Assembly (NCBI GenBank): GCA_963697895.1
Contig: OY969100.1
Coordinates: forward strand, 384,001 to 448,000
From: an uncultured Methanomicrobiales archaeon
GTDB taxonomy: Archaea > Halobacteriota > Methanomicrobia > Methanomicrobiales > Methanospirillaceae
Length of the DNA stretch: 64,000 nucleotides
Reading direction: 5' to 3'
Made by a program: the position numbers and the translations under genes. The number at the start of each line of letters is the position of its first letter. The stretch's first letter is position 1. Below the pieces are notes generated by a model. That model worked only from the letters and a program-made list of their open reading frames with translations. It did no database searches and had not been told where the DNA came from. This document shows, piece by piece, positions 1-64,000 of this stretch.

Positions 1-267
1 AGAAACTCCATATATAGCAATACCCATGGAGAAGACCCGTTTTACCCCGTGGATATCCGCGAGACCTCCTATGGGGACAAGGAACACAGCCGCGCCGAGG
101 AAGAATGCCGACGTTATCCAACCGAGAAGCACTGCATCTGTGGAAAATTCCTTCCCAATTGTTGGAAGGGCAACTATCAGCGCGGAGACCATGAACGGGG
201 CGAGTGAAGAGCCAAGGGCAGAGGTCAGCAGAACACTCCGTTTCGTCTTTTCCGAATGACCTGCCAT
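1..267 (-). CDS. MFS transporter (EmrB/QacA-like), N-terminal part; runs off the window
   Basis: Manual translation from ATG at 267: MAGHSEKTKRSVLLTSALGSSLAPFMVSALIVALPTIGKEF...LGWITSAFFLGAAVFLVPIGGLADIHGVKRVF; contains an MFS motif A-like GxLADxxGxK. Not in the ORF track because it is truncated. Confidence 0.85.
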   Translation of the reverse strand, partial: MAGHSEKTKRSVLLTSALGSSLAPFMVSALIVALPTIGKEFSTDAVLLGWITSAFFLGAAVFLVPIGGLADIHGVKRVFSMGIAIYGVS

Positions 268-537
268 GATATGGGGAATTCTCTGATTAATGTATTAATG
301 GTGTCGATTAAGCGGGTTGGATCTTTCTGCTGCATCATAAAAGAGGCCGGACTGGGAGCTGCTAGAAGAGGAGGTCCCAACCGGGAAAGGACTCCCGAAC
401 GGGACTCCCGAATCATTTACTTCTTCCTTGCATTTGCTGTCAAATTCCACCAATAATGACCTCTTCAAAGCATTCATTACCCGGACAAACTTCCATCCAT
501 CACAATAATTATCTCCATTGACTCCCATTCCCACAGC

Positions 538-768
538 ATGGCTGAAGAATGTGAATGTGAAGTGCGTTGTGATACATGTGGTTCATGGTTTCCCTACCCG
601 AAGGCACCGATCCATTTCGCGAGCTGGGAGGAATATTACGAATCGGACAAACGGAAGGTTGCTGTACGATGTCCAAAATGCGGCGCCGAAACTGAGCTTA
701 AAAAGGAGAATACCCGTTTCCCGGGGAAAAAAACGGGAAAGGATTCGGCAAGGGGGGGGGGTAAATAG
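538..768 (+). CDS. Small zinc-ribbon protein (CxxCG...CPxCG)
   Basis: 76 aa with CDTCG and CPKCG knuckles and a basic C-terminal tail. Confidence 0.65.
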   Translation: MAEECECEVRCDTCGSWFPYPKAPIHFASWEEYYESDKRKVAVRCPKCGAETELKKENTRFPGKKTGKDSARGGGK

Positions 769-1149
769 GCACATGCAGTAAACGGGCTGCCCCCTACATC
801 AGTATTTTTATTCAGTCAACGACAAGCGCAACAAAAGTGAAAACCGTTTTTAGTTCAGAGTTTTTGTAAATAATACTCCATTTCCTGAGTCTGCCAATTC
901 AATATGCGCAGGGTTTAGTGTGTTATGACAATCCGTCTCTCTCCCGGCTGATACCGTATTTTACGAACCATCAACCAGAAAAGTCCTTCCCGGGGACTTT
1001 TCACCATAACGCCGCAAAAACCGTACGGAAAAAGGAGATGAGATCGGTTGAGATCCCGGTGTAAGATGAAAACATTCTCATGTACATAGGATTACCTCTA
1101 TGTACCATCTTCAGAACGGCAGGTTGCCGGTTAAGATCGGGGAAAGAGC

Positions 1150-2361
1150 ATGTTCCTGAACTCGTGTAAAAAACACTATATACTCGATACCCAGCGCACG
1201 GTACCACCGGAAGAGACCCTGGCCCGTATAGAGAAAAAGATCGCAACCGCAGGGATTACCCGTGTTGCCGATATCACCGATCTCGACCGGATCGGCATCC
1301 CTGTTTTCTCAAGTATCCGCCCAACGGCCGAAATGGGGTCCGTATCGGTATACAATGGGAAGGGGGCGACTCCTACCGAAGCAAAGGTTTCTGCAATGAT
1401 GGAGGGGATCGAACGGTACTCCGCGGAATCGTCCGGGAGGAACATGATAATGGCATCATATGATGAGCTTCCCCCGGATCGGGATGCGGTAAAACCTTCC
1501 GACCTCATTCTGCCCCGTGAGGCGGATGGCGAAGCTCCTCTTCCCTGGGTCGTAGGCTGTGATATTATCAAAGGTGAGGAGCTGTTTGTCCCTGCTCATG
1601 CCGTATTCCATCCGCTCCCGAGATTGTATCCTCCTCTCTTCCGGACAAATACGAACGGTCTCGCATCCGGGAATACCCGGGAGGAGGCGGTCTTTCATGC
1701 CCTGATGGAAGTGATCGAACGGGATGCCTGGTCACTTGCAGAGGCAACCCGGAATACCGGTCCACGGATCTGCAATATCGGGGATGGGATCGCCGCGGGT
1801 CTCCTCAAAAGGTTTGCCGACGCGAATGTGGAAGTGCATTTGAGAAACATAACCAGCGATGTTGGTATTCCTACATTTGCAGCCGTTTCTGACGATACCC
1901 AACTGAAAGATCCTGCGTTGCTTACCATCGGTATGGGAACGCACACCAGTGCCCGGATTACACTACTCCGGGCGATCACGGAAGTTGCGCAAAGCCGCCT
2001 GACCCAGATCCATGGCGCAAGGGAAGATACAACGGTGGCGGATTTTCGTCGGACAGCCGGATATGAACGTGCCCGCCGAATGAACAGATACTGGTTTGAT
2101 GGATCCGAAGAGGTTGACTTTTCTTCGATACCTTCGTTTGACAGCGATGACTTTCTCACAGATATCCGGTATGTCTGTTCCGCGCTCGAAAAAGTGGCGG
2201 TGAACCGGGTTGTTGTGGTGGACCTGACGCGACCTGAGATAGGAGTTCCGGTGGTTCGGGTGATCGTACCGGGACTCGAGATGTATGCAATGGACCAGGA
2301 TCGGATGGGAGAACGCTGCCGGCATGCCAGAAATCGTCGTATTCCTCGGCCCCAGTCTTGA
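1150..2361 (+). CDS. ycaO: YcaO-family McrA-glycine thioamidation protein (methanogenesis marker 1)
   Basis: GITRVADITDLDRIGIPV, SAMMEGIER, NTNGLASGN, EVIERDA, AITEVAQSR, PVVRVIVPGLE motifs; overlaps tfuA. Confidence 0.95.
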   Translation: MFLNSCKKHYILDTQRTVPPEETLARIEKKIATAGITRVADITDLDRIGIPVFSSIRPTAEMGSVSVYNGKGATPTEAKVSAMMEGIERYSAESSGRNMIMASYDELPPDRDAVKPSDLILPREADGEAPLPWVVGCDIIKGEELFVPAHAVFHPLPRLYPPLFRTNTNGLASGNTREEAVFHALMEVIERDAWSLAEATRNTGPRICNIGDGIAAGLLKRFADANVEVHLRNITSDVGIPTFAAVSDDTQLKDPALLTIGMGTHTSARITLLRAITEVAQSRLTQIHGAREDTTVADFRRTAGYERARRMNRYWFDGSEEVDFSSIPSFDSDDFLTDIRYVCSALEKVAVNRVVVVDLTRPEIGVPVVRVIVPGLEMYAMDQDRMGERCRHARNRRIPRPQS

Positions 2362-2980
2362 TCGCGAGACCGCCCGGAAACTCCTCGATGCAGAGTACCG
2401 ACCTCCGGCTGCGCGTGGCGACATACTCCGTGCAGCGGCGGATGGTGCGCGGATAATCGGTCTTATAGACGGAGTTTTTTTCCAGGAATCCGCCGTGGCG
2501 CATCGTGAGATACTGGAGGCGCTGAATAAAGGGCTAAAGGTAATCGGAGCGTCGAGCATGGGTGCGCTCCGTGCCGCAGAGCTTGATACACTGGGGATGG
2601 AGGGCGTAGGAGAAGTATACCGCCTTTTTAAAGAAGGTATTTTGAATTCGGATGATGAGGTAGCGCTCATATTCGATCCTGTTTATTTCATTGCGGTTTC
2701 AGAACCGCTGGTCAATATCCGGTGCACAATCGGCAGGGCAGTGGGTGCAGGTATTATCAGTAATGCCGCCGGAGAAAAGATCATCTTTCATGCTAAATCA
2801 CTTTATTTCCCGGAAAGGACATATGAGACGGTTATTGGTGCAGCGCGGGCGTCAGTTGCTGCCCAAGAGCTTTCACAGTTTAGTGATTATGTGGAAAGAT
2901 CCGGGTGCGATCTTAAGCGGGAGGATGCGATTCGGGCATTAGAACGAATACAAGTGGTATGGAATACAAGCAAGGCCTAA
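2324..2980 (+). CDS. tfuA: TfuA-related McrA thioamidation protein
   Basis: VVFLGPSL, PPAARGD, IDGVF, GASSMGALRAAEL, DDEVAL motifs; likely start is ATG 2324. Confidence 0.93.
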   Translation: MPEIVVFLGPSLDRETARKLLDAEYRPPAARGDILRAAADGARIIGLIDGVFFQESAVAHREILEALNKGLKVIGASSMGALRAAELDTLGMEGVGEVYRLFKEGILNSDDEVALIFDPVYFIAVSEPLVNIRCTIGRAVGAGIISNAAGEKIIFHAKSLYFPERTYETVIGAARASVAAQELSQFSDYVERSGCDLKREDAIRALERIQVVWNTSKA

Positions 2981-3171
2981 AATGAAAGATACCTCGGATC
3001 CCGTTTGTTTTGGAAATTTTCTCCGGACAACTGTTTTTCATGTCTGCATATGCGGTACCCTATGGAATAAGGGGCAATTTTGTTCAGAAAACAGGAAATG
3101 GATGAAGAAGACTTTCAGAACCGGGACCTGTGTATTCAATAATCGGTTCCTATTGATCGTAGGGAGATATT

Positions 3172-3917
3172 ATGCTGAATGCCAGAGAACGTGAACGATA
3201 TGCCCGCCAGATGACGCTGCTCGGGGTGAACGGTCAGGAGCTTCTGAAGAACTCCCATGTCTTCATTGCAGGGGTCGGAGGGCTGGGGTCGCCTGTTGCG
3301 CTGTATCTCGCCGCGGCAGGAATCGGGACGATAACCCTGGCCGATTATGACAGCGTCGAACGCTCAAATCTGAATCGTCAAATTCTCCACTGGGAAGGAG
3401 ATATTGGCCGTCTGAAAGTCGAATCAGCACAAGAAAAGCTAAAAAGCTTAATCCGGATATTGAAATACGCACTCTGGATACCAGAATTGACGAGACCAAT
3501 GCGTATATGGTCATAGGTGATGCGGATATCCTCGTTGATGCCATGGATAATTATCTGATTCGGTACAGCCTCAATCATATCGCGGCTATAAAACAGATCC
3601 CTCTCGTACACGGGGCGGTCAAAGGCTTTTCCGGACAGGTGGCGACACTTCTTCCGGGAAAGACCGCATGTCTGCGATGTATCTTTCCCTATCCGCCACC
3701 GGAGGAACCTGTACCCATCATCGGAGTGACCGCCGGTATCATCGGATTAATCGAGGCAAACGAGGTGATCAGGTATCTTACGGGGGCCGGCCCTGAGCGG
3801 GAAACCCGGTTACTTCTCTGGGACGGAACCAGCTCTGAACTTGAGACAATTTATGTAGAACGGGATCCTGCATGTAGTGAGTGTGGAACCGGAATGAATG
3901 ATCCGGAGAAGCGTTGA
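3172..3917 (+). CDS. ThiF/MoeB/HesA-family adenylyltransferase, apparent frameshift near 3441-3445
   Basis: RYARQ, GVGGLG, SNLNRQ in ORF 3172-3516; VDAMDN and two CxxC in ORF 3507-3917. Adding one A to the A-run restores [20 protein letters not shown]. Confidence 0.85.
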
Positions 3918-3918
3918 A

Positions 3919-4197
3919 ATGAAAGTAAGGGTGCGGGCATTTGCCCAGTTCCGGGAATTGATCGGGAGTGAGCGTATCGTAGACCTCCCCGAGGAGGCCG
4001 ATGTGTATCTCCTCCTCATGCTCCTGTCTGATAATAATGTTGAACTAAAGGAAGCACTATTCGACGCGGAAGGAAAGGTAAAAAAATATGTGATTATCAT
4101 GATGAACCGAAGACGGGTCGGCCAGGACCAAGTAAAGGGACTGAAAATGGCAGAGAATGACGAGATTGCCATATTTCCGCCGGTTGCAGGGGGGTAA
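3919..4197 (+). CDS. Ubiquitin-like sulfur carrier (MoaD/ThiS/SAMP family)
   Basis: Beta-grasp pattern MKVRVRAFAQFRE...DEIAIFPPVAGG with C-terminal GG. Confidence 0.92.
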   Translation: MKVRVRAFAQFRELIGSERIVDLPEEADVYLLLMLLSDNNVELKEALFDAEGKVKKYVIIMMNRRRVGQDQVKGLKMAENDEIAIFPPVAGG

Positions 4198-4610
4198 TGC
4201 CATTGTCCGTTATCATTACGAGGGATGATTTTGAACCCGGAATCCTTATCGAGGGTGCTAAACGACGCAAGACGGGTGCTGTGGTCATATTTCTCGGCAT
4301 TGTACGGGATGACGGGATCGAAGAGATCGAGCTGGAAGCATATGAAGAGGCAGCGATGCAGGAACTCCAGTCCATTCAAGACGAGGCGATGCAAAAATTT
4401 TCCCTCCTTTCTGCGGAGATCATACACCGAATCGGGGTCCTCCGGGTCGGTGACCACATACTCCTGATCGTTGTCGGGGCCGCACACCGTCAGGAAGCAT
4501 TTTTAGGATGTGAGTACATCCTTGAACAGATCAAGATGACCGTCCCGATCTGGAAGAAAGAAGTCACGCTCTCTGGTACCCGATGGGTGAAAGGGGACTA
4601 TTGGCCTTGA
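4197..4610 (+). CDS. moaE: Molybdopterin synthase catalytic subunit
   Basis: GAVVIFLGIVRD, HRIGVL, AHRQEAF, PIWKKE motifs; TAATG overlap with the upstream gene. Confidence 0.93.
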   Translation: MPLSVIITRDDFEPGILIEGAKRRKTGAVVIFLGIVRDDGIEEIELEAYEEAAMQELQSIQDEAMQKFSLLSAEIIHRIGVLRVGDHILLIVVGAAHRQEAFLGCEYILEQIKMTVPIWKKEVTLSGTRWVKGDYWP

Positions 4611-4740
4611 TCCTGTAACTCGAATGGCCATGTACGATTCAGATAAATATCAGGCATTCACGGATATTGTTTTTTTTATGTTTTGGAACCGGGGGACATG
4701 GGATACCGGAAAAAGGAAAGGATATAATCGGTTACCATGT

Positions 4741-5403
4741 TCATTCGTCATCATCGAAGGTCATGCTCTTGGACAGTTGGAAGAGTCCTCTGACTGTTGT
4801 TACATCCTCGGACTGGGTATCGGAACTCTGGGCATCCCCACGGCCGCCCATTTCATGGACCCTGATATACGCGGACGCACTCCCTTCGGCCTCCGAATCG
4901 GTGCCGTTCAGTCCATGGGCATCGATATCATAATGAATTGACGAGCCGTCCTTCGTACTCGCATGGGAGACCGCCGAGACTTCCGTCACATCAAGGTCAC
5001 TTCCTGCCTGAGCCATGGTGAATTTCGCATCGGAGGAACCGTCGGAAGCGGCTGCCCCGGCTGTTGTCACCTCCTCACGCGAGGTCATCCTGCCGTTCGG
5101 ATCCGCATCAAAAGTTATCAACCGGGTCGATTCCAGGTTATTGCTCCCTGCTGGCTGACTGCCTGTATTATATGTGAAATATTTGTAATACGTGATGTTC
5201 CCCTTTATTGCATGGGTGTTTTCAGAATATGCGGATAACCCGTATGCCCCGCCCTGATTCTCGGCTGCCAGTGATGAAGTGGCGTCAAAGCTGCCTCTGA
5301 CTGAGGCACCGGTCTCCACCGTCATTCCTGCAGCCATGACGCTCACACACAAAAAACTGCAGAGTATCAGAAAGATCATACCCCCTCGTATGCGTATTCT
5401 CAT
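4741..5403 (-). CDS. Secreted beta-rich protein, possibly Methanomicrobiales sheath (MspA)-like family
   Basis: Signal peptide (MRIRIRGGMIFLILCSFLCVSVMA); Ser/Thr/Gly/Ala-rich mature part; family assignment from memory only. Confidence 0.6.
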   Translation of the reverse strand: MRIRIRGGMIFLILCSFLCVSVMAAGMTVETGASVRGSFDATSSLAAENQGGAYGLSAYSENTHAIKGNITYYKYFTYNTGSQPAGSNNLESTRLITFDADPNGRMTSREEVTTAGAAASDGSSDAKFTMAQAGSDLDVTEVSAVSHASTKDGSSIHYDIDAHGLNGTDSEAEGSASAYIRVHEMGGRGDAQSSDTQSEDVTTVRGLFQLSKSMTFDDDE

Positions 5404-5586
5404 ATAGTTGCCACCGTTTGGAATGTATTCCTCACTCGACTTTCGTTTGAGTCTATAAAAGGTTTATTGTAAAATAAGTGATGGCTTCGTATAGTGAGAA
5501 TACATCGAATAACCTGGCGGTTCGATGAAGGGTTTCAAAATAATGTTCTGCCCCTCTAAAGAAGATGATTCATAGAAGGAGGTTAA

Positions 5587-6141
5587 TCACATTATACTTT
5601 CGAGTTTTTGCTCGAGAAAGTCCAGACCACGTTTGACATCCTCTAGATTTTTTCCCCCGGTCAGGATGATCTTTCCTGAAGAGAAAAGAAGAGCAACAAT
5701 TTTTGGTTCTTTGATGCGATAGACCAGCCCCGGAAATTGCTCAGGTTCATATTCGATATTTTCAAGATTGAATGTCATTACCACTTTGTTCAGGTTGATG
5801 TATTTTCCGATATCATAAGAACAGACGATATTTGTAATCGCGACGCGAGGTTTGTCGTACGTCTGAACTCCCGCTTTTTTCATGGAACGGATGATAAGAT
5901 CGAGACCGGCATCAAGTGATTCTTTATCTCGTATTCCGGTAAGGACGACTTTTCCGGATGAGAAGATGAGAGACGCAATCTTCGGCTCTTCGATCCGGTA
6001 TACAGCGCCAGGAAATCGCTTCGTATTCAGCTCGCAATGCTCGATCTTCTTTGAGATCATTGCGAGATCTATGGAATCAGCAATTGCCCCTGATGCGACG
6101 ATATTCTCAATTTTTAAAGAATCATATTTTTTATCATCCAT
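5587..6141 (-). CDS. tbp: TATA-box binding protein
   Basis: Two repeats IENIVAS / ITNIVCS, FPGAVYR / FPGLVYR, FSSGKVVLTG / FSSGKIILTG. Confidence 0.97.
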   Translation of the reverse strand: MDDKKYDSLKIENIVASGAIADSIDLAMISKKIEHCELNTKRFPGAVYRIEEPKIASLIFSSGKVVLTGIRDKESLDAGLDLIIRSMKKAGVQTYDKPRVAITNIVCSYDIGKYINLNKVVMTFNLENIEYEPEQFPGLVYRIKEPKIVALLFSSGKIILTGGKNLEDVKRGLDFLEQKLESIM

Positions 6142-6399
6142 TTAGTAGTACATGCTTTTTTTCAGGCATAATACTAATGGACAATCTTTATGTTGTCCTG
6201 ATTTGCGCGTATTCGCTGAAAATTTGTCACAATATCGGAGAAATCATGCTTGGACTGCTGGTAGTTCTGAAGCGGTTCCGGATCGACCATCTCCAGAAAA
6301 GGGTGTGATCTCATCCGGTGCGTATCCTATATTTATTTTTTGATATCTGGTGCAGTAAATGCGACAGAATAATATGATGCACCAATAAACGGTGTATGT

Positions 6400-8268
6400 A
6401 TGGTGCGATATTCTGTTACAATGGACGAGGAGTTGACTGAAAATATCGATAAAATTCGGGAAATACGGGGGATGTCCCGTTCAGACTGGATCAATGAAGC
6501 CTGCACCGTCCATCTGCGGGAACCCGTGCATCTTGGTTCAGGAAGTGAGTTCCCAGTCGCAGGACCTGCAAATATATCGGGAGAAGAACGGCATCGGCAT
6601 AACATGGCGGATTACGACGAGACTCTTCGGTGTTTCCGGGTTAACATTCCCGAATATTTCAATTTTGGGTTCGATGTAGTTGATGCCTGGGCAAAGAAAG
6701 ACCGGAATAAGATCGGAATGATATGGGTGAACCAGAAGGGGGAAGAGAGAAAATTCACCTTCTATGACCTTTCCCGGCTCTCCAACCAGGTGGCGAACAT
6801 ACTTATCAAATATGGGATCGGAAAAGGAGACCGGGTGATGATCATGCTCCCGCGTATACCTGAGTGGTGGATCTTCACCATCGCACTGATCAAACGTGGT
6901 GCAGTATATTGTCCCTGTCCTACCATGCTCACTGTAAAGGACCTCAAATACCGGGTCCAGACTGCCGACATTAAACTGGTCATCACAGACCAGGAAAACG
7001 CTAAAAAGGTAGATGAGATCTTTGACGAATGCCCCTCACTTTGTGGTCGGATGTTGACGGATGGAGAACGGGAGAATTGGATAAGCTATCCGGTCGAATT
7101 GAGTTATCCCGCTCCAGTATCAACGCGTCTCATCAAGATACCCGGAATGAAAAAAACAAAATCAACCGACCCGCTGGTCATATTCTTCACCTCTGGCACC
7201 ACCGGACAGGCGAAGATGGTGGTGCATGATCATGGTTATCCTCTTGGACACATCGTCACCGCCCGATACTGGCAGGACGTAACGAGCACCGATCTCCATT
7301 TCACCCTGTCAGATACCGGATGGGCGAAAAGTGCTTGGGGAAAGATCTATGGCCAGTGGATCGAAGGAGCGGCCATATTTGTCTACGACATCAGGAGTAA
7401 ATTCAATGCTACGGAGATTCTTCCCCTCATCGAGAAATACGGGGTAACCACCTTCTGCTGCCCGCCAACCATCTATCGGATGCTTATCCTTGCCGATCTG
7501 GATAAGTTTGATTTTTCAGAGCTCCGTCATTGCACCAGTGCAGGGGAGCCGCTTAATCCTGAGGTAATCAAGGCGTGGCGGGACGCAACTGGCCTCATTA
7601 TTCACGAAGGATACGGGCAGACTGAGACGGTTCTCTGCATCGGGATATTTCCTTCGATGTCGCCGAAACTGGGGTCAATGGGCAAACCGGCTCCCGGATG
7701 GGTGATTGAGCTCCATGATGATAATGGAAACTCCGTTGGTATTCATGAGGAAGGAAAGATCGCGATAAAGCTGGATCCCCGACCGGTAGGTCTGTTCAAG
7801 GAATATTTGAATAACCCGGAGGAGAACGCAAAGTCGTTCGTGAACGGATGGTACTACACCGGTGACAAAGCATATCGGGACGAGGATGGATACTACTGGT
7901 TCATCGGCCGGGACGATGACGTGATCAAGGCGTCGGGGTACCGGATCGGTCCCTTTGAAGTTGAGAGTGCACTGATAGAGCATCCGGCAGTCCAGGAAGC
8001 AGCAGTCGTAGGTTCACCAGATGATATCCGAGGCCTTATTGTGAAGGCATTCGTGGTTCTTGCCCCGGGGTCCGAGCCTTCGGAAACCCTCGTAAAGGAG
8101 CTGCAGAACCATGTAAAGAAAGTGACTGCACCATACAAATACCCCCGGGCGATAGAATTTGTTAGCCAACTTCCGAAGACGATATCGGGGAAGATCAAAA
8201 GAAATGAGCTTCGGGACCGGGAGTTGAAACAGTCGCAGAATGCAGGAAACGTAAGGGCAAAGTCCTGA
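6400..8268 (+). CDS. AMP-forming acyl/acetyl-CoA synthetase with N-terminal ribbon-helix-helix domain
   Basis: FTSGTTG P-loop, YGQTE, TGD, GRDDDVIK, LPKTISGKI; N-terminus VRYSVTMDEELTENIDKIREIRGMSRSDWINEA is CopG/NikR-like. Confidence 0.9.
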   Translation: MVRYSVTMDEELTENIDKIREIRGMSRSDWINEACTVHLREPVHLGSGSEFPVAGPANISGEERHRHNMADYDETLRCFRVNIPEYFNFGFDVVDAWAKKDRNKIGMIWVNQKGEERKFTFYDLSRLSNQVANILIKYGIGKGDRVMIMLPRIPEWWIFTIALIKRGAVYCPCPTMLTVKDLKYRVQTADIKLVITDQENAKKVDEIFDECPSLCGRMLTDGERENWISYPVELSYPAPVSTRLIKIPGMKKTKSTDPLVIFFTSGTTGQAKMVVHDHGYPLGHIVTARYWQDVTSTDLHFTLSDTGWAKSAWGKIYGQWIEGAAIFVYDIRSKFNATEILPLIEKYGVTTFCCPPTIYRMLILADLDKFDFSELRHCTSAGEPLNPEVIKAWRDATGLIIHEGYGQTETVLCIGIFPSMSPKLGSMGKPAPGWVIELHDDNGNSVGIHEEGKIAIKLDPRPVGLFKEYLNNPEENAKSFVNGWYYTGDKAYRDEDGYYWFIGRDDDVIKASGYRIGPFEVESALIEHPAVQEAAVVGSPDDIRGLIVKAFVVLAPGSEPSETLVKELQNHVKKVTAPYKYPRAIEFVSQLPKTISGKIKRNELRDRELKQSQNAGNVRAKS

Positions 8269-8310
8269 AACATCTACCTTTATTTGGTCTTAAAGTTACA
8301 TACTAAAGGC

Positions 8311-8395
8311 GCGAGGGTAGCCAAGCCTGGTCAACGGCGCCAGGTTCAGGGCCTGGTCTCGAAGGAGTTCTTGGGTTCAAATCCCATCCCTCGCA
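8311..8395 (+). tRNA. tRNA-Leu (CAG)
   Basis: Acceptor stem GCGAGGG/CCCTCGC+A, anticodon arm CCAGG-TTCAGGG-CCTGG, long variable arm, T-loop GGTTCAAATCC; CCA not encoded; no intron. Confidence 0.96.
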
Positions 8396-8747
8396 TTTCG
8401 AACTAGTAATACGATATATCACGGTTTTCAAGGAGATATTTTTTATATATAATTTAAGGAATAGAATCGGGCTTTCGATAATAGGAAAGGCCGGAATAAT
8501 AATAAGGCCGGCGATCCGGCTGGAAAACAACCATGACAGCACTCAGTAACCTGCTCATAATATCTACTTCACCATACCCAGGAACTGGCACCCTGATATC
8601 CGGTTGAACGCCGGTCAGTAGATCGCATCATCCCTCCGCATCACCTATCCAGCCCGTGACTGGAAAGAGGAAAGACATTTCGATGAAATTGCACTGGATG
8701 AAGTATGTCGGTACTTTTTTTTCTCCTCCCGCCATTCACTCATCTAT

Positions 8748-10043
8748 ATGCGCAAAGCCTCCATCCTCCTCGAGAATGCCACGCTCCCCGACGGCAGGCG
8801 TGCTGATCTTTCTCTTGCCGGGGGAATCGTTTCCCACGTGGGTGCCCCCGTCCATGCAGAACGGGTTATTGACTGCTCCCGCTTTATCGTGATGCCTGCA
8901 GCGACCGATATGCACGTGCATATGCGTTCCGGTGTCCAGCGTGAGAAAGAAGACTGGGAGAGCGGAAGCAGGAGCGCCCTTGCGGGGGGAGTAACAGTGG
9001 TCGTCGATCAGCCGAATACTATTCCGCCACTTAATACACAGGAAGCAATAATAAGTCGGTTAGCCGATGCACGGTCCCATAGCTGGTGTCATTTTGCGGT
9101 GAATGGAGGTATTGGTCAGGGGGTGGACCTCCTTAAACTGTGGCAAAGCGGGGTAACGGCATTTGGGGAGATATTTATCGGCCCCTCCAGCTATGGGAGC
9201 GCTGTTCCGCATGAGATACTCTGCAAAGCCTTCGGAGATCTGAAGGAGCTCGGGGCTATGGCGACGATTCATGCCGAGGAAGTATGTTTCATCCGGGCCG
9301 GAACTCTGGAAGAGCACCATCGATCGCGTCCTCCGGCAGGGGAGGAACGGGCGGTCAAAGCGGTACAGGACGATAACCGGGTAAAAATTTCACTACATTT
9401 CTGCCACCTGAGCACCGCCGGGGCGGTTCAGGCGGCGGGAGATGCATCGGTCGAGGTAACACCCCACCATCTCTTCCTCGCGCTGGAACAATTTGACCCG
9501 AAGGACACACATGGGAAGGTAAACCCTCCGATCAGACCGGAAAAGGAGCGGCGACGTCTCTGGGAGTTATGGGATCGGATCGATGTGATCGCATCAGATC
9601 ATGCGCCGCATTCCTCTGATGACAAAACGGAATCTTTCGAAGATTCACCATCCGGTGTCCCCGGCGTGGAGACGATGATGCCACTTCTTATGGCCCAGGT
9701 CCTGAACAAACGCTGCTCGCGTGTTTCTGTAATAGAAAAGACCTGTTATCGTCCTTCCCAGCTTCTTGGTATCCCGGCCGCGGGGTTTACTCCTGGGTGC
9801 AGGGCCGATTTTGCTCTCTATCCCCGGCAATGCCGACGGATAGACCCCGATATGCTTCACAGCCGCGCGGGATGGACCCCATTCGCCGGGCATGCGGCCG
9901 CCTTTCCTGTCTTCGTGATCATGGGGGGTGATCTGGTATTCGAGGAGGGAGAGTTCCTTCCCGGGCAACCCCGGTGGTATCATGGAAAGGGATATATAAA
10001 TCACGAGGTGATGGATGATGGTGCCGACAAAGCGCATCCATAG
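8748..10043 (+). CDS. pyrC: Dihydroorotase (amidohydrolase family)
   Basis: DMHVHMR, GGVTVVVDQPNT, EVTPHHL, KVNPPIR, ASDHAPH, GWTPFAG. Confidence 0.88.
   Translation: MRKASILLENATLPDGRRADLSLAGGIVSHVGAPVHAERVIDCSRFIVMPAATDMHVHMRSGVQREKEDWESGSRSALAGGVTVVVDQPNTIPPLNTQEAIISRLADARSHSWCHFAVNGGIGQGVDLLKLWQSGVTAFGEIFIGPSSYGSAVPHEILCKAFGDLKELGAMATIHAEEVCFIRAGTLEEHHRSRPPAGEERAVKAVQDDNRVKISLHFCHLSTAGAVQAAGDASVEVTPHHLFLALEQFDPKDTHGKVNPPIRPEKERRRLWELWDRIDVIASDHAPHSSDDKTESFEDSPSGVPGVETMMPLLMAQVLNKRCSRVSVIEKTCYRPSQLLGIPAAGFTPGCRADFALYPRQCRRIDPDMLHSRAGWTPFAGHAAAFPVFVIMGGDLVFEEGEFLPGQPRWYHGKGYINHEVMDDGADKAHP
9984..10000 (+). promoter_or_regulatory. BRE/TATA promoter embedded in the pyrC 3' end, probably driving the downstream ncRNA
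   Basis: GGAAAGGG followed by ATATATAAA, about 20 nt upstream of the structured GGTGCC start at 10020. Confidence 0.6.
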
Positions 10044-10194
10044 GTCCCCGGGCGATCTCATGGCGATTGCCTTGAAATGAACCACGGGACAACCCGGTTG
10101 CGCGACAGGCACCGCCCGGCCGAGGGTTAAAAAACGGGTGAAGGACGGCAGCACGCCACTGATGATCCCTGTTTGTTAATGCCGGGCGACATCC
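10020..10194 (+). ncRNA. Two-hairpin H/ACA pseudouridylation guide RNA
   Basis: Hairpin 2: CGCCCGGC(10113-20)/GCCGGGCG(10181-88), pocket GAGGGTTA/GTTA, upper stem AAACGGG/CCTGTTT, K-turn-like TGA...TGATGA, ACA at 10189. Hairpin 1: GCGCA/TGCGC stem, ACA at 10105, apical CGA...ATGA K-loop-like motif, enclosed by GGTGCC/GGCACC. Confidence 0.75.
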
Positions 10195-10207
10195 TTCTTC
10201 CATTACC

Positions 10208-10540
10208 ATGAATCCGGATATATCCCCTGCAATTGCAATAGAAGAAAAGGGTGTCGTCGTCACGATAGAGGCCACTACCGGCTGCCGGGAAGATCAATTT
10301 CCCTCCGGATATAACAGCTGGAGAAAGTCTATCGGATGTCATACGACAGCACATCCTGCTGAAGGCAGAGCAAACCGGGCGATCGTTCGGCTGATATCAG
10401 AAGTCTGTTCGGTTTCCCGATCTCAAGTCCGGATCATATCGGGTACCACTTCTTCTCTCAAGCGAGTCCGCATTACCGGCAGATCAGCCGAAGAGATCTC
10501 CAAAATACTCACAGATCTGCTGAACGATCATACCGCTTAA
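10208..10540 (+). CDS. DUF167 / UPF0235 (YggU-like) protein
   Basis: GYNSWR, PAEGRAN, IISGTTSSLK motifs. Confidence 0.85.
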   Translation: MNPDISPAIAIEEKGVVVTIEATTGCREDQFPSGYNSWRKSIGCHTTAHPAEGRANRAIVRLISEVCSVSRSQVRIISGTTSSLKRVRITGRSAEEISKILTDLLNDHTA

Positions 10541-10722
10541 ATTTAACGTAGGAGGCACTTTCCTGAAAGGAATATATGGTACATAAATCATAAAATTTAT
10601 ACAATAAAATATAAATAAAAATATTTTTCCTGAACCAATAGTTTAAATAATACGCCATGCGATTATTCGTCACCTATGATCGCGTGTCATCATATTTGCA
10701 CGAAGCATGGGGGTGCATTTCA

Positions 10723-11991
10723 ATGTATTCACCAGATACCACCAAGTACCTTATTCATCTTCACCTCGAGGCCGAGGGGGTGGTCGAGAAACCCGATGTC
10801 ATAGGGGCTATTTTTGGCCAGACAGAAGGGTTACTCGGCGAAGACCTCGATCTGCGGGATCTGCAGCGGACTGGACGCGTGGGAAGAATCGACGTCCAGA
10901 TCAGCAGTAAAAAAGGGGAGACCAAGGGAGAAATACTCATCTCATCCTCACTTGATCGTGCGGAGACGGCAATCCTTGCAGCATCGCTGGAGACGATCGA
11001 CCGGGTCGGTCCCTGCGTCGCGCACGTCTCCGTGGATTCGATAGAAGATATTCGGGTAAACAAACGAAAGAAGATCATAAACCGGGCAAAGGAGCTGCTC
11101 CTCGATTCCTTCGAGGAGGGCACCATCGACTCCTATGAGCTCCTCGATGAAGTCAGGGAGAGCATCCGGATCGAGAAGATCAGTACCATCGGTGATGATA
11201 AAGTTCCCGCGGGGCCGAACGTACTCGAATCTGACGCGATCATCGTCGTGGAAGGCCGGGCCGATGTGATAAATCTTCTCAAATTCGGCATAAAAAACGC
11301 AGTAGCTGTTGAGGGAACCCACATCTCCCGAACCATCATCGATCTCTGCGAAAAAAAGACCGCGACCGCATTCCTTGACGGGGACCGGGGGGGAGAGCTT
11401 ATACTTCGCGAACTTCTTCAGGTGGCTGATATCGATTATGTCGCGTATTCTCCCCGGGGGAAGAGTGTCGAGGACATGACCAGAAAGGAGATCATCAAGG
11501 CACTCAGAAATAAAATACCGGTAGAGTATGTAAAAGAGCAGTATCTTGAGGAGTCACCCGGCGAAGAGCCGCCAAAAGAGCAAAAACCGGGAAAGACGCC
11601 AGTCTCCCGGTCTCCGCAGGAAGCAGCAGAATTGCCAGTCGAACAGATGGATAAAAAATTCAAGCCGAAATTCCCCATTCGACGGGCAAAGGAGCCAGCC
11701 CATAAGGCAGCACCGGTAACCCTGAAAGACCACTTGGATGCGGTCAAGGGTCATCATATCGCACGTTTTCTTTCATCCGATCTGGTAATCATCAGAGAGA
11801 TAAAAACGGAAGATCTGGATCGAGTACTTGACGAGCTGAACGGAGATGTCGCAGGGGTGGTCACCGATGATGCGGTAACTCAGAAACTGCTGGACCATAT
11901 GGTGGGCAAGGGGCTCGAGTACGTCGCGGCACGTGAATTCAAGGGTATAATCAAGCGCCCGCTCACGATCAGACTGATGAAGATCGCGTGA
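10723..11991 (+). CDS. dnaG: Archaeal DnaG-type primase / exosome-associated protein
   Basis: TKYLI...[21 protein letters not shown]; [14 protein letters not shown] and DGDRGG; likely start MYSPDTTKY at 10723. Confidence 0.95.
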
Positions 11992-12062
11992 AAACTCCTG
12001 GACTTCCGCTCGTGGGAACCTATTTATTTTTTTATGACCTTCTTCGTACAGGAAGTGAGCCC

Positions 12063-12347
12063 ATGCACAAGGAAGAACTTATCACACTTCACCAGATGCT
12101 ATTCGACATCAAGGACTATTTTGAATCCATTAATCCAGATTTGAAATTTTCAAACTATTATTCCCTGAAAATTAACCCCACGCAATTGCACAAGAGTAAG
12201 ATGGAGCATAAATATGCGATATTCGTGTTGGGTAACGAGCTTGCAAACGCAATGAAGGAGGTTGAATTTTCCGCGTCAGGACGGATATCTGCACGGATGA
12301 AGGAACTGGCGGATAAGACCCTCAAAGAAATTGAATGCGTTCAATAA
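12063..12347 (+). CDS. UPF0058 family protein
   Basis: MHKEELITLH...PTQLHKSKMEHKYAIFVL. Confidence 0.88.
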   Translation: MHKEELITLHQMLFDIKDYFESINPDLKFSNYYSLKINPTQLHKSKMEHKYAIFVLGNELANAMKEVEFSASGRISARMKELADKTLKEIECVQ

Positions 12348-12417
12348 AGCAGTTACCCCGAATCTTTTTTTAAAAATCAATAATTCCATTTTATTCTCTC
12401 GTCACCGTGTTCACCAT

Positions 12418-13212
12418 CTAACTGGTGAACTCACGTTCTTTTTCTATGAGGTATTCCGCCAGGAGAATAGGTATCGGGGCTGCCATGCAGTGCCAATTGG
12501 GCGTTCCGTTCACCTCGAGCACGGTGTAGGCGTCGTCCTGCATGAGGAGATCCACGCCGCCGTAATCAACCCCGACCGCCTTTGCCGCGGCCTGTGAGAT
12601 CTCCTGCATGGAGTTATCGATATGACACGGGCAACCGACTCCACCCTGATGGATGTTGTGTGCAAGTGAATCTGAGGTCCTGCTGATCGCACCGACTGCT
12701 TCTCCATCGATAACAAAAACCCGAAAATCCCGGTCATTCTGGATATATTCCTGGAGATAATAGGGAGGAGGGCCCAATTCCCTTGATGAACGAACCAGGC
12801 GGATGTCTTTTCCGTCGTACCCATAGACTGGTTTTGAGACAACCGCTCCCCATTGATCGATGAATGCCTCGGCTCTGTCACGTGACGCCGAAAACAGGGT
12901 TTCCGGGGAAGGAACCCCCGATTTAAAGAGGATGGCGCTGGTTTTCACCTTGCTGGCACAGGCAAGAATCGCGTCGGGGGTATTGATCAGGCGGTTTTCG
13001 GCCTCAAGAGCATTCAACACCTCGAACTGATGTGTATCCTGGCGCAATCCGCATATCCAGATGACGCACCCCCGGGGTCCATCCGAAAAGGGATCGATAG
13101 TGTCGAGATTGAGCAACTGGTGAGAGGATCCCGCCCGTTCCAACTCCCTGATGACCATTGCCGTTGAGTTATCGATGGAAGAGTCGGTCGGTTTTGGTAC
13201 GATATGGATCAT
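12418..13212 (-). CDS. RimK-family ATP-grasp alpha-L-glutamate ligase
   Basis: KPVYGYDG, YLQEYI, DFRVFVI, NIHQGG, GVDLL, LEVNGTP; substrate (pterin, F420 or protein) not resolvable; start could be 13248. Confidence 0.85.
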   Translation of the reverse strand: MIHIVPKPTDSSIDNSTAMVIRELERAGSSHQLLNLDTIDPFSDGPRGCVIWICGLRQDTHQFEVLNALEAENRLINTPDAILACASKVKTSAILFKSGVPSPETLFSASRDRAEAFIDQWGAVVSKPVYGYDGKDIRLVRSSRELGPPPYYLQEYIQNDRDFRVFVIDGEAVGAISRTSDSLAHNIHQGGVGCPCHIDNSMQEISQAAAKAVGVDYGGVDLLMQDDAYTVLEVNGTPNWHCMAAPIPILLAEYLIEKEREFTS

Positions 13213-13341
13213 CGTTAGTGATTCCTTGTACAAGAACTGGGGTGGCATAAGATAAGAATCGAATCATCTTGATCAAACCTGATTTAAGCGGGTGATTGAT
13301 CGAACTCAACCGTTTTATTCTCATCTTACCAGACCGTATGT

Positions 13342-13578
13342 ATGGCGGTTATCGAAGAGAAAGACACCGTAATGATGATTAAAGACTGTGCATACTGTAA
13401 AGGGGAAGGTCGCATCGGTGTGATCAACTGTCCTTCCTGTGATGGCAGGGGGCAGGTACTTGTCCGGAGTCCGCCGACCCGGTGTGCAATTTGCAGCGGG
13501 TTTGGTGTTGCCGGGTGCTGTCGATGCAGCGCGTGCGAAGGAACCGGTTGGTCGGGGGCAATGAAGCGGGAAACCTAG
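13342..13578 (+). CDS. Stand-alone DnaJ-type zinc-finger protein (4x CxxCxGxG)
   Basis: CAYCKGEG, CPSCDGRG, CAICSGFG, CSACEGTG in 78 aa; no J-domain. Confidence 0.8.
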   Translation: MAVIEEKDTVMMIKDCAYCKGEGRIGVINCPSCDGRGQVLVRSPPTRCAICSGFGVAGCCRCSACEGTGWSGAMKRET

Positions 13579-13673
13579 TGCAGTTTTTTTCCGTTCTTCT
13601 GCTTACATGGATACTGTCTCTTTGTCCATTAATGTAAATCAGCTTGAAGATGTTTCTCACCGATCTGTAGTCC

Positions 13674-14609
13674 ATGAAGTATTATGCCGAACCCGACCTG
13701 GGTCTCGATATAGTGATGATAAACCAGGCAATCGAAGATGTATTTGCCGAGCATGGACGAGGCAGGGTTCAGATGCCCCCCAAGGTATACATCACCTTCG
13801 ATACCGGGGATTTCCGGACGATGCCAGCGTATGTACCGGCCCTGAATATCGCCGGGGTAAAGATCGTCAATGTGCATCCCGGGAATCCTGGCACGGGTCT
13901 CCCGACCGTCATGGCATTGACAATCATCATTAATGCACAGACCGGGATCCCGGAAGGGGTCCTAAATGCAACCCGGCTGACAGACATGAGGACCGGTGCG
14001 GCGGGAGCAGTTGCCTGTAAATATCTTGCGCCGAAAAAGTCGATAGTCCTCGGTCTGATCGGCAGCGGCCGTCAGGCTCAGGCCCAGTTCGAGGCAATCT
14101 CACAGGTCCTTCAGATCGAAGAGATCCGGATCTGGAGCAGAAACGAAAAGAATGCGGCGGCATTTCGCACCAGGTATCCGGGTTATGACTGCAGAAGTGT
14201 GCCGATCGAAAAGGCATGTGATGCGGATGTCGTTGTTACCACCACTCCCTCGCGTTCTCCGGTCGTGATGGATGCATGGATCCACGAAGGCACGCATATC
14301 AACGCAATCGGAGCGGATGCCAGAGGGAAGCAGGAACTCGACCCGGCAATTTTGAGGCGTGCAACGGTGTTTGTTGATGAACCGGCCCAGGCGATCCATT
14401 CCGGAGAGATCAACGTCCCGATCGCGCAGGGTCTTTTCACCCTGGGACAGATTGCTGGTACCCTTGGAGAAGTGGTGCTGGGGGTAAAAAGTCGGGAAAA
14501 TGCGAAACAGATCACGATATTTGACTCAACAGGGTTGGCGATACAGGATCTGGCAATCGCGAAGATCGCCTTGAAAAGTGCCCGTGGGATCGAATTACCA
14601 TTCCCATGA
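13674..14609 (+). CDS. ala: Archaeal alanine dehydrogenase (ornithine cyclodeaminase/mu-crystallin family)
   Basis: MPPKVY, GDFRTMPAY, KIVNVHPGN, RTGAAG, GSGRQA, INAIGAD, FDSTGLAIQD. Confidence 0.85.
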   Translation: MKYYAEPDLGLDIVMINQAIEDVFAEHGRGRVQMPPKVYITFDTGDFRTMPAYVPALNIAGVKIVNVHPGNPGTGLPTVMALTIIINAQTGIPEGVLNATRLTDMRTGAAGAVACKYLAPKKSIVLGLIGSGRQAQAQFEAISQVLQIEEIRIWSRNEKNAAAFRTRYPGYDCRSVPIEKACDADVVVTTTPSRSPVVMDAWIHEGTHINAIGADARGKQELDPAILRRATVFVDEPAQAIHSGEINVPIAQGLFTLGQIAGTLGEVVLGVKSRENAKQITIFDSTGLAIQDLAIAKIALKSARGIELPFP

Positions 14610-14637
14610 CCACGTCGTTATCAAACAGGAGAACAGA

Positions 14638-16101
14638 TTATTCGTTCGTTTTCGCGTGTTTCTTCCATACCTGCTCCCGGTAGACGGGTCCGCTGTTGTA
14701 TGTACAGAAGGGGATGAGAAGGCCGTCGGGGGTCGCATAGTGGATACAACACCTCTGGACTCTCCCGATATCATAGTTGTATTTGTCCATGAAATGCATA
14801 GTACCGATAAAGAGGGCATTCCAGTGAAATTCCCTAAGGGCATCAAAATTCTGGAGGACAAGTGCCTTTGCAATGAGTTTCCAGAATTCTGTCGTACTTC
14901 CCTGCTCGCTATTCTTTACCGCGGAGTGCATATCTTTTATTCCCTGTAGGAGCGATGCATATTTATTGACGGATCCTCCTTTCTTCAGTTTTTCGGCCAT
15001 TTTTTCCATGGACCCGAAGAATGAATCAACATCAACCATCCGGTTGACCGGCACCAGACCGTTTTCCGTGACAAAAACATAGGTGGCGGCCCCGCAGTGC
15101 TGGTGGGTGGTAAACCGGATCTGTGGGCGCCCGGTGTATGCCTGAACCAGGTCAGAGAATGGTACTACACAGGGAACCGGGTAGAAATCATCCTTCTTTA
15201 TAACCCCATTCGTCTGCTCTTCTATATTCTCGACAAGTTCGGGGATGGTGATCCGTTCCCTTCGCACATCATCCTCGCTTGCCGCCCCCGTGAACGAGAT
15301 AGGCTGAAAATTGACGCCCCGAATAACGGCGATGTTATCGGCGGCATATTGAATGATTGCTCCTACTTCATCGTCATTTCGTCCACGGATGACTGTCGGA
15401 ACAAGGACCATCCCTAGGCCAACAGTTTTACAATTCTCAACGACCTTATGATTTAACCTCAATTGAGGGTTTGTTCTGGTCGATACACCGTCAAAATGAA
15501 GGTATATGGTCGAAAGTCCCGCCTCTTTCAGTTTTCGAACATATCTGATGTCCCGTGCCAGCTTGATACCGTTGGTGGCCAACTGAACCTGAGGAAATCC
15601 CATTGCTTTTGCTGTTCTGATTATCTCCGGAAGATCATCCCGCATCGTGGGTTCTCCTCCGGAGAATTGCACTGCAGGTGCAGGCACCGGTCTTTCATCC
15701 CGGAGCACCTGGAGCATCATGACGACCTGGTCAAACGTTGGTTCATATACAAATCCGCAGGCACGCGCATTTGCAAAACAGAAATCACAATTGAGATTGC
15801 ACCGGTTTGTCAGGTCGATATTTGCAAGCAGCGTTGCGGATCGATGGTTATTGCAGAGACCACAGTTCGAGGGGCAACTATCAGCGTTGCCGTTCGTGTT
15901 CGGATTTTCCACCCCTGTCCCAATGTTCTCATATTCATCGAACCGCCGGTACATCACCGGATCCGACCAGTAAATATCGCGGAATGATCCATGCTCGCGG
16001 CATACCCGTCTCAGCCAAACCTTTCCCTCCTCTTCGACAATATCTGCTTCAAGCACGGTTTTGCAGACAGGGCACAGACTCTTTGTTTTTCTCATTAACA
16101 T
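14638..16101 (-). CDS. tes: Radical SAM tetraether lipid synthase (Tes / GDGT-MAS)
   Basis: N-terminal CPVC...CREHG, CPSNCGLC..H, CNLNCDFC, FSGGEPT, HQHCG, CCIHYATPDG..IPFC. Confidence 0.88.
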   Translation of the reverse strand: MLMRKTKSLCPVCKTVLEADIVEEEGKVWLRRVCREHGSFRDIYWSDPVMYRRFDEYENIGTGVENPNTNGNADSCPSNCGLCNNHRSATLLANIDLTNRCNLNCDFCFANARACGFVYEPTFDQVVMMLQVLRDERPVPAPAVQFSGGEPTMRDDLPEIIRTAKAMGFPQVQLATNGIKLARDIRYVRKLKEAGLSTIYLHFDGVSTRTNPQLRLNHKVVENCKTVGLGMVLVPTVIRGRNDDEVGAIIQYAADNIAVIRGVNFQPISFTGAASEDDVRRERITIPELVENIEEQTNGVIKKDDFYPVPCVVPFSDLVQAYTGRPQIRFTTHQHCGAATYVFVTENGLVPVNRMVDVDSFFGSMEKMAEKLKKGGSVNKYASLLQGIKDMHSAVKNSEQGSTTEFWKLIAKALVLQNFDALREFHWNALFIGTMHFMDKYNYDIGRVQRCCIHYATPDGLLIPFCTYNSGPVYREQVWKKHAKTNE

Positions 16102-16167
16102 GTTTATTCCACCAGTGCCGTTCGAGGACTGAAAGATTGGTTATCATTATTGAATTGAGATACTTTA

Positions 16168-16758
16168 ATGTTTATATCTGCTCTTTATTACAGATATTGG
16201 AGTGCTATTATTAGTATTGATTCATTCTTAATAGCATTGGCGGCGGCATTCTGGATCATGCTTCCTGCTTATATTCCCAACTCTGCTGCAGCACTATTCG
16301 GTGGAGGAACGCCCATCGACGGGGGTCGCACCTCCACCGATGGCAGGAGAATTTTCGGGGATGGAAAGACATGGCGGGGTTTTATCCTCGGAGTGACAAC
16401 GGGTGTCGTTGTTGGAGTCATACAGATCTGGATCCGGGACGTTACCGGGTGGACATTTCTCCCCGCCCTGACCCTGCTGTCGGTTATCCTTCTTGCGACA
16501 GGGGCGCTTCTCGGGGATCTGGTGAAGAGCTACTTCAAACGAAGACTCGGCAAAGAACGGGGAGAGCCATGGATAATTGCCGACCAGTATGATCTGGTTG
16601 CCGGAGCATTTACTCTCGTCCTTATCTTTGACTACCCATGGCTGGCCAGCGTGATGACCCTCCCCATCTTTCTGATAATCATTATTATCACCCCGATTCT
16701 CCATAAGTCGGTAAATGTGATCGGATACCTCATCCGGGTAAAGGAGGTGCCATGGTGA
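16168..16758 (+). CDS. carS: CDP-archaeol synthase
   Basis: PAYIPN, GGGTPID, GDGKTWRG, GDLVKSYFKRR, DQYD, KEVPW; true start uncertain (16168, 16258 or non-AUG). Confidence 0.9.
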   Translation: MFISALYYRYWSAIISIDSFLIALAAAFWIMLPAYIPNSAAALFGGGTPIDGGRTSTDGRRIFGDGKTWRGFILGVTTGVVVGVIQIWIRDVTGWTFLPALTLLSVILLATGALLGDLVKSYFKRRLGKERGEPWIIADQYDLVAGAFTLVLIFDYPWLASVMTLPIFLIIIIITPILHKSVNVIGYLIRVKEVPW

Positions 16759-17264
16759 AAGATATTCCCGCCCTTTTGCGGGCAGCCGGAGCCGTTGAAT
16801 ACGGCTCCTTCGTGCTCGCATCGGGTGCGAAGAGTGATTATTACCTTGATATAAAAACAGCGGTGACGGATCCGGTTCTTCTCCGAAAGATCGGGGAAGA
16901 AATTGCACGAAAGGCGATCTTTGATACCGTGGCCGGTATAGCAGTCGGGGGGATAGCGATCGCAGTGGCTACATCGTTTGCGAGCGACAAACCGTATGCG
17001 ATCATCCGGAGTTCCGACAAGACCCACGGGAAGTCGGGCAGGCTCATTGGAAGGGTTGAAGGGAGACGGGTGCTTCTTGTTGAAGACGTCACGACCTCCG
17101 GGGGATCAGCCCTTTACGGAATCGAAGTACTCCGGTCATGTGGAGCGATAGTCGATACGGTCGTAACGGTGGTCGATCGGCAGGCTGGAGCATTTGAAAG
17201 ACTGGGTGCTGCAGGGATCAGGTTGGTCTCCCTTGCAACCACCGAGCAGATCCTCAAGCGATAA
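16752..17264 (+). CDS. pyrE: Orotate phosphoribosyltransferase
   Basis: [27 protein letters not shown]. Confidence 0.93.
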
Positions 17265-17292
17265 ACATCTTTTTTTAGGAGTTGTTCAAATA

Positions 17293-18585
17293 ATGACTAT
17301 GAAGATTCTCGTTGTGGGAGGGGGCGGCAGAGAGCATGCCATTGCCCGGGCATTGTCCCGCAACATGGAGACCCGTATATTTTCGGTGATGGCCAGGAGT
17401 AACCCCGGGATCTCAAGGTTATCGGAGAAGATCCTCATCCACCAGGAGACCGATATCCCCGAAATCATCGCATTTGCGCAGAAATGCGAGGTGGACTATG
17501 CTTTTATCGGGCCCGAATCTCCTCTGGAGGCAGGGATCGTCGATGGCCTCGAAGAAGTCGGAGTGGGCTGCGTGGGACCTACCCGATCAGCGGCACGGCT
17601 GGAGACTGATAAGGGGTTCTGCCGGACGATGATGGAGCAGCATGGAATTGCCGGTTGCCCACGCTACCGGGTTTTCCATAATGCCAATGATGCGGTTGAA
17701 TTCATGCGGGAGTTTGGCGGGGACCTCGCGATCAAGCCGATTGGCCTGACCGGAGGGAAGGGCGTGCGGATCATGGGTGAACATCTCGATCAGGCGGGAG
17801 CGATCGCTTATGTGAACGAGCTTGACGGGAATGTGGTCATGGAAGAGCGTCTGATCGGAGAAGAGTTCACAATCCAGGCATTTGTGGACGGGACGCACCT
17901 GGTGACAATGCCGGTCGTTCAGGACCATAAAAGAGCAAATGAAGGAGATAAAGGGTCGAATACCGGAGGGATGGGTTCGTATAGCATGCCGGATCACTCG
18001 CTCCCCTTTATAACAGATCAGGATCTGAAAAAGGCTAAGGGGATAATGGAGGACGCGGTTGCGACTATGGGAAGAATCGGTCAGCCCTACCGGGGGATCC
18101 TCTATGGGCAGTTCATGAATACCCGGAACGGACCGATGGTAATCGAATTCAACGCCCGCTTCGGAGACCCGGAGGCGATGAATGTCCTTTCCATCCTGGT
18201 GAGTGATCTCTCGGAGATTGTCCCCCGGTTGATTGAAGGTTCCCTTTCAGCATCCCGCGTAACCTTTGAAAAGAAGGCAACTGTCTGCAAGTATATTGTA
18301 CCCGAAGGATACCCCGAGGCACCGGTCAGAGGGAGTCCGATCGCGATCGGCAACTACGAAAACGCCTTGCTATACTACGCGAATGTGGCAGAAGAGGAAG
18401 GCACGCTTGTCACTCAGAAATCACGGACTCTTGCCTTCGTCGGCGTCGCGGATCGGCTCAGTGAGGCAGAGGAGATTGCAGAACGCGCAGTTTCTTCCGT
18501 CAGCGGAAGGGTTTGGCACCGCCGGGATATCGGTACCGAAGAGCTCCTGCAAAAACGCATAACCCATATGAAGGAGCTGCAATGA
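17293..18585 (+). CDS. purD: Phosphoribosylamine--glycine ligase
   Basis: [34 protein letters not shown]. Confidence 0.96.
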
Positions 18586-19493
18586 AAAAAGATCTGATCT
18601 CTATCCTCGACCTGGACCGGACGGAACTCTTTGCCCTGCTTGAGGAGGCAAACCGGCTTAAAAATCACCGGATGGCGGGAAGACCGCATAATACCATTAA
18701 AGGGAAGAATCTTGCAATGATCTTCGAAAAGCCGTCTACCCGGACGCGGATATCCTTCGAGGTCGGGATGTACGAGCTCGGCGGTCACGCACTCTTCCTG
18801 AATGCACAGGATATGCAGATCGGCCGGGGGGAGGAGATACGGGACACGGCAAGGGTCCTTTCCCGGTATGTCTCGGCGGTCATGATCCGTGCGTACCATC
18901 ATGAGAACGTCGAGGAATTCGCACGTCATGCGACTATCCCCGTCATCAACGGGCTCTCTGACCGGGAGCACCCCTGCCAGATCCTTGCGGACGTTATGAC
19001 TATCCAGGAACGGTTCGGTAAAACCGACGGCCTCCGGGTGGCCTGGGTCGGTGACGGAAACAATGTCTGTAATTCGCTCGTGCTCTCGTCCACCCTTACC
19101 GGAATGGAGATTATCGTCGCGAGCCCGCCGGGTTACCATCCAAAGAAGGAGGTTGTTGAACGGGCCCGTAAGGCGGGAGGAAAGGTAACGCTGGTTACCA
19201 GACCTGAGGATGCCGTGCGGGATGCCCACGTTATCGAAACGGACTCCTGGGTTTCCATGGGGGACGAATCGCAGCGCGAGGCACGCCTGAAGGCATTCCA
19301 GGGATACACGCTCACGCCGGAACTCATAAACCTTGCCGATCCGGGCGCAAAAGTGATGCATTGCCTGCCGGCACATCGCGGGGAGGAGATCACGGACGAA
19401 GTGATCGAAGGTCCCCAGAGTGTTATCTGGGATGAGGCGGAGAACCGGCTCCACACGGAAAAAGCGTTACTGGTGCGATTGCTGGGAGGATAG
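18582..19493 (+). CDS. argF: Ornithine carbamoyltransferase
   Basis: [27 protein letters not shown]; ATGA overlap with purD. Confidence 0.96.
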
Positions 19494-19936
19494 GAACTTT
19501 TCTATTTTCATTGGATCGAATCCGTCACACAGATGGACTTTCTTGGCCGGATTAAGTAAAAAAGGAGTCTCTACCTGAACGAAGCTTGAGCGCATATTAA
19601 TTCATTTTAATGGACATCATTAACAATGATATATTTTCGATTAATTTAAGAAACAGGGATGAATCAAACGAGATCGCCAAAGTTTTCTTGTTTTCTGTTA
19701 TAATCCTCTGCGCCAATGATCTGGATTAGTCTCCTAAATTCCAAAATGTTTATTAAATATTGAGGGGAGTATTCAATTAACGCCGACAATTCCATTCGAT
19801 GGCACTGACTAAGGGGGTAACGTGCCAGCACAGATTGACTGTGATGTGGTCTTGATGTGAACAGTATATTCTGGGCGGGATGTTAGTTTACTGAATCGGA
19901 TTTCAGCATTTACAGAATGTTAAGGAGGACTAAAAA

Positions 19937-20842
19937 ATGACATATACCTGTACACCATGTCCATCGGACTATACCTACTACAAAACCAGGAATAATGGTG
20001 AAGTTGAAGCACCCATCCAGGGAAATGTGAATAACTGCTCATTCATGGCATCACTTATTGCAGTTTCGTGGGTGACTGGATTTCAATCTGCAGCCTTTTT
20101 GCCCGTTACAAGTTGGCCAAAGAAAGTTGATCTAAATTCGAGTCCTAAAAGATATCAGATCCCATTTTGGAATGCACCCGGTACTGCTGGTCTGAACAGC
20201 ACGGAATTCTGGGTATCTGAAAAATTCTGGATGGATGAAAATAAAAATTTCAAATATGGACATTCATCCGAATTAAAAGAACTATGGCCAGCGGTAATGG
20301 AAAAAGCATTTGCAAACTTCATTCAGGCTGATAAAACCAAGGACATGGACGATATGTCGCAAATTGGCTGGTCATCGTTCGATTCGCCTCCCCTGATGAC
20401 CCTCTCGGGATGGACTCCAAACACGCCTAAAACAACAGCTGGGAAGACCGGGGACACTCTCTATTCAGAGATCGGAGGGAAGACCAGTGGAAAGAAAACA
20501 ACACGTCCGATGATCGGCTGGACAAAAGCAGCTTGTCCCACGGATGCCCAGATGAAGCCGAATCATACATATGCCATTCTTGGAATCTGGTTGAGCGGGA
20601 ACATCAAATATATCGTCCTCCGCAATCCTCTCGGTAAAATGGCAGGAGGAAACACCCCTGGTGCACTTGTCGCAGGTTCCTGGGCTGGTGTGAACGATAC
20701 GTGGTATAATGAAAAGAAGCAAGCCCTGGGAGGACCAGGTCTCATCGATAAAATCTTCGATGTCACCATCGGGCTCTTTGCCCTCCCTGCAGACAAGTTC
20801 CAGGCTTACTTTACCGCGTACACCTGGGTAGGGTTACCCTAA
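19937..20842 (+). CDS. Calpain-like (peptidase C2) cysteine protease
   Basis: QGNVNNC (nucleophile), ELWPAVMEKAFA, NHTYAILG (His), LRNPLG (Asn); strong RBS AAGGAGG; no signal peptide. Confidence 0.8.
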   Translation: MTYTCTPCPSDYTYYKTRNNGEVEAPIQGNVNNCSFMASLIAVSWVTGFQSAAFLPVTSWPKKVDLNSSPKRYQIPFWNAPGTAGLNSTEFWVSEKFWMDENKNFKYGHSSELKELWPAVMEKAFANFIQADKTKDMDDMSQIGWSSFDSPPLMTLSGWTPNTPKTTAGKTGDTLYSEIGGKTSGKKTTRPMIGWTKAACPTDAQMKPNHTYAILGIWLSGNIKYIVLRNPLGKMAGGNTPGALVAGSWAGVNDTWYNEKKQALGGPGLIDKIFDVTIGLFALPADKFQAYFTAYTWVGLP

Positions 20843-20884
20843 AACCCAAATAATTCGAACATCGGTCAAATTAATGGTGAGATC

Positions 20885-23683
20885 ATGAATAAATCGGGGA
20901 CAAAAGCAAGCAAATCGGTTGCAATGCTTCTTTTGATAATCTTGATTACTACCATGTCTGCTTCAGGCGAATTCGTTTATCCGGTTCTGACCGGAACGAT
21001 GACCCCGGTTTCAACAACCCGAACGGATAGCGATCAGACTTTCCCAGCAATTGACAATGATCAAATCGTCTGGCAGACCATCGATTCATTCAATTTCACC
21101 TATGATATTGTCCTTTACAATATCACGAATGGACAGGAGATCATGCTGACGCCTGGCACGGACGATACGGATCAGGTGAACCCGTCTGTATCCGGAAATT
21201 TAGTCGTCTGGGAAGATGGCCGTAATGGTCGGTCGGATATATATCTATATGATCTCTACAATCGACAGCAAATGCCGATAACTGCTAGCACTCCCAATTC
21301 AAATCAGGCTCGACCAGCAATCGATGGGAGAAAAATTGTATGGCAAGATAACAGGAACGACAAATGGGACATTTATCTTGCTGATCTGGATAATTCAAGC
21401 GAGACGAGAATTACCGGCGGCTCAGAGGACAGTGAATTTCCAGACATATCCGAAACCAAGATCGTATGGCAGTCATTAGACGAACTGAACCAGACATACG
21501 ATATCAACATTTATGATAATGAGACGGGTATTACCAGTCTGTTAACCCTAAACACAACGGATTCAAATCAGATGTTCCCCCGGATATGGAAGGATTACGT
21601 CGTCTGGCAGGGGGTGGATGTTGTTAATGGGACAAATGATATATATCTATATGACCTCACAGGAAGCGAGGGAGCAATATGTATTACACCCGATACCGGC
21701 AATTCAAACCAGGAAAGACCTGCTATCGATGAAGGCCGGGTAGTCTGGGAGGATGACAGAGATGGAAACTGGAACATCTATTCTTATGAACTTTCGACCG
21801 GGACCACCTCCACCCTCCCCACTGATACCTATGATAGGACATATCCAGCTATATCCCGGGATCGTATAGTATGGCAGGATATGCATTCTGGTGTATCACA
21901 GATCTACCTGTTCACCATCGGTAATTCGGTTTCCTGTCCCCAGGCTGATTTCGATGTAAACACCTCGATTGGGTCTTTACCTATCACCGTCTATTTTTCA
22001 GATAAATCCACCGGAAACCCGACCAACTGGAACTGGGATTTCGGGGACGGAACGTCAGGAACCGGGATGAATGTTACCCATGTGTACAACAATTCGGGCA
22101 TCTACACCGTCACTCTGACTGTCAGTACTCCCTATTGCCGTAACTCGAAGAGAGTTGAAAACCTCATCACCGCCGGAGACATCCCGGGAGCACAATTTTC
22201 CGTAAACATCACCGAAGGACCTTCTCCGCTGACGGTGGGATTTATCGATGAATCTTCCGGCGAGCCGACCGGTTGGCTCTGGGAATTTGGGGACGGGACG
22301 ACATCGACCGAGCAGAACCCGGAGCACATCTATCCCCCGGGGGTATACACGGTCAGACTAACGAGCAGCAACCAATTCGGAAATGATACCATCGAAAAGG
22401 AAAATCTGATCACGGTTATTAATGGAAATCTGAATCTGATGAATTGGTCCATTCCGGGGTTGGATGTTCAGGAATTTGATGGTAGACAACATATCGTAGT
22501 TAACACAACGCAAATATCCGTTTATTCTTTTAATTATACAGAAATCAACCTTTCCTATCCACAGGGGCATAATCTCCGGTATGTCCGGTTTTATTCTGAA
22601 AATGAGACCGGATTTTTGAAAACGAACAATACAACGATCGAAGGGAATATATCCAGCGTGCACCTTGAAAGTGAAACCCTCGGTCCTGATGGAATCGTCC
22701 AGATCGGGATTAATCCACAATATTTTGATCAGAATGGCTCTCTCTCCCTGACCACGTGGGGGAATATCACCCCCCTGGATCTTGAAGCAGTAAAACAGGC
22801 ATGGTTTAATGTGACCATCGGAGATGTGACAGGTGCAGCATATACCGCCCAGTTTATTAAAAACGGGATGAATCAGACCGGCCCTGCCACCATTCGGATG
22901 GCAGTGAACTCATCATGGATTAAGGAGCAGGAACCTCTCTATGGTATGGAGATCGATTCCGATCCTCAAGGGGCGAATGTATACGTGGATGGTGTATTCA
23001 AAGGGGTAACCCCGACGGTCATTGCAGGTACTACGGCAGGCAGCTACAAAGTGGAGGTAACCAAAAACGGATTCAATGACATCTCCCGAACGGTTTCCTT
23101 GGGGGGTATCCGGATCATCAGAATAGGTGATGACGGGATCTCCGAAGTATTGCCCACCAGATATCTGTACACGGACACAAGAAAAAACCTCGACTACTTT
23201 GAGGCAGATTCACCGGGGGGGTTATCCAAATTTAGCGTAGTGGGTCTCTCCTACTCTGGAAATCCCTTCCAGCTCCTTACCCTCACTATAACCCGGTACA
23301 TCACCGGTGGCGGCGGAGGAGGAGGTGGCGGCGGAGGCGGCTCTCCATCGGGCAGCACAACCACAGCCACCCCATCACCTGCTGCCACTGAATCGTCCAC
23401 GATCTCATCGACAGAAGAGGGAATAAACCTCGAAATCACCCTCACCCCTGAACCAAGCGTACCGCAGGGGGAGCCAACAACCCTAATCCCCGAAGAACCA
23501 GCGACTCCGGTCCCGACTCCCACTACACCTCCGCCTCTGGGTCCGCTGGGTATCATACTCGGTATGTTCGGATGGCTGGAAACGATCCTGAAGGGTCGGA
23601 TGGTATTCATCCTCGCTGCAGTGGCCATCACGGTCGTAAGTGTAATTGCCATATGGAAGAAAGGGTATCTCGGACGGGAATGA
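20885..23683 (+). CDS. Cell-surface protein: beta-propeller repeats, 2 PKD, PEGA, Gly/Thr/Pro linker, C-terminal TM anchor
   Basis: Signal peptide; about 7 repeats PAIxGxxIVWxDxR..DIYLY; WDFGDG/WEFGDG PKD motifs; SDPQGANVYVDG PEGA; TM plus basic tail. Confidence 0.88.
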   Translation: MNKSGTKASKSVAMLLLIILITTMSASGEFVYPVLTGTMTPVSTTRTDSDQTFPAIDNDQIVWQTIDSFNFTYDIVLYNITNGQEIMLTPGTDDTDQVNPSVSGNLVVWEDGRNGRSDIYLYDLYNRQQMPITASTPNSNQARPAIDGRKIVWQDNRNDKWDIYLADLDNSSETRITGGSEDSEFPDISETKIVWQSLDELNQTYDINIYDNETGITSLLTLNTTDSNQMFPRIWKDYVVWQGVDVVNGTNDIYLYDLTGSEGAICITPDTGNSNQERPAIDEGRVVWEDDRDGNWNIYSYELSTGTTSTLPTDTYDRTYPAISRDRIVWQDMHSGVSQIYLFTIGNSVSCPQADFDVNTSIGSLPITVYFSDKSTGNPTNWNWDFGDGTSGTGMNVTHVYNNSGIYTVTLTVSTPYCRNSKRVENLITAGDIPGAQFSVNITEGPSPLTVGFIDESSGEPTGWLWEFGDGTTSTEQNPEHIYPPGVYTVRLTSSNQFGNDTIEKENLITVINGNLNLMNWSIPGLDVQEFDGRQHIVVNTTQISVYSFNYTEINLSYPQGHNLRYVRFYSENETGFLKTNNTTIEGNISSVHLESETLGPDGIVQIGINPQYFDQNGSLSLTTWGNITPLDLEAVKQAWFNVTIGDVTGAAYTAQFIKNGMNQTGPATIRMAVNSSWIKEQEPLYGMEIDSDPQGANVYVDGVFKGVTPTVIAGTTAGSYKVEVTKNGFNDISRTVSLGGIRIIRIGDDGISEVLPTRYLYTDTRKNLDYFEADSPGGLSKFSVVGLSYSGNPFQLLTLTITRYITGGGGGGGGGGGGSPSGSTTTATPSPAATESSTISSTEEGINLEITLTPEPSVPQGEPTTLIPEEPATPVPTPTTPPPLGPLGIILGMFGWLETILKGRMVFILAAVAITVVSVIAIWKKGYLGRE
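23306..23342 (+). repeat. GGN trinucleotide tract encoding a poly-Gly linker
   Basis: GGTGGCGGCGGAGGAGGAGGTGGCGGCGGAGGCGGC. Confidence 0.8.
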
Positions 23684-23954
23684 CCGAACTAACCTACTAA
23701 TTTTTAAAAAACCTGTTATAAGAAAGCAGAATTTGTGCGATCTTTGACCAGGAATTCTTTCTGATGATGAAAGAAGCGTCCTGTTTTCCCAAATACATTG
23801 ACAATAAATAATTAAAAAGGAACCGTGACCATAATCGTCACATTCGTTTTGTCGACCAGAACGGATAGTATATTTACCTCGTTGTCGCAGGTACCATTAC
23901 CGTTATCGGCGTCATCGTGATCAGGAAGAGAGGTTGGCCGAAAGCTGATGAATT

Positions 23955-24914
23955 ATGGCTCCACTTCGCTTAAAACGCAGAATTCCGGATATCGAAGGAA
24001 TGAAACAGCGGAATGATATCCGCGGCCTGATCCGGCTCCTGGGCGACCGGAATTTCACCGTTCAGTGGCAGGCAGCAGCAGCGCTCGGAACAATGGGCCA
24101 GGCTCCTATTGACCAGCTGATAAAAGAACTGCATCACCCGGACCGGAATGTCCGGCTCGGGATCATCGAAGCGCTGGGAGATATCCATGCACCTGAGGCG
24201 GTTCCCGCGCTGATCGCACTCCTCGAGTCGGACCGTCGCGCAGAGATCCGCTGGGCGATCACGCTGGCTCTGGGGGACATAGGGGATCAACAGGCAGTAC
24301 CATCCCTTAGGAGAGCGCTCCGCGACCAAGATAAATATGTCAGATATGGTGCTGCCATCGCACTCGACAGACTAAACCAGGTGCCGGATTCGCCTGTTGA
24401 TAAAACGTATTACCTGATAGCGAAACACGAGTGGGAACGGCTGAAAACCGAGAAAGACATATCCGTTGATGCACTGCTCCAATCAACCCGGGAACGGGAT
24501 CCCCAGGTCAGGATTAAGGTGGTAGAGGTAATCGGAGAGTTGAAAGATCCTCTCGCCTGTTCCGCAATCGCTCCGGCGCTCCGGGATCGCGACAGCCGGG
24601 TCCTCTGGAAAGCGGTTACTTCCTTTCAACGATGTGGAGTGTCTCCGTTGTATATGCCAATGGGAGTGGCAAAGCGGCCCCGTTTTGGTAAAAATCCCTG
24701 GGTGGCCGCATTCCTTAATTTCTTCTTTGTCGGTCTCGGGTATAATTATCTTGGGATGTGGTGGGGATTTTTGCTCTTCCAGACGAACATGACTATCGTT
24801 GTCCTCGCTTCCCTGGAGATAGGGCCGCTGATTCCAATGGTTGTTTCCTATTCTGTCTCGTTGCTATTTAGTATCCATTCGTGGTTTATGGCAAGAAACA
24901 TGCAGGTAATTTAA
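23955..24914 (+). CDS. HEAT (PBS-lyase-like) repeat protein with C-terminal TM2-like membrane domain
   Basis: Repeats such as VRLGIIEALG, IRWAITLALG, VRYGAAIAL; C-terminal KNPWVAAFLNFFFVGLGYNYLG. Confidence 0.85.
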   Translation: MAPLRLKRRIPDIEGMKQRNDIRGLIRLLGDRNFTVQWQAAAALGTMGQAPIDQLIKELHHPDRNVRLGIIEALGDIHAPEAVPALIALLESDRRAEIRWAITLALGDIGDQQAVPSLRRALRDQDKYVRYGAAIALDRLNQVPDSPVDKTYYLIAKHEWERLKTEKDISVDALLQSTRERDPQVRIKVVEVIGELKDPLACSAIAPALRDRDSRVLWKAVTSFQRCGVSPLYMPMGVAKRPRFGKNPWVAAFLNFFFVGLGYNYLGMWWGFLLFQTNMTIVVLASLEIGPLIPMVVSYSVSLLFSIHSWFMARNMQVI

Positions 24915-24934
24915 GAAAAAGGAGAGGTGAGTGT

Positions 24935-25888
24935 ATGGCCTGGCTGAAATCCCGAAAAAAACCGGATATTCAGGCGATGAAGGAACGATCTGACCTTCGG
25001 GGGCTCATCAACGCGCTCAGCCATGAAGACCTGCAGGTTCAGACAGATGCTGCACAGGCACTCGGAGAGCTGGGAAATTCGGATCTTACGCAGCTGGTGC
25101 ACGCGTTCCGGCAGCGGAACAAGCATGTAAGGCTGGGTATTATCGAAGTATTTGCGGAATTAAAAGATCCCGGCACATTTGAATTGTTAATCTCGGCGTT
25201 GGGGGATCCTGATAACGAGGTGAGATGGGAAGCAGCCCTCGCTCTTGGCGAATTTGGAAACCCGGATGCTTATGAGCCCCTGAAGAAAGCACTGCGGGAT
25301 CCTGACAAATACGTTCGTTACGGCGCCGCTCTTGCTCTTGAGAAACTGGGATGGGAACCAAAAAAGGATGACCTCGATGCAGCGTATTTCTCCTTCGGGA
25401 AACAGGACTGGGATCGACTGAATGAGCTCAAGGATGCCTCCCTCATCCCCCTGACGCAGGCATCCTGCGACGGGGATGCAGGAATCCGGGCGAAGGCCGT
25501 TGAGGTTCTCGGAGACATCGGTGACCAACGGGCAATACCCTCCTTATATCAATCCCTTAAGGATGAAAATGACAGTGTGCGCTGGAATGCGGTGATTGCT
25601 GCGCCCCGATGTGGGATCGCCCTGATGCATCTTCCCCGGGGTCTCTCCAGACGCCCGCGTATTCGGAAAAACCCTCTCATAGCAGGTTTCTTAAATTTTC
25701 TTCTCCCCGGAATGGGATATCTGTATCTTGGTTTTTGGTGGGGAATTCTGGTTTTCCAGATAGACATAACCGCAACCCTGTGGTTATTTGCACGAAACGA
25801 GCAACTGACATATAGCACAGTATTGCCAATTTACGCCCTGCTTGCCATCCATGCCTGGTTTATGGCGAGGAAGATGCCCGACCTCTAA
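24935..25888 (+). CDS. HEAT repeat protein with C-terminal TM2-like domain (tandem paralog)
   Basis: Same architecture, KNPLIAGFLNFLLPGMGYLYLG; RBS GGAGAGGTGA before ATG 24935. Confidence 0.85.
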   Translation: MAWLKSRKKPDIQAMKERSDLRGLINALSHEDLQVQTDAAQALGELGNSDLTQLVHAFRQRNKHVRLGIIEVFAELKDPGTFELLISALGDPDNEVRWEAALALGEFGNPDAYEPLKKALRDPDKYVRYGAALALEKLGWEPKKDDLDAAYFSFGKQDWDRLNELKDASLIPLTQASCDGDAGIRAKAVEVLGDIGDQRAIPSLYQSLKDENDSVRWNAVIAAPRCGIALMHLPRGLSRRPRIRKNPLIAGFLNFLLPGMGYLYLGFWWGILVFQIDITATLWLFARNEQLTYSTVLPIYALLAIHAWFMARKMPDL

Positions 25889-26940
25889 ACCTGCTCTTCC
25901 CCGCTTCCGATCTCGGTGGACTCTTCCGGTCCCACCAGCTCCCTCCGGAAGATATGGACCCCCCCGATCAACCCGAGGAATATGTTGAAATAGAACAGGA
26001 CTGCACGCCATAGGAGAACAAATATACCGAGTATTGAAGAAGGGATAATCAGAGCATAGAGCGATGTCGCACTGATCTCTGCAAGGCCGGAAGAGCCTGG
26101 CGTCAGGGGGACCATCATGATCACTGCGATGACCAGCTGGAAGAGAAAGGATTCAGCGACAAACGGTGGTTGTGCGAGTCCGACGAGCAGCAGGGAAGCG
26201 ACGAGAAATTCCGATATCCAGAAAAATGCGGTGAAAAAAGAACCGTAAAACAAACCCATAACCGATTTCCCGGTAAAGTGGTTTAGACTCCCGAAGAAGT
26301 TATCGATCTCATCGTCTGCCTTCTTGATCGCTTTTGCTACCGAAGGATGTTTATACCGCCTTTCCACCCAGTGGAGAATCCTGAGTATGATGCTCTTTGT
26401 CCATTCTGGTTTCTTCGCAGAAAAAAACACCAGAATGACAACAGTGGCCATGAACAACCACCCGAGTACCGCCACGATCAGCAGCTCGACCGATAACTGC
26501 CGGATGATACTCCCCAGCAGGATAACTGCAAGGAGTCCCATCACGGTGAGAATGACACCGTCAAGAACCCGCTCCATGATGACGATTGCGGTGGCATCAC
26601 CCACCTTTACATGCTCCCGGTAGAGCTCATGGACACGTACAGGCTCCCCTCCCGCCTGACCGGGGGTGATCGCACCCGCGAGGAGGTTGGCAAGGACGAG
26701 GTTCCAGCAGGCGGAAAATTTTACTTTGTACCCCAGGGAATGGGACATGACCTTAATCCGGCCGGACCAGAAGAGGAGGGACGCGATCCGAAGCAGCACT
26801 GCATAGAACAGGAACCAGGGATCGAGTTTCCGGAGGTAGACCAGTGTATTTTCATCAAAAGTTGTAAGAAGAACAATTGCAATAACGGCGATGCTAAATC
26901 CGATTGAAATCCAGATCCACTTCTTCGGATATGTTTTCAT
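25885..26940 (-). CDS. Flippase-like / lysylphosphatidylglycerol synthase TM-domain protein (UPF0104)
   Basis: ITPGQAGGEPVR, ERVLD, PLTPGSSGLAE, LLWR; polytopic. Confidence 0.87.
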   Translation of the reverse strand: MKTYPKKWIWISIGFSIAVIAIVLLTTFDENTLVYLRKLDPWFLFYAVLLRIASLLFWSGRIKVMSHSLGYKVKFSACWNLVLANLLAGAITPGQAGGEPVRVHELYREHVKVGDATAIVIMERVLDGVILTVMGLLAVILLGSIIRQLSVELLIVAVLGWLFMATVVILVFFSAKKPEWTKSIILRILHWVERRYKHPSVAKAIKKADDEIDNFFGSLNHFTGKSVMGLFYGSFFTAFFWISEFLVASLLLVGLAQPPFVAESFLFQLVIAVIMMVPLTPGSSGLAEISATSLYALIIPSSILGIFVLLWRAVLFYFNIFLGLIGGVHIFRRELVGPEESTEIGSGEEQV

Positions 26941-27212
26941 GGTCTTTTTATTACTCCGGAACTAACCGCGAAGGAGTTCCGATCCAATCTGCATTTCCGG
27001 GAGGTGCCGGAAGCCTTGATACCCTTCGGAACGGCCCGCACAGGCAGGCTCCTTCCAAATCTGGCCTTCTCATCTCTTCTGCGGTTATTATAGTAATAAA
27101 GGAACTCATTTTCGATATAAATATCTCTATTTTCTTAAGAAAGGCGATGACAGACGCAAGATGAAATCGCTCAGTCGTCTCGCCTCATCCACCTGTCCGG
27201 GTTACGGTTTTT

Positions 27213-27848
27213 TTATCGTCGTCTAGTAAATGCTGCTTTACGCTTCTTGATCAGGAACAACCGTGTATGCTCTTCCCGATCGATCTCATCCCGCCTCAAT
27301 TCGATTTCGTTCTTACGACGATAAAGAAGGGGGATTATCTTGAATTCCAGGCTGTTCACCAGCCTCCTTGTTCGTTCGATCTCGATGAGCAGCGTTTTAA
27401 TGCGCCATTCTGCCTCCGCATTTTTAATAATGCGGTCGACGAGCTCTTCATACGCATCTGCAACTTCGTCGATCACCCCTGTTGTCCCTAAAAGACCGTA
27501 TCCGCGTTCGTGCAGCGTCTTTTTTACCATCTTAGGCTTTAGCACCGGGAGATGGACACCAAGAATATTGAGTATATCACTATCAAAGGTAGGATACTCT
27601 TCGATCGAAAATGCAGCAATTGCAATCCCGGTCTCTCCCTCCATCATCGAGGCGACCGCAAGCTGGTCTTCCGCCGCCTGATACTGCACCATTACCTTAT
27701 CCCTCTCTGTTTTCGCATGCGGGACGATCCGGATCAATTCCAGCAAAAGGCCTTCCTCCTTCAGTTTCAGGACACGATGTGCCCGTTCTGCAACGGCAAT
27801 CTGCCGCTTAGTCGCCAGCAGTGCCATTCGGGTCGGGGGGATATCCAT
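27213..27848 (-). CDS. atpD: A/V-type ATP synthase subunit D, second (orphan) copy
   Basis: PTRMALL, LKLKEEGL, NILGVHLP, RGYGLLGT, RRLVNSLEFKIIP; colinear with atpD at 53782. Confidence 0.88.
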   Translation of the reverse strand: MDIPPTRMALLATKRQIAVAERAHRVLKLKEEGLLLELIRIVPHAKTERDKVMVQYQAAEDQLAVASMMEGETGIAIAAFSIEEYPTFDSDILNILGVHLPVLKPKMVKKTLHERGYGLLGTTGVIDEVADAYEELVDRIIKNAEAEWRIKTLLIEIERTRRLVNSLEFKIIPLLYRRKNEIELRRDEIDREEHTRLFLIKKRKAAFTRRR

Positions 27849-27933
27849 AAGGTTCTCACCTGATCGATTACTGGATACAGAGCATCGAGGACGTATCCGG
27901 GGTATTAACTCCTCGTTTCAATGGTAAGTCCCC

Positions 27934-29058
27934 TTACAACACCAAAAAGGTCTGGATCCGTTCTGAAGGAATACCGAATTCCTTCCCCCGTGCAATGGCC
28001 CTCAGGTTGAATACCTCGTATTTTTTGTGTTCAAGATAGGAGAGGATAGGAAGAACGGAGAATGGAAATCGTTTCGAAAGTTTTTCCAGGAGATGCAGTC
28101 TGACTGCCGCTACTGCGATCTCCACCTCGTGAACGGCCCGCTCCCGGGTCTGGAACCGGTCCCAAACCAGTTCAATAGCATCATCCTCATCTATAAGGGG
28201 ATTCTTCTGGAGTTGACGAAGTGCCGCGGTGAGAACAGGCAAAATGTTCGTTTTCTTAAACATCGCGGCAAACTGGTCACGATCATCAAGGGTATACAGT
28301 TTCTCAAAGAAGCCGATAGGGATATCCCCGTCCGGTATAACATTCTCCTCAATCATACCCCGCTCACACCGGCTCTCGCCGCATCTAAGCCGGAGGAGAT
28401 TACGCAGATTCGTAATATCGATCTCGAATCGCACATACCTCGCAAGAATTTCACCCCCTTTTACGCCCACGACTGCATCATTTATCAGATTATAATAAAA
28501 TTCTTTGTACAATGCATTTTCCAGACGGGCAAATGCACCCTTCTCCTCGCACATATTATAATATGTCCGGAGTACCGGATATAAGGGCCAGGCTCGGAGC
28601 GCCTCCACTATCTCCTCGCATGAATTCCGTGACAACAGATGTTCAAGGAACGCCGGGTCGAGCACCCCGGCCGGGATAAGGACCCGTGATACAGTGTCGT
28701 CAGGGATGTGATGTTGTTTACCCCGAAGAATCGTCATAACATTGGCTATATCCCATTTATTTACATATTCTGCGATGAGGTGGTGCAGATACCCAGGGGT
28801 GATGCGCATGATATTCCGGAAGGATTCCGCTAGATTTCTGGATAATGCCGCTTCTATAAGGTCTATTCCTGAAGCGCTTCCTGACAGACTCATTACCTCT
28901 TCACGGTAGGTTCCTTCTCCGATGAAACGGGCGATCTCCGGGAGGCTCATGTTGAGGATACGGCCGTACTCATCACGGGGATAGAGAAGAGTCGCCCGTG
29001 TCTTCAGCCGTGTACAGACGTAAATATAGGAACTGGGAAGGGTGATGGTCCGGATCAT
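27934..29058 (-). CDS. atpC: A/V-type ATP synthase subunit C, second (orphan) copy
   Basis: YIYVCTR, LNMSLPEI, WDIANVMTILRGK, KKYEVFNLRAIARGK; colinear with atpC at 57867. Confidence 0.88.
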   Translation of the reverse strand: MIRTITLPSSYIYVCTRLKTRATLLYPRDEYGRILNMSLPEIARFIGEGTYREEVMSLSGSASGIDLIEAALSRNLAESFRNIMRITPGYLHHLIAEYVNKWDIANVMTILRGKQHHIPDDTVSRVLIPAGVLDPAFLEHLLSRNSCEEIVEALRAWPLYPVLRTYYNMCEEKGAFARLENALYKEFYYNLINDAVVGVKGGEILARYVRFEIDITNLRNLLRLRCGESRCERGMIEENVIPDGDIPIGFFEKLYTLDDRDQFAAMFKKTNILPVLTAALRQLQKNPLIDEDDAIELVWDRFQTRERAVHEVEIAVAAVRLHLLEKLSKRFPFSVLPILSYLEHKKYEVFNLRAIARGKEFGIPSERIQTFLVL

Positions 29059-29226
29059 GGATAGGAATACACTAATGAATGCCTTGATGAACGTTTAGGG
29101 TTTGCGTAATTTTTTTCCCGGATTATATCCGTGTCATTCGATGAAAGTTGAGGGTATTTTACATAAATCCAGTTTTCTGCCGAGGTCACGAAAAACAGAG
29201 AGAACTTATGATTTTAGCGACGTAAT

Positions 29227-29538
29227 TCATTCACCAACATACTCTTCCAGCCGCTTGAGTAGATCCTCTTCGATCTTCAGGATGACTTCACGCGTCCCCC
29301 GGAATGCAAGGAGCTCGCGTTCATCACCGGCCATATTTGCAAAGTACAACCGTTCTTTTCGGGAGACCAGTTCAACATCATAGTTCTTCATGATATCGGA
29401 GATCATCTTTCGCGGCACACCCGGGGGGATCAGCAGATCATAGAGTTCTTTCTTTGTTTCCGGTGATTCAGACGGAACTGGTATCTCTTTACCGGTTATC
29501 CGGCCGCGATCTTCTGGCGACTTGGGTTCTTCTGCCAT
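29227..29538 (-). CDS. Conserved methanogen hypothetical protein
   Basis: MAEEPK...LYDLLIPPGVP...ELLAFRG; directly downstream of marker 14. Confidence 0.7.
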   Translation of the reverse strand: MAEEPKSPEDRGRITGKEIPVPSESPETKKELYDLLIPPGVPRKMISDIMKNYDVELVSRKERLYFANMAGDERELLAFRGTREVILKIEEDLLKRLEEYVGE

Positions 29539-29561
29539 GGTTATCACGCGATTGAAAATAA

Positions 29562-31061
29562 TTACTTCCCTGCTTTGATACGCCTGTTCATAATACAGGG
29601 ACCACCCCATACGCCACCTATCGGGTTTCTGGGTTTCCCAAGGGAATTCATGCATCTACCCATCAGAGCTGCGCCCCGGGCGAGACCATCATCGACAAAT
29701 ACGAGGTGATTGTTTGGATCTTCGAATAGGTGCCGCTCGGTAAGACCTTCAAGGATGTATTCGGGTTTTCTTCCGGAGATTGCTGCTCTTCCGGTGAACC
29801 CGATCGATGAGTGGGGAAAGACAAGACGCTCAACAACCGCGATGTCCACGAGCCTCAGTGCCATCCGTGCACATACACGGTCTATCACATCGTTGAGAAG
29901 ACCGAGGCCGTATTTCTGATAGATCTCTGTACCGATCTCCCTCAGATCTGTGAGCCCGCTGCCATCCACTCCAGCGTCACAGCCGATGAGTGCTACTCCT
30001 GACTCCTTCGCAACATCAGCGTAAACCGGAACCCGACCGAATCTCCGGCGCTCGGGAGGAACAATCCGGATATCGATGAACTGGTGACAGGCATCAACAT
30101 ACCCGGCGACGACCGAGCTCTTCTGTTTCAGAGAAAATTCACCGACGATACTTCGGTCACCGAAGATATCGAGGGCCGTCCCCGTCCGACCATCCACCAG
30201 ACCAGTCCCCCTCACGATCGCATCAGGGATCGCCCCGGCAAGACCACAAAAATTACCGATTGTCTTAGCGAACGGATTCGGATCGTCCGGTTCTACGTCA
30301 CTCGTGATACGGCCGTCAAGGGTGGTTCCGAAATCTATGGAAATGCAGGGGTTCCGGAAATCGATCGGGGTCCATTTTGCACCTTCTTTGATTCCGGCCA
30401 TCGCGAGTTCTCCCTCCATCTCGTTTGCCACCATCTCGACCCCTGTGCTGCCGACGGGTGGTACCACCCCTGCAACCGCGCCGATGAAGACGACCTTATC
30501 GGCAAAGCTGTAGGGCTGGAGTTTTTGCGGCTGATTTGCCTTTGACATGGGAGGGGTCATCTTCCGTGGCGGCACACCTGCAAGGAGGCAGCCGTTCGCG
30601 AGTGCCAGGACAAACATCCCCACCTGATCGGGGGAATCCATTGCGGCAACAACGCCTGTGCTTCTCACAACGAAATCCAGGTCCTTCTCGATATCGAGAT
30701 GGGCTTCCCGGTGGCATTCTATGAGGGTATCACGGACCAGTTCGGTGACGGACTGCTTGGTCAGTTTGGTTCCGTCCAGGGTTTCTCCGAAGATCTCCTC
30801 CCCCGGTTTTGGCTTCCGGACATCCCGGCTCATCTTCACGGTCTTGTTGATAACGTAACACATTCCGGTCTCCAGATTTACCCCGGTGAGGATGCATTTC
30901 GTTGTCGTGTTCCCCATCTCGACGGAAGCAACGATAAAATACGGCTTGATCTTGTATTCCGGGATGACCAACCCGGGACCGTGTGCAATGGACGGCGGAG
31001 GCGGACTTTCGACAATATGAGGAGTTGGTTTAAAAAAGCGGTCGAAAAACCGTGCACACAT
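29562..31061 (-). CDS. Methanogenesis marker protein 14 (ASKHA-like)
   Basis: VASVEMGNTTTKCIL, DFVVRSTGV, ANEMEGEL, IDFGTTL, GFTGRA, FVDDGLARGAA. Confidence 0.88.
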   Translation of the reverse strand: MCARFFDRFFKPTPHIVESPPPPSIAHGPGLVIPEYKIKPYFIVASVEMGNTTTKCILTGVNLETGMCYVINKTVKMSRDVRKPKPGEEIFGETLDGTKLTKQSVTELVRDTLIECHREAHLDIEKDLDFVVRSTGVVAAMDSPDQVGMFVLALANGCLLAGVPPRKMTPPMSKANQPQKLQPYSFADKVVFIGAVAGVVPPVGSTGVEMVANEMEGELAMAGIKEGAKWTPIDFRNPCISIDFGTTLDGRITSDVEPDDPNPFAKTIGNFCGLAGAIPDAIVRGTGLVDGRTGTALDIFGDRSIVGEFSLKQKSSVVAGYVDACHQFIDIRIVPPERRRFGRVPVYADVAKESGVALIGCDAGVDGSGLTDLREIGTEIYQKYGLGLLNDVIDRVCARMALRLVDIAVVERLVFPHSSIGFTGRAAISGRKPEYILEGLTERHLFEDPNNHLVFVDDGLARGAALMGRCMNSLGKPRNPIGGVWGGPCIMNRRIKAGK

Positions 31062-31306
31062 ATGATCGAATTTCTGGCTGTATCACCATATATCTTTCGA
31101 TTTCGGCGAATTTTCTGCTGGGATGGATTGGACACCATATCCTGGGTCCATTTCCATGATCTTCCAATGAGTAGTGAACATACCCTTGAAGAGACGATCA
31201 TGGCGGGATAACTATATCGAATGACCTGAAAGACACCTGAACCGGAAAATTCCTGCATGAATGATCGCATTTTTTAACCTTACAACCAGAAATCATTTTC
31301 AATCAC

Positions 31307-31558
31307 ATGGGAAATCGTTCACGGAGCAAGCTGGTCATCACCCTGCTGATCCTCATACTGACCATGGCCGGGCTGGCCCTGTTCGGACTCATGCTGATGA
31401 TATCGGTCGATCCAACGGCAAGCGGTCCCGGATATGATATCGTCCGGTGGATGGAACAGGTAATCCCCCCGTATGTTTTTGGTCTGAAAGAGTGGATCGA
31501 ATATATCTTCCAGCAATTGCAGCAGTTCATTCAGGGCATTGTTCCCGGAAACGGTTAA
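31307..31558 (+). CDS. Small membrane protein, hypothetical
   Basis: Basic N-terminus, one hydrophobic helix, amphipathic C-terminal helix. Confidence 0.6.
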   Translation: MGNRSRSKLVITLLILILTMAGLALFGLMLMISVDPTASGPGYDIVRWMEQVIPPYVFGLKEWIEYIFQQLQQFIQGIVPGNG

Positions 31559-31635
31559 AGAAGACGGGGGATGATAACGATTACCGGGGATTCATTTCAG
31601 TTAATACCATTAGATAACGTGATAATTCTGCATAA

Positions 31636-32403
31636 TTACGACGACTTTCTGTGGACAGACGACATATCTACAAGCCGGCGGGCAAGGTGCATGATAGCCG
31701 TGCGGGCAGGATTATCTGCCGGGATATCTGTGATAGGGGTCCCGGCAAGGTCGGCCCCTAATATTCCGCGATCTTCAGGGATCAGTCCGATGACGGGGAT
31801 CTGACCGGTAATATCAGCCGATTCTCCCCGATAGCGGTTGAATACGAGAAAGATTTTCCGATCTTCGATTCCGAGAGCGCGTGCGATCTCCCGGATACGG
31901 TCTGCCGTCCGGATCCCGCGGACACCGGGGTCGCTTACAATTAGCAGGATATCGGGTTTCCCGATCGTACCCCTGCTGATATGTTCCATTCCGGCCTCGG
32001 AATCGATCACGATGAAGCGGTACTCGCGTTCCAGTGAATGCATAGCGACCTGGAGAAGGTCGTTCGCAAAACAATAACACCCCATTCCCTCCGGACGACC
32101 CATGGCGATCAGGTCGAAACCTGACGATTCAACCAGCACCTGCCTGAACCGAAACCGGATATAATCGGTCCGTGACATTCCCGACGGGATCTGCTTTGTG
32201 AACGCCTCTTCACGCATGCTCCCGAGCGTCTCCCGTACCTCGACTCCGAGTGCTTCATGAAGATTTGCATTGGGGTCGGCATCCACCGCGAGAATTGGTG
32301 TTTCATCGAGATCGACGAATGATCTGATGAGAAGTGCGCTGATCGTCGTCTTACCGGTTCCACCCTTTCCCGAGACGGCGATAATGAACGGTATCTCCAT
32401 CAC
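31636..32403 (-). CDS. cooC: CooC/AcsF-type nickel-insertion ATPase
   Basis: SGKGGTGKTT, DADPN, GRPEGMGCYC (CxC), DSEAGMEH. Confidence 0.9.
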   Translation of the reverse strand: MMEIPFIIAVSGKGGTGKTTISALLIRSFVDLDETPILAVDADPNANLHEALGVEVRETLGSMREEAFTKQIPSGMSRTDYIRFRFRQVLVESSGFDLIAMGRPEGMGCYCFANDLLQVAMHSLEREYRFIVIDSEAGMEHISRGTIGKPDILLIVSDPGVRGIRTADRIREIARALGIEDRKIFLVFNRYRGESADITGQIPVIGLIPEDRGILGADLAGTPITDIPADNPARTAIMHLARRLVDMSSVHRKSS

Positions 32404-33431
32404 TGTAGCATCCTGATTCGTCGGGAGAGATCTGATGCCGCCTGCATGATCCTTTCCGCGCCGTTCTCATCTGCAAACCGGATCCCGCAGCTTGGCGTGA
32501 TCAGCGACCTGCTGTCCAGGATCCGGGGTGGGATATATTCGGTCACGCTTCTCCGGAGATCGATATACCGTTGATAAAGTGATTCCATATTCTCACCGGA
32601 GAATACCCTCTCGTCCGCAGGAACTATTCCCCACGCGATGATCCCGCCTCGTTCCAGATATGCCGCGAGCGCTTCCCGGTAGAGAAGAAACTCCCGGCTA
32701 TGCTCATATGCATCGAAAGATATGACCGAAGGGTTGAGTGACATCACAAACTCCCAGTCGGTATTGGAGCAGCAATGTATTCCGAGGCCGCCATCGACCA
32801 TTCCGGAGATCTCATCCCAGCCTGTGCGCACCATATCGATATCAATCGTGATGACCGATGAACCAAGCGCAGCAAAATATGGTTCATTCAACACGATAAG
32901 GGTCTCTGCAACCCCTGTCTTCATCCTCATCTGCGTCTCACACCAGAGTGCCCGCAGCGCGATCATCTTGGGGAGGACATCCGCAAATTGTGGATCATAT
33001 GCAATGGGTTTTCGATCCCCGTCCACCACCTGCATACCAAATGTAACCGGCCCGGTAATCTGGCACTTGAGGCCATAAGCATCAGGAAACCGGTATCGCA
33101 TCATCGCATGAAATCCCGATCCATAATCGACAGAGATCCCGTACGGTTCGCAGTTTTTCTCGAGAAAATCGATGTAAATCTGCTCCATTTCCGCGGAAAG
33201 ATCGGACGAACGATCTACGAGGAGTCGGTCCTCACGGATAATACGCCCCGGAAGCTTCTCGGAATCATTAAATACAATACTTTCGAGGACGCTCCGGTTG
33301 GGAAGGGTCGGAACATACGGAAAGTCCGGATAGATACGCAGGACAGATTGGCAGGCTTCCTCGGGGTCGAGGTGAGGAACGGCGCCGATCCCTGTTGCCC
33401 GACTTTCCGGGGGGGGGAGCATTCGTGACAT
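32400..33431 (-). CDS. Folate-independent core methionine synthase (methylcobamide:homocysteine methyltransferase, MesB-like)
   Basis: TGIGAVPH, KCQITGPVT, GIHCC, FDAY, IAWGIVP, LITPSCG (Zn ligands HxC...C); single MetE C-terminal-like barrel, 343 aa. Confidence 0.78.
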   Translation of the reverse strand: MSRMLPPPESRATGIGAVPHLDPEEACQSVLRIYPDFPYVPTLPNRSVLESIVFNDSEKLPGRIIREDRLLVDRSSDLSAEMEQIYIDFLEKNCEPYGISVDYGSGFHAMMRYRFPDAYGLKCQITGPVTFGMQVVDGDRKPIAYDPQFADVLPKMIALRALWCETQMRMKTGVAETLIVLNEPYFAALGSSVITIDIDMVRTGWDEISGMVDGGLGIHCCSNTDWEFVMSLNPSVISFDAYEHSREFLLYREALAAYLERGGIIAWGIVPADERVFSGENMESLYQRYIDLRRSVTEYIPPRILDSRSLITPSCGIRFADENGAERIMQAASDLSRRIRMLQ

Positions 33432-33434
33432 CTA

Positions 33435-35336
33435 TCATTCCCTCCGGATCCTGCATTCATCGAGCATCTTCTCAACCATCGGGAAGAGAGAAAGATCAGT
33501 ATGGGGGAGGAATGCACTGCCGGTATATTCATCCATGAATGCAGGTTCGGCATTCAGCTCGATATATGCGATACCCCTGGCGATGTCGTCCAGAACTTTA
33601 CGCTTTTTCCGGTTGATCAATGCGATATTGGCCCCTTCGATTGCGCCGTTCCCGATCGTATGGATACGATCAATCGGTACTTCAGGGATCAGCCCGATGA
33701 TGATCGCATTTTCCTTATTGATATAGTTCCCGAACGCCCCCGAGAAATAGATCGTGGCGATATCCTGACGGGTGATGCCTGCCTGCTTCATCAGAGTTAT
33801 ACAAGCTGCGAGAATGGACGCTTTACTCATGATCAGGTTCTTCACGTCATTTTCCGTGATAACGATGTCCTTCCCGATCCCGGTCTCCTCTTTCCATGCA
33901 ACGACGAATTCCGGGAAATGCGCTCCCTGCCGCACCCGCTCGTGTTCGATTGTCGTATTGATCCTTCCATTCCTGTCTATGATACAGCTGCGCAACAATT
34001 CGGCCAGGAGGTCTATCAATCCCGAACCGCATATCCCCCGTGGAGGAATATGGTTGATCGTCCGGTAGACGGGGGTCAGGGTGAGGAGATCCAGGGTGAT
34101 CTGTTCGATCGCCCCCGGATTCGCACGCATCCCAAAGAGGACCTCGCCTCCTTCCAGAGCCGGGCCCGCGGCTCCGGCACAGGAGAACATCCATTCCTTG
34201 TTCCCCAGCACCACCTCGAAATTCGTCCCGATATCGATGAGAAGGGCAATTTCATCACGTTCTGCCATGCCGCATGCAAGAATATCGGCAATGATATCCC
34301 CCCCGATAAAATCGCTCACCGCAGGAAAGATAAAAACCCCGGCGTCATCGGCGACGGAGATGCCCACCCGGGAGGCAGCGGTGGTGAGGTAACGCCTGAC
34401 CACCGGAACATATGGCTCTTCGATCATGTACGCCGGATCTATTCCCATGAGGATATGGGTCATGATGGTATTGCCGGCAATAACGACTTCGTAGATATCA
34501 TCGGTATCAATTGCACCGGCATTCGCGGCAGCCCGGATGGCAGTATTGACGCTCTCCGCAGCAAGTGCCTGGAGTTTATCGAGCCCCTCTCTCCGTGCAT
34601 AGTTGACCCGGGAAAGGATATCTTCGCCGGTACCGATCTGCCGGTTGTAGTTGGATGCAACCCCGACGACCCGTCCGTCGACCAGGCTCCGTATGTAGGC
34701 GACGATGGTGGTCGTGCCGAGGTCGACCGCAACTCCGAACAGATTTGTGGAAGTATCCCCTTTTTCCAGTTCGATCAGGCGGTATCCTCCTGGCACGAAT
34801 GCGACTGTTGCGGTCACGCGCCAGGCGCTCTCCCGCAGCACACGCGGTATCCGCTGGAGCACTTCGAGCGGGACATAGATCTTTTCGGCAACGGGTCCAC
34901 CTTTCTTCTCGATCCCCCAGAGGAGCCTTGTAAGATCAGGGGATGGATCATCCAGGGAGGGAGGGGTTAAAGCCAGGGCGAATTTCCAGACCGACGGATT
35001 CAGTGTTGTTTCGATGCCAAGCCCTTCGATCAGGATCTTCTGTTCCTGGATAAGCGAGGTCTCCGGCACCAGCACCTGCACGTCATCCTCGATCACCGTC
35101 TTGCACGCCAGGCATGCTCCCTTATCCAGTTCTTCGTCGGTAAAAAATTTACCGAATGCCCCACGGTCGAACGAGGCGATGCCGGTCTTTAGGTATACGA
35201 TACATTTTCCGCATTTTCCCTGCCCGCCACAGACCACATTCATGTGAAGACCGGCAGCCTGGGCAGCCTCGAGTATGGTCTTCCCTCTGTCGACCGTGAC
35301 TTTCCGGAAATTCGGGAGGAATGTGACAACGGGCAT
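33435..35336 (-). CDS. acsV: Reductive activator of CoFeSP (RACo/AcsV; 2Fe-2S plus ASKHA domains)
   Basis: CGGQGKCGKC...CLAC, DLGTTT, DIGTNFE, AAGPALEG, GICGSGLID, GAFG. Confidence 0.9.
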   Translation of the reverse strand: MPVVTFLPNFRKVTVDRGKTILEAAQAAGLHMNVVCGGQGKCGKCIVYLKTGIASFDRGAFGKFFTDEELDKGACLACKTVIEDDVQVLVPETSLIQEQKILIEGLGIETTLNPSVWKFALALTPPSLDDPSPDLTRLLWGIEKKGGPVAEKIYVPLEVLQRIPRVLRESAWRVTATVAFVPGGYRLIELEKGDTSTNLFGVAVDLGTTTIVAYIRSLVDGRVVGVASNYNRQIGTGEDILSRVNYARREGLDKLQALAAESVNTAIRAAANAGAIDTDDIYEVVIAGNTIMTHILMGIDPAYMIEEPYVPVVRRYLTTAASRVGISVADDAGVFIFPAVSDFIGGDIIADILACGMAERDEIALLIDIGTNFEVVLGNKEWMFSCAGAAGPALEGGEVLFGMRANPGAIEQITLDLLTLTPVYRTINHIPPRGICGSGLIDLLAELLRSCIIDRNGRINTTIEHERVRQGAHFPEFVVAWKEETGIGKDIVITENDVKNLIMSKASILAACITLMKQAGITRQDIATIYFSGAFGNYINKENAIIIGLIPEVPIDRIHTIGNGAIEGANIALINRKKRKVLDDIARGIAYIELNAEPAFMDEYTGSAFLPHTDLSLFPMVEKMLDECRIRRE

Positions 35337-36671
35337 CTACCGTTTCCACTCCTTTTCCAGAAACTCCCCGATCTCTGCTGCATCGCGGGGTCCGACCAGC
35401 ACCTTCCAGCCGGTAACCTCTTCTATCCTTCCGCTGATCGGGGCAGCATAACCTGGGATGATAAGTGTCCGATGCGAGACGAGCGATTCGACCCCGAATT
35501 TCTGGAGAGATTCTTTGACCAGGGTCTCTGAGAGTTTGCCGGCTGCAACTGCAGTCAGTACAGAAAGGCCCTCTGTATCGACGATGAGCATGAAACAGGG
35601 AACACGTGACGATTCGAGATAGCCCTGAAGGGTGAAAAAGGTGAGAGAGAAGTTGACTGTCATGAGAACGGGCGAATCCGGGCCGGGGACGCCCACCCGG
35701 TATATTCCGGGCGTCATCTGGATCGGTTTCTGCGGATCGGTATATACATTCTGCCGGAGTGTCAATGCAGCCTGGGTTGAGGCGGGAGAAAGGTCATCCG
35801 CCACGATCACCGATGCGTACTTGAGTATACCGAGCGCAATCGCCGCATCACGGGTTTGGATCCTGGTCGTGTCGAGGAAGATCGGATACCCGAGATCCGG
35901 GGATTCTCTTGTTATCGCCAGCTGGCGGGTCGCCGTTGCGGATCTGATATATTCCCCGAGTGTCGAGGGGGAACTGTCGAGGACCAGGTGCATTATCCCT
36001 TCATCCGAACATTTTCGCGCAAGTTCGGCGACTTCGCTAAGGCCGTTTCCTTTTATCGCAAGAGGACATCCATATTTTTTCGCAAGCCGACAGCACTCAC
36101 TGTAGGTATCCGGAGTAGCAGCATGAAGCAATGGCCGGTAATTACCGCAGAGCGTCAGGCCCGCTTCGAGCACCGCGGGATCTGTGGCCATTAGGACCTC
36201 AGGAAGGTCTGCATTCCCCTCCACGATCGCGACCGCTTTTCGGAATAATTCTTCAGACCCGCTGTCATTTCTGATCGCAACACCGTTAAACCGGAGATCG
36301 GCTCCGACGCGGACGAATCGCTCGTCACGGACCCGTTCTGTTACCCTTTTAATCTGTTCCGAAGTCCAGTTGTCAGAGATTGCGATAATGATCCCCGGTT
36401 CATGGTAGAAGGTCTTTTCGTGCCTGTACAGGAAAAACTCATTGCCCACCCGAAAGGATCGTTCGCCGACCCCGATCTTGACGAGCTGTACTGGCGGTCG
36501 GGTTGAGGCGCCGAGTATCTTTTTTGCATGTTCATCCAGGTACGGACATTTCTCTACTTCGCCCTTTCCACCGGCAAGTTTCATGGCGAAGGTGAGGCAG
36601 GTCGGTTCACCACATTCCTTGCAGTTTTTCCGGGGGAGGAGCTTATATATATCGAGGGCTTTAAGGACCAT
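35337..36671 (-). CDS. acsC: Corrinoid iron-sulfur protein large subunit (AcsC/CdhE)
   Basis: LPRKNCKECGEPTCLTFA...CP, YRHEKTF, LRQNVYTDPQKP, NFSLT, GLSVLTA, VGPRDA. Confidence 0.93.
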   Translation of the reverse strand: MVLKALDIYKLLPRKNCKECGEPTCLTFAMKLAGGKGEVEKCPYLDEHAKKILGASTRPPVQLVKIGVGERSFRVGNEFFLYRHEKTFYHEPGIIIAISDNWTSEQIKRVTERVRDERFVRVGADLRFNGVAIRNDSGSEELFRKAVAIVEGNADLPEVLMATDPAVLEAGLTLCGNYRPLLHAATPDTYSECCRLAKKYGCPLAIKGNGLSEVAELARKCSDEGIMHLVLDSSPSTLGEYIRSATATRQLAITRESPDLGYPIFLDTTRIQTRDAAIALGILKYASVIVADDLSPASTQAALTLRQNVYTDPQKPIQMTPGIYRVGVPGPDSPVLMTVNFSLTFFTLQGYLESSRVPCFMLIVDTEGLSVLTAVAAGKLSETLVKESLQKFGVESLVSHRTLIIPGYAAPISGRIEEVTGWKVLVGPRDAAEIGEFLEKEWKR

Positions 36672-36677
36672 CGCAGA

Positions 36678-37631
36678 TCACCCTTCTCCTGCGATTTCTC
36701 CGCGGAGTGTCCTGAACGCCTCTTTCAATAGCGGGACGGTTCGCGGATGACGGACACACACGATTGCGGCCCCCGCGACGGCTGCTGAAAAGCAGCAGTA
36801 AAATTCCCACATCACAGCCATATCGTCCTGAAGATCAGGAGAAGCATCCCTGACCTCCTTAATATTCAGCGAGTCGATCGGGGAACTGATCATCGGCATC
36901 GCCAGATCCTGATCTCCCTTCAGGGCGGCAAACCGGATCCGCTCCATCACTGAATAGGAATATTCGAATCCATACCCCAGTGCGCCGGTATAGGGGTCAA
37001 TAAGAATATGATCGGCCGGGACTCCGATCTCGCGGAGCAGGATATTCAGTTGTTTCGCGAGGTTGATATCGATCGGGGACTGTGCAATAACCGAATGATC
37101 ATATGCCAGCGCAGATGCTGCAATGCTGCGGTATCGTTCGGCTTCCGCGGTTCCGAGAAGAAGCCGTTCTCCTTCTCCTGCCTCCCCACACCGTTGGAAT
37201 ACCTCGCTGTCGATTGACGGGTCATTACTTCCCTCGATGATCAGGGGAAGTCCGGTTCCCGAAAGAGTATCCTCTACAGCCCTCGTTACCGAGGGGAAAT
37301 CGGAAAAATCCCTCTGTCGGGTGCCGGTCAGGTATAGCCTGACCAGATCTGCTCCATATTGTTGTTCCGCCGATTTTGACCATCCTTTTAGATCATGTAC
37401 CAGATCACCGACCGCCCCGGTGGCGATGGGTGACCAGAGCGTGGGATCGTCACAGATCTCAAAAGCAACGAGCGGTTGATCCCCGGGTGTCACTTCCCCG
37501 GAGAAGGGAAGGTCATTGTCCCCTCCGATATGGTACGTGACCGTTCTTGTGCCCCCATCCGACGGTGATGCTCCCAGTACGACTTCCCCGATCTTTCCGG
37601 TCCAGTCGAATTTTGCTGTCAGCGTTGTCAT
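36678..37631 (-). CDS. acsD: Corrinoid iron-sulfur protein small subunit (AcsD/CdhD)
   Basis: GKIGEVVLG, SPIDINLAKQLN, IDPYTGALGYGFEYSYSVMERIR, RHP. Confidence 0.93.
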   Translation of the reverse strand: MTTLTAKFDWTGKIGEVVLGASPSDGGTRTVTYHIGGDNDLPFSGEVTPGDQPLVAFEICDDPTLWSPIATGAVGDLVHDLKGWSKSAEQQYGADLVRLYLTGTRQRDFSDFPSVTRAVEDTLSGTGLPLIIEGSNDPSIDSEVFQRCGEAGEGERLLLGTAEAERYRSIAASALAYDHSVIAQSPIDINLAKQLNILLREIGVPADHILIDPYTGALGYGFEYSYSVMERIRFAALKGDQDLAMPMISSPIDSLNIKEVRDASPDLQDDMAVMWEFYCCFSAAVAGAAIVCVRHPRTVPLLKEAFRTLRGEIAGEG

Positions 37632-37648
37632 ATCCCTCCCACCGCCGA

Positions 37649-39691
37649 TCAGATAAGGGGACGCAGTTTCAGGGCGGGGTGTTCGACCTTCACCAGGAAT
37701 GCGGCGAGTTCTTCTACCGTCGTGGCCTGGGTCTCGTCGGCGATCTGGGAAAAAAGCCCCGGGAGACCACGTTCTGCCAGCTTCTTCCGGAGTGACACCT
37801 CGAGTTCCTCTTTCAGCGCAGCCGGCATCCAGACGAGCCGTTCTATGCCACCTTCGGCCTGGAGAAACCGATCACTCAGGATGAAGTTCTTTGATATTCC
37901 TGCGAAACCGGGGGTCTGTGCTCCTCCTCCGATCGTGCCTGCCAGAGTGGAGAATGACATGCCTGACGGTGTCTGGCCTTTGAACTCCCGGTTCACTACC
38001 ATGATACCATTCACTTCAGGCAGTATCAGGGCGATGCACTCGAAGCACCCGCAACATGTCATGGGATATTCCATTACGCTATACAGGGAACAGCGATCGA
38101 CCTCCCCATGGGATGCCTTCTTCACGAACCTGTTCACCCCTTCGAACTCCCCGCGAACCGCATCGATGACCGCTCCCTTCTCAATAGGCTGGTTTGCCCC
38201 CGCAGGGGAGATCTCATAGGCAATCTTTCCATCGAGCCAGCTGATCGCCCCACAAAGAGCCGTTCGTTCGGGGGTGATCACGCAGACATGATTGGGCGCA
38301 AAGGTCTGGCAGAGGGTGCAGGAATAATAGATGTTCACATCCGCATCTCTCATCCCCTGGATACGCCGGTCTCTCTCTGCATAGATCTCCTCGGCCGCCT
38401 TTTTTTCCTGCACCACCTGAACCGGGTCGGTGATCAGGGTCACCTGAACTGCCTCGATCAGGTCGGGAAAGTCGATCCGGAACTTGGCAGCGAGGAGGTC
38501 CCCGAGGTGTCGTATCCGGACCCCGTTCGCGACCGCTTCCTTGGATAGGCGGACCCAGATAAGGTCACGCTGGGCGACGTGCCATGATCCTTCCCCGTAG
38601 TTGATGAAATTATGGATCCGGCGTTCGAGGACCGGTTCGTAATCTTTCCGCATATTTTTTCCGGCAACATCGACCAGAATCCCAAGCGGCACTGCGGACC
38701 CCTCCTTGATCTCTTCGATCTCGGGTCCGACAACCTCTACCCGTCCGTCCTGCACTTCGGTCGATTGTTTCATCCGAAGGATTTCAAAAGCCGGAGAACG
38801 ACCTCCACCAAATTCAACATACATCTCCTCTTTCCTGATACTCTTCCCTTCAAACGCAGGAGAGCAGCCCATCGGAATGGGGATTGCGGTGACTTTGACC
38901 CGGATATCTTTTAATTCCATTCCCCGGCTGACCGCTTCATCGTGTGTGGTTGGGATCCAGTCTTTTCCATCGTAATCACCCAGGGAAAGAATCGGCATGC
39001 CGAGAACACGGAGCGAATCGACGAAAGCGAGGGATTCTTCATCCAGCCCCGGAAAAACAATTGCAAAGGCCTTCGCACGCTGTTCTGAAGCATACTTCAG
39101 GAGTCGCTCACTGTCGCCCGGAGGTACGCCCCCGAACATCATGGCGACCCTGACGATGATATCCACAAAATGAATGCCTTTAATGGGCGTAGATCCCAGC
39201 GGTATGAGCCGGTAATCGATTCCGACCTTCACACCTGCTTCACGGAGTACCGGTATCACTCCTCCGGTGAGGAAGGTGAGCATATATTTTTCCTGGAGTT
39301 CCCTGCAGATCCCTGCGGCGACGCCGGCCGATGGGGGAGTACCGATGACAAGGGCGAGCCCGAGGATACTCCCATCCACCAGTGAATACCCGAGTTTCCG
39401 AAGAATTGCATCGCCGATAAAACCCGTGTATGGTTCAGGTTCGCGACCCTGCTGCGTCTCACGGTACACCTCGAGAATCTCTGCCCCAACGAGGGTATTC
39501 TCTCCGGATAACCCGTACGCTTCACGGGCACTCACCGCATCATGCACATCTCTCCCTGTTAGCGCATATATGATGGGAAGATGGTATGCGGTCTCATCGT
39601 AGCCGAAAGTCCCGGAAATTTTCCCTATCTCTTCTTTCAGGATTAAATTTCCTTTCCGGACTGCAGTATCTATATTGGTCACACAGTACAC
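37649..39691 (-). CDS. acsB: Acetyl-CoA synthase, bacterial-type (AcsB) with N-terminal domain
   Basis: A-cluster ligands CTLCQTFAPNHVCVITPERTALCG and PMTCCGCFE; N-terminal TAYHLPIIYALTG and DAILRKLGYSLVDG; GTG start. Confidence 0.92.
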   Translation of the reverse strand: MYCVTNIDTAVRKGNLILKEEIGKISGTFGYDETAYHLPIIYALTGRDVHDAVSAREAYGLSGENTLVGAEILEVYRETQQGREPEPYTGFIGDAILRKLGYSLVDGSILGLALVIGTPPSAGVAAGICRELQEKYMLTFLTGGVIPVLREAGVKVGIDYRLIPLGSTPIKGIHFVDIIVRVAMMFGGVPPGDSERLLKYASEQRAKAFAIVFPGLDEESLAFVDSLRVLGMPILSLGDYDGKDWIPTTHDEAVSRGMELKDIRVKVTAIPIPMGCSPAFEGKSIRKEEMYVEFGGGRSPAFEILRMKQSTEVQDGRVEVVGPEIEEIKEGSAVPLGILVDVAGKNMRKDYEPVLERRIHNFINYGEGSWHVAQRDLIWVRLSKEAVANGVRIRHLGDLLAAKFRIDFPDLIEAVQVTLITDPVQVVQEKKAAEEIYAERDRRIQGMRDADVNIYYSCTLCQTFAPNHVCVITPERTALCGAISWLDGKIAYEISPAGANQPIEKGAVIDAVRGEFEGVNRFVKKASHGEVDRCSLYSVMEYPMTCCGCFECIALILPEVNGIMVVNREFKGQTPSGMSFSTLAGTIGGGAQTPGFAGISKNFILSDRFLQAEGGIERLVWMPAALKEELEVSLRKKLAERGLPGLFSQIADETQATTVEELAAFLVKVEHPALKLRPLI

Positions 39692-40016
39692 CCCGCGGAT
39701 CAGATATTCTCTCCCCGTTCACTATATGAGTTTGTATTGGTAACCGGGGCCTGAAGAAAACGGGTCACATGCGGGAATTCTATGGCTTGCCTAATTACTG
39801 GGATGCCCGGGATCCATTCAGAATTACGACTTACGATCAAACCTCACAGAATATCGGGCAACGATCTTTAAAAAATCCGACTACGGCGATCGCCACCCCC
39901 TATCCACCAGTTTCTTTTTTCCCACCCGGCTATCCGAGACGGTTATGGAATCAGGGAAAAAATATCAATTCATCACGTAAGGGTAAAAAAAACTTTGGGC
40001 AGTGACAGCATCCACC

Positions 40017-40388
40017 CTATAAATATCTGTTTTTCCGCAACCAGTCTACCTGCGGTTTTGTGTATCGGTACGAGATGTCGCACTTTTCGTCCTGGAAGCT
40101 CCATGGGATGACAATGAGGGTATCTCCTTCACGGATCCAGACCCGTTTCTTTATTTTGCCCTTTATCCTGCCCATACGGGTAACACCATCAATGCAGCGG
40201 ACACGAATATGATTTGCTCCCATCATCAGTTCGGCGTAAGCGAACATCTCACGGTTCCGTTTTTTAGGCACCCGAACACGGATGGTCTCGATGCCTGTCT
40301 CATTTACCGATTCAACGACAATATCGTCACTGCTGGCTTTTTGCGGATCATATCTAATAACTGATTCAACTCCCTGTTCATATATCAA
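40017..40388 (-). CDS. eif1a: Translation initiation factor aIF-1A
   Basis: MGANHIRVRCIDGVTRMGRIKGKIKKRVWIREGD...PWSFQ..RY; start uncertain. Confidence 0.93.
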   Translation of the reverse strand: MIYEQGVESVIRYDPQKASSDDIVVESVNETGIETIRVRVPKKRNREMFAYAELMMGANHIRVRCIDGVTRMGRIKGKIKKRVWIREGDTLIVIPWSFQDEKCDISYRYTKPQVDWLRKNRYL

Positions 40389-40672
40389 TGGCCTGTGGCG
40401 GCATTAACGTATGCCATCCCCCATTAAGGGAAGCCCGGATTTTTGTTTTTTTTTTGCCATACGGAGATCGGAATAAAACCTGCGAAATATCACGGGATAA
40501 AAAGTCCTCAAACCATATAGAGCAGTGCGATTATCTACGCGCTTTTCCCAGGTCCACCCCCCATTGCCGTTTTCGCTGGACACGCCATTCAATTTTCGGC
40601 ATTTTTAGATCGGGCTGAAGATTGTTTGGGATGGGTTTTTCGCATCTCCCGGCAAGATATCACGTGAAGTTC

Positions 40673-41068
40673 ATGACGGACATGGAGGAATTTTTTTCAC
40701 GGGATGCCTATGCAATGCATTCAGGAATCGAACTGGTTGCGGTCGGTCCCGGGAAGGCACGGGCCAGGATGAAGATCGATGAACGGCATCGGAACAGCCA
40801 CGGAACCGTTCACGGGGGTGCAATCTTCACCCTCGCCGATGCAGCATTTGCACTCGCTTCCAATTCCCACCATGTACCGGCTGCGGCGATCAACGCACAC
40901 ATTACGTATATAAAGGCTGCCCGGGAGGGGGTGCTCAGCGCGGAAGCCAAAGAGTTTGCTTTGAATCCCAAGCTGGCGACGTATATCGTCACGGTCACGG
41001 ATAGTGCCGGGGAGAAGGTAGCTCTCTTCGAGGGAATGGTCTACAGAAAGACACCCCGGAAAGAATAA
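40673..41068 (+). CDS. PaaI-family hotdog-fold thioesterase
   Basis: NSHGTVHGGAIFTLADAAFALASN. Confidence 0.88.
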   Translation: MTDMEEFFSRDAYAMHSGIELVAVGPGKARARMKIDERHRNSHGTVHGGAIFTLADAAFALASNSHHVPAAAINAHITYIKAAREGVLSAEAKEFALNPKLATYIVTVTDSAGEKVALFEGMVYRKTPRKE

Positions 41069-41091
41069 TCGGTAGGATCGAACGACTTTCT

Positions 41092-42090
41092 CTACTTTTT
41101 TCCTTCTCTCTCCTTATCCGGACCCGTAATCTCATTTACCGTGCAGGTGGATGCACAGCGATCGCAGATCTTCTCATCGCATGGCTCTATATGAATGGTT
41201 ATACTGGTCCGTGGAAATTCGAATTTCAAGTCTGATTCAAGGTGATCGGCGATATCATGTGCTTGCTGAACACTCAGGTTCTTCGGTACGACAAGGTGCA
41301 GATCGATGAAGCGGTCTGGTCCTGAACGACGGGTACGAAGGTCATGAAAATTGCTGTAATCGGTACAGTGTTCGCAGATGATCTGCCGAATCCGCTCTTC
41401 CTCCTGGTCCGGAAGTCTCGTATCGATCAGATCGGCAAGCGAACGCCGGGTGAGATCATAAGCTGTTTTGATGATGATCATTGCGACACCGATAGCAAAT
41501 ATCGGATCGAGTATAGTCAGACCGGTGAGGCGAATTGCGATAAGGCCCGCAAAGACACCAAGAGAGGTAAACACATCGGTCCGGAGATGCCACGCATCGC
41601 TCTCCAGGGCAATGGATTCGGACTCTTTTGCGACTTTCATGAGCCGGGATGATACAAATAAGTTCACCAGGACGGATACTAACATGATTGCAATACCGAT
41701 TCCAATAAGGTTCAGGTCGAGTGTTTCCTCACCATAGATTAGTTTGTTGATCGCTTCGTACAGAATCAGGGCTGCCGCTACAAAGATCAGGGTGGCTTCT
41801 GCGAGTCCGGAGATATCCTCGAACTTTCCATGTCCGAATGCATGGATATTATCGGGAGGTTCACTTGACTTTCGCACGGAGAAATAGGCAATAATCGCCG
41901 CCATCAGGTCGATTCCGGAATGGATCGCTTCCGATATGATACTTACTGATCCGATCCCGATACCAACAACCAGTTTCAGAATGACCAGAAATGTGTTGGA
42001 TGCAACCGACAGGCGGGCGGTTTTCTGTTTTTTCTTATTCAGTTCTGATTCGACAGTCCCTGGCTCCCGCGAGGCACTGGTCATGGTCAT
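41092..42090 (-). CDS. Cation diffusion facilitator (FieF-like) metal exporter
   Basis: SEAIHSGID, HAFGHGKFE, DAWHLRTD, LRTRRSG, AHDIAD, IHIEPC; Cys-rich tail. Confidence 0.92.
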   Translation of the reverse strand: MTMTSASREPGTVESELNKKKQKTARLSVASNTFLVILKLVVGIGIGSVSIISEAIHSGIDLMAAIIAYFSVRKSSEPPDNIHAFGHGKFEDISGLAEATLIFVAAALILYEAINKLIYGEETLDLNLIGIGIAIMLVSVLVNLFVSSRLMKVAKESESIALESDAWHLRTDVFTSLGVFAGLIAIRLTGLTILDPIFAIGVAMIIIKTAYDLTRRSLADLIDTRLPDQEEERIRQIICEHCTDYSNFHDLRTRRSGPDRFIDLHLVVPKNLSVQQAHDIADHLESDLKFEFPRTSITIHIEPCDEKICDRCASTCTVNEITGPDKEREGKK

Positions 42091-42374
42091 GATCTTTTTA
42101 TGTTGGTACTGCCTGATTAAAGGGTTTGTGTTTCAAAGGGCAATCTGAACAGAGTTCTTCCATTTAATCTATTCTCTATATACCGTATATCCACGTGTCC
42201 TTACTCATATCCCTCCGGGATGAGATCTTTCTGTTTTCTTCAAGCCACCCGGGTGCTCGCGGATAAACAGTCCAGAAAACAATTCGGGTGCGGTGCCTGT
42301 TCCGATTTTCCTGAAACGCTTATATACTTCCCAGTCCTTGGTAAGTCGTACGAATATATTTGAGGAAAAATCCA

Positions 42375-42656
42375 ATGAAGATTGAACATGTCCCGGGATT
42401 GAACAGAGGAAAGATCATCCTTTATGCGCTATCCACCTGCGGATGGTGCGCCAAGACAAAGGCGTTGTTGTCCGAGTTAGGGGTGGATTATTATTTCATC
42501 TATGTGGATCTTCTGCCAGCGGAAGAGATGGACAAAGTAATGGCAGATGTAGAGAAATATAACCCAAAAGGATCCTTTCCCACCCTTGTTATCAATGATT
42601 CGAAATGCATCGTGGGATTCCGCGAGGAAGAGATCAGAGGAGTGCTCGGAGGATGA
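42375..42656 (+). CDS. Glutaredoxin-like protein (methanoredoxin-like)
   Basis: [28 protein letters not shown]. Confidence 0.88.
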
Positions 42657-43162
42657 ATGCGACGGATATAACCCCCGAATCCGTGGAGCGACGATATAAG
42701 GAATTATTTGAAGAGGCAGAGGCCGGTGGATATCACCTCCATCCGGACGTTCCTTTCGTAAAAAACCTCATCCGCGGCTTGATCGTGAACGAACGCCGGT
42801 ACGGATACCAATCCTGCCCGTGCAGACTTGCATCCGGCAACCGGGCGGATGATCTTGATATTATCTGTCCCTGTGATTATCGGGATCCGGATCTGGATGA
42901 ATACGGGGGATGTTATTGTGCCCTTTATGTGGCAAAAGCGGTCATCACCGGGGATCGAACGCTCGGGTCGATACCGGAACGGCGCCCACCCCGGACCAAG
43001 CGTATGGTATCAGGAAAATTGCTGTCAGAACCTTCGTTATCCCCTCTGTCATACCCGATCTGGCGATGCAGGGTTTGCGGATACATATGCGCCCGTGACG
43101 AACCTCCGCTCCAGTGTCCGATCTGTAAGGTCAGTAAAGACCGCTTTGAGCGTTTTATGTAA
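42653..43162 (+). CDS. Ferredoxin:thioredoxin-reductase-like disulfide reductase with C-terminal rubredoxin (FDR-type)
   Basis: CPCR, CPCDY, CYCALY FTR motifs; WRCRVCGY...CPICK rubredoxin; ATGA overlap with the upstream gene. Confidence 0.9.
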
Positions 43163-43244
43163 ATTAATTCTCCTACCGGATATTTTTTTACAGATTTCTG
43201 CCGGAAAGGATAGGACTAAAGTCATCGAAGGTAAACCTTAGATC

Positions 43245-43646
43245 ATGAAAAATAGCCAAAATACCCCTCAATCAGCCGGAAAGACTGCGCATCGCGTCGG
43301 TCCCGAGAAAAATAAATCCCTGCTTATTGAAATTGTTGGCCTGAAAGATTCTTCATGCTCTCCGTTCCCCTGCGATGAAACAAGAAGTTGCGGACTGAAC
43401 CAATGCCATCCCTCGGGAAATCTGGTCACTGCAACCCGGGCATTGACAGACGAGCTGAGAGTTATTCACGGCGACTCCGTTACCGTGAAACTTATACTCG
43501 TGGATAATGGAATGCCCGGACATGTAAGAGATGTTATTGATCGCGAATGTCCCCCGATTCCGTTCATCCTCGTGGAGGGAAAGCTCGTGCCCATGGGAAG
43601 AATATCCCTGCCACAGCTGGAGAAAGAGATCGAAAAATATTTTTGA
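43245..43646 (+). CDS. Cys-rich thioredoxin-fold-like hypothetical protein
   Basis: CSPFPCDETRSCGLNQC cluster; C-terminal PIPFILVEGKLV..GRI. Confidence 0.65.
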   Translation: MKNSQNTPQSAGKTAHRVGPEKNKSLLIEIVGLKDSSCSPFPCDETRSCGLNQCHPSGNLVTATRALTDELRVIHGDSVTVKLILVDNGMPGHVRDVIDRECPPIPFILVEGKLVPMGRISLPQLEKEIEKYF

Positions 43647-43691
43647 ACATAATGTTCCCGAGAGGATCGAACCTTTTTTTTATGATCGCGG

Positions 43692-44276
43692 TTATAAAAC
43701 CCGTGAAAGACTACCGGTTGCCAGATCATAATAGAGGCCGTGAACGGTGATCCTTCCTTCATCCACTGCCTCCTTAATGAACGGGTACGTCATCAGGTGT
43801 TCCAGCTGGAGCCGCACATTCTCCTGCTCAATATTACGGTTTCTCTCCCTCGCTTCATCTGGTGTTGCGGGCTTTGAAATCCGGCTGTCCACCCGCGCTT
43901 TCGCTTCCCGTGCATTATTCAACCAGAGAGGGATGTAGGAATCGTTCTTAAGATCTTTGTCAAGCGCTTTGATCGCTCCGCAATCCGAATGCCCGCAAAT
44001 GACAATCTCCTCCACCTTCAGGTGTCTGACCGCATATTCCAGAACGGTGGCAAAATTCCAGTCGTGATTCGGCGCGATATTCCCGATATTACGTTGGATG
44101 AACAACTCGCCGGGGCCGGAACCCGTGATACGTTCCGGGTTCACCCTCGAGTCCGAGCATCCGATCCAGAGCACTTTTGGATTCTGGCCGCTCACCAGTT
44201 CCCGGTATCGCTCTATATTCTCGTGGTAATCAGTCTCCCTGAATCTCAGGTTACCGAGGAGTAAATGCTCAATCAT
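43692..44276 (-). CDS. Beta-class carbonic anhydrase
   Basis: CSDSRV, RNIGN, CGHSDCGA, GLYYD. Confidence 0.93.
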   Translation of the reverse strand: MIEHLLLGNLRFRETDYHENIERYRELVSGQNPKVLWIGCSDSRVNPERITGSGPGELFIQRNIGNIAPNHDWNFATVLEYAVRHLKVEEIVICGHSDCGAIKALDKDLKNDSYIPLWLNNAREAKARVDSRISKPATPDEARERNRNIEQENVRLQLEHLMTYPFIKEAVDEGRITVHGLYYDLATGSLSRVL

Positions 44277-44521
44277 GTTATTCCCACCCAAAATCCTGCA
44301 TCTGATCGCGCAGCAATCCGGTACATTCGTTATGTACGTTCCTATCAATTAAATCTTATTTTCCCCTGCCCGGAACTTTGTCTGCTCACGGCCGGAGAAT
44401 TCTGCCCGATACCGGTTGTATAGGTTCATACCCTTACCCACCAAAAACTTATGAAAATGATGTGAGAGCCGTATAATACCCCTACTCGAAACAAGAGGAT
44501 GGACAATCCTGCTGATGACCT

Positions 44522-45259
44522 ATGACAAATATCCACATGCCGTACCGGTTCTGGGAGATCGATGCCGCCCGGGGCGTTGCAATTGTCATGATGGTCCTCT
44601 TTCACACGTTATTTGACATCAGCTTTCTCGGGATATACCCGGTTCAGGTCTCTACAGGATTCTGGAGATTTTTCGCCGCTGCAACGGCAACCCTGTTTCT
44701 CTTCCTGGTCGGCCTGTCATTTAGTATCAGTGCCGCTCATGCAACAAAACACCTCAGCAGGAGGGAATTTTATCTCAAATTTTTGAAACGGGGATTATTC
44801 ATCTTCTCTCTCGGCATTGCAGCGACGATCGTAACCTGGCTCTATCTGGGGAACGGGTATATCGTCTTTGGTATCCTGCACCTGATCGGTATATCCATCA
44901 TCCTCGCGCCTTTGTTCCACCGGTTTACCTGGATGAATTTGATTGCCGGCTCCGGGATAATTATCCTCGGGGCCTTTATTCAGGGAATTTACGGTCCGAT
45001 CTACCTGGTCTGGCTGGGAATCCACCCGATATCCTTTTATAGTGTCGATTATACGCCACTCATTCCCTGGTTTGGTGTTGTTCTGATAGGTATATTCGCA
45101 GGAAAGATCCTGTATCCTGACGGTCAGAGGACAACTCCTCCCAAAAACAACCCTCATCCTCACGAAAAGGGGCTGATGTTCCTCGGGAGGCATTCACTCC
45201 TCATATACCTGCTTCATCAACCAGTGATAATCCTTATCCTGACGGCGCTGGGTGGCTGA
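44522..45259 (+). CDS. DUF1624 / HGSNAT-like membrane acyltransferase
   Basis: EIDAARGVAIVMMVLFH, FGILHLIG, DYTPLIPW, GRHSLLIYLLHQP. Confidence 0.85.
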   Translation: MTNIHMPYRFWEIDAARGVAIVMMVLFHTLFDISFLGIYPVQVSTGFWRFFAAATATLFLFLVGLSFSISAAHATKHLSRREFYLKFLKRGLFIFSLGIAATIVTWLYLGNGYIVFGILHLIGISIILAPLFHRFTWMNLIAGSGIIILGAFIQGIYGPIYLVWLGIHPISFYSVDYTPLIPWFGVVLIGIFAGKILYPDGQRTTPPKNNPHPHEKGLMFLGRHSLLIYLLHQPVIILILTALGG

Positions 45260-45373
45260 AGACTCCAATTCAAAGATCCGGATTATCAGTAAAAAAATAG
45301 AAAAAAATAACGCTCTCATTCCTTTTTCTTTGAACCGTTATCCTGCACCCGTGCGTCCGAATCTGCTTAAACA

Positions 45374-47047
45374 TCATTCAGGGGAAAGTATCGGTATATC
45401 CCGGAAGGCATCGACATCATAGGGTCCCCGATCAGTGACGCGGAGATGCGGTATCACCGTAAGGGAGAGGAATGAGAGTTGCATGAAGGGATCCGGGATA
45501 CTGTCCATCCGTTCCGTATGGAGGAGGAGTTCTCTCAGTTGATCGGCAACCTGTTCATACGGATCGACAGACATCAGGCCGGCGCACGCCAGGGGAAGAA
45601 ACGTCCGTTCTCTGCCGGATACGGCTGCCAGTCCGCCCTGTGCCCGGATCACTGCATGCAATGCCTCAATGATATCCCGGTCACTGACACCGACCGCGAT
45701 GATGTTATGCGCGTCATGCGAAACACTTCCAGCAATGGCCCCCCTTACCAGACCAAACCCATGCACAAGACCGAGGCCGATTCGTCCCGGATGGTAGCGA
45801 CTGACCACGACCACCTTGAGGATATCCCGTGAAAGATCCGGGATCTCCTTGGTGTCTATTGTATACGTGAGTTTTTCGGTCACGATTTGATTGGGGATAA
45901 TCCCGATGACATTCGCCTGACCTTGACCGGGAATGTTAATCTGATGCGGATCAGGCGGGTAGCAGCCAAAATGGCATCTCAGCGCTTTGACTGGTTTTAT
46001 CGCCCCTGGAGTAACCGGAATGCCTTTCTTGAATGTTTTTTCTATATGACAACCCGAACGTTCTCTCAAAATACAGAAATCGGCCAGTCTTCCCGGTGCG
46101 ATTGCACCACGATCCGTTAAGCCGAACCGGTCTGATGCAGAAAGCGTGGCCATTCTGAATGCAAGTTCGGGCGAAACCCCGCTGGCGATTGCCTTCCGGA
46201 CACAATCATCTATATGGCCGGCCGCCATCAGCTGAACCACATGCCGGTCATCCGTTGCAAACGAACACCGGCTCACCGTATAGGATGAAATGAGTGGGAT
46301 CAATGCATTCAGATTCCGCTCTGTCGAGCCTTCCCGCAGGAATATATACATCCCCTTTGCCAGTTTTTCCGCGGCTTCGTTGAGCGAGACGGACTCGTGA
46401 TCGCTCTGTATGCCGGATAGTATGTACGCGTTCAGAGCTTTTCCCCGCAGAAAAGGGGCATGTCCGTCGATCACCCTGCTTAACCCTAATTTTTTCCAGA
46501 TCTCAGTGTCCCCCGAGAGGACCCCCGGGACATTCATCATCTCCCCGAGACCGAGCACACCGGGAATACCCATGAAGGGTTCCAGATCTTCGGCATTGAG
46601 GATTCCACCCCCCTGTTCCGTGGGGGTCGCCGGAACACAGGAAGGGAGCATGACAAACAGATCGATCGGAAGATCTTCCCTCTCTCCCAGAAAAAATCTG
46701 ATCCCTTCCGCGCCGCAAACATTGGCGATCTCGTGCGGGTCTGCGATTACCGTGGTCGTACCGTGGCCGATCACCAGCCGTGCATATTCCTGGGGATGTA
46801 AAAGGGAGCTTTCGATATGCACGTGTGCATCGATCAACCCCGGGATTACCGGGGAACCCTGCAGATCATACACCTGACGCCCCGGATATGTACCGGTTCC
46901 GAGGACGATACCATTCTTTACCGCGAAATCCGTGCTTTCCCAATCACCGGTGAATGGGTTGAACAGGTCAGCATTCTGAAACACGATATCTGCCGGATCT
47001 TCACCTTTGGCGGCGGAAACGAGGTTTTTTCGATCGGACACCTTCAT
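45374..47047 (-). CDS. ade: Adenine deaminase
   Basis: PGLIDAHVHIESS, DPHEIANV, PSCVPAT, DGHAP, SDHE, REGS, TDD, SHDAHN. Confidence 0.94.
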   Translation of the reverse strand: MKVSDRKNLVSAAKGEDPADIVFQNADLFNPFTGDWESTDFAVKNGIVLGTGTYPGRQVYDLQGSPVIPGLIDAHVHIESSLLHPQEYARLVIGHGTTTVIADPHEIANVCGAEGIRFFLGEREDLPIDLFVMLPSCVPATPTEQGGGILNAEDLEPFMGIPGVLGLGEMMNVPGVLSGDTEIWKKLGLSRVIDGHAPFLRGKALNAYILSGIQSDHESVSLNEAAEKLAKGMYIFLREGSTERNLNALIPLISSYTVSRCSFATDDRHVVQLMAAGHIDDCVRKAIASGVSPELAFRMATLSASDRFGLTDRGAIAPGRLADFCILRERSGCHIEKTFKKGIPVTPGAIKPVKALRCHFGCYPPDPHQINIPGQGQANVIGIIPNQIVTEKLTYTIDTKEIPDLSRDILKVVVVSRYHPGRIGLGLVHGFGLVRGAIAGSVSHDAHNIIAVGVSDRDIIEALHAVIRAQGGLAAVSGRERTFLPLACAGLMSVDPYEQVADQLRELLLHTERMDSIPDPFMQLSFLSLTVIPHLRVTDRGPYDVDAFRDIPILSPE

Positions 47048-47341
47048 CGTTTATTCATCCCTCCCCTGATTTCTTGTTAATCTTCTCATTGATGGGAATA
47101 AAAAGATATTTTCCCTATTATTACGGATATATGGTCTTCGATATAATGGCCCATTATCAGGACGTCTGATTTTATAGTGAAACTTCCCGGCATTCAGGGC
47201 ATTCCCCGAACCCTGAAAACCGATTCCGATCGTTGATAGATGATGATGGATGGGACGACAGAGTTAAACGCCCCTTGCGCTGGTTCCATAGCAATATATT
47301 TGTCCCTTGCTATCGAATAGCATGTCAGGAAGTAGCAGGGA

Positions 47342-48076
47342 ATGATTCTGCTGGAAGTGGAGGGGGTCACAAAAAAATTCGGCGGGCTTGTGGCCGTAAA
47401 TAATGTCGATATGACGGTCAGGGAAGGGGAAATACTTGGGCTGGTCGGACCGAACGGCGCCGGCAAGACTACGCTCCTGAACCTGATATCGGGAATCTAC
47501 CACCCGGATACCGGCTCCATCCTTTACCGGGGTGAAGAAATCACCCGGTTAAGCCTGAATAAAATATGTAAGAAAGGAATTGCAAAAACATTCCAGCAGA
47601 CCCATTCCTTCCCCGGTCTTTCGGCAAGAGAGGGTGTGATGATCAGTGCCCTTTTTGGAAACGGTCGAAAAATCAGTATGGGTGAGGCGCGTACAGAAGC
47701 CGCATCATACCTGGAAGATGTCGGGTTTCCGCGGGAGAGGATTGACCTGCCATTGGCAAACCTGAATGTCATCGAGCTCCGGAGGACCCAGCTTGCCCGT
47801 GCCCTGGCATCGAAGCCGAAAATTCTCCTGCTCGACGAACTCCTCACCGGGTTGAACCCGAGCGAAGGGACGGAGGCTATTACCCTGATTAAGCGCCTGC
47901 GGGACACAGGGATCACGATCATCATGATCGAGCACGTGATGCGAGTCATCATGGGCGTATCGGACAGAATGGTTGTTCTGGACAGCGGTGAGAAGATCGC
48001 GGATGGTAATCCTGAAGAGGTAATCAGGGATCCGCGGGTCATCGATTCATACCTCGGCGAACGATACGCCCATTAG
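47342..48076 (+). CDS. livG: HAAT/branched-chain amino acid ABC transporter ATPase
   Basis: FGGLVAV, GPNGAGKTT, LLLDE, IEHVM, YLG. Confidence 0.88.
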   Translation: MILLEVEGVTKKFGGLVAVNNVDMTVREGEILGLVGPNGAGKTTLLNLISGIYHPDTGSILYRGEEITRLSLNKICKKGIAKTFQQTHSFPGLSAREGVMISALFGNGRKISMGEARTEAASYLEDVGFPRERIDLPLANLNVIELRRTQLARALASKPKILLLDELLTGLNPSEGTEAITLIKRLRDTGITIIMIEHVMRVIMGVSDRMVVLDSGEKIADGNPEEVIRDPRVIDSYLGERYAH

Positions 48077-48088
48077 GAGGTATTCTTT

Positions 48089-48784
48089 ATGCTCGACATC
48101 CATGGACTGAACGTCTATTACGACAACCTGCAGGTTCTCTGGGACGTTTCACTCCATATCGATCCCGGAGAGATCGTTACCCTCCTCGGTGCGAACGGTG
48201 CGGGCAAGAGTTCCCTTGTTCAGGCAATCTTCGGTCTCACGAAAAGCAGAACAGGGACCATCGAGTTCGAAGGAACCGATATTACTGGTTTGCCGCCATA
48301 TGAAGTGGTAAAACGTGGTCTCAGCCTCGTTCCCGAAAAAAGGGAACTTTTTCCGAAGATGACCGTCCGGGAAAACCTTGACCTCGGGGGATATTCAAGA
48401 GGGGAATATGAGGTGAATTTTGAAGAAATATTCTCCCTTTTTCCGGTCCTCAAGGAGCGGGAAAGGCAACTTGCCGGAACCCTCTCGGGTGGGGAGCAGC
48501 AGATGCTCGCGATTGCCCGGAGCCTCATGGCAAAACCGAAGATACTGGTGTTGGATGAACCCTCACTCGGGCTTTCCCCCTTATTCGTGACGACGGTCCT
48601 GGATACAGTCTCTGTTCTGAACCGTCAGGGGCTGACAATCCTTCTGGTCGAACAGAATGTTCAGCACGCCCTCGAGATCTCACATCGAGGGTATATACTC
48701 GAGAATGGAAGGATCACCCTCGAGGGACTGGCTGCCGATCTCCTCTTGGACGATCACATTAAGAGCGCATATCTCGGGCTGTAA
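48089..48784 (+). CDS. livF: HAAT ABC transporter ATPase
   Basis: GANGAGKS, LSGGEQQMLAIAR, LDEPSLGLSP, VEQN. Confidence 0.9.
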   Translation: MLDIHGLNVYYDNLQVLWDVSLHIDPGEIVTLLGANGAGKSSLVQAIFGLTKSRTGTIEFEGTDITGLPPYEVVKRGLSLVPEKRELFPKMTVRENLDLGGYSRGEYEVNFEEIFSLFPVLKERERQLAGTLSGGEQQMLAIARSLMAKPKILVLDEPSLGLSPLFVTTVLDTVSVLNRQGLTILLVEQNVQHALEISHRGYILENGRITLEGLAADLLLDDHIKSAYLGL

Positions 48785-49022
48785 AGGTCTTTAACCCCTT
48801 TTGCTGTTCCGGGACACATTCTTTCGTACCAATTCACCCGGACAAAAGCCTTACTGATATTGACGATTGAAAATCACCGTCCAATCGGAGAGATCGTGTT
48901 TTTTCGTAAAACCTAAGTATGAAGAACGTTTCAGGGGATATCGTCACAATTAGATTTTTAAAAATATCCTGTAAATTCCCGAAGAAATCTCTTTTTCGGT
49001 GATCTGTGAGTTGAACAGAATA

Positions 49023-49988
49023 TTATCGGTTATCTTTCCTTGCCCTCCATTCTTTGATCCTATCCGGGAGTGAAACCATTCCCTTCGGGAGGAATATGAT
49101 GATAACCACCAGTAGAACACCGATAATGATGAAACGGCCGTAAGAAAGACCGAGTGACTGCAGACTATCCCAGAGGAGCGTGATAACCACGGTTCCGATC
49201 ACCGGTCCGGCGAGAGTCCCGAGGCCCCCTGCGATCGAGTAGATGATCGGCCAGAACGAAATGTCGACGCCAAAGATCTCCGGGGTGATATAACCGAGAT
49301 AGTGAACCTCCAGGGCACCGGCAAGCCCGGCGAAATATGCGCTCACCATAAATGCAAAGAGTTTGTACCGGACCGGGTCAACCCCTGCCGCCCGCGCTTC
49401 GAGTTCGTTTTCCCGGATTGCAGAAAAAGCGAGGCCTATTCGGGAGTTTAAGATGAACATGAACAGGAGGATTACAAGTATGGCGATAAGGAGGATCGAA
49501 TAATATTCGTAGACAAGGTAGTTCGGCACGCTGCTGCTGATCAGTGGGGGCGATGCGACGCCATCCCAGCCCCCGGTGATGGACGCGAACTGGCTCGCCA
49601 CAATGACCTGGATGATGATTGCGAAGCCGAAGGTGACCATGGCGAGGAACCATTCCTTCAGTCGCACGCAGATAATGCCGATGAAAAGGCCGGCCGCGGC
49701 CGCGGCCGCTCCCCCGACAAATATCGTCAGATAAGGAGTGAGTCCGCTCTTAACGGCAACCAGCGTCGAGATATACCCCCCGATACCGAAGAACGCTGCA
49801 TGGCCCAGGGATCCCTGGCCGGTGTAGGTAAGAAAATTCCATGCCGAGGCGAAGATGATGAAGACCAGCATAATGATGAGAACAGTCAGGTAATAGACAT
49901 TGAGTCCGGTTACGAGGGGAATGAGAATGGCGCCTGCCAGTGTCGCCATTATGATATACCAGACCATCCGTCTCCTGTCCATCGCCAT
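49023..49988 (-). CDS. livM: HAAT ABC transporter permease
   Basis: GQGSLGHAAFFGIGGY, AIRENE..A.AAGV, GGLGTLAGP, PKG. Confidence 0.88.
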   Translation of the reverse strand: MAMDRRRMVWYIIMATLAGAILIPLVTGLNVYYLTVLIIMLVFIIFASAWNFLTYTGQGSLGHAAFFGIGGYISTLVAVKSGLTPYLTIFVGGAAAAAAGLFIGIICVRLKEWFLAMVTFGFAIIIQVIVASQFASITGGWDGVASPPLISSSVPNYLVYEYYSILLIAILVILLFMFILNSRIGLAFSAIRENELEARAAGVDPVRYKLFAFMVSAYFAGLAGALEVHYLGYITPEIFGVDISFWPIIYSIAGGLGTLAGPVIGTVVITLLWDSLQSLGLSYGRFIIIGVLLVVIIIFLPKGMVSLPDRIKEWRARKDNR

Positions 49989-49991
49989 TTC

Positions 49992-50873
49992 CTACTCCCC
50001 CGATTCCCCGAATAACCCGGTGGGCCTGAATATCAGCACGACAATCAGGATGAGGAATGCGATTGCATCCTTCCACGCCCCCCCAATCGTGAATATGGTG
50101 AAATTTTCTGCGATACCGAGGATCAGCCCGGCGATAATTGCCCCCGGAATGCTCCCGAGTCCGCCGATGATCACGATGGCAAATGCCTTGACAGCAGGAA
50201 TCGATCCCATGTACGGGTTGAACACCTGGCCGCTCACGACCCATAGCGTGCCTGCTGCACCGGCAAGCCCCGCCCCGATACCGAAACTGATCATGTCCAT
50301 CTGCTCGACATTGATTCCCATGAGCATGGCTGCTTTCCGGTTCTGGCTTGTGGCCCGGATCGCACGACCAAGAATGGACCTTTTCAGGAAGATATAGAGC
50401 CCCGCGAGGATCCCTGCCGTCATTGCGATGATAATGATATAATCGAGAGGAATCTGCATGCCGCCGATCGGGACCGTGATCGATTCGAAAGGGCTATGGA
50501 TAACCCGCCACTCATCTCCCCAGATCAGGGCGGCTGCGTTTTCCAGGATGTAGATCAGGCCGATACTGATAAATATCTCGTTGAGCTTCCCCGTCCCGAG
50601 TATCGGCCGGAAACAGAGCCGTTCGATGCCCACCCCGACCAGGATCAGTATCGGGATCGAAGCAGCCAGGAGCACGTACGGGTTGAACCCCGAGATCACG
50701 AAGAAGGTGAACGTCACATAGGCCCCTATCATAAGCAACTGCCCGTGGGCAAAGTTCACGACCTTCATCACCCCGAAGATGAGGTTAAGACCGGTCGCAA
50801 GCAGGATATAAATACACCCTGCATACAGTCCCCAGACAGTGACCTGTATGATAATATCAATGCCAACGTCCAT
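49992..50873 (-). CDS. livH: HAAT ABC transporter permease
   Basis: GLNLIFGVMKVVNFAHG, GRAIRA, GGLGSIPGA, RPTGLFG. Confidence 0.9.
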   Translation of the reverse strand: MDVGIDIIIQVTVWGLYAGCIYILLATGLNLIFGVMKVVNFAHGQLLMIGAYVTFTFFVISGFNPYVLLAASIPILILVGVGIERLCFRPILGTGKLNEIFISIGLIYILENAAALIWGDEWRVIHSPFESITVPIGGMQIPLDYIIIIAMTAGILAGLYIFLKRSILGRAIRATSQNRKAAMLMGINVEQMDMISFGIGAGLAGAAGTLWVVSGQVFNPYMGSIPAVKAFAIVIIGGLGSIPGAIIAGLILGIAENFTIFTIGGAWKDAIAFLILIVVLIFRPTGLFGESGE

Positions 50874-50924
50874 CGATCAAATCCTGCAGGGAACCCGCGA
50901 TTAAAAAATATGTGGTGATGGATG

Positions 50925-52241
50925 TTATGCTTTGCCCGGCACAAACCAGTCGGGGAGCACGAAGTCGGTCTGTTTTAAATTGGAAGGCCAGACGATCTCC
51001 GGTCTCGTCTCATTGACTGATGAATCCCAACGCAGCTGCTCCATGGTGAGGTCAAACTTGCTCTCCCGGTAGTCCTTGGAGAAGCTGATCGTCCGATTCG
51101 TCATCGCCTCCACCATCTGAGGCATGCTGAGATTGCCAAGTGCGTCGCGGATCGCTGTTTTGTTCAGGGTTCCCGCGTCTCCTACCGCCTGGGCACCCAT
51201 ATAAACCCCTTCATAGGTCGCGACACCCATCATCCCCGGGAATCCGCCGAATTTATTATCGAAATCGGCAACAAACTTCTGTGAAGCGATTTCCGTGGGC
51301 CCTTTCGGTACAGTATACGGGCTGAACCGGCTCTGGATGATGGAGAAATCGGCATAATTACCAACGCCCTTATAGAAATCGGGGTCGTCATTCGGTTCTA
51401 CTGCAGTGAATATCTTGTTTAGACCAACATCTCTTCTTGCCTGGGTCTCGATCGGGATCTGTTCGTTCAGAAACGCCGCTACGTATACGACATCGGGATC
51501 GGCACTCTTGATGCTGGTGAGCACCGTCCGGAAATCACTCTCACCCATCTTGAAGGCTTCTTCTGAGACGACTTCGATCTTCAGGTTGTTTTTAGCAATG
51601 GTATCTTTTATTGCGGTCTGGTGGCCTTTTCCATACGGGCTGTCCTGATAGAGAATTGCAAGGCGGAGCGGCCGATCTTCCGTGTATCCGAATTTGGCAT
51701 TGATAGCCGGGCGAATGGTATCGTTGATAAAGAGCGTGGTCTGTCCTCCCGAATCGTCTGTGGTCGGTGCATGATGGAACATATAACTGGTATCCACATC
51801 GGTCCGGCGGGTAATGACCGGTGTCGATGCACCCGTGATGATATAGGGAACCTTGTTATCAGCCACGATCGACTGGTGGGCTGAAACGACTGCGCTGGAG
51901 AAACCTCCGACCAGCAGATCGACGTTGTCCTGGGTGATCATACGCGAGACCGCTTTTTGACCTCCTTCGCGGGTGGACTCATCGTCACCCTGGATCAGTT
52001 TGATCGGGATCTTCGTGTTAAGTTCTTTGACATACACCCCACCATTTGCATTGATCTCGTCAGCGGCGAGCTGTGCAGACTGCCAGATGTCCTTTCCGGT
52101 GGTGCTCGCCGGGCCCGTCATCGAGGCAACGACCCCGATCTTGAGCTCGCTCTTCGTAGAAGACGAAGGCTGGCTCGTGCATCCGGCTATCAATACAACT
52201 GCGATCAATAAAATCGATATAACTGCCAGTTCACGTTTCAT
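50925..52241 (-). CDS. HAAT ABC transporter substrate-binding lipoprotein
   Basis: Lipobox LIAGC; KIGVVASMTG, ADEINANGG, DFRTVLT. Confidence 0.88.
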   Translation of the reverse strand: MKRELAVISILLIAVVLIAGCTSQPSSSTKSELKIGVVASMTGPASTTGKDIWQSAQLAADEINANGGVYVKELNTKIPIKLIQGDDESTREGGQKAVSRMITQDNVDLLVGGFSSAVVSAHQSIVADNKVPYIITGASTPVITRRTDVDTSYMFHHAPTTDDSGGQTTLFINDTIRPAINAKFGYTEDRPLRLAILYQDSPYGKGHQTAIKDTIAKNNLKIEVVSEEAFKMGESDFRTVLTSIKSADPDVVYVAAFLNEQIPIETQARRDVGLNKIFTAVEPNDDPDFYKGVGNYADFSIIQSRFSPYTVPKGPTEIASQKFVADFDNKFGGFPGMMGVATYEGVYMGAQAVGDAGTLNKTAIRDALGNLSMPQMVEAMTNRTISFSKDYRESKFDLTMEQLRWDSSVNETRPEIVWPSNLKQTDFVLPDWFVPGKA

Positions 52242-52554
52242 GGATTCACTGCCATGCTATGTTATAGCATGACAATATGAGGCAGAATCGAACATAAAGG
52301 TTGTTATTTAGGCCCTATTCTGCCCTCAACCGGGCCGGTCCGCAGAGAAAATAACCTCCAACTTCAGGATGTCTTCTCCCGGGATCCCCGATCGAATATC
52401 CGGCAGCCACGGTATAGCCTCGTCTCATTCATTTTGGAATCTGCAATCTCTACCTTTTTTCCCCCCCAAAAAAAATGTGAGAGAAGGATTCCTGTTCTCT
52501 CCATAATACCGTTCTGTTCAATGGGATGAGATGGAATTTAGGGTTGAATCCCGC

Positions 52555-53769
52555 TTAACCAAACAGTTCTTTCGACTGCTCCAGAGCTTCGACCGCGGGC
52601 AGTTTCTTTCCGGTGAGAAACTCGATGCAGGCCCCCCCACCAGTAGATATATGAGTGAACCGGTTTTCCAGCCCCAGTTTTTCGATCACGGCCGCAGTAT
52701 GTCCCCCCCCTACGACCGAGAATTCGACATCAGCCGCAGCTTTCAGCAGTTCATAGGTTCCGGTGGCGAAATCTTTGTCCTCGAATACACCTGCCGGGCC
52801 GTTAAACACGACCGTTCCTGCATCATGAAGTACCCCCCGCAGGGTCCCGATTGCATCTATGCCGATATCGAGAACCGGTGCATTTTCGGGGATGGCACTG
52901 ACCGGATATTCGACCCGGCGGTTCTCCTCCCTCACCGCCACCCAGTCGGGCACAATGATCCGGTTCCCATACCGGGAAAGGAGATTCCGTGCCCGTTCGA
53001 TCTCTTTATCATACTTGAGCTGGTGGATCAGGTGCGTGGACGGTTTTCCTATCACAAAACCCTGTGCGATCAGAAAAACATTGGCGACTACTCCGATCAC
53101 GATCACCTGATCGGCGATTCCATATTCCAGCATATGCTCTGCTACCGCGATCGAATCATCAACCTTGGTCCCGCCAAGAATCATACAAACCGGCTTCGGT
53201 GCTCCCTGAAAGACACGGGTCAGGGTGGAAACCTCCTTTTCCATAAGGAGACCCGCGGCAGAACGCATTACCAGAGGAAGTCCTACCATCGTCGGTTGTG
53301 AACGATGGGCGGTGCCGAACGCGTCGTTGACATAGACATCTGCCATTGACGCGAGCTGGGAGACGATATATGTTTTCTTGGCCTCTTCCGCCTTCAATGT
53401 AAGGTTTTCCTCGGCATTGAACCGCACATTCTCGAGCATGAGGATATCCCCGGTTCTCAAACCCCGCACCGCTTCACGTGCACACCGGCCGAAAATATCA
53501 TCTGTATACCGCACGGGACGGCCGAGGAGGGTCTGAAGCTTCTCGGCATGTGACTCCAGCGTTGAAAAGTCTTTTTTGCCCGGTCTGCTCTGGTGGGTCA
53601 GGATCACGACCCTGCAGTCCTGGAGAGCACGTACGGTGGGAATATGTTCACGGAAGCGCTTATCATCCAGGATCAGCTTCGATGCCGGATCGATCGGGGA
53701 GTTCAGATCAAGCCGGAGGAGAACCACACGGCCGGTGCATCCTAATTCACCCAGCGTGCCGATCGACAC
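52555..53769 (-). CDS. pgk: Phosphoglycerate kinase
   Basis: RLDLNSP, HQSRP, LENVRF, NDAFGTAHR, NGPAGVFE, GGGHT, HISTGGGA. Confidence 0.96.
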   Translation of the reverse strand: MSIGTLGELGCTGRVVLLRLDLNSPIDPASKLILDDKRFREHIPTVRALQDCRVVILTHQSRPGKKDFSTLESHAEKLQTLLGRPVRYTDDIFGRCAREAVRGLRTGDILMLENVRFNAEENLTLKAEEAKKTYIVSQLASMADVYVNDAFGTAHRSQPTMVGLPLVMRSAAGLLMEKEVSTLTRVFQGAPKPVCMILGGTKVDDSIAVAEHMLEYGIADQVIVIGVVANVFLIAQGFVIGKPSTHLIHQLKYDKEIERARNLLSRYGNRIIVPDWVAVREENRRVEYPVSAIPENAPVLDIGIDAIGTLRGVLHDAGTVVFNGPAGVFEDKDFATGTYELLKAAADVEFSVVGGGHTAAVIEKLGLENRFTHISTGGGACIEFLTGKKLPAVEALEQSKELFG

Positions 53770-53781
53770 TGAATCCCTCCG

Positions 53782-54411
53782 TTAAGCCGTACTCCGCGCT
53801 TTGATCTTCTTGAGCCGGAAGAGTTCCTCCCGTTCCATCTCATCGAGCCGCATCTTGATGAAATCCCGCGTCTCGGTCAGTTCGGGGATAACTTTAAATT
53901 CGAGTGCGTTCACGCGTCGTTTCGTCGACTCGATCTCGTCCAGGAGCTTTTTCATGGTTGTTTCTATCTCGGCACTCTCGATCACGGCCTCGACGAGGTC
54001 TTCATAGGCAAGCGCCGTTTCATCGATCACCGAGGATGTCCCGAGTACTCCATACCCCCGATCCACGAGGCTTTTCCTGACCTTGGACGATCCGATCTCC
54101 GGCACGACGACTCCCATAATGTTCTTGCTCATCAGAGAGATCGTGGGAACTTCCTGCACAGAAAATGCCGCCGATTTCACACCGATGGTGCCTTCTATCG
54201 TATTGGCCAGTGCCATCATGTCGGTCGCCCGCTGATATTTCGTGAGAAGATCGCCACGGCTGTCTTTTGCATCCGCGAGCACCTTGAAAAATTCAAGGAT
54301 CAGGCCATCGCGCTTCATTTTAAGGATTTTATAACCCCGCTCCGAAAGTGCGATCCTCCTTTTCAGGCCGATCAGTTCGGATCGGGTCGGTTTGACATCC
54401 ATGAGCGCCAT
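53782..54411 (-). CDS. atpD: A1AO ATP synthase subunit D
   Basis: KPTRSEL, LKMKRDGL, KNIMGV, KRRVNALE. Confidence 0.95.
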   Translation of the reverse strand: MALMDVKPTRSELIGLKRRIALSERGYKILKMKRDGLILEFFKVLADAKDSRGDLLTKYQRATDMMALANTIEGTIGVKSAAFSVQEVPTISLMSKNIMGVVVPEIGSSKVRKSLVDRGYGVLGTSSVIDETALAYEDLVEAVIESAEIETTMKKLLDEIESTKRRVNALEFKVIPELTETRDFIKMRLDEMEREELFRLKKIKARSTA

Positions 54412-54417
54412 GGTTCG

Positions 54418-55809
54418 CTACTCCGCAGCCTGGGCTGCTCCCCTGAATTTGGGATGATACTTGTTGATCAGGTCACGATCGATACGGACAAGCTGCTCAA
54501 CCGGGAGGGTGGCGAGAAGGTTCCAGCCGAGGTCGAGGGTATCCGTGATCGTTCGATCTTCCTCATACCCCTGCTTGACGAACCGGTGTTCGAAGAGGTC
54601 GGCAAATTCAAGGAACATCCGGTCCCGTTCGGACAAAGCATCCTTCCCGACTATTGCCACGAGACCTCTCAGGTCGTTCCCTTCCGCATATCCGGCATAC
54701 AACTGGTCGGAGACTTTCTTGTGATCCTCACGGGTGTGCTCCTTCCCGATACCGAGGTTCATGAGCCGGGAAAGAGAGGGGAGGACATTGATTGGGGGAT
54801 AAATGCCTTTACGGTGCAGATCACGACTCACGACAATCTGTCCCTCGGTAATGTAACCGGTCAGGTCCGGGATCGGGTGGGTGATATCATCCCCCGGCAT
54901 GGTAAGGATCGGGATCTGGGTAACCGAACCTTTAATACCCTTGATGATACCGGCACGCTCGTATATGCTTGCCAGGTCCGTGTACATGTATCCGGGATAC
55001 CCGCGTCGGCCGGGCACTTCCTCGCGTGCCGCCCCAATCTGCCGGAGAGCCTCACAATAGTTCGTCATATCGGTCAGTATGACCAGCACATGCATCCCGA
55101 GATCGAACGCGAGGTATTCCGCCGTCGTCAGCGCGAGGCGGGGGGTGATAATCCGCTCGACAGCCGGATCGTCTGCCAGGTTGAGGAAGACGACTGCCCG
55201 CTCCAGTGCTCCGGTGCGTTCGAAGTCCTCCATGAAATGATTGGCCTCTTCTTTGGTGATACCCATCGCCGCGAAGACGACCGCGAACGAATCTTTTGAT
55301 CCCGGGACTTTTGCCTGCCGGGCGATCTGAAGCGCCACGTTGTTGTGGGGCAGTCCGGCGCCACTGAAGATGGGTAGTTTCTGACCACGAACGAGCGTGT
55401 TCGTGCCGTCGATTGTAGAGATACCCGTCTGGATAAAGTCAGACGGGGATCCGCGGGCATAGGGGTTGATCGCGGCACCTGTGATATCGAGCCTCTTTTC
55501 GGGGACGATATCGGGTCCGCCGTCGATTGGTTTTCCTCCGCCCGAGAGGATCCTTCCGAGCATCTCCCGTCCGACCGGCATCTTGATCGTCTCGCCGGTG
55601 AACCGGACGCCACTGTCCCTCCCAATTCCGGCCGTTGTTTCGAAGACCTGCACAACGACGAGATCGTCGCTCGTGTCCAGCACCTGACCGCGTTTGACGG
55701 CCCCCGTCGAGATAACTATATTGACGAGTTCGCCGTACCCGATAGGCTCGGTCTTCTCCACAAAGACCAGGGGGCCGGCGATTTTGTTGATCGTTCTGTA
55801 TTCCTTCAT
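54418..55809 (-). CDS. atpB: A1AO ATP synthase subunit B
   Basis: [33 protein letters not shown]. Confidence 0.97.
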
Positions 55810-57573
55810 GCTGCCGACCTCAGTGCGTTGAATTCCCGTTCCATTTCTTCCAGGATCCGGTTGAGCTCAGGGGTATAGTCCTTTATGAACTTGATCTGCG
55901 GGAGATCGTTCTTCGCCTTCACCGCCATGATCTGCTGGGGAGTGACCCCCGCGACCTGTGCAGCATACGCAAGGTCGGAGAACTGCCGGATTGCCTTCAT
56001 CATATCGTACTGTTTCGTCATGTCGCAGAACGTATCGACTTTATCATAGGCGTTCTGTTGCAGGAAGATCTCCCGGATCATGCGGGCCACCTCGATGGTA
56101 ACCTGTTCCGATTCGGGTAATGCGTCAGAACCGACGAGCTGAACGATCTCCTGCAATTCCGCTTCTTTCTGGAGGACCTCCATCGCCCAGGAACGGATAA
56201 TATTCCATTCCGGGGATACTTCCCGGTCATACCAGTCATGGAGACTGTCCAGATAGAGGGAATAGGAATTCAGCCAGTTGATCGCGGGGAAATGTCTCCT
56301 TTGCGAAAGTTTTGCATCCAGCGCCCAGAAGACTTTCACGATACGGAGCGTGTTCTGGGTGACGGGTTCCGAGAAGTCTCCCCCCGGCGGGGATACCGCA
56401 CCGATCACCGATACGGAGCCGCTGTCCCCGTTCAGCGTGGTAACCAGTCCCGACCGTTCGTAGAATTCGGAAAGACGTGCGGCCAGGTACGCGGGATATC
56501 CTTCCTCACCCGGCATCTCCTCGAGACGGGACGAGATCTCCCGCATCGCCTCTGCCCAACGGGAGGTTGAATCCGCCATCAGCGATACGTCATATCCCAT
56601 ATCCCGGAAGTACTCTGCAATGGTGATTCCGGTGTATACAGACGCCTCACGTGCGGCGACCGGCATATTGCTCGTGTTTGCGATGAGCACCGTCCGCTCC
56701 ATGAGTGGTTTTCCAGTCTTCGGGTCCTCGAGTTCCGGAAATTCGGTCAGCACTTCTGTCATCTCATTCCCACGCTCGCCGCACCCGATGTATACCACAA
56801 TCTCTGCATCACTCCATTTCGCGAGTTGCTGCTGAGTAACCGTCTTGCCGCTCCCGAAGGGGCCCGGGATCGCAGCGGTACCGCCCTTCGCGATGGGAAA
56901 CAGCCCGTCCAGGATTCGTTGTCCGGTGATCAGGGGAATCGTCGGGTTCAGCTTTTCCTTAACCGGTCGGGGCACCCGTACCGGCCACTTCTGCATCATC
57001 GTCAGTCTCGGTACCGTTATCGAGGACGCAGATTACCTCTTCGATGGTGAACGAGCCGCTTTTTATACTTTTTACCGTACCCCCGGCCATATTAGGCGGA
57101 ACCATAATTTTATGAACAATATTGGTCTCCTGCACCTCCCCGATGATGCTGCCGGGCGAGACGTTTGTGCCCTCCTTCACGAGTGGTTTGAACTCCCATT
57201 TCTTCGTATGATTGAGTCCCGGGGCGGTTACCCCGCGTTCGATAAAGTTACCCATCTTCTGCACGAGCACGGACAACGGCCTCTGAATACCATCATAAAT
57301 ACTGGTCAGGAGGCCGGGTCCCAGTTCCACGGAGAGGGAGAGGCCGGTATTGATCACCGGTTCACCGGGGCGGATACCCGATGTATCTTCATAGACCTGG
57401 ATGATCACATCGCCTCCGGCTATCTTGATCACCTCTCCCATCAGCTCCTCGCGGCCGACCTTAACCACATCATACATATGTGCATCCAGGTTGACCGCGG
57501 TGACCACTGGCCCTGCAATTCGCTTGAGAACTCCCATTTCACCGCTTTTTGATGTTTTTCCTTTCACTTCCAC
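55806..57573 (-). CDS. atpA: A1AO ATP synthase subunit A, apparent 1-nt insertion at about 57006
   Basis: N-part IAGPVV...DGIQRPL; C-part [19 protein letters not shown]; deleting one base gives [15 protein letters not shown]. Confidence 0.93.
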
Positions 57574-57866
57574 AGATCAACACCCACCGATCTCTTAATT
57601 CGCTCTCTCATGGACATTCCCCCTTCTTCGCCTCCTATCGCGATGACGGTCGGTTTCACCGATTCTTCAAGAGTCATCTGCAGACGACGGGGAATTCTGG
57701 CCATATCTCTGCTGTTCAAAACGAGGATCCCGACTTCCCCGTCACCAAGGACCGTATTGATGTACTTCACCAGTTTCTCATCGTTCTCGGCCGCATAGGT
57801 CTTCCGGATCCCCGCAAGCCTGAAGCCCAGGATGAATTCGCTGTTTCCAATTACGGCGATCTCCAT
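57564..57866 (-). CDS. atpF: A1AO ATP synthase subunit F
   Basis: IAVIG...GFRLAGI...IKRSVGVDL. Confidence 0.95.
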
Positions 57867-58923
57867 CTACATCACCAGGTATCCCTTGATACGGTCCGGC
57901 TGGAGGTTTGCCTCCTTTCCACGTGCAATGGCACGGAGATTAAAGACCTCATATTTTTTCCGTTCGAGATACGCGAGGATCGGGTGGATGGAAAAGGGAT
58001 TGAATTTTGCCAGTCTTTCCATCCGGGCGAGCTGCATCCTGATTAAGGCGATCTCGATCTCACTGATGGAATGGTTCCCACGAACCTGTTCGAGCATATC
58101 CAGGAGTGGCTTGATCTTAATTTTTGCCTTGACGGCATCGATAAACTCATCATCGTCTCCCATGCCGGTCAGTCGCTGGAAGTCCTCTGATGAGAATGTT
58201 CCCCCCGGGATCATCATGTCCCGTGCATCCTCCTTCATCTTATCCCTCCGGATCCGGAACATGTTCCGGATGTTCGTGATATCGATATCGAGGAGGATAT
58301 ACTGCAGGAACGCGTCCGTCCCTTTCAGACCGCTCCGGGCATTCACGAGCATATCCGCATAGAACTGCTTATAGAGTTCATTTTCCATGCGAGCGAATGA
58401 ACCCTCTTCCACCGCCCGCGGATACTCACGTTCGAGGATACGATACATTCTTCGCCCTTTCAATGAGGCAATGACCCGTTCCGGGCTCTCCTCTGCCACC
58501 AGCCGATCGAGGATATTCCGGTCGAGCTCGCCGGCAGGGATCAGCACCTCCTTGATCTTTCCGGGTTTCAATCCCTGCATCTTCCCGCGGAGAATGGTGA
58601 GGACATTCTGGATATCCCAGCGCTCCAGATATGCCCGGGTGAACTGTTTCAGGACCCCCGGTGCAATCGTCAGGATGCTCTGGTACTCTTTGGCAAGGTT
58701 CCACGAAAGCCCGAGTTCGATCAGGTCGATCCCCCGGAATTTCGTGGCAAATTCATCAATCTCCCGCTTGTACTCGGTTTCCTCGATGAACCGGGTGATC
58801 TCTGGGAGGCTCATGTTCAGGAGCCTCTGATAGTCTTCCCGGGGAAGGAAGCTTAGCCATCCGAACCCGTATCCGTGTGCAGACATAGATGTATGGAGAA
58901 GGACCTCCCGTTACTTCAGCCAT
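57867..58923 (-). CDS. atpC: A1AO ATP synthase subunit C, apparent 1-nt insertion near 58847-58850
   Basis: ATG 58923 with GGAGG RBS gives MAEVTGGPSPYIYVCTRIRVRMAKL, which joins LPREDYQ after removing one base. Confidence 0.9.
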
Positions 58924-58935
58924 CAGGTACCCTCC

Positions 58936-59515
58936 TCATCCGAACAGAATATCCGAGGCATCCTTAAGTCCTGTTTCCCACACGATGTCCAGGAATGTTC
59001 GGTAGCTGAGATCAAGCTGGAGCTCCCCGTCCGTGCTTTCGACGGTGATTCCCCCCTCGATGTCAACTACATTTCCTGCCATGTATCCCCTGAATGCGCT
59101 TTCAGCATCGATCAGCTGTTTCAGAGACGGCATATCCCGGGCATTACAATGTACAATACCTTCCGGCACCTCCGATTTCGCCTGAGCAAGCAGTTTTTTT
59201 AATACATCCCTGTGGAAGCCCTCCGGTCAGCTGCCCTATGGAGCCCAGGGTTTTCCGATAGACCTGGTCGAGGAGATCTTTCTCGGTATTCAGCAGTTTG
59301 CGCTTAACCACGAGATTTGCGGCAGAGACCTCCTGTGATTGGAGGTGCCGTACCTGGCGAATGACCTCATCCTCTGCAGCCATCTTGATCTTCTCCGCTC
59401 GCTCCTGCGCCGACAGGAGGATACGGATGACCTCATCTTTGGTCTCCTTCCGGATCCTCTCAACTTCCCGTTCCCCTTTATCCCTGATCTCTCCTACAAC
59501 CGCTTCGAGTCCCAT
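58936..59515 (-). CDS. atpE: A1AO ATP synthase subunit E, apparent 1-nt insertion at about 59227
   Basis: MGLEAVV... helical N-part and GGITVES.DG...LF C-part; removing one base gives QLPEGFHRDVLKKLLAQA. Confidence 0.9.
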
Positions 59516-59525
59516 GGTCTCTCCA

Positions 59526-59774
59526 TCAGAACAAGAGGAGCAGCCCGACGACTAGACCGAATATGACGATCGTTTCGGGAATGACCGTCAGGAGCAGGAC
59601 AAGGCCGAAGACATCCTTGTTTTCTGCCGTTGCACCCACTGCCGCCGCACCTATGGAATACTCGGCAAGTCCTGTCGCGAGACCAGTGAGGCCGACTGCG
59701 ATGCCTGCAGCGATTGCTTTCATTCCGACCTGCGATGCCTGAACCATTTCAAGAGTCATGTTTCCGTCAACCAT
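59526..59774 (-). CDS. atpK: A1AO ATP synthase proteolipid c (K), single hairpin
   Basis: AGIAVGLTGLATGLAE..IGAAAVG...IPETIVIFG. Confidence 0.95.
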   Translation of the reverse strand: MVDGNMTLEMVQASQVGMKAIAAGIAVGLTGLATGLAEYSIGAAAVGATAENKDVFGLVLLLTVIPETIVIFGLVVGLLLLF

Positions 59775-59776
59775 TT

Positions 59777-61750
59777 TTAATCCTCCGTAAATTGTCTAAT
59801 AATTCCAAATGGATTGTATTTAACGCCTCCACCCTTGTAGAACTTGGTGAAGAATTCGACATAATTCAACCTGAGGGACTGCAGTCCCCCGCCGATCAGA
59901 CCAAGGATCATATTCAACAGCTGGCCGACGATCCACACGGCAACGCCGACGATGATGAATACGACTCCGAATATGGTCAGATTTTCAAGTTGGGGTGCAA
60001 TGATCAGATCGATGGCGATGAAATTGATAACCATCGCGATTGCAACCGAAGAGAGCCCCACCCCGACCAGACGTGTATAGGAGAACACGTGGGAGAGGAT
60101 GGTGGGGAGTTCGACGAGCTCGAGCACAGAGTCGCGCACAATAAAGAGCACTCCGATAAGAATCATGGCCGCACCGGCGATACCCGCGATATTGAACCCC
60201 GCAACGACCGGTGGAAGACCGGTAAGATTCGGCATCAGCGGTATTGCAACCACGGACCAGATCATCAAAAGGACCCCCCACATCACGAGAAGCCAGCCCA
60301 AATTTGCCAGCACCGCTTTTACCCGGTGAGAACCGTGATCCTGGCGTGCATGATTCGCCATACCCAGGATTCTTCCGAGCGTGATATGCAATATCCCGAT
60401 CCAAACCGCGATGATCATCAGTTCCGGGACAGCAGGCCCCTCTTCCAGCCCGGAAGCCCCTCCGATATTGAGGTGTCTCGGGGGCAGAATAGAAGGCCAG
60501 GGAAGTCTGAAACCGAAGCATTCACTGAAAAAAACACCGAAAATGATGCTCGAGATACTTGCGTTCCGGAGTACATCAAGGAGCATTTTTCCGTCGGGAC
60601 CCTTGATGAACCGGCGCAGCCCGTAACTGAGCGCCAGGAGAATTGCACCGTATCCCACGTCTCCCAGTATCAGGCCGAAGAAGAGAGGAAAAATGATCGA
60701 TACGAATAGCGTCGGATCGATCTCAGAATACCTCGGACGGCCATAAACATCCACAAGGAACTGGGTCGGTTTTACGAAACGGGGATTGTCGTATTCCATC
60801 GGCACCCGATCGCGTTCGGGGTCGATCTCCTGCTCCTCGATGAGTACTTTCCCCCCCGCCGCTTCGTTCACAGCAGATGAGATCTCTGCGACCCTCTCTT
60901 TGGGTACCCATCCATCGGCAATAAATGAAAGTTCGGTGGTCGCGAATCTGAGCGGGGCTTCTGCCCTGGCCACATCCATACTCAACAGCTCGTCGCAGGC
61001 GACCAGGAATCCGGTATGCTCCTTTTTGATCTGCTCGAGGTGCTCATTGATCTCCCTGATCTCGGCTTGAATTGCGGCTATCTGCTGCGTTTTGGATTCT
61101 ATCGATACCATCGCAGGACCGGTATCCACAGGAATGGGGACCGCCTGGAACTGCACATCCAACAAGGCCCGTTCGACCGCACTCCGGTGTTCGTTCGGAG
61201 TGGCAACGATAATGAAATTCCCCTTTTTGGACGGAAGGTAAAAGGAATCGAACGGAACCCCCGGTTCAATAGGTTTGAGAACAAATCCCGCAAGAAAACT
61301 CAGATTCTCGTATCCCCTCAGGAGATCCAGGTCAATGGGGACATCGGCAAAGGGCGTCAATCCATCGACTTTCTGCTCCAGATCCTTCTCCTTAAGTTCC
61401 AGCTTGGAGCGCTTGCCGATCAGTCCTTCCACCTCATCTTCGATCCGGGGAAGCTCTTGTTCGATAAGCTGCCGGAGATCCGCGGATTTTTGGATTCGTT
61501 CCGTTTCCACATCCTCCGGCTTAATCATGAACGTGTTTGCGATCCCCCGGAGCCTGAGCAGCTCACTCGAAGCTTCATCGGCGCCCGGGAGGGGCATCCC
61601 AATCTTAAATCCTTCGTATTCGGAGCCTTCCCGCTCCACGAAGTCTTCGATATGGAAGACCCGGGCACGGTACATTTCCTGTATGATAGGATACATCTGG
61701 TCTTTCGATGCCACGATGAGCAGACGGCTCATAGATTCAGGCGCGAGCAT
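59777..61750 (-). CDS. atpI: A1AO ATP synthase subunit a (I)
   Basis: PRYSEIDPT, GDVGYG, SYTRL, LRLNYVEFFTKFY. Confidence 0.95.
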   Translation of the reverse strand: MLAPESMSRLLIVASKDQMYPIIQEMYRARVFHIEDFVEREGSEYEGFKIGMPLPGADEASSELLRLRGIANTFMIKPEDVETERIQKSADLRQLIEQELPRIEDEVEGLIGKRSKLELKEKDLEQKVDGLTPFADVPIDLDLLRGYENLSFLAGFVLKPIEPGVPFDSFYLPSKKGNFIIVATPNEHRSAVERALLDVQFQAVPIPVDTGPAMVSIESKTQQIAAIQAEIREINEHLEQIKKEHTGFLVACDELLSMDVARAEAPLRFATTELSFIADGWVPKERVAEISSAVNEAAGGKVLIEEQEIDPERDRVPMEYDNPRFVKPTQFLVDVYGRPRYSEIDPTLFVSIIFPLFFGLILGDVGYGAILLALSYGLRRFIKGPDGKMLLDVLRNASISSIIFGVFFSECFGFRLPWPSILPPRHLNIGGASGLEEGPAVPELMIIAVWIGILHITLGRILGMANHARQDHGSHRVKAVLANLGWLLVMWGVLLMIWSVVAIPLMPNLTGLPPVVAGFNIAGIAGAAMILIGVLFIVRDSVLELVELPTILSHVFSYTRLVGVGLSSVAIAMVINFIAIDLIIAPQLENLTIFGVVFIIVGVAVWIVGQLLNMILGLIGGGLQSLRLNYVEFFTKFYKGGGVKYNPFGIIRQFTED

Positions 61751-62066
61751 TCAGCTGCTCCTTAAACCGTGAAACCAACAGTTCCGCCGCTTTGGAGAGG
61801 TTTTTACTCCCTTTCTCCTTCAGTTCCGCTGCGCGCTGATCGCCGGCGCGAACGATCTCCGCGTGCTTTTCTGCGGCTTGCCGTCGTGCCTCTGCCAGCC
61901 TCTGTTTCTTGTATTCTTCTGCCCCGGCATTCGCCTTCAGGATTAGGTTATCGGCCTCCAGCTCGGCGTTTGAAATACTGCGTTTGCGCTCCGCTTCTGC
62001 CTCTTCGATCATCGTTCGGTAAGATTCTTCTGTCGTTTTGATGCTTTTCAAGACATCAGTCTTCAT
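61737..62066 (-). CDS. atpH: A1AO ATP synthase subunit H (peripheral stalk)
   Basis: Charged coiled-coil, first gene of the operon, overlaps atpI. Confidence 0.85.
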   Translation of the reverse strand: MKTDVLKSIKTTEESYRTMIEEAEAERKRSISNAELEADNLILKANAGAEEYKKQRLAEARRQAAEKHAEIVRAGDQRAAELKEKGSKNLSKAAELLVSRFKEQLNARA

Positions 62067-62266
62067 CCAACCCTCCTCTCATGGCATGTCAATATTTGAT
62101 GGAAATTATTTTTATACCTGTTGTTTTTCATTTCATCACCTCTTGAAAGGGCAATGCAGAGAATCAATAAATTGCCCGTCACGGGTAACCATGAGACAAA
62201 ATAGCATTGGGTACGGCTATCTGCCACGTATAAAATAAATTTCCTATCCCAGGTGGAATAATATCG

Positions 62267-62776
62267 TCACCATTCTTCCTTCCCGTTGTTCATCTTCAGC
62301 GTGGGACGGATTCGCCGGATTCCCAGGTGGCCAGGGATATCCTTCATGAGAATGCCACCCTTTGTCCCCTCGAGAACCATCCCGGCCAGATCGGGACCGG
62401 AGCAGAGGATATCCTGCTCCGGATGCGTCCCACGCTGTATCCCGCATGAAAGCCGAATAACATTTCCTGCGGAGACAACATATCGCAGCCGCCGGGATCC
62501 CGGGTGGCCGCGGGGGAGGACGATCAGGGGCGTATGGTACATCCGGACCAGATCGAGGAGCATCACCGCCGGTTGAAGGGCACCTCCTTCCGGTGCCGAA
62601 ACAGCGACAATGTCGCAGGATTCGACGGTTTGGCAATATTCACCCTCCGCATATTCGACACAGAGGGAAAATGAGGTGGGTGGTTGACCGGCGACAATAA
62701 ACGAGCTGTTACCCCTGAAGACGATCATTTCCGCGGGGTCCTCGAGCTGGACCATACGAATACCGGGGTCATTCAT
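62267..62776 (-). CDS. Conserved hypothetical protein
   Basis: Fills the gap with protein-like composition (APEGG, HPGSRRL, RGTHPEQ). Confidence 0.65.
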   Translation of the reverse strand: MNDPGIRMVQLEDPAEMIVFRGNSSFIVAGQPPTSFSLCVEYAEGEYCQTVESCDIVAVSAPEGGALQPAVMLLDLVRMYHTPLIVLPRGHPGSRRLRYVVSAGNVIRLSCGIQRGTHPEQDILCSGPDLAGMVLEGTKGGILMKDIPGHLGIRRIRPTLKMNNGKEEW

Positions 62777-62913
62777 ACGGATTCACACTCATATACGGGT
62801 TTTCGCCAGAACATATAACACAATGGCTTTATGATCTTGGTCGCAGCCTTTTACAGGCGTCCGAATAAGATATGGAATTTTTATATACATCCCGATAGTG
62901 AAGGGTCACAAAC

Positions 62914-63183
62914 CTAGATGGTTATCCCCAGCAACTGAAGCAGTATCAGGATCAATGCCCCGGGAAACCCCCCGAGTGCACAGACAACCACGCTGACCCA
63001 GGTGATTGGAATGTCCGGTATTCCCAGATATCCGAGCAGGTGGAAGTAATTAACAATAAAAAGGGTTGCAAGACCGAGGATAGAATTGACAATAAGTATC
63101 CAGATATTTTTCAGGACATAAAAAAGAACCGCGATGATGATGATCGCGACGACAATGATAACAACCAGATTATACGTATCCAT
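62914..63183 (-). CDS. BofA-like small membrane protein
   Basis: IVNSILGL...IPITWVSVVVCALGGFPG pattern; three hydrophobic segments. Confidence 0.75.
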   Translation of the reverse strand: MDTYNLVVIIVVAIIIIAVLFYVLKNIWILIVNSILGLATLFIVNYFHLLGYLGIPDIPITWVSVVVCALGGFPGALILILLQLLGITI

Positions 63184-63497
63184 CTGGTTCAGCTATAGTC
63201 ATTATCCTTTATTTACATTAATGCCGGTAACCCTGACCCGGACTCATATACTCAATTCCTTTGCCACAACCTGGATCATCGGTGACCGATCCCGGTGCAT
63301 CGGATCTCGCAAAGGCTGACCCGGTGCTGAACAATAAGTAAATTGTATTGCTACAGGGCATGTTTGTCCGAACCAGTCTCCGGGTTCAAAATTGAGTACT
63401 ACTGTGCTGATTCCCGGGAAAAAAATCCCGAACCAGGAAATTATCCGGCTCCTGAAGCCCATAAACCGGAGCAAAATAATTTTTTGGCTTTTACAAC

Positions 63498-64000
63498 TCA
63501 TGCACTTCCCACAACATGCAGGTTATTCAGGAGGATTGAGGGAAGGATCATCGAGCCGATTATACGGTCATCAGTTCCGAGTCCCCCGATCCCCCGGAAC
63601 ATATCAAAAACATTCCCGGCGATCATCGCCTTCCGGATCGGCTCCCTGAATTCATTCTCCTCCATCCAGCAGGCGTTAGAGAGTTCTACCGAGAAATCCC
63701 CGCTCAGCGGATTTGCCGTATGCGCACCTACTACATCATGGGCATAGAGGCATTTTCCTGAACCCGGTTCTCTTTTCCCGGAAAGGATAAGGTTATGATG
63801 CCCGATGGATGGTGCCCCGCCGAATCCTGATCGTACCGCGCTGGCAGTGCTCTGCTTTCCATAGCGGTACGCCGTTTTCAGATCGTATGCAAATCCTTCG
63901 AGAATCCCGCATTTAATGAAATCCAGTCGTTTCGTGGGCGTACCCTCGGCATCCCACCAGGTGCTGCCCGTTCCCCGGGGATCGAATGGGTCATCTGAGA
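63498..64000 (-). CDS. TldD/PmbA family protein, C-terminal part
   Basis: Manual translation SDDPFDPRGTGSTWWDAEGTPTKR...GAHTANPLSGDFS...LPSILLNNLHVVGSA*; N-terminus lies beyond the window. Confidence 0.88.
   Translation of the reverse strand, partial: SDDPFDPRGTGSTWWDAEGTPTKRLDFIKCGILEGFAYDLKTAYRYGKQSTASAVRSGFGGAPSIGHHNLILSGKREPGSGKCLYAHDVVGAHTANPLSGDFSVELSNACWMEENEFREPIRKAMIAGNVFDMFRGIGGLGTDDRIIGSMILPSILLNNLHVVGSA

Follow-up and report, generated by a model that had tools for sequence, protein, structure and literature searches.

The window, by which we mean the whole stretch of 64,000 nt analysed here, carries on its forward strand a dihydroorotase-like open reading frame (pyrC) and a gene of the DUF167 (YggU) family, and between them a conserved RNA element that is present as a single copy in its own genome (Table 1). 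The match of the upstream frame to the family NF002668 stops at residue 403–404 of 431, and the last 24 nt of the frame overlap the RNA, the pyrC stop codon being the UAG of the AUAGG pocket segment. A preliminary description of this DNA, made from the sequence alone, had pointed to a TATA word inside pyrC, and ATATATAAA is indeed found there. Of 30 relatives, 20 have their most A/T-rich octamer centred 23–27 nt upstream of the conserved RNA start, and 25 have a TATA-like word within 31 nt upstream of the RNA. The same DNA carries the final codons of pyrC, a promoter-like word and the start of the RNA gene. The T/C tract reported behind the RNA is also there, with 11 pyrimidines in the first 12 nt after ACA box 2.

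Table 1. Features of the pyrC–DUF167 interval, numbered by position in the window
Feature	Position	Strand	Remarks
Upstream dihydroorotase-like ORF (pyrC)	8748..10043	+	NCBIfam NF002668, 377.7 bits, below the cut-off of 452
TATA-like promoter word ATATATAAA	9992..10000	+	within the 3′ end of the pyrC frame; ~25 nt before the RNA
Predicted H/ACA sRNA, ~172 nt	10020..10191	+	ends inferred from conservation boundaries
P0 helix, 5′ strand	10021..10025	+	pairs with 10108–10112
Hairpin 1 lower stem, 5′ strand	10032..10039	+	pairs with 10096–10103; U10037.U10098 mismatch in own genome
Hairpin 1 pocket, 5′ strand AUAGGUC	10040..10046	+	each position identical in 36–38 of 38
Hairpin 1 upper stem, 5′ strand	10047..10053	+	CCCG with 10085–88, GG with 10082–83; 10084 bulged
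Hairpin 1 K-turn and apical stem-loop	10054..10080	+	sheared G10054.A10080 and A10055.G10079
Hairpin 1 pocket, 3′ strand ACAACCC	10089..10095	+	identical in 37–38 of 38
ACA box 1	10105..10107	+	1 nt past lower stem 1; invariant, 38 of 38
P0 helix, 3′ strand (linker between hairpins, after ACA box 1)	10108..10112	+	pairs with 10021–10025
Hairpin 2 lower stem, 5′ strand	10114..10122	+	pairs with 10179–10187; top two pairs unformed in own genome
Hairpin 2 pocket, 5′ strand	10122..10131	+	GAGGGUUA pairs with UGACCCUC of own H69
Hairpin 2 upper stem, 5′ strand	10132..10139	+	AAAC with 10171–74, GGG with 10167–69; U10170 bulged; U10139.U10166
Hairpin 2 K-turn and apical stem-loop	10140..10165	+	sheared G10140.A10165 and A10141.G10164
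Hairpin 2 pocket, 3′ strand GUUA	10175..10178	+	pairs with UAAC 5′ of own 23S U1959
ACA box 2, predicted RNA 3′ end region	10189..10191	+	invariant, 38 of 38; conservation ends directly after
Downstream DUF167 (YggU family) gene	10208..10540	+	Pfam PF02594, 68.6 bits; start 16 nt past ACA box 2

When searched by blastn with positions 10000–10210, 36 of 40 relatives, representing six families, gave one strong match each (E ≤ 2.7e-8, 73–84% identity), and the four relatives that gave none are genomes that are 62–93% complete. The match ends at about 10021 and about 10191, and the edges of conservation at 10020 and 10191 are sharp in 30 aligned relatives. In a sample of the phylum searched with two covariance models (R1 and R2), the RNA was found in 81 of 151 genomes, including all 18 of the order-level genomes. 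The preliminary description had proposed an H/ACA-type guide RNA of two hairpins that carry K-turns and ACA boxes, and had named covariation as a means to check it. In an alignment of 38 order-level sequences that was fitted to the structure model, 92.4% of the cells are paired, and changes on both sides were counted for 29 of 45 pairs; these values were reached by none of 500 shuffles, and controls in which the structure was slid along the alignment gave at most 15 pairs. A plain MAFFT alignment of 30 sequences gave 90.1% paired cells and compensatory changes in 20 of 42 pairs, again with 0/500 shuffles, and compensatory changes were seen at 36 of 42 pairs among 25 phylum-level sequences (0/500). 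Two hairpins have the support of covariation, and each consists of lower stem, pocket, upper stem and K-turn, with an invariant ACA. Among the 38 order-level sequences, both ACA boxes are invariant, the GA and UGA words of the K-turns are invariant or nearly so, and the K-turn C-stems covary in both hairpins. The minimum free energy fold of the single sequence was not relied on; it closes the pocket of hairpin 2 (GUUAA/UUAAU) and misfolds hairpin 1.

Within hairpin 1, seven of the eight lower-stem pairs have changed on both sides in the order (38 sequences), and seven of eight again in the distant set. The upper stem is invariant in the order, and its register is backed by compensatory changes at five of six pairs in distant homologues. 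The K-turn comprises a 3-nt bulge (10076–78), a C-stem (10056–57/10074–75) and an apical stem (10062–64/10069–71); its GA is present in 38/38 and its UGA in 37–38/38 sequences, while the C-stem is 97.3% paired with both pairs compensatory. A first model of this hairpin (upper stem GUCCC/GGGAC, pocket UCCAUAG/AACCCGGU) was found without an rRNA target, and gave way to the present one when the lower stem of 8 bp and the CCCG/YGGG register emerged. The alternative CCGGG/CCCGG pairing mentioned in the preliminary description can be drawn in the organism's own sequence but is not kept in distant homologues.

For hairpin 2, compensatory changes were counted at six of nine lower-stem pairs (93% of cells paired) and at six of seven upper-stem pairs (38 sequences each). 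Its K-turn has the same parts, namely a 3-nt bulge (10161–63), a C-stem (10142–43/10159–60) and an apical stem (10147–49/10155–57), and A10141, U10163 and G10164 are each found in 38/38 sequences and A10165 in 36/38. The C-stem is 100% paired, and its pair 10142–10160 occurs as GC (19), AU (15), UA (2), CG (1) and UG (1). This covarying C-stem superseded a pair 10142–10163 that had been part of model R1.

These features define the class. Both hairpins consist of a lower stem, an internal-loop pocket and an upper stem, and in both the pocket strands are complementary to the organism's own rRNA on the two sides of an unpaired UN, as is characteristic of H/ACA guides. According to the rules set out in PMC2377435, an ANA (usually ACA) stands directly 3′ of the lower stem and 14–15 nt from the target U; the distance is 14 both for own U1959 and for own U2619, the sites considered below, and 16 for an alternative site in the A-loop. 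The upper stems, with no more than one bulged nucleotide each, and the "GA stem" (hairpin 2, 10 layers; hairpin 1, 9 layers) are likewise consistent with the published rules as given there and in PMC4652768. The K-turn of each hairpin, a predicted L7Ae site, has (G)YGA in its ascending strand and RUGA(U) in its descending one, together with a bulge of 3 nt and a C-stem of 2 bp that covaries. The genome also encodes proteins of the H/ACA machinery, with matches above the respective cut-offs for Cbf5 (TruB_N, 54 bits, in a frame of 345 aa), Nop10 (77 bits) and L7Ae (85 bits), together with a weak match for Gar1 (23.7 bits against a cut-off of 29.3). Considering all this, the element on the forward strand at 10020–10191 is very probably a box H/ACA guide sRNA, namely the Methanomicrobiales orthologue of sR-h45 and of motifs 2–3 of Afu4/Pf7.

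Rfam, the other check suggested at the outset, has no model that matches the RNA. A search of the whole window at gathering thresholds gave no match, as did a search at E ≤ 10 within 9900–10300, including HgcG (RF00064), the relative from Pyrococcus, and RF00064 run on the whole genome gave only two matches elsewhere, both of them noise (8.8 and 8.1 bits; cut-off 77). A box C/D sRNA was rejected as well. In such RNAs, as described in the part of PMC2584109 that treats them, C (RUGAUGA) and D (CUGA) boxes are situated at the RNA ends and the guide ends 5 nt upstream of D. Here, the UGAUGA/CUGA-like words at 10159–10166 fall within the K-turn of hairpin 2, and the UGAUG words at 10009–10021 are unconserved in relatives.

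The position of the element also allows it to be read as a cis-acting mRNA element, belonging to the 3′ end of pyrC or to the leader of DUF167, with no guide function. The gene order pyrC–RNA–DUF167 is kept in 30 of 30 order-level loci, the 24-nt overlap with pyrC is present in 13 of these 30, and 16 nt separate the end of the RNA from the DUF167 start codon. Yet the same RNA adjoins neither pyrC nor DUF167 in any of the six haloarchaeal loci examined, and most of the distant homologues examined have neither neighbour (pyrC in 2 of 12, DUF167 in 0 of 12). A leader role would, moreover, leave the invariant ACA boxes, the K-turns and the rRNA-complementary pockets unexplained. This makes a purely cis-acting element very improbable, and the guide RNA is retained as the preferred interpretation.

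Targets were sought in the organism's own 16S and 23S rRNAs with shuffled pockets as controls, and E. coli equivalents were taken from an alignment to an annotated E. coli 23S. Since unconstrained pocket boundaries gave several equally high chance matches in 16S, the search was restricted to boundaries that the structure fixes. The target sites discussed here show no differences among 25 order-level genomes, nor in 23 distant genomes as far as these cover them.

The best match of the hairpin-2 pocket in the organism's own rRNAs is U1959 (E. coli U1915) in helix 69, with 4+8 bp, equalled by 4 of 2000 shuffled pockets. The preliminary description had proposed that hairpin 2 leaves U1915 unpaired 14 nt from the ACA, and the own 23S agrees, G10175 being 14 nt from ACA box 2. 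The H69 sequence given there fared less well: the own helix reads UAAC-UA-UGACCCUC instead of ending in UAACCCUC, although the complementarity holds, with one G.U pair in the 8-bp arm. From this complementarity, hairpin 2 is predicted to pair with the organism's own helix 69 and to leave U1915 unpaired. The guide word GUUA is well kept (GUU in 38/38, A in 33/38). Two points count against this assignment. The 3′ arm is short (4 bp, of which three are A-U) and its duplex energy is about 0 kcal/mol. The register of the 5′ arm varies among relatives; an uninterrupted run of at least five pairs to the 3′ side of H69 is kept in 35/38. Since a search for the longest 5′ arm picks different registers in different relatives, the site is best given as U1915 alone or U1915 together with U1917 (own U1961), the latter possibly being left unpaired and exposed by the same hairpin.

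For hairpin 1, the canonical register leads to own U2619, the equivalent of E. coli U2586 in the peptidyl-transferase region. AACCC can pair with GGGUU 5′ of this uridine and GGUC with GACC 3′ of it (5+4 Watson–Crick bp, matched by 15 of 2000 shuffled pockets), and A10091, the first paired guide nucleotide, lies 14 nt from ACA box 1. Across the whole phylum set it is the guide core G(G)UC + AACC(C) that persists, and two homologues with CAUGGUC instead of AUAGGUC would pair with the U2586 site over a greater length. Counted against this register is that it has no need of A10089, C10090 and the AUA at 10040–42, which are nonetheless kept in 36–38 of 38 sequences. Within a model that we regard as very probable as a whole, the core of hairpin 1 would guide the modification of E. 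coli U2586, the site experimentally shown for stem-loop 1 (SL1) of sR-h45.

Exactly the positions left over by the U2586 register (A10040–A10042, A10089 and C10090) are used by a second register, in which the pocket would guide own U2588 (E. coli U2555) in the A-loop, instead of or besides U2586. Here ACAACC pairs with GGUUGU 5′ and AUAGGU with GCCUAU 3′ of U2588, with UC unpaired. These 6+6 bp, one of them G.U, are the best match of that register in the own rRNAs and were equalled by none of 2000 shuffled pockets; the full 6+6 is found in 34/38 sequences, and the arm energies (−6.1 and −5.2 kcal/mol) are lower than those at the U2586 site (−5.1 and −3.8 kcal/mol). The same ambiguity is known from motif 2 of Afu4. 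In PMC2377435 and PMC4652768, L2601 is the pseudouridine originally assigned to it, credited to Tang et al., and lies 31 nt upstream of the alternative L2632, a spacing equal to that between own U2588 and U2619. However, the A-loop register has an ACA distance of 16 instead of 14–15, and Muller et al. held the equivalent Afu4 assignment to be inconsistent with their rules, as stated in PMC2377435; on the other side, PMC7075261 describes atypical spacings of up to 17 nt that can be functional. Furthermore, the A-loop complementarity is absent in haloarchaeal and some other homologues in which the U2586 core is retained, and the two sites resemble each other (GGUU.. and G.CC..), so that double complementarity is more likely to arise by chance. 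Guidance to the A-loop, as an alternative or additional target, appears less likely than not.

Slightly less likely still is the specific proposal of a dual-register pocket, which at distance 14 would direct modification to U2586 in the peptidyl-transferase ring and, shifted by two guide nucleotides to distance 16, to U2555 in the A-loop (E. coli numbering). If true, the lack of variation at all 14 pocket nucleotides across Methanomicrobiales would be explained, and the conflicting assignments of Afu4 motif 2 (L2601 versus L2632) would be reconciled.

The A-loop had already been named as a target in the preliminary description, with a different pocket made of GGCG (10051–54) and (A)CAACC and with E. 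coli U2554 or U2555 as the target. While the A-loop around U2555 is complementary to the pocket in the register given above, the pocket as drawn is wrong. Its 5+5 bp with own GGUUG[UU]CGCC exist, but GGCG reads GGUG in most relatives, and its bases belong to the upper stem and the K-turn: G10051 pairs with Y10083 and G10052 with C10082 (U-A in one genome), both with support from covariation, and G10054 is part of the invariant sheared G10054.A10080. No upper stem would adjoin such a pocket. That exact model is hardly credible, and the U2554 register falls with the GGCG strand.

Compared with known RNAs, the element resembles most closely sR-h45 of Haloferax, a likeness that is based on the text of the paper and on other named haloarchaeal loci. 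The order of the two hairpins is shared: in both RNAs, the first is directed to the U of GGGUU[UA]GAC (Hv 2605; E. coli 2586), which is the third U of GGGUUUAG, and the second to helix 69 (Hv 1940/1942, E. coli 1915/1917). Both use the guide words AACCC + GUC and GUUA + GAGGG, have K-turns with sheared G.A pairs, and carry an ACA or ANA about 14–15 nt from the target. For Haloferax, guidance of the U2586 equivalent by SL1 was shown experimentally; as described in PMC7075261, of three U's the first two are paired with two A's of SL1, UA is unpaired, the arms have 3 and 5 bp, and C56/G57 are unpaired. The haloarchaeal hairpin 1 of the loci read here (..UAGUC../CGAACCC) agrees with this description. 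Among the 80 matches listed for the exact pattern of the second hairpin (HP2, 22 specified bases), 38 are haloarchaeal, 15 belong to Methanomicrobiales and 27 are from GC-rich bacteria. Applied to 15 of these 80 loci, model R1 recognized 4/4 from Methanomicrobiales at full length and 7/7 from haloarchaea, whereas none of the four bacterial loci was recognized.

The two forms also differ. The linker between the hairpins has about 6 nt here and is paired with the 5′ leader (P0), whereas the haloarchaeal spacer is long (56 nt in H. volcanii, ~28–85 nt in the loci read). The pocket AUAGGUC/ACAACCC, as opposed to ..UAGUC/CGAACCC in haloarchaea, adds the complementarity to the A-loop, and the genomic context is unlike that of sR-h45. 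Stems II and III of Pf7 correspond to the haloarchaeal HP1 and HP2 according to PMC2584109, and are adjacent in Pf7, as they are here. Afu4 (Archaeoglobus fulgidus), Pf7 and Pab40 form the Rfam family HgcG (RF00064), and motif 3 guides the H69 uridine, as predicted here for hairpin 2, a relation that rests on the papers' text and on the link through haloarchaea. They have three motifs, whereas the RNA described here has two; given that about 25 nt separate the TATA word from the first helix downstream of it, there is no space for a third motif on the 5′ side. Two adjacent hairpins, with neither a long spacer nor a third motif, are a distinct architectural variant of the sR-h45/Afu4–Pf7 lineage. 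In eukaryotes, yeast snR191 and human U19 guide the same conserved pair of helix-69 pseudouridines, as stated in the Discussion of PMC7075261. Being H/ACA snoRNAs that have an H box but lack a K-turn, they are like the present RNA in function only.

From sequence, structure, covariation, complementarity, homology and the protein genes, we infer the following course of transcription, RNP assembly and modification. The RNA would probably be transcribed from its own TATA promoter at 9992–10000. Each hairpin would then bind one set of proteins, L7Ae at the K-turn and Cbf5–Nop10–Gar1 at the lower stem and ACA, and would present one 23S uridine to Cbf5 for conversion to pseudouridine. In hairpin 2, pairing of GUUA with UAAC and of GAGGG(UUA) with (UGA)CCCUC of helix 69 would expose own U1959, and in some relatives a shorter 5′ arm may expose U1961 too, in a "UNUN" arrangement similar to that of SL2 of sR-h45. 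Hairpin 1 would expose own U2619 between the AACCC/GGGUU and GGUC/GACC duplexes, in precisely the same way as SL1 of sR-h45 is described to do.

None of the papers listed by one literature search on this group of methanogens mentions H/ACA RNAs, and a widespread and unannotated guide RNA is added to the group here. The covariance models R1 and R2 could seed an Rfam family that unites the haloarchaeal and methanogen forms. The RNA predicts pseudouridines in helix 69 and in the peptidyl-transferase ring of Methanomicrobiales, as in haloarchaea. Its frozen pocket, complementary to both U2586 and the A-loop, provides a natural test of the site guided by the Afu4 motif and of the limits on H/ACA spacing.

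Finally, the additional GGTGCC/GGCACC helix noticed around hairpin 1 in the preliminary description was located at 10020–25/10108–13, and covariation supports it as an outer helix, P0. In the order, 95–97% of its cells are paired and two of five pairs are compensatory; in distant families it is found in about 10–12 of 25 sequences, with a different sequence and three of four pairs compensatory. P0 directly adjoins ACA box 1, which was counted against the guide model with respect to compatibility with Cbf5 binding. By clamping the 5′ leader to the inter-hairpin linker, P0 could help to position the RNP for dual-register guiding.

The locus between pyrC and the DUF167 gene carries, as judged by comparison with its relatives, a real, conserved and previously unannotated box H/ACA guide RNA (window 10020-10191, + strand); it belongs to a known family, of which it is a variant with adjacent hairpins. 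A preliminary description had proposed such an RNA, and the features it listed within 9984-10200 are all present; covariation, the ACA boxes and the K-turns bear out its H/ACA nature. Genes for a Cbf5-type TruB_N protein, Nop10 and L7Ae are present in the genome, together with a weak match to Gar1. Expression, RNA ends, RNP assembly and modifications are what we infer from these observations.

By blastn, 10000-10210 gave a single strong match in each of 36 out of 40 relatives (73-84% identity, 6 families); the four genomes without a match are 62-93% complete. The aligned similarity starts at about 10021 and ends right after 10191. A covariance model of the RNA built from 30 relatives (R1) found one full-length match in each of the 18 Methanomicrobiales genomes of a phylum sample and matches in 81 of its 151 genomes overall; in one GC-rich group, the two hairpins were matched separately. 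An exact hairpin-2 pattern, searched over species genomes, returned at least 38 haloarchaeal, at least 15 Methanomicrobiales and at least 27 bacterial titles among the 80 matches listed. Applied to 15 such loci, R1 recovered 4/4 from Methanomicrobiales at full length (165-186 bits), 7/7 from haloarchaea and 0/4 from bacteria.

Features of the guide RNA and the surrounding genes, in window coordinates
Feature	Position	Strand	Basis
Upstream ORF, dihydroorotase-like (pyrC)	8748..10043	+	NCBIfam NF002668; Pfam Amidohydro_1
TATA-like word ATATATAAA	9992-10000	+	sequence reading
GGTGCC, able to pair with GGCACC	10020-25; 10108-13	+	sequence reading
Outer helix P0	10021-25/10108-12	+	RNAalifold + manual reading
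Hairpin 1 lower stem, 8 bp	10032-39/10096-103	+	RNAalifold + manual reading
Hairpin 1 K-turn, sheared G.A pairs	10054.10080 and 10055.10079		
ACA boxes (ACA1, ACA2)	10105-07 and 10189-91	+	sequence reading
Hairpin 2 lower stem, up to 9 bp	10114-22/10179-87	+	RNAalifold + manual reading
Hairpin 2 K-turn, sheared G.A pairs	10140.10165 and 10141.10164		
Pyrimidine-rich stretch	directly 3' of second ACA	+	sequence reading
Downstream ORF, DUF167/YggU-family protein	10208..10540	+	family search
Archaeal DnaG primase, next gene downstream	10657-11991		NCBIfam NF003108, 539 bits

RNAalifold and manual reading concur on P0, both lower stems and the placement of the ACA boxes, each lower stem being followed by one nucleotide and then ACA. 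In 38 order-level sequences, 92.4% of cells are paired and 29/45 pairs are compensatory, a result equalled by 0/500 shuffles; this alignment was fitted to the structure model, and slid controls reached at most 15 pairs. An unfitted MAFFT alignment gave 90.1% paired cells and 20/42 compensatory pairs. The single-sequence fold of the + strand is somewhat more stable than its shuffles (z -2.97, 0/200 as stable), but that of the - strand comes close (z -2.55, 2/200), and folding energy alone therefore decides little; the RNA is assigned to the + strand by its abundant G.U pairs together with both ACA boxes and the TATA word.

The upper stem of hairpin 1, CCCG (10047-50) with YGGG (10085-88), is invariant within the order, and its register is settled by distant homologues, in which 5/6 pairs show two-sided changes. 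The pocket is thus AUAGGUC (10040-46) plus ACAACCC (10089-95). In the usual K-turn nomenclature, each hairpin has tandem sheared G.A pairs, a descending strand with a 3-nt bulge, and a covarying 2-bp C-stem (in hairpin 2, 10142-10160: GC 19, AU 15, UA 2, CG 1, UG 1). Both K-turns are of box C/D type, (G)YGA ascending and RUGA(U) descending, by the consensus in PMC2584109.

P0, which joins the 5' leader to the inter-hairpin linker and encloses hairpin 1 and ACA1, had been noticed as an extra helix; it covaries within the order and recurs with different sequence in about 10-12/25 distant homologues. It would bring the RNA 5' end beside the base of hairpin 2 and place ACA1 in an internal loop. 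The 6-nt strand linking P0 to hairpin 1 holds a conserved GA.A word. In two relatives (loci L031, L032) 5 nt are inserted between ACA1, which they directly follow, and the 3' strand of P0, so that the ACA1-P0 spacing is not strictly fixed. By eye, six loci of one distant family group (L085, L091, L092, L257, L258, L260) show a GGGG run in the 5' leader that looks like the 3' strand of hairpin 2's lower stem; in that group the run could compete with this strand for pairing to CCCC(C), the 5' strand of the stem.

Both pockets, with boundaries fixed by the structure and 2000 shuffled pockets as control, have complementary sites in the 23S rRNA of the organism, whose 23S and 16S genes are each single-copy. 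Hairpin 2 pairs at own U1959, UAAC[UA]UGACCCUC, with 4+8 bp including one G.U (shuffles as good 4/2000, ACA distance 14). Hairpin 1 pairs from A10091 at own U2619, GGGUU[UA]GACC, with 5+4 Watson-Crick bp (15/2000, distance 14), and from A10089 at own U2588, GGUUGU[UC]GCCUAU, with 6+6 bp (0/2000, distance 16). In the annotated E. coli 23S gene (2902 nt), U1959, U2619 and U2588 align to 1913, 2584 and 2553. With an offset of +2, given by the positions of pseudouridines 1911/1915/1917 and of Um2552/G2553, they are U1915, U2586 and U2555 in standard numbering; the offset agrees at both regions.

The helix 69 (H69) target proposed earlier for hairpin 2 holds: the predicted target is U1915, with or without U1917. 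The 5' arm here can reach 8 bp with only UA unpaired, and U1915 alone would therefore be exposed. Most relatives have a shorter or shifted arm that leaves 3-5 target nucleotides unpaired, resembling the UNUN mode of Haloferax, in which both pseudouridines are made. The target sites are identical in 25 order-level genomes and in the distant genomes examined, except for G/A just 3' of the second H69 uridine (4/23). The four 23S loci with A instead of G there, adjoining E. coli 1917 (L231, L232, L234, L237), show no matching change in their hairpin-2 guides, which suggests that the guide leaves this position unpaired. In one further genome (G005), the sole 23S match (locus L059) is 75% identical to the query versus 90-97% in its relatives, and it departs from them even at target sites that are invariant elsewhere; the contig may be foreign to the assembly.

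For hairpin 1, U2586 is the main predicted target, and the pocket core that survives across all homologues, G(G)UC + AACC(C), is its guide. The A-loop target of the preliminary description (U2554 or U2555) had been drawn with GGCG + CAACC, a pocket that is rejected because GGCG belongs to the upper stem and the K-turn. As an additional or alternative target of the true pocket, the A-loop (own U2588, U2555) appears rather unlikely. Its pairing, a strong second complementarity, uses exactly the nucleotides idle in the U2586 register, kept in 36-38/38 sequences, with the full 6+6 bp in 34/38, but the spacing to ACA is 16, haloarchaea and some of the other homologues have lost the complementarity while keeping the U2586 core, and two homologues moved towards better U2586 pairing. 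The same ambiguity is in print for Afu4 motif 2: the assignment of A. fulgidus L2601 is credited to Tang et al., while Muller et al. hold that their spacing rules favour L2632, 31 nt downstream (PMC2377435), and Toffano-Nioche et al. give L2601 again, citing Tang for it (PMC4652768). A distance of 31 nt also separates own U2588 from own U2619.

Because the U2586 core survives across homologues, the RNA is filed as the Methanomicrobiales orthologue of Haloferax volcanii sR-h45 and of Afu4/Pf7 motifs 2-3, the latter compared by description. As described in PMC7075261, the sR-h45 5' stem-loop directs pseudouridine 2605 (spacing n+15) with arms of 3 and 5 bp; the first two of three consecutive U's pair with two pocket A's, UA is unpaired, and unpaired C56 and G57 lead the 3' strand. 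The 3' stem-loop directs pseudouridines 1940 and 1942 in helix 69, with UNUN unpaired. The arrangement here matches exactly that described for sR-h45, and haloarchaeal hairpin 1 (..UAGUC../CGAACCC) fits the published description of its 5' stem-loop, SL1. Grosjean et al. predicted the haloarchaeal hairpins, identified them as the counterparts of Pyrococcus Pf7 stems II and III, and noted a long inter-hairpin spacer in halobacteria versus adjacency in Thermococcales (PMC2584109). HgcG, given as the Rfam model for Pab40/Pf7 in PMC4652768, detected the RNA neither at 9900-10300 nor as a genome-wide match.

The upstream ORF matches NF002668 with 377.7 bits, below the model cut-off of 452. Its frame crosses the TATA word and then 24 nt of the RNA (10020-10043), ending in a UAG within the invariant AUAGG pocket word. 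This 24-nt overlap occurs in 13/30 relatives; elsewhere the frame ends 0-109 nt upstream of the RNA, save two loci where it extends 144-159 nt into it. Since the dihydroorotase family match stops at residue 403-404 of 431, the overlapping tail may simply be tolerated and not under selection. The promoter word inside pyrC was correctly placed: a GGTTATATA-like word lies upstream at constant distance in aligned relatives, and in 20/30 sequences the octamer richest in A/T has its centre 23-27 nt upstream of the first conserved helix, the spacing of archaeal TATA boxes to start sites; the RNA would probably be transcribed from this promoter. UGAUG-type box C-like words directly upstream of the RNA (10008-10021) are not conserved in relatives and are probably coincidental.

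Linkage to DUF167 was not found at the 6 haloarchaeal and 12 distant homologue loci examined, and the order pyrC-RNA-DUF167 is kept at 30/30 order-level and 4/4 named Methanomicrobiales loci. With its start only 16 nt past ACA2 (10192-10210), DUF167 has no room for its own promoter, and its transcription may depend on read-through from that of the sRNA or of pyrC.

Follow-up and report, generated by a model that had tools for sequence, protein, structure and literature searches.

A conserved operon of acetyl-CoA synthase, corrinoid protein and MesB-derived zinc methyltransferase genes in Methanomicrobiales: a candidate methyl shuttle

The window (the whole stretch of 64,000 nucleotides that was analysed, from a genome that carries mcrA and is therefore that of a methanogen) contains an intact minus-strand operon of six genes, defined by open reading frames and family searches, in the order AcsB-AcsD-AcsC-RACo-343-aa MetE-fold zinc methyltransferase-CooC. 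Our tentative explanation, to which we give less than even weight, is that this module is a self-contained, CODH-independent methyl shuttle that usually cleaves acetyl-CoA, has an altered methyl acceptor and plays an accessory role. The operon comprises the following features:

39692..40016, minus strand: upstream intergenic region of 325 nt from the eIF-1A gene to acsB, the presumed promoter/leader
37649..39691, minus strand: AcsB, long bacterial-type acetyl-CoA synthase (ACS), 680 aa; NF040764, PF03598, PF19436
36678..37631, minus strand: AcsD, small subunit of the corrinoid protein CoFeSP, short delta form, 317 aa; NF003376, PF03599
35337..36671, minus strand: AcsC, large CoFeSP subunit, 444 aa; NF003195, PF04060, PF03599
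33435..35336, minus strand: RACo-type reductive activator, 2Fe-2S plus ASKHA ATPase, 633 aa; PF14574, PF17651, PF17650, PF00111
32400..33431, minus strand: P0001, MesB-derived MetE-fold zinc methyltransferase, 343 aa; fold and motifs
31636..32403, minus strand: CooC/AcsF-like P-loop nickel-insertion ATPase, 255 aa; PF01656 and motifs

The successive intergenic distances of 17, 6, 0, 3 and -4 nt (the last being a 4-nt overlap of cooC with the P0001 gene) agree with an earlier note on this DNA, which had described a same-strand six-gene operon with small gaps or overlaps that includes both CoFeSP subunits, RACo and CooC, all of which are supported by family matches or motifs. The note had also described the operon as lacking CODH, cdhB and AcsE, and a family search of the operon and its flanks indeed detected none of the three, nor any Prismane-family gene; the joint encoding of a CODH subunit with the ACS, which marks a CODH/ACS complex, is thus not seen here. 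The neighboring genes are eIF-1A upstream (a Pfam assignment) and methanogenesis marker 14 downstream, and an Rfam search over positions 31000-40400 recovered no family at gathering score.

AcsB matches NF040764 with 904 bits against a cut-off of 800, as well as PF03598 and PF19436, and possesses the complete A-cluster motif C458-x2-C461-x8-C470-x9-C480 together with C547-G-C549, just as the earlier note had claimed. Its best solved relative is the ACS of Carboxydothermus hydrogenoformans (PDB 1ru3, 7zkj; 643 bits, with residues 16-680 aligned), an enzyme that is active without bound CODH; the AcsB of the module is only 42-47% identical to AcsB of Dehalococcoidia, and 44% identical to the CdhC of the host genome over residues 272-675. 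AcsD (NF003376, 345 bits against a cut-off of 280; also PF03599) is a short form without the archaeal extension and is 32% identical to the host CdhD, and AcsC (NF003195, 546 bits), with an N-terminal 4Fe-4S motif (PF04060) and a C-terminal corrinoid domain (PF03599), is 35% identical to the host CdhE. The two together present the composition of a CoFeSP, namely a large subunit with 4Fe-4S and corrinoid domains and a TIM-barrel small subunit. RACo contains all four of its characteristic domains (PF14574, PF17651, PF17650 and the Fer2 domain PF00111) above the Pfam cut-offs, and scores 549 bits, below the cut-off of 800, with the NCBIfam AcsV 'exception' model. The HMM matches of CooC are limited to general P-loop families (PF01656); however, it has the P-loop GKGGTGKT at residue 12 and C109-x-C111, and such a deviant Walker A P-loop with a C-x-C metal motif is the mark of the CooC/AcsF nickel-insertion ATPases. 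It is 32% identical to each of two further cooC products of the genome (see below).

P0001 matches no Pfam family and yields a single weak NCBIfam match, to methionine synthase PRK00957 (E 2.9e-4). The best folds for its AF2 model (pLDDT 96.7) are the MetE catalytic barrels 4l6h and 1xdj (E 1e-8), followed by UroD. Its predicted zinc ligands H219, C221, D240 and C315 form the HCDC pattern that Price et al. (2021) gave for MesB, with Asp in place of Glu665 of MetE. All four are invariant in 120 close homologues, and among 130 distant homologues the first three are invariant and C315 occurs in 129; an hhalign alignment matches them to the host MesA motifs H-x-C, Glu and DCG. The MetE fold and the zinc site bear out the presence of a MesB-like zinc methyltransferase inside the operon, as proposed earlier. 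Its nearest relatives outside the methanogens are from Dehalococcoidia, with homologues also in Anaerolineae, at 35-40% identity. As a proxy for the MesB of Dehalococcoides mccartyi we used 41 homologues from Chloroflexota (two carry the label Dehalococcoidaceae), which are 35-40% identical to P0001 over ~330 residues. Distant representatives of the family score 150-226 bits; the similarity to the characterized D. mccartyi MesB given by Price et al. (2021) is 130 bits or more at roughly 29% identity. The CoFeSP expected alongside a MesB-family protein is encoded in the host genome by two AcsC/AcsD-type sets, one of which adjoins P0001.

Despite these affinities, the predicted homocysteine-binding Ser (MetE Ser433) and Asp (MetE Asp599) of the MesB family are replaced in P0001 by Ala17 and Asn182, and for this reason we term the protein MesB-derived rather than a methionine synthase. 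Ser17 was assigned from visual recognition of the GS-x-P motif and from the residue numbering given by Price et al. (2021), and in the hhalign alignment Asn182 coincides with the Asp of the host MesA's IDEP motif. A comparison of homologues showed that: 1) position 17 is Ala, Gly or Thr in 120/120 close homologues as against Ser in 118/130 distant representatives, and position 182 is Asn in all 120 as against Asp in 123/130. 2) Fixed differences between these groups are confined to nine positions, including 17, 180, 182 and 222, the last of which adjoins the zinc ligand C221. 3) Among 49 carriers of the order the residue pairs at 17/182 are AN (32), GN (6), AS (5), GS (1), AG (1), AD (1) and SD (3), so that both residues are replaced in 45 (Ser by Ala or Gly, Asp by Asn or Ser) and the Ser/Asp pair is kept in three. 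4) The 41 Chloroflexota loci have Ser in 39 and Asp in 41. 5) In the tree the methanogens form a monophyletic clade (support 1.0) whose basal branches are the Ser/Asp forms, in lineages with the same operon. As MetE Glu484 is already unconserved in MesB (Price et al. 2021), replacement of Asp182 leaves no acidic residue for the amine. These patterns of residues suggest that in the crown-group Methanomicrobiales, including the host, the pocket for the amino-acid head group has been remodelled, and that homocysteine has probably ceased to be the acceptor, or at least the sole one; the ancestral acceptor would, by analogy with Dehalococcoides, have been homocysteine. Against an altered acceptor, Asn can still hydrogen-bond an amine, and given this and the basal Ser/Asp forms in the same operon the function may be unchanged. 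The variation at position 182 among carriers (Asn, Ser, Gly, Asp) could likewise point to relaxed constraint instead of a new specificity.

A synteny survey of the kind suggested in the earlier note, covering 151 species genomes of Methanomicrobiales (122 of high quality), recovered the zinc enzyme together with the AcsB N-terminal domain in 55, of which 47 carry both on a single contig and strand at a spacing of 6.2-6.7 kb. Those named Methanomicrobiales loci whose flanks are long enough share the same gene order, and the module is thus a discrete conserved operon. Some CODH is encoded by 48/55 carriers versus roughly 54/96 non-carriers, a tally that is confounded by phylogeny. CdhA is absent from 30/55 carriers, 23 of which have an unlinked CooS, and the search for CdhA and CooS detected neither in the other seven, five of them 96-99% complete. 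No Prismane-family match was obtained in G035, G076 and G084 (96-98% complete), and the only such protein in G004 (one contig, 99%) and G110 (99%) is a full-length one of ~530-550 aa, which we read as Hcp. With no internal CO source, only cleavage or the use of outside CO would be possible in such organisms. The host differs in this respect, and the view of it as CODH-less fails at the genome level: a complete archaeal cdhA-B-C-D-E operon, which also includes RACo and a pair of cooC genes, lies at C1:1.61 Mb, 1.2 Mb from the module, and its cdhA, beside its own CdhC, is the only CODH gene of the genome. The search of the host genome for AcsE, also suggested earlier, found none, the only Pterin_bind protein being dihydropteroate synthase (DHPS). 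A MesA-type Meth_synt_2 gene is located at C1:1750634-1751485, and MesA is present in 146/151 genomes of the order and 122/122 of the high-quality ones, from which it follows that the module is never the sole route to methionine.

From the gene content, motifs, conservation, distribution and residue states observed here we infer the direction, methyl flow and acceptor of the proposed shuttle. CooC would mature the monomer-type acetyl-CoA synthase, which would exchange the methyl group of acetyl-CoA with the corrinoid cobalt of its cognate CoFeSP (AcsCD); this cobalt would be held as Co(I) by RACo, and the MesB-derived zinc enzyme would move the methyl group between CH3-CoFeSP and a zinc-activated thiol. 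The usual direction would be cleavage, i.e. acetyl-CoA + R-SH -> CO + CoA + R-S-CH3, and the role would be accessory, with the module working beside the canonical archaeal Cdh complex and MesA in the host. Of the self-contained acetyl-CoA-to-methionine module that had been proposed for this DNA, the self-contained part is upheld by a discrete operon that also occurs in carriers without CODH, whereas the methionine part is weakened by Ala17/Asn182 and the universality of MesA. The accompanying caution against taking these genes as a sign of autotrophy fits the genome paper of Methanospirillum hungatei, in which the 'Cdh' genes are given no defined role on the grounds that the organism requires acetate.

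A strict form of the published reading, which is also that of the earlier note, is possible but doubtful: cleavage by ACS would supply CoFeSP, and a working MesB would methylate homocysteine as an acetate-fed alternative to MesA. It draws on the MesB homology, the 35-40% identity to the Dehalococcoidia proteins, the retained zinc ligands and the Ser/Asp pair kept by basal methanogen lineages with the same operon. Likewise, the core-MetE of D. mccartyi is also 343 aa long and uses methylcobalamin (Deobald et al. 2020), and Price et al. (2021) noted mesB-acsC-acsD operons in methanogens and predicted CoFeSP as the methyl donor for MesB. However, Ser17 and Asp182 are replaced in the host and most carriers with no acidic residue left for the amine, and with MesA universal in the order a dedicated methionine role would be redundant. 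Further, the retrieved flanks of the 41 Chloroflexota loci contain acsB, acsC and acsD in 0/41, and the D. mccartyi gene is described in the same operon as SAM-cycle genes; as the Chloroflexota gene lies away from acs genes, the methanogen context speaks for CoFeSP and not for methionine.

The presence of CODH in 48/55 carriers, and of CooS ~3 kb downstream of the module in one of them (G065), led us to retain a CO-consuming, synthetic direction as a rival, which we nevertheless consider unlikely. Here the zinc enzyme would demethylate a thioether onto Co(I)-CoFeSP, with methanethiol, DMS, methylmercaptopropionate or methyl-CoM as the methyl source, and ACS would combine the methyl group with CoA and CO (from CdhA, CooS or outside) to give acetyl-CoA. 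Loss of the head-group residues from the pocket would suit such substrates, the acetate need of M. hungatei on standard media would fit a missing methyl-sulfur compound, and corrinoid-dependent thiol methyltransferases are reversible in vitro. On the other hand, moving a methyl group from a thioether to Co(I) costs energy, no CODH was detected in the five carriers of 96-99% completeness, and CooS matches are about equally frequent in carriers (31/55) and non-carriers (56/96).

A bolder variant of the cleavage scheme, which we regard as improbable, is that the crown-group enzyme makes no methionine and instead methylates a thiol lacking an amino-acid head group, coenzyme M being the most attractive candidate. 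If this were true, the reaction acetyl-CoA + HS-CoM -> CH3-S-CoM + CO + CoA would take the methyl group of acetate through methyl-CoM to methane without H4MPT or Mtr in supposedly strict hydrogenotrophs, and its reversal would provide a route from methyl-CoM to acetyl-CoA. Finally, a second ACS/CoFeSP serving the host CdhA-CdhB via CH3-H4MPT in CO2 fixation or acetate cleavage, with a side role for the zinc enzyme, would accord with CdhA in the host genome and with the retained N-terminal domain of AcsB, which contacts CODH in bacterial enzymes, but is very unlikely given that CdhC, CdhD, CdhE, RACo and two CooC are already supplied by the cdh operon itself, that the two sets are only 32-44% identical, that 30/55 carriers lack CdhA, that DHPS stands alone in the search for AcsE, and that AcsD lacks the archaeal extension.

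These observations bear on genome surveys, in which acsB/cdhC and CoFeSP genes are routinely scored as evidence of autotrophy or acetoclasty; in Methanomicrobiales such genes would often belong to a module working without CODH, and the named relatives of its hosts require acetate. If the favored shuttle cleaves acetyl-CoA, abundant methanogens of wetlands and digesters would be a source of CO, and part of their methyl pool would bear the isotope signature of acetate. Together with the ancestral basal forms, the enzymes in which loss of the homocysteine-binding residues is fixed offer a clean natural pair for biochemistry that could reveal a new acceptor of the CoFeSP-bound methyl group.

Among known systems, D. 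mccartyi reportedly possesses an incomplete Wood-Ljungdahl pathway. The module resembles it in combining ACS and CoFeSP without a CODH partner with a 343-aa HCDC MetE-fold enzyme, and the flow proposed there, from acetyl-CoA through CH3-CoFeSP to a thiol with release of CO, is common to our proposal. Unlike in D. mccartyi, all parts of the module are united in one six-gene operon, the host also has MesA and the full Cdh complex, and the Ser/Asp pair is Ala/Asn. The route from acetyl-CoA through CoFeSP to core-MetE was set out by Deobald et al. (2020), and the acetate-to-methionine idea is already in print and not new. The module represents the mesB-acsCD arrangement of Price et al. (2021), whose direct link between MesB and CoFeSP was their own deduction; section 8 and the legend to Fig. 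3B of that paper do not name the long AcsB, RACo or CooC as constant components, and are silent on how the arrangement is distributed with respect to CODH, on the universal presence of MesA in the order and on the Ser/Asp replacement. With the archaeal CdhABCDE of the same genome the module shares A-cluster and corrinoid chemistry, paralogous subunits at 32-44% identity, RACo and CooC; the archaeal Cdh, in contrast, has the CdhA/B CODH, a short CdhC without the N-terminal domain and a long CdhD, and lacks a zinc methyltransferase. All A-cluster cysteines are common to AcsB and the monomeric ACS of C. hydrogenoformans, though AcsB is ~50 residues shorter within the first 100 and comes from an archaeal host. 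Lastly, the methylcobamide:coenzyme M methyltransferases MtaA/MtbA of the UroD family share the scheme of passing a corrinoid-bound methyl group to a zinc-activated thiol, as well as the barrel superfamily (4ay8 matches the P0001 model with E 5.4e-5); this likeness is a functional analogy only, as P0001 is nearer to MetE (E 1e-8) than to UroD/MtaA and carries the MetE/MesB motifs.

The arrangement acsB-acsD-acsC-RACo-Mes-cooC described in the earlier note was observed correctly: six packed genes occupy 31636-39691 on the minus strand, with intergenic gaps of 17, 6, 0, 3 and -4 nt between the window ORFs, and five of them were identified by Pfam/NCBIfam models. Their products are:

minus strand, acetyl-CoA synthase (ACS), long form, 680 aa (NF040764, 904 bits, above cut-off)
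minus strand, CoFeSP small subunit, 317 aa (Pfam/NCBIfam)
minus strand, CoFeSP large subunit, 444 aa (Pfam/NCBIfam)
minus strand, RACo-type activator, 633 aa (Pfam/NCBIfam)
32400-33431, minus strand, P0001, a MesB-derived zinc methyltransferase, 343 aa (no Pfam match; the single weak NCBIfam match is a methionine synthase model)
minus strand, CooC-like ATPase, 255 aa (Pfam/NCBIfam)

Residues 16-680 of the ACS align with the Carboxydothermus hydrogenoformans enzyme (643 bits), and the A-cluster cysteines C458, C461, C470, C480, C547 and C549 are all retained. An eIF-1A gene lies upstream of the operon and methanogenesis marker 14 downstream; the reported lack of CODH, CdhB and AcsE at the locus holds for the operon and its flanks alike. 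Across 31000-40400 no riboswitch or leader family reached the gathering score. Further genes seen around the operon are:

27934-31061, minus strand, marker protein 14 (DUF2114, TIGR03285, 611 bits) and an A/V-type ATPase subunit C gene, directly 3' of the operon
40622-42090, upstream beyond eIF-1A, a 4HBT-family thioesterase of 148 aa (plus strand) and a cation-diffusion-facilitator zinc/cation efflux protein of 332 aa (minus strand)
42605-43162, plus strand, a 185-aa ORF combining a ferredoxin-thioredoxin-reductase catalytic-chain domain (PF02943) with a rubredoxin-like domain (PF21349)

A PDB sequence search with P0001 gave nothing meaningful (best E 1.1). From 50 family sequences AlphaFold gave a high-confidence model (pLDDT 96.7), whose best structural likeness is to the MetE catalytic barrels 4l6h and 1xdj (with homocysteine; E ~1e-8), followed by UroD and then an MtaA-like protein. 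The zinc ligands H219, C221, D240 and C315 form the His-Cys-Asp-Cys pattern of MesB. The nearest relatives outside methanogens are Dehalococcoidia and Anaerolineae proteins with 35-40% identity, and the characterised core-MetE/MesB of the Dehalococcoidia lineage is described as having the same length of 343 aa (Deobald et al. 2020).

The rest of the genome (2.09 Mb) contains mcrA, and the organism is therefore a methanogen. It is not a CODH-less host: a complete archaeal operon, cooC-cooC-cdhA-cdhB-cdhC-cdhD-cdhE-RACo, lies 1.2 Mb from the module, and the low identity between counterparts of the two sets (32-44%) shows that neither is a recent duplicate of the other. A genome-wide check for cdhA and for a methionine synthase recovered both, the latter as a single MesA-type (Meth_synt_2) gene with standard GSYP, IDEP, HxC and DCG motifs. 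The same check for acsE confirmed its absence, as dihydropteroate synthase is the sole pterin-binding protein of the genome.

To place the module within the order we used a sample of 151 species-level genomes of Methanomicrobiales. The 343-aa protein and the AcsB N-terminal domain were each found in 57 of them, one of the AcsB matches being weak and only 41 residues long, and both proteins occur together in 55 genomes, here termed carriers. In 47 of the 55 the pair shares contig and strand at a spacing of 6.2-6.7 kb, and in the remaining 8 it is split over contig ends. Carriers are spread over five of the six families and are patchy inside genera (e.g. 9/27 in one genus). A scan in which each species was represented by a single genome yielded module loci labelled Methanoregula, Methanolinea, Methanosphaerula, Methanoculleus, Methanofollis and Methanospirillum, and the gene order AcsB-AcsD-AcsC-RACo-Mes-CooC is identical wherever the flank suffices, so that the synteny proposed for survey is indeed conserved in the order. 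Among 27 loci no conserved neighbour was found beyond the six genes: the commonest flank family is a PEGA-domain protein (13/27), and others (ACT/metallo-beta-lactamase, arginine decarboxylase, HAD) are not telling as to function. This clustering counted only ORFs starting at ATG and lying wholly within 6 kb, and the 4HBT thioesterase and cation efflux genes fell outside it. Beyond the order, P0001 homologues were recovered from only one other family among 301 genomes of the phylum (f10; 15/24 genomes, 32-35% identity, for the most part 33-35%). In three f10 genomes the homologue carries an in-frame TGA near residue 150 (G214:C1:1030710-1031700, G276:C1:2688067-2689051 and G207:C8:10735-11277), which might reflect either a frameshift or recoding; in G214 and G276 a second, overlapping piece covers the remainder of the gene.

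Outside the window the genome also encodes hgcA and hgcB (G000:C1:1013697-1015261; L012:572-2136, minus strand), the former of 415 aa (NF040863, 445 bits) and the latter matching NF040864 (115 bits). HgcA occurs in 49/151 order genomes, and a link of the module to mercury methylation was rejected as shared ancestry, because outside families f1 and f2 only one of the 17 HgcA-positive genomes carries the module.

According to Price et al. (2021), Ser15 and Asp177 in the MesB of D. mccartyi (Ser433 and Asp599 of MetE) bind the homocysteine carboxylate and amine, respectively. In P0001 the equivalents are Ala17 and Asn182, and hhalign aligns the latter with the IDEP aspartate of the genome's own MesA. 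A comparison of these two positions showed that: 1) the 120 close homologues all have Asn at position 182, and at position 17 they have Ala (105), Gly (14) or Thr (1). 2) Among 130 distant representatives, 118 have Ser at position 17 and 123 have Asp at position 182. 3) The Chloroflexota loci have Ser in 39/41 and Asp in 41/41. 4) In the order, where 49 of the 56 other genomes with a match were covered (29 best loci and 20 further), the pairs are Ala/Asn in 32, Gly/Asn in 6, Ala/Ser in 5, Ser/Asp in 3, and Gly/Ser, Ala/Gly and Ala/Asp in one each. A midpoint-rooted FastTree tree of the zinc enzyme recovers a monophyletic methanogen clade (support 1.0) with Ser/Asp forms at its base. Only nine positions (17, 42, 52, 55, 123, 180, 182, 222 and 258) carry different fixed residues in the crown and in the bacterial family, with position 222 adjoining a zinc ligand. 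Within the derived crown, G076 has Ser/Asp and G110 has Ala/Asp; reversion or gene replacement could account for these states, which may signal a return to homocysteine. At the G076 locus (L028) a bacterial-like IFLDEPYF motif accompanies Ser and Asp; both G076 and G110 (L036) belong to the carriers without a detected CODH.

Our first-ranked, if tentative, reading of this pattern is that the acceptor changed, or that specificity broadened, in the crown group including this genome. A strict methionine reading, under which the zinc enzyme is a methionine synthase, is somewhat doubtful but ranks close behind. In its favour, ancestral Ser/Asp forms are found in this very operon, and Asn may have kept the ability to bind an amine; on the other side, the homocysteine-binding Ser/Asp are replaced here, and a MesA-type gene is present in 146/151 order genomes and in all 122 high-quality ones, so that the module is never the sole methionine synthase in the order.

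CdhA was found in 35/151 order genomes and 25/55 carriers, and stand-alone CooS scored above the cut-off in 78/151 genomes, at similar frequency in carriers and non-carriers. CooS is almost always unlinked to the module, except in G065, the sole carrier seen with a CODH so close, where a CooS-type CODH lies ~3 kb downstream on the same strand (G065:C6:126803-128638). Neither CODH type was detected in 7/55 carriers. A Prismane-family search covered five of these seven: G035, G076 and G084 (96-98% complete) have no gene of this family, and in G004 (one contig) and G110, both 99% complete, the only match is a full-length protein of ~530-550 aa, which we take to be the hybrid-cluster protein. Hence, the module can exist without any CODH, though most carriers, including this genome, have one.

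These facts fit a CODH-independent acetyl-CoA/thiol methyl shuttle, in which the methyl group would move between the two partners through the module's own dedicated CoFeSP. Its favoured direction would be the cleavage of acetyl-CoA, since five near-complete carriers lack a CODH from which CO could come. The synthetic direction, with a methyl thioether and CO as feed, is an unlikely third. A plain second ACS serving the Cdh complex, such as this genome encodes, is very improbable.

The finding is real, but in the form given its outline was already known. MesB was defined by Price et al. (2021), who predict that CoFeSP donates its methyl group and mention mesB-acsC-acsD operons in methanogens; for Dehalococcoides, Deobald et al. 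(2020) propose a path from acetyl-CoA through AcsB and CoFeSP to core-MetE, by which they explain the missing CODH. According to its genome paper, M. hungatei requires acetate, and the role of its 'Cdh' genes (Mhun_0686-0690) is undefined; in our scan a Methanospirillum-labelled contig bears RACo-Mes-CooC. Our literature search found no published account of the module's CODH distribution or of the residue change, though the figures and supplements of Price et al. (2021) may list methanogen operons. The new points are that the module's independence of CODH and of methionine demand is now quantified, and that a polarity and co-variation are described for the pocket change. As regards a Chloroflexota origin of the whole module, its AcsB is only 42-47% identical to the AcsB of five Dehalococcoidia and allied genomes. 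The D. mccartyi gene is reported to share an operon with SAM-cycle genes (Deobald et al. 2020). In none of 41 Chloroflexota loci do acsB, acsC or acsD lie beside the zinc-enzyme gene.
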